Source of the DNA: Candidatus Hodarchaeum mangrovi
GTDB taxonomy: Archaea; Asgardarchaeota; Heimdallarchaeia; Hodarchaeales; Hodarchaeaceae
Direction of reading: 5' to 3'
Length of the DNA stretch: 26,179 nucleotides
NCBI GenBank assembly: GCA_016839515.1
Contig: JAEOUE010000225.1
Location: 1 to 26,179 of the forward strand
In this document: positions 1 to 26,179 of the stretch, one piece after another
Numbering within the stretch: the first letter of the stretch is position 1
Layout: each line of letters starts with the position of its first letter
Made by a program: the position numbers and the translations under genes
The notes under the pieces: model-generated
What the model was told of the DNA's origin: nothing
Databases searched by the model: none
What the model saw: the letters and a program-made list of their open reading frames with translations, nothing else

Positions 1-2
1 TA

Positions 3-257
3 GATGAAGTACAAGATCTTAAATTATCAGATCATCTCCAGACTCCTACTACCATTGGTGAAGATACCAATCTTCAACAAACACTTGTATTTGCTATGAA
101 GGAGGAAAAAGGAGCTTACGAATTATACACAAGAATGGCAAAGGCAACACAAACGAAAGAACACTCATTAGTTTTTGAAAAACTCGCCCAAATGGAGCTT
201 ATTCATAAAAATAAGTTAGAAACACTTTATGATGATATGTTTTATGCTGAATATTAA
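3..257 (+). CDS. Rubrerythrin/ferritin-like diiron protein, 3' part (5' end outside window)
   Basis: Manual translation from nt 3: DEVQDLKLSDHL...QQTLVFAMKEEKGAYELYTRMAKATQTKEHSLVFEKLAQMELIHKNKLETLYDDMFYAEY*. The AMxxExxAxxxY and LAxxExxH motifs are typical of the rubrerythrin ferritin-like four-helix bundle. TAA at 255-257. Not in the ORF track. Confidence 0.85.
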   Translation, partial: DEVQDLKLSDHLQTPTTIGEDTNLQQTLVFAMKEEKGAYELYTRMAKATQTKEHSLVFEKLAQMELIHKNKLETLYDDMFYAEY

Positions 258-461
258 ATGAATTCTATAAAGGGATATTTTTATACAGTCAATTATTAAG
301 AATAGCCTATTTATCACGCAAGCCAACAAATTGAAGATCCACAGACTATACCATTTTATAAATCATATTGTTCTAAGACAATATCTCACCTAATCCAAGA
401 AAGATTGATTGCACCTAATAGAAATTTAAAATAGTATTGGGGAAGAAAGTTTTGATCGAGA

Positions 462-1220
462 ATGGAACAAACTAAGTTAATTTCAATAAAAGGAGTAATT
501 ATCATACTTGTAATTGTCTCTGTTTCAATAGGGTTTTTCATAATTATTAATTCCCAACTAACTGAAGATAAAGTGATCCAACAGGACTATTTGGTTTATT
601 ATGGAGTAAACATTACCTGGTATGGATCTGCTAGTTTTAAGCTTAAGACAGACAATTTAACCATCTATATCGATCCCTATGAAATTACTTTAGACCAGGT
701 GGAAAAGGCGGACATTCTAATAATTACACATCATCATTACGATCATTTATCGTTAAATGACATACTAAATATATCTGATCCGTTAAACACAGAAATATAT
801 TATCCCGAATGGTGTACAACATACTTAATTAATTTAAATAGCTCATATAAGCATAATATTGTCTCTTCCTATGATAATATAACAATAAAAGGGATTACAC
901 TAAATTTTATCCCAAGTTATACGATTTATAGTGGTTCCCACATGAAGGACTTAGGTTTGATAGGAGTAAATATTGACTTTGGAGCGGTACGAATATTTCA
1001 TCCAGGAGATTCAGATGACATACCAGAGTTCAGATCGGTTGTGACGGACATCGCGTTAATCCCAATATATAACATGGAAGCCGCGTTAGATATAGTACTT
1101 TCACTAGAAAAAGTTTCAAAGCTGAAATATGCGATACCTATGCATTATAATTCTATGGAGAATGCACTTGAATTTGTAAAGAAGACAACTTGTAAAACAA
1201 TTATTTTAACCAGTCTTTAA
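462..1220 (+). CDS. MBL-fold metallo-hydrolase (UlaG/Lactamase_B_3-like) with N-terminal membrane anchor
   Basis: ITWYGSASF, IYIDP, THHHYDH (HxHxDH), a downstream His, HPGDS and IPMHY motifs; hydrophobic segment at about aa 11-30. Confidence 0.9.
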   Translation: MEQTKLISIKGVIIILVIVSVSIGFFIIINSQLTEDKVIQQDYLVYYGVNITWYGSASFKLKTDNLTIYIDPYEITLDQVEKADILIITHHHYDHLSLNDILNISDPLNTEIYYPEWCTTYLINLNSSYKHNIVSSYDNITIKGITLNFIPSYTIYSGSHMKDLGLIGVNIDFGAVRIFHPGDSDDIPEFRSVVTDIALIPIYNMEAALDIVLSLEKVSKLKYAIPMHYNSMENALEFVKKTTCKTIILTSL

Positions 1221-1243
1221 TCTTCATTAACAAGATAAAAAGC

Positions 1244-1375
1244 ATTATCTCATATAAAAACTACATTCTTGGTTCTGATAAAGACATTGAAGATGCTATT
1301 CATCTTGAAGAATTATTTGTTGAATTCCTTGATATTGCATTCCTTAAAAAGATTGAAAATGTGATTCGAGATTAA
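1244..1375 (+). pseudogene. C-terminal remnant of an archaeal nucleotidyltransferase-like protein
   Basis: Frame reads IISYKNYILGSDKDIEDAIHLEELFVEFLDIAFLKKIENVIRD*, resembling the IAYKLxLGSxKDxEDAxHL C-terminal signature recalled from archaeal nucleotidyltransferase-family proteins. No start codon or N-terminal part is present. Confidence 0.55.
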
Positions 1376-1538
1376 AAATAAGGAAGATCGAATTTGGATG
1401 TTAAAATACTGGGCTAAGTTTGTCAAGAATTCTCTAGGTCATGTTTGGTCAGAGTAACAAGCACATCTTTTCAACTCAATAATTATTTACTTTTTCACAA
1501 TTCTTCAAAGAAAGAAACTCCTTAATCCTCCTGAATAG
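1359..1538 (+). pseudogene. Degraded small partner gene of the nucleotidyltransferase module
   Basis: ATG 1359, then M*FEIKNKEDRIWMLKYWAKFVKNSLGHVWSE*QAHLFNSII...; internal stops at 1362 (TGA) and 1455 (TAA). Resembles the recalled NxxERxxFxxxWAxYVxxxxxxxWSxQQxxLINS small archaeal protein that follows these nucleotidyltransferases. Confidence 0.5.
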
Positions 1539-1647
1539 AACAAGTTTCACCTGTTTTACATAAAGATCTCCCATGCTGGAGAGGACCTGGTAATCAAACA
1601 GGATGAATTAAAAATCCTATTGAAAATCAATACCCTGTGAATTGATA

Positions 1648-2922
1648 CTATGAAATAACTTGAATTGGTGTAACTGTTGAAGAACAAATTTTAATAGAAG
1701 ATTCGTCTTTAGAGATATTTTCTTTTTGAATTTCTAATCGTAAACGATTAACAAGTTCAGCATGAATACCAGACCGATAGTACATGATTCCCATGAAAAT
1801 AGTTGAGACCCCAGTAACGATGAAAAAGAGCCCTAAGATAGCTAATAGACCAAATGTCCCTCCATGGCTTAATTCATCAGTAGTTACCATTTTATCTACA
1901 AGCCATACAACTGAAGGAATCCCAAAGACCAAACTGAAGATATTAGTAATAGAATCTGAGGCAAAAGTGAGGAGGGTGGTTTCAGTAATTCTTTTTCCAT
2001 CTGCATCTCGACTTCCAGTACTAAAATGTGTTTGAGCTACTTTTATTTCAGCATCCTCCCAAACCCAAACCCAAACAAAATAAATCGCCATGATTATGGG
2101 TACAATCAAAAATACAAACAAAAAACCCACACTAGATAATGCTTCTATCGAGATTAATGCCTGAACAGGAGGATCACCCCGAAGCCAAAGGATAAGTCTG
2201 ACCATTAAGGCAGATATACCCGCGTTGACTACGAAAAAGGGTTTCCATTTTCCAATGATAAATTTAATAAGATCTAATCCATTATGGAGCTTTTTAATTT
2301 CGGAATCAGCTTCTATAAACCACATCCCTCTCAAATTCACCCCAGGAATATAACTTAAGAACCCAAAAAATGAATAAGAAAGGATTAACAACTTTTTGGG
2401 AATAAAGTACAAAAATCGATAAATTTTAGGAAAACAAATGAAGACTAAAGCAGTAAAGGTTATTACCAAAAACAGATTTCCAGTGAGGATTGTTAATAAC
2501 AGGAAGATCCAAAAGGTCCAACTAGACTTCTGAAATCCTATTACATGAAATGTACCTTTTTCGATTCCTAAAAATTCGTAATTAAATTCCTCCTCCTTTT
2601 CAATATCTTTTTTATTCAGAAAATAGGTAATTAATAAGGAAAGAGGGAATAAGTAAAGCTGTAAAAACAGGTAGAAGAGGGAAATTGTTAATGGATAGAA
2701 AGTAAAAATATAAACCAAAACCATTACAATCACATACTTCCACATACGAGGTGGCCTTTGGGTTTGGATTTTTTTCCATTTACGAACTTGGAAACCTTTA
2801 CTTACGGTGTAGATAGGAAGAAATGGCAGAAAAAGAATCATGAAAAATTTTTTAAGGAAATTTGAGGTGTTAAAGTGTTTCCTAAACGAATATTCCATAA
2901 TGAGTGGGGCTGAAATGGTCAA
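1648..2922 (-). CDS. Hypothetical polytopic membrane protein
   Basis: 424-aa ORF with many hydrophobic helices; TTG start preceded by an AGGAG SD-like motif; no recognised family motif. Confidence 0.8.
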   Translation of the reverse strand: MTISAPLIMEYSFRKHFNTSNFLKKFFMILFLPFLPIYTVSKGFQVRKWKKIQTQRPPRMWKYVIVMVLVYIFTFYPLTISLFYLFLQLYLFPLSLLITYFLNKKDIEKEEEFNYEFLGIEKGTFHVIGFQKSSWTFWIFLLLTILTGNLFLVITFTALVFICFPKIYRFLYFIPKKLLILSYSFFGFLSYIPGVNLRGMWFIEADSEIKKLHNGLDLIKFIIGKWKPFFVVNAGISALMVRLILWLRGDPPVQALISIEALSSVGFLFVFLIVPIIMAIYFVWVWVWEDAEIKVAQTHFSTGSRDADGKRITETTLLTFASDSITNIFSLVFGIPSVVWLVDKMVTTDELSHGGTFGLLAILGLFFIVTGVSTIFMGIMYYRSGIHAELVNRLRLEIQKENISKDESSIKICSSTVTPIQVIS

Positions 2923-3327
2923 TTTTGGATCTCCTTACATTCTAATCATTGAGAAATAGATGACGCTTATTATATAATTAACATTCCATATTTGAAAAGA
3001 AATCAGGATTTTACCATTTCTCGACATCTAGCACTTCAGTCCTACGACATAAATTACTTATTTCCATAGAAGGAGTAAAAATACTCTGTCTTAATCCCAC
3101 TGAAATAGAGAATTATCATTGCCAGGTTTTGGATAAGAAAATAAAAACAGATCAGAATATCGAGATAAAACTTACTAAATTGTATTTAGCGTTTTTTTCT
3201 GAATTTATAATATCTCTTTGAGTTTTTGTTATATAGAACTGACACTCGACCTAAATCAAAGACTAAAAATATGATTTCAAAAGAAACTTGATAAATTACC
3301 CCTAAAACAAAAGCTTCGGAGATAAAT

Positions 3328-4326
3328 ATGTCATTCAACTTATATGATATCCCCAAAATAAATTTATGTTTGTTACCAACACCAATTGTAGCATTAAATC
3401 GACTTTCTGATTATCTGGAAGGGCCTCAAATATATATGAAAAGAGACGACCTTACAGGGGTTGCTTTTGGTGGAAACAAGAATCGCAAGTTAGAATATTT
3501 ACTCGCAGATGCACTTCAGAAGAACGCAGATACTGTCATAACAGAAGGTGCAATCTATTCAAACCACTGTCTACAAACAGCTGCTTGCACATCAAAGCTC
3601 GGAATTAACTGTGAACTTGTTTTATCTGGTATAGAACCCTCAGAAATCACAGGTAACTTTTTATTATTCAAAATTCTTGAAATACCTCTCTATATTGTTA
3701 ATAATTCATCAGATAGAAAAAATTATATGAGGGAAAGAGAGAAAAAGCTAATTTTAAAAGGTAAAAAACCATATATAATTCCTACAGGTGGATCAAACGC
3801 TCTTGGTGCTTTAGGGTACATTAATTGCATTTTAGAGATAAAAAACCAAATCAAGCAATCTAATATTGAATTTAATTATTTTGTACATGCTGCTGGGAGT
3901 AGTGGAACTCAAGCGGGATTGTTAATCGGAAAAAAATTGTTTTATCCTGAGATCAACATTATTTCTATTAGCGCAGGAATTGATGCATCATATCTAGAAA
4001 CTGAAACAGTCAGGATTGTAAAAGAATTCCAGTCGAAATTTAATGTAAACCAAGATCTATCGAGAATTCCTACTAAAATAGTAACTGGGTATGAAGGACC
4101 CGGATATGGTTTGCCAAGCAAAGAAATGGTGGAAACAGTAAAGTTGGTCGCACAATTAGAAGGGGTGTTTCTAGATCCTGTTTATAATGGTAAAGCCATG
4201 GTAGGTATAATTGATATGATTAAATCTGGAAATTTTTCTGAAAATGAAAAGATTTTATTTCTTCATTCGGGCGGAGGCCCATCAATCTTTAATTATAATC
4301 AGGCTTTTTGTAAACAAATCCCATAA
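3328..4326 (+). CDS. dcyD: D-cysteine desulfhydrase / ACC deaminase family PLP enzyme (fold type II)
   Basis: PTP, KRDD, GGNKNRKL (PLP lysine), SNH, GGS, GSSGTQAG, LDPVYNGKA and HSGG motifs. Symbol given at family level only; the substrate is uncertain (see findings). Confidence 0.9.
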   Translation: MSFNLYDIPKINLCLLPTPIVALNRLSDYLEGPQIYMKRDDLTGVAFGGNKNRKLEYLLADALQKNADTVITEGAIYSNHCLQTAACTSKLGINCELVLSGIEPSEITGNFLLFKILEIPLYIVNNSSDRKNYMREREKKLILKGKKPYIIPTGGSNALGALGYINCILEIKNQIKQSNIEFNYFVHAAGSSGTQAGLLIGKKLFYPEINIISISAGIDASYLETETVRIVKEFQSKFNVNQDLSRIPTKIVTGYEGPGYGLPSKEMVETVKLVAQLEGVFLDPVYNGKAMVGIIDMIKSGNFSENEKILFLHSGGGPSIFNYNQAFCKQIP

Positions 4327-4505
4327 ATTATTTACATTCAAATAATAATTATATTGTATTCTTTAATTGTATTTTTAGGTGTTTTAATCCGATTTTAATA
4401 CAATATTAGATCATCCAATATTTTTTTAGGAAGAAATTATTAGATTCTAGAAGGGTTATTAAATTGTATTTCTTAGTCTAGTAACATCTCTATTGAATCA
4501 ATTTT

Positions 4506-5453
4506 TCAGTTTACTGCTTTATAAACCGCTTTAGATATTTGTAAATCTTGGACAGCGACTCCTGTTAAATCCACGATGGTTATTTCATCTTCTGTAGTTC
4601 TTTGGAGTGTCTTTTCTAATATCATATTTCCAAGTTCAATCAAGTCTTCTTTCACGATTTCTTTCTTTTGAAGAGCATGATAACATTCTCCCCTTGACTG
4701 AGCTTGTGAAATACTATCAACAATCACCTTGTCAGCTATTCTGAGAATTTTTGGCTCCAATTCTTGTTTTTCAGAAGTATCAGAACCTACCGCGGTTATA
4801 TGAGTTCCTTTTTGTACGTGTTTAGCAAGAATTAATGGTGCTTTTGAGGGAGTACATGTGACAATCAAATTACAGTTTCGAGGGATATCTTGGAGTTTCT
4901 GGGTTACTTGAAGGTCATAACCTGAATCACTCATCTCCTCTGTATATCTTCGAAGGCTTTCTTCAGATCTCCCCCAGATAAATGCATTTTGACAATCAAC
5001 GACTGATTTTAAATACTTTAATTGTAATTTTGCCTGCATTCCAGTCCCCATAATACCAATGGTATTTATTTCTTTAGGAGCCATATATTTGGCTGCAATG
5101 GCTCCAGCTACTGCAGTTCTTATATCTGTCAAAAAGCCTTCATCAAGTAAAATACAAAGTATTTCACCAGTTTTTTGTGAAAATAAAATATTTAATCCGT
5201 TTGTGGAAGGGAGACCCAATTTTGGATTCTCATAGAATCCTTGAGCTATTTTTACAACATAATAATTGTCACCAACAATATATCCATATTTAATATGACA
5301 ATCTCCTGGAGGGTTTTCAAAAATCATTTCCCCTACAGGTGGCACAATTACTTTTCCTTGTGAATATGCTACGAATCCCTCTTCGATTATTTCAATCAGG
5401 TTAATTTTCTTTATAGTCTCTTTGATTTGGGGAAGATAGACGATTTCTGTCAT
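4506..5453 (-). CDS. Ornithine cyclodeaminase / mu-crystallin family protein
   Basis: HIKYG, VKIAQGFYENP, LTDIRTAVAGA, Rossmann GTGMQA, HITAVGSD and DLTGVAVQD motifs. Start moved to ATG 5453 (MTEIVYL), which has AAAGGATGTGA upstream and removes the overlap with the upstream gene. Confidence 0.92.
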   Translation of the reverse strand: MTEIVYLPQIKETIKKINLIEIIEEGFVAYSQGKVIVPPVGEMIFENPPGDCHIKYGYIVGDNYYVVKIAQGFYENPKLGLPSTNGLNILFSQKTGEILCILLDEGFLTDIRTAVAGAIAAKYMAPKEINTIGIMGTGMQAKLQLKYLKSVVDCQNAFIWGRSEESLRRYTEEMSDSGYDLQVTQKLQDIPRNCNLIVTCTPSKAPLILAKHVQKGTHITAVGSDTSEKQELEPKILRIADKVIVDSISQAQSRGECYHALQKKEIVKEDLIELGNMILEKTLQRTTEDEITIVDLTGVAVQDLQISKAVYKAVN

Positions 5454-5490
5454 TAAATCACATCCTTTATCTGATGATACAAGACTGGAT

Positions 5491-6630
5491 TTACTGAATG
5501 ATTTTCTTAAATTCATCTATGAAATCAAGTATATCAGATTCCCTATTATAAAAATGTGGAGAAATTCTTAGTCTATTTTGTCTAATAGTAATTATGATTG
5601 GTCTTGTTAGATTTGCTAGTTGTTGTCCAATCTTTGTAATATCCTTTTGATTAATATTAAAAGTTACTATAGAACCACGTAGGCTTGGAGTAATTAAATT
5701 AACTCCTTTAATCTGTCCTAATTCCTCTAAAAGAATATTTATCAATTTTTCGGAATGTAACTCAATATTTCGAATTTCCAACTCATTTAAATAGTGAATA
5801 GCTTCTGCCAAACCGATTTTTGCTCCATAGGCACTGGTACTATATTCAAATTTTTTGGCACCAGTCGTGAATACCAATTTCTCTGGATTGAAGCTCCAGA
5901 TGTCTTCTACAGATCTCCATCCCACAAGAGCTGGCTCGAGTCGGTCACATAAAGTGGGAGAAATATATGCAATGGCTGTTCCAAAAGGAGCACAGAGCCA
6001 TTTATAACTACCAGTTATATAAACATCAACAGCCCATTTTTTAACAAAAAGTGGACAATATCCTGCAGCTTGAATCCCATCTACAATGAGAAGGGCTCCA
6101 ACATCATGAGCTGCATCCGCTAATTGTGCTAAATCAAACTTTTGTCCCGTAGAATACTCAACATGACTTAAAACAACAACTTTAGTATCTTCATTGATCC
6201 TGTTAAGTAATTCGTCATTAGATATGCAGCCCTTATTTGCTTTAATGATGTCGATATTAAGTGAAGTATCTTTCATTAACCTTAACCAAGGGTAGGTCAC
6301 ACTCGGGAATTCTTCGGATGTAGAGATAATATCCCCAGATTTTATCCCCAAACTCCAGGCAATAGCATTCATTGCTTCAGATACGCTGTTAAAAACAGCA
6401 ATCTCTTTCTTATTACAGCTTAATAATTTTGAACCTTCATTTCGTAGAGTTTCATATATAGAAACTTCTTTATCCTCATTTAAGGCAATAGTTCCCCCTT
6501 GTGCCAGATCAACAAATGTGGAAATTGCTTTATCAATGACAGAGTTAGGTACAAGTCCGATGCTTGCAGTTGATAGATAATTTACTCTTTCTAATAATGG
6601 GAAATCCATTCTAGCTTTTTCAAAGGTCAT
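5491..6630 (-). CDS. Aminotransferase class V-fold PLP-dependent enzyme (cysteine desulfurase-like fold, no catalytic Cys loop)
   Basis: DFP, YLSTASIG, EFPSV, SHVEYSTG, VDGIQAAG, GSYKWL (PLP lysine) and RISPHFYN motifs. Start probably ATG 6630 (MTFEKARMDFP); ORF-track alternative is 6648. Confidence 0.9.
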   Translation of the reverse strand: MTFEKARMDFPLLERVNYLSTASIGLVPNSVIDKAISTFVDLAQGGTIALNEDKEVSIYETLRNEGSKLLSCNKKEIAVFNSVSEAMNAIAWSLGIKSGDIISTSEEFPSVTYPWLRLMKDTSLNIDIIKANKGCISNDELLNRINEDTKVVVLSHVEYSTGQKFDLAQLADAAHDVGALLIVDGIQAAGYCPLFVKKWAVDVYITGSYKWLCAPFGTAIAYISPTLCDRLEPALVGWRSVEDIWSFNPEKLVFTTGAKKFEYSTSAYGAKIGLAEAIHYLNELEIRNIELHSEKLINILLEELGQIKGVNLITPSLRGSIVTFNINQKDITKIGQQLANLTRPIIITIRQNRLRISPHFYNRESDILDFIDEFKKIIQ

Positions 6631-6957
6631 TTTAACTACACATCTCAAATTAACTAATATAGGATTGGTTTGCTTATTGGATAAATAGTCTTAAATTTTC
6701 TCCCCTAAGTCCTGAATTCAGAACGAGTCCTCTTAAAGTTGGAAAAATTGCAAAGGATACTTGAACTGAAGTTTTTCATTGTTTGTCGGAATTAAAAAGT
6801 GTTATCATAATTAGAACCATTTTAGGGGTAATTATGAGTCAATTGAGGAAAAAATATGGTTGCTGGGACACATGTTTATATAGAGCACTAAGAATATCCG
6901 ATAAATCAGCTGAATCTACTTCGGAAAAACTACAAAATAGAGTAAAGCAATTAATAC

Positions 6958-8109
6958 TCATTTAATTTTACCCATTCGATGAATCACAGATAGAAGAAAT
7001 GGGAATATCAAGAAAATAAAAGTAGGGCGTATTCTTATCTGATCTAACCCTGGATATGATGCAAACAATTCTAGATCAAATGGAAGCAGAAATTGAATAA
7101 ACAATAGTATAGTTCCAATAGCTAGGAAGAATGTAAAAAGGAGGATTCCTTCTTTTTGTAAATTTAAGTCTTTACGACCATCATAAATTATCCAAAAAGG
7201 AATAAGAAACCAAGGGAAAAAAATATAAAGAAATAAAATTGTATAGGTATTCATCAATAGCAGAAAAAGCAGTGTAGCAATAATAAAGAATATTTCCACA
7301 ATTTGAATGGTTGAGTGCTTCATAATTGACCAAATAGCTAGAATTCCAGAAGCAAAAATAATGAAAGTGATAAATGAAATGAAAATAGGAGAATTAACTA
7401 GACTTTCCAAGCTTGAAAAAAATCGATAATAAAAATAGGACTCGGGCTTAGATAATGGAATACCAAAAGCGGTGAAAAAGGTCAATTCTTCATGATTCAT
7501 GAATTTAGTGGCAAAGGCTCCTAATGCAGGAACAGTAACAGCCATTGGTAAAGCAGAAAAACACAGCAGAAAAGCAATCCAACGTTTCTCAGTACCAGTG
7601 TTAGATGATGGAGGTTTAATTTCCTTTTCTCTTTCCTCTAAATGATTAATCAGGTTGATTTTTTGTTTTTTAAGATATATATAAATTGCATAATATGCGA
7701 TAACAGAGGAAAGTAGTACCATATAACCCCATTCAATGTATACCTCAAAACGAGGGAGGGCAACAGGTTGACTCAAGGAAATCAATCCAATGAAAAATGT
7801 ATAGAAAAGAATTGGAACAAGGGATAAAGGTAAAATATCAAAATATTTGGCTTCTTTTTGAATGAAGTTAAGGTAGAGAGCTAAGAATAGGAGAATTAAA
7901 AAAATATATGGGATTAAGAGTCTGCTAGTATCTCCCTGAAAATAATAAAAAAGATAAATAGTAGTTCTGGTGCTTTCACCGCTCGAATCAACACTATTAG
8001 TCTTTATAAAAGGAATGAGTAATTGAAGAAGTAGTGCAACAATAATTTGAAGGTGGTTATAATGAGAAATATTTCTATAATTGAATTTAAAAAGATCCTT
8101 ATAATTCAT
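6958..8109 (-). CDS. Hypothetical polytopic membrane protein
   Basis: 383-aa strongly hydrophobic ORF; ATGA overlap (8106-8109) with the upstream gene indicates translational coupling. Confidence 0.8.
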   Translation of the reverse strand: MNYKDLFKFNYRNISHYNHLQIIVALLLQLLIPFIKTNSVDSSGESTRTTIYLFYYFQGDTSRLLIPYIFLILLFLALYLNFIQKEAKYFDILPLSLVPILFYTFFIGLISLSQPVALPRFEVYIEWGYMVLLSSVIAYYAIYIYLKKQKINLINHLEEREKEIKPPSSNTGTEKRWIAFLLCFSALPMAVTVPALGAFATKFMNHEELTFFTAFGIPLSKPESYFYYRFFSSLESLVNSPIFISFITFIIFASGILAIWSIMKHSTIQIVEIFFIIATLLFLLLMNTYTILFLYIFFPWFLIPFWIIYDGRKDLNLQKEGILLFTFFLAIGTILLFIQFLLPFDLELFASYPGLDQIRIRPTFIFLIFPFLLSVIHRMGKIK

Positions 8110-9248
8110 TTTTCTTCCTCCTTAGAATAAGATGATCTGGTGGAGGGAAATATCCAAAGAACGATGAAGAATAGAGAAAAAAGAACTGTAAATATTAAAA
8201 TTTCCCAGTTGATGGATTTAGTTACAGAGGCAACTCCTTCAGTATAACTAAGAACAAATAAAGTTGGAATTGAACTATTCAAGATTGGCCAAACACCAAA
8301 CCAATTACTAGCGGCAATAATTTTAGCTGAACCACTAATGGTAATTTCATTTCTCTGATTATCAATGGATAGCTTGCCAATATAGTATGCATGATCTGAG
8401 GAAGAATAAACTAAATACAACTTTGAGGTTGAAATAATTAGGATGTTTGGGTATTTATCAATCAAAGGAATATAAATCCGTTTCCAAGCAGAACCATTAA
8501 AAGAAAGTAAATGATAATTGTTATTCTCGTGTTCTAAAAAGAACAATTCTTCCTTAGAAGTTGCTGATCCTCTGTAAATATAAACAGACGATTCAGGTTG
8601 GTATACATGAGTTTGAGAAATTGATTTCAAACTCTCATTATAAGTCCATAAAGACACATATTCGACATATTGGTTAGCATAATTCGCGATTGTCCAGAAT
8701 TTAATACCATTGTTAAAATAAACACCAAAAAAAGTACTCGGGAGATTTGTATTGTTGATTAATAAGACAGGGCTCCAATTCGTGCCTAAATCATTTGATA
8801 ACGTCATAACTAAATTTTGATGCGTAATCCATGTCTCATTCACAGTCTCAGTTATAATTTTAATACCAAGAAGAGCAAGAGAGTTGTTTTCCAATACCAC
8901 AAAGTCACAAGCTCTTAATTCACCTTCAATACTAGAAAAGAGATAGTCTAGGTTAATTAAATTAGACCATGAGCTGTAATCATTTGTCGATCCAAAGAAA
9001 GAAAAGTCTTCTCCCCCCCATACTGTGACATACCAAATGCCATAGTATAGAAAATCAGTTGTTTGAAAGATTTTCATCGGATAAACATGTATATTTGAAT
9101 TGATATAAGAAATATGTTCAGATAAATCTATATGAATTTCTTTGGGCTCGTTCCATTGAAGATCAAAAGAAAAAATGTTGTACATAATCATACTACTAAG
9201 AATCAATAGAATAAGAAAATTTGAATTAAGAAAACGAGAAAATCCCAC
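8106..9248 (-). CDS. Extracellular beta-rich (probable beta-propeller, BNR/Asp-box) protein anchored at both ends
   Basis: N-terminal and C-terminal hydrophobic helices; Asp-box SNDLGTNW and a degenerate STNDYSSW; GTG start with GGTGAGG SD upstream. Confidence 0.75.
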   Translation of the reverse strand: MGFSRFLNSNFLILLILSSMIMYNIFSFDLQWNEPKEIHIDLSEHISYINSNIHVYPMKIFQTTDFLYYGIWYVTVWGGEDFSFFGSTNDYSSWSNLINLDYLFSSIEGELRACDFVVLENNSLALLGIKIITETVNETWITHQNLVMTLSNDLGTNWSPVLLINNTNLPSTFFGVYFNNGIKFWTIANYANQYVEYVSLWTYNESLKSISQTHVYQPESSVYIYRGSATSKEELFFLEHENNNYHLLSFNGSAWKRIYIPLIDKYPNILIISTSKLYLVYSSSDHAYYIGKLSIDNQRNEITISGSAKIIAASNWFGVWPILNSSIPTLFVLSYTEGVASVTKSINWEILIFTVLFSLFFIVLWIFPSTRSSYSKEEEK

Positions 9249-9545
9249 TTAACCTCACCATTCAAAATAAATAGTAAAATCTAGAGATACTCAATTAATA
9301 AGATTAACCATTATGAAACTAGCTAAAAACATCTAAATCGTATCAGGGTAAAATTGTTTTCAATATTTTGACTTATTCGATTATTTTATGAGAGGAGTTG
9401 TAAAATCAAAGCTTCTACTAGGTTATTTCACAAATTATGTATCATAAATTAAAAGGATTTGTTTAAAAAGAAATAAACAATAACTCAAAAACTATACAAT
9501 AATATTTGTTATATTAGGAAGTATTGATAGTTATTCTATCCAAAG

Positions 9546-9555
9546 TTTTATATAA
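9546..9555 (+). promoter_or_regulatory. Archaeal TATA box of a probably leaderless transcript
   Basis: TTTTATATAA preceded by purine-rich CAAAG (BRE-like), ending 22 nt before ATG 9578. Confidence 0.55.
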
Positions 9556-9577
9556 GACTCTACCTGAATTTAATCAA

Positions 9578-9952
9578 ATGGGATTGACGTTAAAAGAAGC
9601 TGAAACCACAATCCAGAAGCTCCAAAGGATATTTGGATTCAGTAGACACGAAATCTGTATTATTCTTCTCTTAGCTAGGAAAAATTCTCGTAAAACAGGG
9701 TTGTCATTTAACCAGCTTCTTGAACTTTTACCTCTCAATAAGAAGGAAATTAACTTATATTTAGAAAATCTTAAATCCCGTGGTTATCTTGTAGTAGAGG
9801 AAGGGATTCCAGAAAAACGATTCCGAATTACTGACTTAGTACTCAAAGATTTTCACACTTTTCTCTCTGAATATTTAAAAGAACAAAATAAAAAGATCGT
9901 GGGAGAATTATTTCATATTAATCCATATACTGAAAGAATTATATTGTATTAG
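9578..9952 (+). CDS. TrmB-like winged-helix transcriptional regulator
   Basis: LQRIFGFSRHEICIILLL...LSFNQLLELLPLNKKEINLYLENLKSRGYLVVEEGIPEKRFRIT fits the TrmB N-terminal wHTH pattern. ATG 9578 preferred over TTG 9524 because of TATA spacing. Confidence 0.75.
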   Translation: MGLTLKEAETTIQKLQRIFGFSRHEICIILLLARKNSRKTGLSFNQLLELLPLNKKEINLYLENLKSRGYLVVEEGIPEKRFRITDLVLKDFHTFLSEYLKEQNKKIVGELFHINPYTERIILY

Positions 9953-10099
9953 GTTGGAGTTAATCCTCAAAAAAGGAGGAGAAAGGGAGTAAACATGATT
10001 TTTGGGATAAAAAATAAGAGATTCTAGAAGAATCAATTAGTATTCCCTCAAAAATGGAGTAAACTTTGATAGGGATTATAATGTAAGTAATGTTATTCA

Positions 10100-10651
10100 T
10101 TACAGGGGTTCTGTTTGAACCTCTCGCACAAGCTGTGTGCAGATATGTGCTATCCCTTCTTTGGTCTTGGGTGTTATTGTAATATACTTTAATCCCAACT
10201 TAGAGGAAGCGATTTGACCCTCTGTATCGGTTACATCCTCAAAATCAGTTTGAAATCCAATTAAAACCATTGGAATCGATGGATTCGTTATGATGGATTT
10301 AAATTCAGCATACCAGTAGTTTACTGCTTCAAAAGAGGCTCGGTCACCCTTATCAAAGAAAATTATTCCTGCAGAGGCTCCCCGATAAAATGTCGGGCGT
10401 AATTTCTCAAAAAAATCTGCAGGGTGTATTAGAGAAAGAACTAGTTTTACCATCTGTGAATCCACCCATATGCGATGAGTCATTACATCGACTCCAGTGG
10501 TATTAATAATACCTCCAACGACACTTTTAACCCAATCTGAGGAAGTATTTCCTGTCAGTTGTCCTATTGCTGTAATAATCTGTTTTAAGGGATTTCCCAT
10601 CAAACTGATTTTAAATAGATATTCATTGCTTATCACGGGGATTCCTCCCAT
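10100..10651 (-). CDS. Rab-like small GTPase homolog with degenerate G-boxes (putative pseudoGTPase)
   Basis: Rab scaffold motifs YLFKISLMG, TTGVDV, VKLVL, LRPTFYRGA, IIFFD, SFEAVNYW and IPMVLIG are retained; GxxxxGKS/T, DxxGQ and NKxD are absent. The real start may be GTG 10636, which has GGAGG upstream. Confidence 0.85.
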   Translation of the reverse strand: MGGIPVISNEYLFKISLMGNPLKQIITAIGQLTGNTSSDWVKSVVGGIINTTGVDVMTHRIWVDSQMVKLVLSLIHPADFFEKLRPTFYRGASAGIIFFDKGDRASFEAVNYWYAEFKSIITNPSIPMVLIGFQTDFEDVTDTEGQIASSKLGLKYITITPKTKEGIAHICTQLVREVQTEPL

Positions 10652-10728
10652 TTTTGACAGCAGATTGAAGGTTACACATAATAAAAGAAAAAAGCTCCTT
10701 TATATTATTTTAGTACTTGATCCCAAAA

Positions 10729-10962
10729 TTTATAGTTATTTATTCCTTTTTCTGGATTATTTTGATCAGAGAAAGAAAAAATTTCTGAAAAGGATTATTT
10801 GGGCTCAGAGTGGTTAACTTCTCCGATGGAAAACCAATAACCCTCTCCAACTCCTGCCTGAGAAATTTTTGTTTCTGTTGTCCGTTTTACGCTTTAATCA
10901 CGCGAGGCAAACGTCGTTTTGGCGATTATATCGCAGGTACAATTGTTATTAAGGATAAATAA
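10729..10962 (+). pseudogene. RDD-family membrane protein remnant
   Basis: Frame reads ...NF*KGLFGLRVVNFSDGKPITLSNSCLRNFCFCCPFYALITRGKRRFGDYIAGTIVIKDK*. The GK..GLRVV..DG.P...LRN...RxGDxxAGTxV pattern is the RDD signature. TGA at 10786 sits where Gly is expected, and the N-terminal RRxxAxxID helix is missing. Confidence 0.75.
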
Positions 10963-11170
10963 ATTCTATAAAGTAGAAACATGCTAGAACATACAACATA
11001 ATATGATCAGAATTTATATCAGATATCATTTTTAACATATATTCCACTGCAGCTTCTATTCCCATAATGAGCTTCCCCTAAAATCCATAATTTATGGAAT
11101 GGAACAATAACAATAACATAGATCAAAAAAACACTTCAAGAAATTGATGGTTTAAATGAAGTAATGTTCT

Positions 11171-12022
11171 TTAATCAACTTCTGACGACTCAAGCTCAAC
11201 TTTTTTCCCAATTGCTGCGTCATAATAGATTTTACGGGGAGTACTTTCAAAAACCCCATAAGGACAACGTTCAACACATAAATTACAACCAATACACTTG
11301 TCCTGATCAACTGCCTCGACTTGAAATCCGTCTTGTTTACGAATTGCTTTGGAATAGCACGTAGTAAGACAAATATTACAATCCTCATTACATTTATCGG
11401 AGTTTACCACTTGACTGATTGTAAATGACGGTAATAAACCCCAACGGATTTCAGGGGTATAAAGTCCAGCACAGTATTGATCACAGTTGCAAATACTATC
11501 AATATTAGGACGCATTCCCCATAATATCGTACCATAATGCCCTTGTCTTCGTCGTTCAATAATTAACTCTTTTGCTTCATCCTCATCAATAAACCGTCCT
11601 TGGCCCTCGATATGGCGTTTACGGTTGTAACGTGCAAGATGATTGATAAAAATACAACGAAGATCTGCTTCTCCACAGGCTCCTTTTTTGCAGCTACAAT
11701 AATGAAGATATAAGTCTTCAGCATTGTTAAGCACTTGTAATAATTCGTCTAAAGAAGAAGCGACTTGCCCACCTAAAAAATTCTTCGCAAAGTAATTATA
11801 AAAAGCTTTTTTGAGTCCAGTATAAGGTTTCCGATTAGCATTTGCTGCAATATCATAAGTGGCATTATCTACCATGGTTTGTAAACGAGCACCATAGAAA
11901 TTATACCAATGTTCACGAAATTTCCCTGGAAAGATTTTCAGAAATTTTCCAGAAGTAATATCATAGGCATCTTTCTGTAGATACCAGATTTTCCGAGTAT
12001 GTTGATAGCAAGTAAGACACAT
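11171..12022 (-). CDS. 4Fe-4S dicluster (ferredoxin-type) domain protein with additional Cys/His clusters
   Basis: C-terminal CNEDCNICLTTC and CIGCNLCVERCP; additional MCLTCYQH...WYL, CSCKKGAC...C and ICNCDQYC motifs. Confidence 0.88.
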   Translation of the reverse strand: MCLTCYQHTRKIWYLQKDAYDITSGKFLKIFPGKFREHWYNFYGARLQTMVDNATYDIAANANRKPYTGLKKAFYNYFAKNFLGGQVASSLDELLQVLNNAEDLYLHYCSCKKGACGEADLRCIFINHLARYNRKRHIEGQGRFIDEDEAKELIIERRRQGHYGTILWGMRPNIDSICNCDQYCAGLYTPEIRWGLLPSFTISQVVNSDKCNEDCNICLTTCYSKAIRKQDGFQVEAVDQDKCIGCNLCVERCPYGVFESTPRKIYYDAAIGKKVELESSEVD

Positions 12023-12055
12023 GAGTTTGTTTTAACAAAGTCATGGTTTTATATA
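12020..12055 (-). promoter_or_regulatory. TATA box plus 26-bp operator-like inverted repeat of the Fe-S gene
   Basis: CATGAGTTTGTT-TT-AACAAAGTCATG (12020-12045; 11 of 12 arm pairs complementary) lies between minus-strand TATATAAAA (12055-12047) and the ATG at 12022. Confidence 0.7.
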
Positions 12056-12504
12056 GATTTGGGTTAATCCAATAGAAGATAGAGAAAAAAAGGGGAAGGA
12101 ATCAATTCAGTATTGAGAGAAATTTTCCTATAGAAGAATGAATTTATCTTTAAAATCAGGTTTAATTGGATTTAAAATAAGTATAATTTCCAAGTTCCCA
12201 CGAAAATCATTATCAAAAGTAAGAACAATTGAACTTAGGAACCGTTACCGTTCTCCTTATTTCTAATTGCATAATATTTGGATGAAAAATTAAGATTTTT
12301 CCAACGCAATATCGAAAGAAAAGCTTTTGGAGTTCTTCTGCAATAGTAGGTGTTCTCTCCTACTTCCTACAATATTGACATAATTGTTTATTGAGATCTT
12401 TAATTATTTGCTTAAAGGCATATCTGATCGTAATATTTAATAACATACTTTTTACGCCTGTACAAAACGCTAAAAATAAAATATTAAGTAAAAAAGTGGT
12501 TAAA

Positions 12505-13113
12505 ATGTCAAATGAAGAAAATTCTAAAGAGATGAGTAACGAAACATTTTGGAAAAATCTTGTCATTCAATATTGGTATTTCGTTGTAATATTCGGATTG
12601 ATTGTAATTGCAGCCATAATTGGATTCATATTAATATTAGATTGGTACATTAATACAAATCCAATTGGCGGTCAAGGAACCTGGACATTCGATCAATTTT
12701 CAATGGGAACAGTCATAGAATTGGTCATATTCCTGATTCTATGGGAATTGGTAATTGTTGGATTGCCCACTTTCATTATTGGAGGAATTATTGTAGCAAT
12801 AATTTGGTATGGAATATTTGCTCCCGACCTAAAAGAAGAAATAAAATTACGAGTCAAGAAAGAAGAAGAATATAAGAAAAAATATGGAAGAAAGAGCGAA
12901 GGAAGCGGTTTATTCGGATTTTTAATGTTTATTGGTGTATGTATCTATATCTTTCTTGATGGAAATTGGGCGACTGAATTTGGAAACCTAAGTTTTGGGT
13001 ATTTTGTAGATGCATGGATCACAGTCTTCATATGGGTCCTAATCATCTTCGGTATCCCAGCTGTTGTAATAGGAACTATTTGGTTCATTAAAAAATATGG
13101 AAACTTGGATTAA
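12505..13113 (+). CDS. Hypothetical membrane protein made of two internally repeated TM hairpins
   Basis: About 4 hydrophobic helices, FxxxSxG...WxLxIxGxP motif twice. Start ATG 12505 (MSNEENS) preferred over TTG 12391. Confidence 0.8.
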   Translation: MSNEENSKEMSNETFWKNLVIQYWYFVVIFGLIVIAAIIGFILILDWYINTNPIGGQGTWTFDQFSMGTVIELVIFLILWELVIVGLPTFIIGGIIVAIIWYGIFAPDLKEEIKLRVKKEEEYKKKYGRKSEGSGLFGFLMFIGVCIYIFLDGNWATEFGNLSFGYFVDAWITVFIWVLIIFGIPAVVIGTIWFIKKYGNLD

Positions 13114-13127
13114 ACAATTTTCCCAAC

Positions 13128-13135
13128 TTTTTTTT
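13128..13135 (+). terminator. Oligo-T archaeal intrinsic terminator candidate
   Basis: T8 run 14 nt after the TAA of the 12505-13113 gene. Confidence 0.45.
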
Positions 13136-13267
13136 CTATAATATTTTAAGAAAATAACATATTTGACTGGAAACTATATTATATAAATGACCCGAGTGCT
13201 TACACTCAAGAGTAATAATCCAATACTCTACCAAAAAATTTAAAGCAAAGAGGGGAAAAAAACTTGA

Positions 13268-13729
13268 ATGAACATTATAGATACTCTTGGCACGATCTAT
13301 TTCCTAGGTCTCTTTTTTTCATATTTATTTCTGGTGGACTTATTGAGTTGGCAAGAAATTGATGAATTATTCCAGAAATTATTTGATAAAACAGTTAAAG
13401 AAGAAACAGAATCCAATGGAAAAGAACAGATGCCACTATCAAGGCCTACTGAAGCATTTGTTGACTGGCTAGAAAGCTACATTAAAGAAGAACAGTTTTA
13501 TAATACTCGTATGATTTGTTTGTATTGTGGAATGAAAATTGAGGATGATAAATATGTCGTAATGTGTCATCCTGAACATCCAAATGATTCAATTCTCCAG
13601 ATTTATTTTCATTCAAAGGGTGCATGCAATCCCAGACAAAGACTCCTTCAACAACGAAGAGAAAGATGGCTTAAGGATTACGAAGAGAAATCACGGAGAA
13701 AAATGCTTACTGATGCTAATAGAAAATAG
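13268..13729 (+). CDS. Membrane-anchored protein with a putative treble-clef zinc finger
   Basis: N-terminal hydrophobic helix; CLYC-x27-H-x4-C; basic helical C-terminus. Confidence 0.75.
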   Translation: MNIIDTLGTIYFLGLFFSYLFLVDLLSWQEIDELFQKLFDKTVKEETESNGKEQMPLSRPTEAFVDWLESYIKEEQFYNTRMICLYCGMKIEDDKYVVMCHPEHPNDSILQIYFHSKGACNPRQRLLQQRRERWLKDYEEKSRRKMLTDANRK

Positions 13730-13802
13730 TCCTTCAAAATTTTTAACTGCAAATTTTTGGAAAAATTTACTAAGTAGTGCTATTAGAATAGAATGGACGA
13801 GG

Positions 13803-14639
13803 ATGGTAAATCTACTTCTATTTGAAAGGATACTCAGAAACAAAGAGGAATTTTATACCGCACTAATAGAGGAAAAAGGGATAGTAGCAATAATTCGTGA
13901 TGCAACGCTATCGATTGTGATCTTTGGAGCGTTCTATGGAGCAACAATGGGAGTATGGTCGTGGGAACCATTTCAAATAGTTTTCTCAGCACTTAAAATT
14001 CCGATACTCTTTTTGATCTCAATAGCGGTAGTTCTGCCCAGTTATTACGTGGTTAATCTGGCAATGGGAGGAAGAAACAGCTTTTTACAACTCACTTCTC
14101 TAGTTCTTTCTAGTTTCTCCATCTATACAACAATTCTCCTCGCATTCGTCCCAGTAAATCTATTTTTTATGATAACCTCACCAAGAGATGTCGATTCCTA
14201 TACTTTCATGGTGCTCTTAAATTTAATCATCTATGGACTCGGAGGATTGATGACGACAGTTTTCATGGTGGAAGGGGTTAAATTTCAAAGAAGGACAAAA
14301 GAAAAAATGCTCACATTGAAGGACTTAATACCAATAATAATCGCCCTAGGAACCTTAGCATTTATAGGAACTCAAATGGCATGGTTCATCAGACCCTGGT
14401 TCAACTACGAACCCAATTTCATTCGACCCGAGGTATATGGCAACTTCTATGTGGCAATTTTAAAAATAATTTTCACTCGTTTCTATATTGGGAGCATTTT
14501 TGTTTTTATTGGAACTATAATCATGATCCCCTTCATAATATGGATAAGTAGAATCCTGTTATCCATTCCAATAACTAGTAATGGAGAAAGTGCGAGGAAA
14601 CTTCAGTCTGAAGGGAAAAATAAAAAGACACAACTCTAG
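13803..14639 (+). CDS. Polytopic membrane protein of a family recalled as annotated 'actin-binding WH2 domain-containing protein' in cyanobacteria/Chloroflexi (Yip1-like topology)
   Basis: ILRNKEEF...FYGATMG...SALKIPILF...LPSYY...LAFVPVNLFF...LLNL...FIGTQMAWFIRPW...GNFY matches that family from memory; no actual WH2 motif is visible. Start ATG 13803 avoids overlap with the upstream gene. Confidence 0.7.
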   Translation: MVNLLLFERILRNKEEFYTALIEEKGIVAIIRDATLSIVIFGAFYGATMGVWSWEPFQIVFSALKIPILFLISIAVVLPSYYVVNLAMGGRNSFLQLTSLVLSSFSIYTTILLAFVPVNLFFMITSPRDVDSYTFMVLLNLIIYGLGGLMTTVFMVEGVKFQRRTKEKMLTLKDLIPIIIALGTLAFIGTQMAWFIRPWFNYEPNFIRPEVYGNFYVAILKIIFTRFYIGSIFVFIGTIIMIPFIIWISRILLSIPITSNGESARKLQSEGKNKKTQL

Positions 14640-14869
14640 TTTATCATGGTTTTATACAAGTTCTCATCTCTTCTTCCATGTAATAGAAACCTAAAACTTA
14701 GGATTGATAAGCCTAAATAATCAAAGGGAATTCCTAAGCCTCCCTGTTTTCTCAAAATCAGTTCGAAGTGATCATTCTGAACCCAGAATAAGAATAAATC
14801 CAACATTTTTTACTGATAATGAAAAAGCACAAAGTACAAAAATAGAAAAAGTACTCCGCATTACAAAGC

Positions 14870-14877
14870 TTTATATA
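14870..14877 (+). promoter_or_regulatory. TATA box of the membrane protein/regulator/ABC operon
   Basis: TTTATATA preceded by CAAAGC, 23 nt before GTG 14901. Confidence 0.5.
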
Positions 14878-14900
14878 ACTTCTTTTAGAATGATTTAACT

Positions 14901-15590
14901 GTGGATAAAATGTCTGATAACCATAAAAGCGTTAATTTAAAAGAAATTTCTCAAAAAGTATACCGTAATGATTATATCGATGGGTTTACATTCATTTTCC
15001 TTGGAGCTTTTCTATTGCTTGCCGCAGGGACCATCAATTTAAATCCTGTGTTTATGAGCTTATTAATTGTAGCATTTATTGCTTTCTTCCAATTAAGTAA
15101 AGTATTACGTAATCGATATACCTATCCACGAATTGGGTATTTTCAAGTAAAAACTGATGACCCAAAAAAACTCATTTCAGGAATGCTCTTATTTACTGTC
15201 ATGGTTCTTATTGTATTCTTTCTTTTGTTGTTTACATTTGTAGGTGTTGATCCTGAAGCCCTTTATGACTTTGAAAATTGGTATAGATTCTTACCAATAT
15301 ATTTGGGACTTGTAATGTTTGGGCCAAGTCTAGATATCGTAGATAAAACAGGTCAAAGAAAATATTATGGTCTTGGAATAGTTTCAACCATTTTAGGATT
15401 ACTAATAGTCTGGTTGAATTTTCAAAATGCTAAATTTGGATTTACAATCTATTTATTGTTATTAGGTAGTATTTCATGCATTATTGGGGGGATAACTTTC
15501 GTTAGATTCATAAAAAAGTATCCCATAATACCCGATTCTGAACAATCCGAGATGGAGGAAGAGAACGATGACTCCCAAGAAAAATACTAG
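14901..15590 (+). CDS. Membrane protein with RYTYPRIGY motif (type usually encoded beside HTH_34 regulators)
   Basis: YIDG...RNRYTYPRIGY...FVRFIKKYP, about 6 TM helices; start GTG 14901 or ATG 14910; overlaps the next gene. Confidence 0.8.
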   Translation: MDKMSDNHKSVNLKEISQKVYRNDYIDGFTFIFLGAFLLLAAGTINLNPVFMSLLIVAFIAFFQLSKVLRNRYTYPRIGYFQVKTDDPKKLISGMLLFTVMVLIVFFLLLFTFVGVDPEALYDFENWYRFLPIYLGLVMFGPSLDIVDKTGQRKYYGLGIVSTILGLLIVWLNFQNAKFGFTIYLLLLGSISCIIGGITFVRFIKKYPIIPDSEQSEMEEENDDSQEKY

Positions 15591-15936
15591 TTCATTTCCA
15601 ATTGATATGGAAACTATCGACAATATCGATAAAATCTTGCATGATCCATCTCGATTGAAAATTATTGCTTATTTATATTCATTAAAAGAAACTGATTTCA
15701 CTTATTTGAAGATACAAACAGGATTTAGCTGGGGTAGATTAGGTTCACACCTAGATAAACTCCAAGAAGTAGGGTATGTGGAACTAAAGAAAGAGCTCAT
15801 TCAGAAGAAAAAAAGTTCAAAGAAAACACCGAGAACCTATATTAGCTTGACAAATGAAGGAAGAAGAGCATTTGACAGGTACAGAAATTCAATGCAACAG
15901 CTCCTGCAATTAGGAAATGTAAAATCGGAGGGTTAA
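15568..15936 (+). CDS. Winged-helix transcriptional regulator (HTH_34, ArsR/MarR-like)
   Basis: IDKILHDPSRLKI...DFTYLK...G..WGRLGSHLDKLQEVGYV...PRTYISLTNEGRRAF pattern. Confidence 0.9.
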   Translation: MTPKKNTSSFPIDMETIDNIDKILHDPSRLKIIAYLYSLKETDFTYLKIQTGFSWGRLGSHLDKLQEVGYVELKKELIQKKKSSKKTPRTYISLTNEGRRAFDRYRNSMQQLLQLGNVKSEG

Positions 15937-15942
15937 ATAACA

Positions 15943-16755
15943 ATGAAGGATTTAAAGAAGGATAATAATAATATTATGTTAGAAATTACTAATTTGACAA
16001 AAAAGTATGGACAAACTATAGCAGTTGACAATCTAACTTTTACTGTTTTCACAGGTGAAATATATGGGTTACTAGGACCAAATGGAGCAGGTAAATCTAC
16101 TACTCTTAAATCAATACTTGGTCTGTTGGAACTTGACTCAGGGAAAATTTCAGTATTAGGATATAATCCAATTTCCTCTCCCACGCAAGTAAAAGAGCTT
16201 ATTGGGTATCTTCCAGAAGAATCATCATTATACGAGTCAATGACGGTAAAAGAATTATTAGATTTTATCATATCAATACGGAAACTTGATCCAGCTTCGA
16301 CACTTCAAACCTTGGATCGATTATTAGATGTATTAAACGCTAGAAAATATTATACTTCAATGATTGCTAGTCTTAGTAAAGGCAATAAAAGGAAAATAGA
16401 AATTATAACTGCTTTGATACACAGACCCCAGCTCCTAATTCTGGATGAACCTCTTTTTGGATTGGATACACGATCAGCTGTGATTCTTAAGGAAATTTTT
16501 CGTTTGCATATAGAACAAGGGGGTTCTATATTGCTTTCCACTCACATCATGGACCTTGCTCAGCAGCTATGTACCAGAATTGGCATCATTAATAACGGTA
16601 CCATAATAGTAGAGGGAACATTCGAAGAACTCCAAGAAAAATCAAATTCTACTAAATCGCTTGAACAGCTCTTTCTGGAATTAACCAACCAATCCGAAAT
16701 CACATCAAATATAATCCAGCAACTCAGAGATATACCTGCAATAAAAGCCAAATGA
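15943..16755 (+). CDS. ABC transporter ATP-binding protein (ABC-2/DrrA-type exporter)
   Basis: Walker A GPNGAGKST, signature LSKGN, Walker B LLILDEP, H-loop STH. Confidence 0.95.
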   Translation: MKDLKKDNNNIMLEITNLTKKYGQTIAVDNLTFTVFTGEIYGLLGPNGAGKSTTLKSILGLLELDSGKISVLGYNPISSPTQVKELIGYLPEESSLYESMTVKELLDFIISIRKLDPASTLQTLDRLLDVLNARKYYTSMIASLSKGNKRKIEIITALIHRPQLLILDEPLFGLDTRSAVILKEIFRLHIEQGGSILLSTHIMDLAQQLCTRIGIINNGTIIVEGTFEELQEKSNSTKSLEQLFLELTNQSEITSNIIQQLRDIPAIKAK

Positions 16756-16765
16756 GGGTTCAGTA

Positions 16766-18496
16766 ATGAGTACTTTGGTATTATGGAAAATTTCCAAATC
16801 TATTCATGAGGAAATTTATTTTAGAACTCAGCTACAGACTGGTCTCTCTTCTAAGGTAGAAACAATCGAAAAATACCAAAAAAATCTCAAATCTCAAAGG
16901 AGAATGGCATTATTAAGTAACTTGTTTTTGGTCTATGTGATTGGTGTTGTTACTCTTGTCCCCCTTTTCACCCTTCTCCATTTCTTATCAATTGAGAAGA
17001 CTGTCTTAAGTATTAACCAATTATTATTTACCAATAGCTTGATCTTGGGGATATATAATCTTTACATTTTCTTCATCCTATTTATGGGAGGACTAACAAT
17101 TTATGTGACCTTCATGAAAGGAGAATATTTCAAACTGTTATATCCACTTACGTTAAGTCCTTCTCAATTAACTCAAATTATATTATTTGTATTTATTCGA
17201 ATGAACATACTTCAAGTATTATTTATATTATTAGCACTCCCTATAAGTAGTTTAATCTTTACTCTGAATCCAATGGTTTTCGTGATTATATTTTTGAATA
17301 ATTTAATTAATGTATCTCTAATAATATTTCTTTTAATCCTTATTTCCTGGTTTCTAGCTCAGTATGTCTTTAAAGACTCTGAAAGAACTCATTGGGGGTC
17401 TTTAATCACAATATTAACAATGATAGTTTATAGCTTAACAGTAATTCCGATTTTTCTATTAATGAGTCAACTTCTCAATATTATAGTAAATATTTTCACT
17501 TTGAGTCTTGAATCTGGAATTACGACAGAAATCAACTTCCTGATGGCCTTATGTTTTTTTCCAATGTCAAGCGGTTATCTGACATCTATAATTCTATCGA
17601 ATAGTATAGATATAATTCCTTTTCCTTTAATAATCTCCTCTGTTATAGGTTCAGGAATACTGTTGGGAGTAATCATTAATGTTGTATTAAAAGGATTAGG
17701 ATTGATAAACAAAATGAATATGGAGATTATAATTCGGGATAAAAAGCAGATAGAAAAAGAAAATGCAAAAATAACAGTGAAAAGATCTAATCCGATGCTT
17801 AAAACTATTAAAATGAATTTAAAATTTGTTTTTAGAGATTATTCATCATTAACATTATTTGTTTTGGGTATTCTCTTTCCATTTCTCATTGTTATGCTTT
17901 CTATCATCTTTCCTCAAAGATATATCGATATGGGAGGAGGCCTACTTGGCTTTATAGTAACAACATTAACCTTTTCTTCAGGGATAATCGCTTTATTGTT
18001 CTTCGCTGGTACCAAAGTTTCTGAACGAAATTTGGGGTATACTTATGGAATTTTACCGTTAAAGGAACATATGTTGTTTCGATCAAAACAAATTATTGTA
18101 ACCTGTGGGTTAATTGTACCTTTATTACTAGGAATTATTATTAGTAACATTATTCGAACTCCAATCCCTTATTTAACAAGCATCCAATTACTTCTAACCT
18201 ATTTTCTTATAGGAACGGAACTGATACTTATATATACAGCATTATTTGGTTCATTTAATAATAGATTCTCATTAACTGTAGAAAATAATAATTATGCTAT
18301 TCTGAAATTAGTAATTATCTTTCTACTGCTGTTCATAACTATATTTGGTTTAGATGCTTCTATTAATCTCATTAGATCTTTATTATTACTACCTGATTTC
18401 CTAGGAATCTTGATGGTGACAGGAATATTTTATTTGGTTCTTGAATATCTATCTCGGAAGATGTTTAATGTACAAGAAAGATGTAGTGGCATCTAG
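16766..18496 (+). CDS. ABC exporter permease (large polytopic membrane subunit)
   Basis: 576-aa multi-TM protein 10 nt after the ATPase; two halves with LYPLTLS and GILPLK motifs typical of ABC-2 permeases. Confidence 0.82.
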   Translation: MSTLVLWKISKSIHEEIYFRTQLQTGLSSKVETIEKYQKNLKSQRRMALLSNLFLVYVIGVVTLVPLFTLLHFLSIEKTVLSINQLLFTNSLILGIYNLYIFFILFMGGLTIYVTFMKGEYFKLLYPLTLSPSQLTQIILFVFIRMNILQVLFILLALPISSLIFTLNPMVFVIIFLNNLINVSLIIFLLILISWFLAQYVFKDSERTHWGSLITILTMIVYSLTVIPIFLLMSQLLNIIVNIFTLSLESGITTEINFLMALCFFPMSSGYLTSIILSNSIDIIPFPLIISSVIGSGILLGVIINVVLKGLGLINKMNMEIIIRDKKQIEKENAKITVKRSNPMLKTIKMNLKFVFRDYSSLTLFVLGILFPFLIVMLSIIFPQRYIDMGGGLLGFIVTTLTFSSGIIALLFFAGTKVSERNLGYTYGILPLKEHMLFRSKQIIVTCGLIVPLLLGIIISNIIRTPIPYLTSIQLLLTYFLIGTELILIYTALFGSFNNRFSLTVENNNYAILKLVIIFLLLFITIFGLDASINLIRSLLLLPDFLGILMVTGIFYLVLEYLSRKMFNVQERCSGI

Positions 18497-18801
18497 GGAT
18501 AAAGACCAGAAACTCAATCCTTAAAATAAAGCACCATTCGGGTTCATTGGACGATAATTATTGATTATATCTCATTGATTGGCAATCTCTGAAGTTGGAT
18601 TTACCTATATTTCTTGAATTTTCTTCGCTTAAACCAGATAACTGGCTATCTGAGCATGTTCTCACTAAGTGAAAATACAACATCTGACCCATCCGATATA
18701 AAGAAGGAGTAGCTATGGAAATATTGAGATGAATGAATTGGATTAGAACAGATCTAAACACTAGAAGTCCTGAGTCATTATCAAGTCTTTAAAGGGAGAA
18801 T

Positions 18802-19713
18802 TTAGCGTTTTCGCTTCCGAATGAAGAGCAGACATATAACAAAACTAAGTGTTACTACTCCGAATTCAATCTTAGTAGGATTTGATGTAGGGATTGTTGT
18901 AGGGATTGCTGTAGACGTTGTGGTCGTGGTCGTTGTGGTCGTGGTAGTCGTGGTCGTTGTGGTTGTCGTAGCTGTCGTCTCGTCGTTCACAGTAAGATTA
19001 TCAAATGAAATATCACCGATAAATGAAACAAAATGAAAATTCTCAGAAGTTTGGATCTGATTATCAGTAACTTGAAATAAGGGTTCTAAGGCATTGTCAA
19101 GATAAATACTAAATTCTCCTTGTGTAGAATTACGAGTAATAGACAGAGTATGGGAACCAATAAGTGGGGAAGAGAATTGGTAATCAGCGAGAGTGGTAAA
19201 TAAACCACTTTTCCAAATTCTTAAAGTTATTGAACGATCTTTAAGTTCCCACCAACCACTTGTATTCGATTTGATGTAAATTATATATGAGCGCATAAGG
19301 CCAGAGATTACGGAAGGGGATTGCCCTGACAAATTCCATTTACCACCACCGAAATTGTTTCCAATGAACATAACCCCACTATAAACTTCGTGATCCTGAT
19401 CTGCCGAGATTTGAAAATCGAAACTCCAGGTTCCATACGCTACTGAGCTATTATGAATAGCTATGGCTAACATAGATTCTTGGACTAAATTATTCCAAGG
19501 CATTTGTAAATGCCCATTTGTTATAATAGGGGGGTAATTATTCTGTAGATATACATCACTAGTGTCATTGTAGCCATTGAGAAACCAGTCATCAAAAGGG
19601 GGGTTCTCAAAGTCCTCATCCCACACAAATAAAGCAGAGCTTCGACTTATGGAGGAAGCAAATAGTAAACTTATCAATAAACAAATAATTGATACAAGCT
19701 TTTTAATATCCAT
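18802..19713 (-). CDS. Secreted surface protein: signal peptide, beta-sandwich (ConA/LamG-like) domain, Thr-rich stalk, C-terminal TM + basic tail
   Basis: MDIKK + hydrophobic + SSA cleavage site; WDEDFE start and FDNLTV end typical of lectin-like sandwiches; T18 linker; IEFG-TM-RKRKR; AGGAGG SD. Confidence 0.82.
   Translation of the reverse strand: MDIKKLVSIICLLISLLFASSISRSSALFVWDEDFENPPFDDWFLNGYNDTSDVYLQNNYPPIITNGHLQMPWNNLVQESMLAIAIHNSSVAYGTWSFDFQISADQDHEVYSGVMFIGNNFGGGKWNLSGQSPSVISGLMRSYIIYIKSNTSGWWELKDRSITLRIWKSGLFTTLADYQFSSPLIGSHTLSITRNSTQGEFSIYLDNALEPLFQVTDNQIQTSENFHFVSFIGDISFDNLTVNDETTATTTTTTTTTTTTTTTTTTSTAIPTTIPTSNPTKIEFGVVTLSFVICLLFIRKRKR
18916..18969 (-). repeat. Poly-threonine coding tract (18 ACN codons)
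   Basis: Mixed ACG/ACC/ACA/ACT codons with a recurring ACC-ACA-ACG-ACC-ACG unit. Confidence 0.9.
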
Positions 19714-20077
19714 AATTATTTCTCCTCCTTGAGTTTTTAGTATTGTATTAAGTCCTTTTCAATTTTAAGTAATGAAGAGATAATAACTTCAATGGTTTTA
19801 TCAGAAGTAAAACCTTAGTTTATAACATACGCTATTAAAATACAATAACATTTATAAATTTTACCATGAATAAATGCAAAATAGAATTCAATATTTTCAA
19901 TGATATTCAATAGAATTCTCCCCCAGATTCGAGTATCTAAGCAATAATTGATATGCCAAGAAGGTATCCTTAAATCACAATAATCCTAGAGGGTGATGAG
20001 TGAAGGTTTGTCTAATGATCAAAAAATTGGCTAAAAAGAACAAAAAATACCGTTCAAATAATTAAGGATGATGGACA

Positions 20078-20191
20078 TTGGAGTTCAAAATTGTTTTGAA
20101 ATTAAAGAAAATATTAAATAATTTCACCAAACCCTGGCATATTACTGGAGGTTGAGCCATTGACCTATATTTGAGAAAAGAAACACAAGAA
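20078..20191 (+). pseudogene. N-terminal remnant of an aminoglycoside-2''-adenylyltransferase-like nucleotidyltransferase
   Basis: TTG 20078: MEFKIVLKLKKILNNFTKPWHITGG*AIDLYLRKETQE. Matches the W.IAGGWAIDLFLG.ETR.H.D signature with TGG changed to TGA at 20153; similarity ends before the catalytic DxD. Confidence 0.72.
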
Positions 20192-20774
20192 TGTATTCCA
20201 TCATTACTGTTACAGTATCAGGATCCTACTAGACTGACTTTGAATAAAATGAAAAGATCAAACAAAAAATTTTGACTGAAAAGTGTTTTCGATCATGAAA
20301 TACAAAGAAAGGATATAGAGGTGAGGTAAGAACAATGATTGAGATGAAAGAGGTAAGAAATAGATCACAAACCCCATCGAAACTGAACAACAGTCAATGA
20401 TTCATATCTCGTATGATAACTCGGCCTAATCTATCATTTATTACTTATGAAATATTTAGTCACTTTTGGAGGGGTGTTCAAAATTATTGTACAGATTTTT
20501 TAAAAGTTGGTACGGGTTGTACCACTGAATATCTATTTAAGGAGGAGTAATCAGTCTATCTGAGAATTTTTTCATGTTATGTAGTGATTAAAATAAGAAT
20601 TTATGATCCTAATTTCAAAATATCAATAATTGGAATTATACTTGGATTATACTAACAATTACTACTCTATCTGTATTATATGTAAGGTATATTCAATGGT
20701 TTGAATCAATGGATACAACTCACGATGATAACTTTGGTCCTTGCAAACCTCCAGATAATTCAAATCAAATTCCA

Positions 20775-20900
20775 GATACGTCCATTAATTTCATTAAAGC
20801 TTCAACATTATTACCTGAATTAGCAGTAACTTTGATGGTAGCAGGAATATTTTATTTGATCCTAGAGGTCACATCTCGGAAGATATTCAATCTTTCTTAA
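20775..20900 (+). pseudogene. Remnant 3' end of a paralog of the ABC permease at 16766-18496
   Basis: DTSINFIKASTLLPELAVTLMVAGIFYLILEVTSRKIFN versus permease DASINLIRSLLLLPDFLGILMVTGIFYLVLEYLSRKMFN: 23 of 39 identical, ungapped (manual alignment). Confidence 0.8.
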
Positions 20901-21297
20901 TATTTTTAGCCACAGGAGGAGGGTTGAAAATTTTAGTTGCTGCAATATTAGGTTCTCTACTCGAAAAATCCAATAGAGTAAGAAATGTATTTAAATTATA
21001 AGATTACTTTAGAAATTCGTTTCAACTTTGCTTATTCATTTTAGTAATGAATCAATAATGAGTATGAGATAAAGAGAGATGAAAGGAAAAATGAGAAAGA
21101 AACTAGTATTAATAGGATTTAGAATCTTATTATATCTCCTTGGAACTCAGAGGGTTCAAGCAAAGACAATTGTAATGAGCTTCAGTTGTCATCATGAATT
21201 ATCGCATTATCCTTAATCATCGATCTCTCTTTTTAATATCTCAATCTTTCTATTGAAAATAGTAGAGACCAATACAGAAAAATATGAGAAAATCCAA

Positions 21298-23040
21298 ATG
21301 AAAAATAAGGTAGTAATCTGTATTCTTGTATTAGGAATGATAAATTGGACACCAATTTTTAATGGTAAGATTATGAGTTCGACAATACATTCTTTTAATC
21401 TTAATATGCAAGATATAAGTTTTAAAACTGCCTCGTTAAATATGCCAATCAATATTACCTCAAATGTCCACTTTGGAATGCAGGGTTATCCAGGATCAGG
21501 AACGGTCGACGATCCATATCGAATTGAAAATTTAAATTTAAAAATAACAAGTAAGGTACTGATAGCCATCTCAAATACTAGTGTTCATTTTATAATTAGT
21601 GGATGTATTTTAAATGGATCATCAACGGTCACCACAGGTATTTCTTTGACAAATGTAAAATTCGGTCAGGTGGAAAATAACACGATTAGTATGAATCAAG
21701 AGGATGGAATTACAGGGATAAATGTCTCTGAATGTTTGATCAGTAATAATAATATTAATTTTAATAGTAGATTTGGAATCTTACTAGTAGATTCGTCTGA
21801 TTGTAATGTGTATTCTAACCAGATACATAATAATCAAATGAATGGTATTCATTTTAAAAATAGTCACAAAATAATAGTTAGCGAAAACGAAATCTATAAT
21901 CACCAATATGGGGATTATTCACCTAGTGGTTTCTTTCTGGAAAACTCCTCAGAGATCCAAATTGAACAAAATTCAATTAATGACAATTATCAGGGAATTA
22001 ATTTCATTAATTCAGCAGATAATAATAATATTACCAATAATTTGATAAATAATAATATTAGGTATGGAATTAGGCTCGAATATGCCTCTAGGAATATCAT
22101 ACATAATAATACAATTAGTGAGAACCACGACTACGGAATAAAGATAACCATAGGTTCATCTAAGAATAGTGTAAGAGTAAATGATATTACAGGAAATAAC
22201 GAAGGAGGAAGGCAAGCAAGAGATGATGGAATAGATAATATGTTCGTAGGAAACTATTGGGCAGATTGGTCCAATATAGATACCAATGAAGATCTTATTG
22301 CTGATGATCCATACCCAATTGATGGTATCACAATGAATTTTGATCCATATCCACTTGTAAATTTATCAAACCAAGCACGAAAAAATCTAGAAAAAAAGCT
22401 AGAAGCACATGACAATTTTCTATTTCCAATTCTAATCTTAGTCATTCTAGGAGGAGGAATTGGAATAGGATATGTGGGCTATAACTCTCGTGTACAGAAG
22501 AAAAATCAAAGAAAGGAGACATCAGATGAGAGAGAAGAACCAATTACAGAGGACCTTACCTCAGATTTATTAAATCGGTTGAAACCTATATATCACAAGC
22601 TTATAGTAGGATTAGAATATATTCAGGCGTATTTTTTCCCTCAACCTGTCACCGTACCGTTATTAACAGTAGCAAAGCCCACCACATTACTAGAATATTT
22701 CCCCATGGATTTCAAAGAAGATTTACAGGGAGGAATGAAATGGCGCACTATCTTAACGTTAATTGAAATAGCCTATCAGGATCCAAGTGACACAAATCCT
22801 AAGAAATTAGCTACTAGCTTAGGACTCCCTCTATCAACAGTATCAGGGGAAATAAAAAAATTAAAAATGTTAAACTATATTGAGGCGTTTGTATCTGCAC
22901 AGGTAATGCGCGATGGACGGTATCGGAATTATACGATAACCCAAAAGGGATACGAACTATTGTACACCCTCAAAGAAACGTTGGGAATGGCCATAACCAG
23001 ATTAAAAGAACAAAATGAGATAAATTTTGCAGTAAAGTAA
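21298..23040 (+). CDS. Single-pass membrane protein: extracellular right-handed parallel beta-helix (NosD/pectin lyase-like) + cytoplasmic winged-helix DNA-binding domain
   Basis: Signal peptide MKNKVVICILVLG (ATG 21298 preferred over TTG 21253); repeated GIxLxxSxxxxIxxNxIxxN coils; GNYW cap; TM FLFPILILVILGGGIGIGYVGY; C-terminal ILTLIEIAY...PKKLATSLGLPLSTVSGEIKKLKMLNYIE...DGRYRNYTITQKGYELL (MarR/ArsR-type wHTH). Confidence 0.88.
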   Translation: MKNKVVICILVLGMINWTPIFNGKIMSSTIHSFNLNMQDISFKTASLNMPINITSNVHFGMQGYPGSGTVDDPYRIENLNLKITSKVLIAISNTSVHFIISGCILNGSSTVTTGISLTNVKFGQVENNTISMNQEDGITGINVSECLISNNNINFNSRFGILLVDSSDCNVYSNQIHNNQMNGIHFKNSHKIIVSENEIYNHQYGDYSPSGFFLENSSEIQIEQNSINDNYQGINFINSADNNNITNNLINNNIRYGIRLEYASRNIIHNNTISENHDYGIKITIGSSKNSVRVNDITGNNEGGRQARDDGIDNMFVGNYWADWSNIDTNEDLIADDPYPIDGITMNFDPYPLVNLSNQARKNLEKKLEAHDNFLFPILILVILGGGIGIGYVGYNSRVQKKNQRKETSDEREEPITEDLTSDLLNRLKPIYHKLIVGLEYIQAYFFPQPVTVPLLTVAKPTTLLEYFPMDFKEDLQGGMKWRTILTLIEIAYQDPSDTNPKKLATSLGLPLSTVSGEIKKLKMLNYIEAFVSAQVMRDGRYRNYTITQKGYELLYTLKETLGMAITRLKEQNEINFAVK

Positions 23041-23092
23041 AAAATATCAGAGTTTGATTCATGAAACCTTTATCTGAAGCATAAAAAAATAG

Positions 23093-23125
23093 TTGTAATT
23101 TTTTAAACTACAATCAGATTATAAA
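23093..23125 (+). promoter_or_regulatory. Inverted repeat immediately upstream of a TATA box
   Basis: TTGTAATTT-TTT-AAACTACAA (23093-23113, 8 of 9 pairs) followed by TTATAAA at 23119-23125, upstream of TTG 23178. Confidence 0.45.
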
Positions 23126-23177
23126 TATGTTTGAAATAGGGAGTTAGGAAAATAGAATAAATAATGGTAGAAATCAA

Positions 23178-25508
23178 TTGAAAAAGAAAGAAGCATGCAA
23201 AATAATCATTATAATAATCCTCAGTCTTTGTATCATCGGGATAAATGAGCAAGAAAGCTTAGATGAAAAGCACCAAGTCCCAAAAGTACAAACAAATGCA
23301 GAAGTACCAGATCTAATTAGGAGAACGATCACTGAAGTAAGTGGAATACAATCTTATATTGAACGAGGACCGATCGAAATTACCACTGATTTTCAGCTAA
23401 ATAGTTCAGGATTTCCAGGTATTGGAACAAATGATGATCCGATTCGAATTGAAGGATATAATATTACAGCCTCAAGTACTAATTTAATCATGATTAGTCA
23501 TACAACATATCATTTCATTATTATCAATTGTTTGCTCAATGGCCAAACATCAGATCTTTGGGGGATTGTTTTCGACAATGTAACTAATTCAAGGGTCGAG
23601 AATAATAGAATAATGAATACTGGGATTGATGGAATTGGTATTTACAACTCAAAACATAATACTATAATCAACAATACAATATTTAATGCTGCTGCTACAG
23701 GTGTACGACTTGAATTATATTCTAATTATAACATAATCACAAATAATACATTATTTGACAATGGAGATGGGATCAAAGTCATAAATTACTCAAACAATAA
23801 TAGTATCATTAATAATTCGATTTTTAATAGTGGTTTGGGAATATGGCTTGGTACTGATGGAAGTCCCCCACCTACTGGATCAGCTAATAATACAATTATT
23901 GAAAATACGATACATGATAATCTATATGCAGGGATTCGCCTAACAGATAACTCAGAGAGCAATAAAGTGCATAATAACACCCTATACAGAAACGACGCAT
24001 ATGGTGGAATCAGCCTAGAAAAATCCAATAATAACACAATAACCAGTAATGTGTTATTTAACAACAATGTAGGTATTAGAAATCAAAATTCCAGTCACAT
24101 TCTCATTGAAGCAAATATAGTTTATAATAATACATGGCATGGAATCTTTTGTAAAAATATTAACTATACACGTGTTTTCAAAAATATAATTTACAATAGC
24201 AATACCAGTGGAATATTTCTAAGAGATGGTCATCATGCAACAATTAAAGAAAATATTTGTTATAAAAATAGTTTGATATTTCAGCCAATTGATGCTGATT
24301 ACCAATCTGGAGGGATTACAATCATAGTAAGTCAGTCAATAATATCCAATAATAGTGTTTTTGAGAACAATGACAACGGAATAATCTTATATTGGGCAAA
24401 TAATAATAATATATCAACTAATATTATAAAAGGTAATAGAAGACATGGTATATCTGTAGGAGAATCCAATGATAACTACTTTGAAGGCAATCAGATATTA
24501 GAGAATGAAAGGACTGGCATATTATTAGGGTATCTCTCAAGCAGGTCCTTCTTTTTCCGAAATTTGATTCTGAATAATAAGGATTGGGGGATTAAAATAT
24601 TCCCAGACTCGCACAAAAATACGTTTAACCAAAATGATTTCTTGAATAATAATATGAATGGAGCACATGTCATTGATAACGGAACAGAAAATGATTTTTT
24701 AGGTAATTATTGGGGTGACTGGTATGGAGAGGTGTATTCAATAAATGGAACAGCAGAAACTCGAGATCATTTTCCACTGTTAAATCCTTTTCATATTTCT
24801 CAACCAGATATTATAGCTCCTATAAGGGAGGAGATTGAACCCGTGTTGAGTGGGAATGTTGTATTTCAGTGGAATGTTTCAAAGGATACATTTGGACATA
24901 GTCTCAAATATTCCATCTTATATACCAGTAATGAAGGTACAACCTGGACTATCCTTATATCGGGATTGACAACCACAAACTATACCCTAGATACAACAAT
25001 TATTGAAGAAAGTATAAGAATCCAGTTCAAAGTTCAGGTTTATGATACCTACGGATTCATAACTAATTCTCTTCCCACTCAAATCTTTCAAATAATGAAT
25101 GAATTAGGACCACCGAAGATTATCTTTCCAAATGGAGGTGAAAATCTGAAAGGAATGGTAAATATTGTTTGGGAAGAGTCATTCGATCCGTTTAACCATT
25201 CAGTAACCTATACTATCTATTACTCCATAAATAATGGAGCACTGTGGACTAAGCTCGCAGATGGCATAACAACAACGAATTATTTGTGGAATACTACAAA
25301 AATGCCTAATGGTTTGAGCTATCTCATTAAAATCGTAGCTACATGTACAGCTGGTATTACTACAGAAGATGTGTCAGATACAGTCTTTACCATTGAAAAT
25401 TATATTTCCACTACAACGAAGACTATCGATGATATACCTGGATTAACAGGCATGGTTCTTCTTGGTGCTCTAATGATGATTGTTAATGTCAGAAAGAAGA
25501 AATATTAG
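23178..25508 (+). CDS. Cell-surface parallel beta-helix (NosD-like) protein with two Ig/FN3-like repeats and a PG(F/L)-type C-terminal sorting/anchor tail
   Basis: Signal peptide; long GIxL/NNxI coil series; GNYW cap; two repeats P.II.P..E.L.G.V...W..S.D.F.HS..Y.I.Y...G..WT.L..G.TTTNY; STTTKT linker; IPGL-TM-RKKKY. Confidence 0.88.
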   Translation: MKKKEACKIIIIIILSLCIIGINEQESLDEKHQVPKVQTNAEVPDLIRRTITEVSGIQSYIERGPIEITTDFQLNSSGFPGIGTNDDPIRIEGYNITASSTNLIMISHTTYHFIIINCLLNGQTSDLWGIVFDNVTNSRVENNRIMNTGIDGIGIYNSKHNTIINNTIFNAAATGVRLELYSNYNIITNNTLFDNGDGIKVINYSNNNSIINNSIFNSGLGIWLGTDGSPPPTGSANNTIIENTIHDNLYAGIRLTDNSESNKVHNNTLYRNDAYGGISLEKSNNNTITSNVLFNNNVGIRNQNSSHILIEANIVYNNTWHGIFCKNINYTRVFKNIIYNSNTSGIFLRDGHHATIKENICYKNSLIFQPIDADYQSGGITIIVSQSIISNNSVFENNDNGIILYWANNNNISTNIIKGNRRHGISVGESNDNYFEGNQILENERTGILLGYLSSRSFFFRNLILNNKDWGIKIFPDSHKNTFNQNDFLNNNMNGAHVIDNGTENDFLGNYWGDWYGEVYSINGTAETRDHFPLLNPFHISQPDIIAPIREEIEPVLSGNVVFQWNVSKDTFGHSLKYSILYTSNEGTTWTILISGLTTTNYTLDTTIIEESIRIQFKVQVYDTYGFITNSLPTQIFQIMNELGPPKIIFPNGGENLKGMVNIVWEESFDPFNHSVTYTIYYSINNGALWTKLADGITTTNYLWNTTKMPNGLSYLIKIVATCTAGITTEDVSDTVFTIENYISTTTKTIDDIPGLTGMVLLGALMMIVNVRKKKY

Positions 25509-25770
25509 CTCATCCTGTAAAGAAGATATTTTATAGATAAATGTTCCACATAGGAGAATGATGATGAGGTCATGGGAATCTACTCTTAAAGCATCTACCA
25601 AAGGTGCAGCAATGATAGCAGTCACATTGCTAATTTTTCAAACCATTTTAACATGGAAAATAGGAAATATCGACTTCACAATCGTAAGAACAATTCTACA
25701 CTATTTTTTGGTTACTCTATTTAGTATGAATTTAATTATTACACTTTTTCATCTTCGTTTTATAAATAAG

Positions 25771-26179
25771 ATGGAGAGAAACCGAAATTCATCATTTGGG
25801 GGATTAATTGGCCTATTCGGCTTATTTATCGCAATTATACCTGGAATCCTTGATCTTCTACCTGAATTGAATATTCATCTAATTTATATGATCTCTGATT
25901 ATCTTTTTGGATGTGGAATAGTTCTTTGTGTATTCGGATTTTTAATAGAGTTGACACGTATCGATGAACCACTTATTTATTGGTTTAAGTTTCACTTTGT
26001 GTTAATAACACGTATGATAATATTTGTGTTAAGTCTTATTCCAGTATTTCTTACTATTTCGTTAAATTTATCGACAAATTCTATCTTCCTAGCGATTATA
26101 CTCTTTTTAGGAGGGTATATAACTGGTTCAGCAGTTTGGATTGGACATCGCTATTTTAAAGGTATAACTTCAACAGAAA
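25771..26179 (+). CDS. Hypothetical membrane protein, 5' part (runs off window)
   Basis: ATG 25771 opens a stop-free frame to the window end: MERNRNSSFGGLIGLFGLFIAIIPGILDLL...; several hydrophobic helices. Not in the ORF track. Confidence 0.7.
   Translation, partial: MERNRNSSFGGLIGLFGLFIAIIPGILDLLPELNIHLIYMISDYLFGCGIVLCVFGFLIELTRIDEPLIYWFKFHFVLITRMIIFVLSLIPVFLTISLNLSTNSIFLAIILFLGGYITGSAVWIGHRYFKGITSTE

Follow-up and report, generated by a model that had tools for sequence, protein, structure and literature searches.

A predicted transmembrane one-component regulator with a MarR-like tail, encoded beside a paralogous surface-protein gene in Candidatus Hodarchaeum mangrovi

The window, that is, the whole 26,179-nt stretch of Candidatus Hodarchaeum mangrovi DNA analysed here, contains two consecutive genes for a single-pass membrane protein and a surface protein (Table 1). 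Their boundaries are as the earlier note had placed them, gene 1 being read by open reading frame and translation from an ATG and gene 2 starting with a TTG, and all the peptide strings quoted there occur in the two translations. The N-termini of orthologues also resemble that of gene 1 as read from this ATG. Hydropathy places a hydrophobic segment at residues 3-23 of gene 1, the ectodomain exceeds the Pfam cut-offs for NosD (90.8 bits) and Beta_helix (90.2 bits) and also matches the TIGR03804 repeat of NCBIfam (74.9 bits), and the transmembrane (TM) helix, glycine-rich as in near relatives, is followed by a C-terminal tail of 186 aa. Pfam, hydropathy and an AlphaFold2 (AF2) model of the tail agree on the layout proposed earlier: leader, beta-helix, one TM and a cytoplasmic winged helix-turn-helix (wHTH). 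A chimeric assembly at the junction is made unlikely by an independent 1749-nt contig, which comes from a run in a different study, matches 21521-23269 with 0 differences and leads from the ectodomain through TM, tail and spacer into the first part of gene 2.

Table 1. Features of the two-gene locus (window coordinates).
Feature	Position	Strand	Description and basis
Gene 1	21298..23040	+	580-aa single-pass membrane protein: leader, beta-helix, TM, MarR-like tail
Gene 1 leader	21298..21369	+	Residues 1-24; basic and hydrophobic, signal-peptide-like; Kyte-Doolittle hydropathy
Gene 1 parallel beta-helix ectodomain	21445..22362	+	About residues 50-355; Pfam; aligns to gene 2
Gene 1 TM helix, then basic stretch	22417..22482	+	Residues 374-395; Kyte-Doolittle hydropathy, flanking charge
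Charged linker, low confidence	22483..22551	+	Tail residues 2-24; AF2 model
MarR-like cytoplasmic domain	22552..23037	+	Tail residues 25-186; AF2, Foldseek, VIA
Helix-turn-helix	22798..22869	+	Tail helices 107-114 and 118-130; model secondary structure
Wing motif D145-x-R147 ... T154-x-K156-G157	22912..22950	+	Family conservation
Gene 1-gene 2 spacer	23041..23177	.	137 nt
Candidate operator GTTTGATTCATGAAAC	23052..23067	.	One mismatch to GTTTC-N6-GAAAC; 110 nt before gene 2 start
Second, weaker candidate site	23130..23143	.	Two mismatches to TTYC-N6-GRAA; MAFFT of six beta-helix-type spacers
Gene 2	23178..25508	+	776-aa surface protein: leader, beta-helix, two repeats, C-terminal anchor
Gene 2 beta-helix, paralogous to gene 1 ectodomain	23370..24785	+	About residues 65-536; Pfam, BLASTP
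Two ~100-aa stalk repeats, gene 2	24783..25433	+	Residues 536-645 and 646-752; self-BLASTP
Gene 2 PGL motif, TM, RKKKY	25434..25505	+	PGF-CTERM-like anchor or sorting tail; hydropathy

Gene 2 passes the cut-offs of the same two Pfam models (NosD 146.9 bits, Beta_helix 136.5 bits) and aligns with gene 1 at 35% identity over 243 aa (BLASTP, E 3e-23), with a second segment (E 4e-20) that takes in the C-terminal NYW..DW cap; the paralogy of the two ectodomains claimed earlier is thereby confirmed. Gene 2 had also been described as ending in Ig-like repeats and a sorting tail. The two repeats are real (37% identity to each other, E 2e-16 in self-BLASTP), but profile comparison gave only non-significant FN3/Ig-type matches, which do not confirm the Ig-like fold. 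Homologues of repeat 2 form the membrane-proximal domain in many proteins carrying a tail like that of gene 1: 72 database rows matched it at E<=1e-3, counting gene 2 itself (twice), and these include the surface proteins of five loci. As for the sorting tail, a Thr-rich linker precedes the terminal elements, an arrangement resembling PGF-CTERM, and the genome encodes an exosortase/archaeosortase-family protein, but no NCBIfam model matched.

The AF2 model of the gene 1 tail (pLDDT 88.3, pTM 0.80) comprises a long N-terminal helix, a wHTH core and a long C-terminal helix. Its best Foldseek matches in the PDB are MepR, MarR, MexR, SlyA and FabT; nearly all top matches belong to the MarR family of regulators, and several of these structures were determined in complex with DNA. 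The VIA comparison gave Z scores of 9-10.7; MarR proteins are again the best matches, with alignments over residues ~15-186 that include both flanking helices. The second helix of the HTH, the predicted recognition helix, is nearly invariant across loci; in the wing, D145, R147 and G157 are invariant and T154 and K156 at least 90% conserved among 103 sequences, and the motif can be aligned to the wing (D-E-R ... T-E-K) in AdcR/ZitR chains of the MarR family. The tail thus has the same helix, wHTH, wing and helix as these soluble regulators (MepR, MarR, MexR, SlyA, AdcR/ZitR, FabT), and its candidate operator, described below, is a palindrome with half-sites at a 10-bp distance, as for them. 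It differs from them in its membrane attachment, with a large ectodomain ahead of it, in showing no sign of a small-molecule pocket and in scoring below the Pfam cut-offs (MarR 16.9 bits versus 24.6; MarR_2 16.7 versus 27). Every weak Pfam match of the tail is nevertheless to a wHTH DNA-binding family, and some relatives exceed the cut-off of such a model (P0058, HTH_34, 30.1 versus 27; P0104, HTH_27, 26.6 versus 22.2). The wHTH with a MarR-like wing proposed from the sequence is therefore upheld by the model: the tail looks like a MarR-type winged helix, and DNA binding is predicted from this resemblance.

Winged helices can resemble one another without binding DNA, and VIA scores nearly as high were obtained for ScpB (10.3), RPA32C (9.3) and ESCRT-II (9.2). 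Together with the Pfam scores of gene 1, this could suggest that the tail is a protein-interaction module coupling surface proteins to a cytoplasmic partner in anchoring, sorting or signalling, the palindrome described below belonging to another factor. The stalk repeat points the same way, as it is common to many members and to ordinary surface proteins, which gives the family the look of surface proteins to which a tail has been added. However, the alignments to winged helices that do not bind DNA are confined to the ~60-80-residue core, whereas MarR proteins cover 110-130 residues including the flanking helices, and the invariant D-x-R wing and near-invariant recognition helix are as expected for DNA contact. 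The occurrence of periplasmic-binding-protein ectodomains in the family, which suggests a sensor-output design, and of a palindrome with half-sites 10 bp apart alongside it also argue against such a module, which we consider unlikely.

Proteins with this tail form ~113 clusters at 50% identity and occur in 18 of 301 genomes of the phylum, including 16 of the 20 from the window's own taxonomic family. The earlier type-I arrangement (outside domain, one TM, cytoplasmic MarR-like wHTH) recurs throughout these clusters: a TM lies 120-230 aa ahead of the C-terminus in 101 of the 103 proteins of at least 300 aa, and K+R in the 15 aa flanking it show a positive-inside bias, averaging 2.9 after versus 1.3 before, with the larger count on the C-terminal side in 85 of 113 proteins. 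The fusion of the tail wHTH to variable ectodomains that the earlier note suggested looking for in Asgard genomes was also found: the tail is preceded by a beta-helix, ANF_receptor/Peripla_BP_6, Bmp, WD40, NHL or a small repeat domain. In the tail tree these types interleave, the beta-helix label needing at least 8 changes on the starred branches alone; the starred clade to which gene 1 belongs contains an NHL form, and a starred beta-helix clade contains a Bmp form. The family is modular, a common tail standing behind differing ectodomains according to a sensor logic. Our literature search found no papers on this tail family in Asgard archaea.

Such an architecture might also operate by release, an ectodomain signal leading to cleavage in or near the TM and to a soluble MarR-like regulator, in a logic analogous to that of Notch, SREBP or RsiW. 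The charged linker of ~24 residues after the TM, the first 20 tail residues of which have pLDDT 51-58, would be open to a protease; its predicted disorder also makes rigid transmembrane signalling unlikely. The glycine-rich TM of gene 1 and its near relatives would suit cleavage as well, and 32 of 148 family proteins fall below 200 aa and have no TM, so that soluble tails are possible, although gene fragments may account for many of these. L028, which looked like a soluble copy, was ruled out, since masked bases had produced that appearance. Yet a GxxxG or Gly-rich TM is present in only 23 of 113 members, and no protease gene is conserved beside the cassettes, L012 alone having a secreted Peptidase_C25. 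The regulator also adjoins its presumed target gene, which suits action at the membrane, and according to PMC10269533 the characterised transmembrane transcription regulators (TTRs) that it tabulates act from the cytoplasmic membrane. Proteolytic release is in our view a shade less probable again than the protein-interaction module.

The adjacency of tail and surface-protein genes, which the earlier note had marked for checking, is conserved. Of 23 related loci with a downstream gene on the same strand within 400 nt, 20 encode a surface-type protein there (SBBP in 8, beta-helix in 6, LVIVD in 6), and at all six beta-helix-type loci with downstream DNA this is a paralogous beta-helix protein. 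The surface gene does not adjoin the tail gene at L013, L025 and L027, and L014 has no downstream gene on the same strand. The spacers downstream of the tail genes contain a recurrent palindrome with half-sites spaced 10 bp apart: TTYC-N6-GRAA occurs exactly in 15 of the 23 spacers between a tail gene and its downstream neighbour on the same strand, versus 8 of 140 control spacers taken from elsewhere in these loci (4.3 versus 0.27 per kb; Fisher p 2.6e-10, which overstates the case because the loci are related and form roughly 8-10 independent groups). It is found in only 1 of 27 regions upstream of tail genes, and its distance to the downstream start is conserved within subtypes. TTTC and TTCC half-sites are not cleanly tracked by K/R variation in the recognition helix. 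Gene 1 has a paralogue in the same genome, on C29, with a perfect site immediately past its stop codon. In the window itself, one-mismatch near-matches number 4 versus 0.93 expected, and three of the four lie inside genes. The second candidate site matches the L007 and L008 sites in position (MAFFT) and has ahead of it, at 23120-23127, a TATA-like TATAAATA, which may, from its sequence, be a promoter element. The spacer shows no RNA structure beyond chance (z 0.07).

Since genes 1 and 2 are paralogous, their adjacency might merely reflect the duplication of a surface gene followed by the gain of a tail; the tail would then bind DNA elsewhere, and the palindrome would either belong to the promoters of this class of surface genes or be recognised by a different regulator. 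On G000 C115, for instance, an orphan surface-protein gene that has no tail gene in its vicinity is preceded at 93 nt by a similar site, and many sites have an A/T-rich, TATA-like centre. Furthermore, the neighbours of the distant beta-helix members L031/L032 and L033 are a multi-TM protein or housekeeping genes, and their spacers contain no palindrome site. Against this, the site is also present where no similarity can be detected between regulator and target, in cassettes that pair Ig-like or hairpin forms with SBBP or LVIVD propellers, it is rare in the other spacers, and the 4.0-Mb genome has only 22 intergenic near-matches, two of which are accounted for by the two cassettes. That gene 2 is not the target is the least probable of the alternatives weighed here.

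The computed architecture, fold, conserved wing, modular family, gene order and enriched palindrome are best explained, with a probability of about 0.6, by gene 1 being a type-I transmembrane one-component transcription regulator predicted to act on gene 2. The beta-helix domain would face outward, one TM would cross the membrane and the winged helix would lie in the cytoplasm. The outer domain may sense the paralogous surface protein, or a ligand which that protein handles (probably a polysaccharide), and sensing would alter the oligomeric state of the receptor. A dimer of the tail, acting from the membrane without release, would then bind the GTTTC-N6-GAAAC-type palindrome in the spacer and control gene 2 transcription, by activation or repression. 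The earlier proposal of a receptor controlling a matching surface gene gains from the conserved downstream gene and the spacer palindrome, of which the window copy carries one mismatch, and the control itself is a prediction.

In ToxR and CadC, an OmpR-type wHTH is N-terminal and the sensor C-terminal (type II), whereas gene 1 has its sensor N-terminal, behind a leader, and its predicted DNA-binding domain, MarR-like, at the C-terminus. ArnR of Sulfolobus acidocaldarius has an N-terminal HTH and C-terminal TM helices and lacks a large ectodomain. Although from another lineage (Thermoproteota), it is likewise an archaeal membrane-bound one-component regulator of a surface structure (motility, pilin expression) and is the sole characterised archaeal TTR in Table 1 of PMC10269533. 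TTRs such as ToxR, TcpP and CadC combine, like gene 1, a TM segment and a DNA-binding domain in one protein; many control surface structures (pili, fimbriae) and have an adjoining partner gene (Table 1 of PMC10269533). They are reported to be widespread in bacteria and archaea, with 1,384 archaeal TTRs in 367 species (Demey et al. 2023 census, PMC10269533); the main text of that paper contains neither "Asgard" nor "MarR", and its supplements may list such proteins. An even closer layout is that of BguR and SusR of Bacteroidota, as described in the preprint 10.64898/2026.01.10.698779: a signal peptide, a large outside sensor related to the controlled glycan system, one TM, a linker and a C-terminal HTH without phosphorelay, with a conserved motif in the spacer before the first controlled gene. 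BguR is bacterial and has a tandem beta-propeller and Y_Y_Y sensor with a GerE/LuxR-type HTH, whereas gene 1 has a beta-helix (in the family, also other sensors), a MarR-like HTH and an archaeal host; its predicted target is a single surface-protein gene, that of BguR/SusR a polysaccharide utilisation locus. The TTR class and, in bacteria, the same layout are thus already known, and the earlier statement that no characterised system has this layout in Asgard archaea, with which our literature search agrees, needs narrowing accordingly. The co-component systems VtrA/VtrC and ToxR/ToxS also pair a membrane regulator with an adjacent gene for an extracytoplasmic partner, there a small periplasmic co-sensor (10.1101/2022.04.08.487670). 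The gene 2 product differs from such partners in being large, anchored at the surface and paralogous to the ectodomain of the gene 1 protein, and it is more likely a regulatory target than a co-sensor.

The reading best supported by the evidence presented here is that gene 1 encodes a transmembrane one-component regulator of the adjoining surface-protein gene, gene 2, a function that we infer: the outside domain would receive a signal, a dimer of the MarR-like tails (the C-terminal 186 residues of the protein) would bind a palindrome, and the bound dimer would control the adjacent gene, whose product in the beta-helix subtype is a paralogue of the sensor. The flagged stretch is filled by these two same-strand genes (see table), and every peptide quoted in the earlier note is present in their translations. 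Both proteins begin with a hydrophobic leader and carry NosD/Beta_helix domains well over the Pfam cut-offs; by hydropathy, gene 1 has a single internal transmembrane (TM) segment (residues 374-395) followed by a basic stretch, and gene 2 has a C-terminal TM segment followed by RKKKY. The layout proposed for gene 1, namely leader, beta-helix, one TM segment and a modelled MarR-like winged helix-turn-helix (wHTH), therefore stands, as does the paralogy of the ectodomains, which takes in both the beta-helix and the cap at its C-terminus (35% identity over 243 aa, E 3e-23; second segment E 4e-20). Neither product qualifies as a NosD protein of nitrous oxide reductase maturation, both scoring far below the TIGR04247 cut-off of 300 bits (67.7 for gene 1 and 78.3 for gene 2); the generic beta-helix repeat is all that they have in common with NosD. 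The C-terminus of gene 2 (PGL motif, TM segment, RKKKY) resembles a PGF-CTERM tail but matches no NCBIfam model at E<=1; tails of the [PS][GS][FMLIW] type also end the orthologues of this surface protein, and the same genome holds an archaeosortase candidate on contig C169 (PF09721, 33.4 bits versus a cut-off of 25.7). Compared with PDB sequences, the stalk repeat of gene 2 gave FN3/Ig-type matches only, which were non-significant (E 0.33-3.1). A chimeric assembly, the caveat entered in the earlier note, is ruled out because a contig obtained in a sequencing run for another study bridges 21521-23269 with 0 differences, from the ectodomain through TM segment, tail and spacer to the first part of gene 2; the recurrence of the architecture in about 100 clusters is a second point against it.

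Coordinates of the two genes and of the candidate sites in the spacer between them
Feature	Position	Strand or location	Remarks
Gene 1	ATG 21298 to stop 23040	+	580 aa; ORF translation
Gene 2	TTG 23178 to 25508	+	776 aa; ORF translation
Candidate operator GTTTGATTCATGAAAC	23052-23067	spacer	best match in the window; one mismatch
Second, poorer candidate site	23130-23143	spacer	directly after TATA-like TATAAATA

On the strength of structure prediction, we are confident that the tail has a MarR-like fold, made up of a helix, a wHTH with a beta wing, and C-terminal helices. Searched alone against Pfam, it gave sub-threshold matches to MarR, MarR_2, HTH_45, HTH_24, HTH_11, HTH_34 and IclR, every one of them a winged-helix DNA-binding family; it is akin to the MarR family in fold and wing motif but stays under the Pfam cut-offs (MarR, PF01047, 16.9 bits versus 24.6; MarR_2, PF12802, 16.7 versus 27). 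A few relatives do exceed Pfam wHTH cut-offs, and MarR_2 was matched at E<=0.01 by 19 of the 50 rows of an alignment with 44 tail-family proteins, none of them shown over the cut-off. The AlphaFold2 model, built with an alignment of 103 family sequences (pLDDT 88.3, pTM 0.80), runs from about 24 disordered residues through a long helix, a linker and a three-helix wHTH with its beta wing to a long C-terminal helix. Its best 30 Foldseek matches in the PDB were nearly all MarR-family proteins (TM-score 0.47-0.66 on the target), and the matches include MepR, MarR, MexR, SlyA and FabT, several solved on DNA; the wHTH named in the earlier note is recovered in the model. With VIA, an independent all-against-representatives alignment, the model scored Z 9-10.7, MarR proteins reaching up to 10.6 with 114-131 aligned residues that span tail residues ~15-186. 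The rival explanation at this point is that the winged helix is an adaptor without DNA binding: ScpB, ESCRT-II and RPA32C, which are non-DNA-binding winged helices, reach similar Z, so that DNA binding is unproven by fold alone, and they do so over a 60-80-residue core only. MarR-family proteins are recognized by a wing motif of the Asp-x-Arg plus Thr-x-x-Gly type, form homodimers via their N- and C-terminal helices and bind (pseudo)palindromic operators. D145, R147 and G157 are invariant in the tail family, T154 and K156 nearly so, and in a profile search of PDB sequences the wing stretch aligns with D-E-R ... T-E-K in the wing of AdcR/ZitR, zinc regulators belonging to the MarR family, at a weak E of 0.03. 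The predicted recognition helix is almost invariant throughout the family, which fits a half-site common to all members. For the tail of a homologue, the Protein Atlas returned sub-0.9 leads only, all of them wHTH regulators.

The variable ectodomains that the earlier note suggested looking for behind the same wHTH were found in abundance. An exhaustive phmmer search with the tail, clustered at 50% identity and limited to E<=1e-3, gave 113 clusters, 98 of these at E<=1e-10, with the match always at the extreme C-terminus of proteins of 186-1109 aa. A hydrophobic segment lies 120-230 aa before the C-terminus in 101 of the 103 family proteins of at least 300 aa, and lysines and arginines are more numerous after the TM segment than before it in 85/113. 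The ectodomains are mostly beta-helices; others are of the ANF_receptor/Peripla_BP_6 (3 representatives), Bmp/PnrA (1), WD40 propeller (5) and NHL/SBBP propeller (1) types, about 25 have no Pfam domain, and one subtype, about 260 aa long, carries a pair of TM helices at the N-terminus and is practically devoid of an ectodomain. These types interleave on the tail tree, the short rows of which may be fragments: at least 8 changes of the beta-helix label are required on well-supported branches alone, an NHL form falls inside gene 1's supported clade of 13, and a Bmp form is nested among beta-helix forms in another supported clade. Signal-transduction proteins typically exchange their input domains and keep the output constant. 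Many family members carry, just before the TM segment, a ~100-aa homologue of gene 2's second stalk repeat; this membrane-proximal repeat (window 25113-25433; 72 BLASTP rows at E<=1e-3) is common to the stalks of most tail-family receptors and is missing from gene 1 itself. Sharing of this repeat suggests an origin of the receptors from anchored surface proteins. The family was found in 18 of the 301 genomes sampled across the phylum (16/20 in the window's own family and 1/11 in another), at 1-6 copies per genome, and was not found in the other 270 of the 301; its named records are MAGs labelled Heimdall-, Hod- or Hermodarchaeota. The window's genome has one gene 1 paralogue, on contig C29. 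L028, a hairpin-type locus that looked like a soluble copy of the tail, is not one, its short frame being an effect of masked bases.

Conserved adjacency to a surface-protein gene, another expectation of the earlier note, was examined in 28 loci (the window, the C29 paralogue and 26 of 27 public loci) with our own ORF calls, L028 being handled separately; 27 were counted, since the tail gene of L023 is cut by a contig end, and the counts leave out PBP-, Bmp- and WD40-type members. A same-strand gene follows the tail gene within 400 nt in 23/27 loci; L014 has no such neighbour and the contigs end at three further loci. In 20 of these 23 the downstream product is of surface type (6 beta-helix proteins, 8 SBBP propellers and 6 LVIVD propellers), defined by a leader and a C-terminal TM segment with a basic tail, and including genes cut by contig ends or split if otherwise consistent. 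The exceptions are L013, where a monooxygenase gene lies downstream and a divergent LVIVD gene upstream, and the two loci L025 and L027, with a small multi-TM protein. Wherever a beta-helix-type locus has downstream DNA, which is so at six loci, the gene next door is paralogous to the ectodomain of the regulator (E 1e-23 to 1e-37), and two of the six carry two such surface genes in tandem. The paralogous neighbour is confined to the beta-helix subtype and is no family-wide rule: BLASTP at E<=1e-3 finds no similarity between the Ig-like and hairpin forms and the SBBP or LVIVD proteins encoded next to them. The neighbours of three more distant beta-helix members are a multi-TM protein or housekeeping genes. 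Relatives of 647 and 1144 aa, considered as PBP-/WD40-type forms beside transporters, proved to be beta-helix forms with no surface-gene neighbour. At L012 (8799-11604), the regulator and an LVIVD propeller gene are followed by a gene for a secreted Peptidase_C25 (gingipain-type) with the same kind of anchor. In the C29 paralogue locus (13566-15155), the SBBP gene after the regulator is split into frames of 97 and 420 aa, which could reflect a frameshift, a sequencing error or a pseudogene.

The spacers of these cassettes (regulator gene, spacer and downstream gene) share a recurrent palindrome, approximately (A)GTTTC-N6-GAAAC(T), with the form CTTCC-ATTTTT-GGAAG in the hairpin subtype. Exact TTYC-N6-GRAA occurs in 15/23 cassette spacers and in 8/140 other spacers of 60-400 nt from the same loci, a difference (Fisher p 2.6e-10) whose significance is too optimistic, because the loci are related and form roughly 8-10 independent groups; the densities are 4.3 and 0.27 per kb, respectively. 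The palindrome is found again between subtypes with otherwise unalignable spacers, most remaining cassette spacers have one-mismatch versions, and L028, a further hairpin cassette, has an exact site. Binding of the tail to DNA at targets other than gene 2 is a rival to be set against the placement of these sites: their distance to the downstream start is kept within subtypes (114-132, 93, 62-75 and 39 nt) and that to the upstream stop varies, which ties the palindrome to the downstream gene. In the window, 6 of the 8 position pairs of the candidate operator are self-complementary; by itself this site is weak evidence, since one-mismatch near-matches are not rare (4 observed versus 0.93 expected, three inside genes). 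The poorer second site is the positional equivalent of those in two public loci, L007 and L008, and the paralogous C29 cassette has a perfect site directly after the stop codon. Only 22 intergenic near-matches exist in the whole 4.0-Mb genome, both cassettes included. Variation of K and R in the recognition helix showed no clean covariation with TTTC and TTCC half-sites across the family. Autoregulation through the same palindrome is unsupported, as an exact site lies in 1/27 regions upstream of tail genes, the one in the window having none. Nor is the palindrome an RNA hairpin or terminator (MFE -4.8 kcal/mol, z 0.07, no structure beyond chance), and Rfam and tRNA scans of the window found nothing. 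Elsewhere in the genome, a one-mismatch palindrome at position 10259 of contig C115 precedes by 93 nt, the spacing of SBBP cassettes, the gene for a 401-aa surface protein running from leader to C-terminal TM segment; no tail gene lies beside it, and to go by the sequence it may be an extra member of the regulon. Two orthologous loci of distant beta-helix members (L031, position 4109; L032, position 11943) have a TTCC-N6-GAAA-type site upstream of the regulator, not downstream, located between genes for an MFS transporter and a TPR protein.

How a signal would cross the membrane is constrained by the disordered, charged linker that follows the TM segment, which argues against rigid conformational coupling and favours oligomerization, clustering or release. 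The same linker thus speaks for the rival in which the tail is freed by proteolysis; however, no protease neighbour is conserved, and a Gly-rich TM segment is found in 23/113 family members only. A further reading, to which we give little credence, is that Hodarchaeales-type Asgard archaea possess a family of plug-and-play, single-pass receptor-transcription factors, which arose when their own surface proteins gained a MarR-like tail after the TM anchor and which would be the prokaryotic equivalent of the membrane-tethered transcription factors of eukaryotes. Such a receptor would sense the presence of its target protein, or the ligand of that protein, at the cell surface and pass the signal on by clustering or proteolytic release of the tail; feedback on cell-envelope make-up would be homotypic, because the receptor ectodomain and the product of the gene that it would control are paralogues.

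A regulator of the kind proposed for gene 1 would belong to a type of system that is already known. ToxR and CadC have an N-terminal cytoplasmic OmpR-type wHTH and a C-terminal periplasmic sensor; gene 1, by contrast, has an N-terminal sensor and a C-terminal, MarR-like wHTH. Transmembrane transcription regulators (TTRs), defined in the available text of PMC10269533 by at least one TM region and a DNA-binding domain in one protein regulating transcription from the membrane, are an established class that most bacterial and archaeal genomes are reported to contain; in the table of that paper, whose main text mentions neither Asgard nor MarR, ArnR stands as the sole characterized archaeal member. 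Gene 1 combines the hydropathy-based TM segment and a predicted MarR-like wHTH in one protein, its DNA-binding domain resting on AlphaFold2, Foldseek, VIA and the Pfam scores of relatives, with its own Pfam score below the cut-off. Like SusR and BguR of Bacteroidota, described in the accessible part of 10.64898/2026.01.10.698779 as having a signal peptide, a large sensor, one TM segment and a C-terminal HTH, with a conserved motif before the controlled genes, gene 1 has a leader, an outside sensor, a single TM segment and a C-terminal HTH, and like them it lacks phosphorelay domains (no HisKA, HATPase or REC match at E<=0.1). Unlike BguR, which is defined there by a GerE (PF00196) HTH and a Y_Y_Y/propeller sensor, it has no GerE or Y_Y_Y match at E<=0.1 (none for the tail at E<=10). 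The novelty claimed in the earlier note is therefore partial: full-text searching found no description of the tail family in Asgard archaea, and the ESCRT paper PMC11188069, in its available text, does not deal with it, but the same topology is known from BguR/SusR (10.64898/2026.01.10.698779). The underlying observation is real and the interpretation given to it largely sound, gene 1's function being a predicted one.

To our knowledge, hardly any work has been done on how Asgard archaea transduce signals, and here a lineage-restricted family couples many kinds of ectodomain directly to a predicted DNA-binding output, usually beside a surface-protein gene. Gene 1, spacer and gene 2 form a clean candidate set of regulator, operator and target from an uncultured Asgard lineage. 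If the tail binds the palindrome, this simple set can be tested in vitro without culturing and would show how Hodarchaeales-type archaea tune their envelope, which in Asgard archaea mediates contacts with partner cells; it would also extend to an archaeon the type-I layout of one-component receptors, described so far only for SusR/BguR of Bacteroidota. Proteolytic release of the tail, if it occurs, would be interesting for evolution as a parallel to the membrane-tethered factors of eukaryotes, Asgard archaea being the archaeal group usually placed closest to eukaryotes.

Other features of the window deserve mention. At 18802-19713 (-) lies the gene for another anchored surface protein, of 303 aa and no Pfam family; the protein has a leader, about 20 threonines in succession, and a TM segment plus RKRKR at the C-terminus. 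The following 1.58 kb or so (19714-21297) has no ORF of at least 80 aa; the first 471 nt of this stretch match another contig of the assembly, C228, at 90% identity, and 118 nt within it (20774-20891) are 75% identical to 18352-18469, the 3' end of a 576-aa membrane-protein gene, so that it may be a decayed duplication. Directly after gene 2, across a gap of 52 nt, a gene for a multi-TM protein of no Pfam or NCBIfam family (25558-26178, +) is open at the window end. What looks like an ordinary soluble-regulator/transporter operon occupies 15568-18496 (+), with a small HTH_34 winged-helix regulator (68.5 bits), an ABC ATPase and the 576-aa multi-TM protein in a row. Finally, 10100-10651 (-) encodes a small GTPase of the Ras family (62.1 bits); such genes are common in Asgard genomes.
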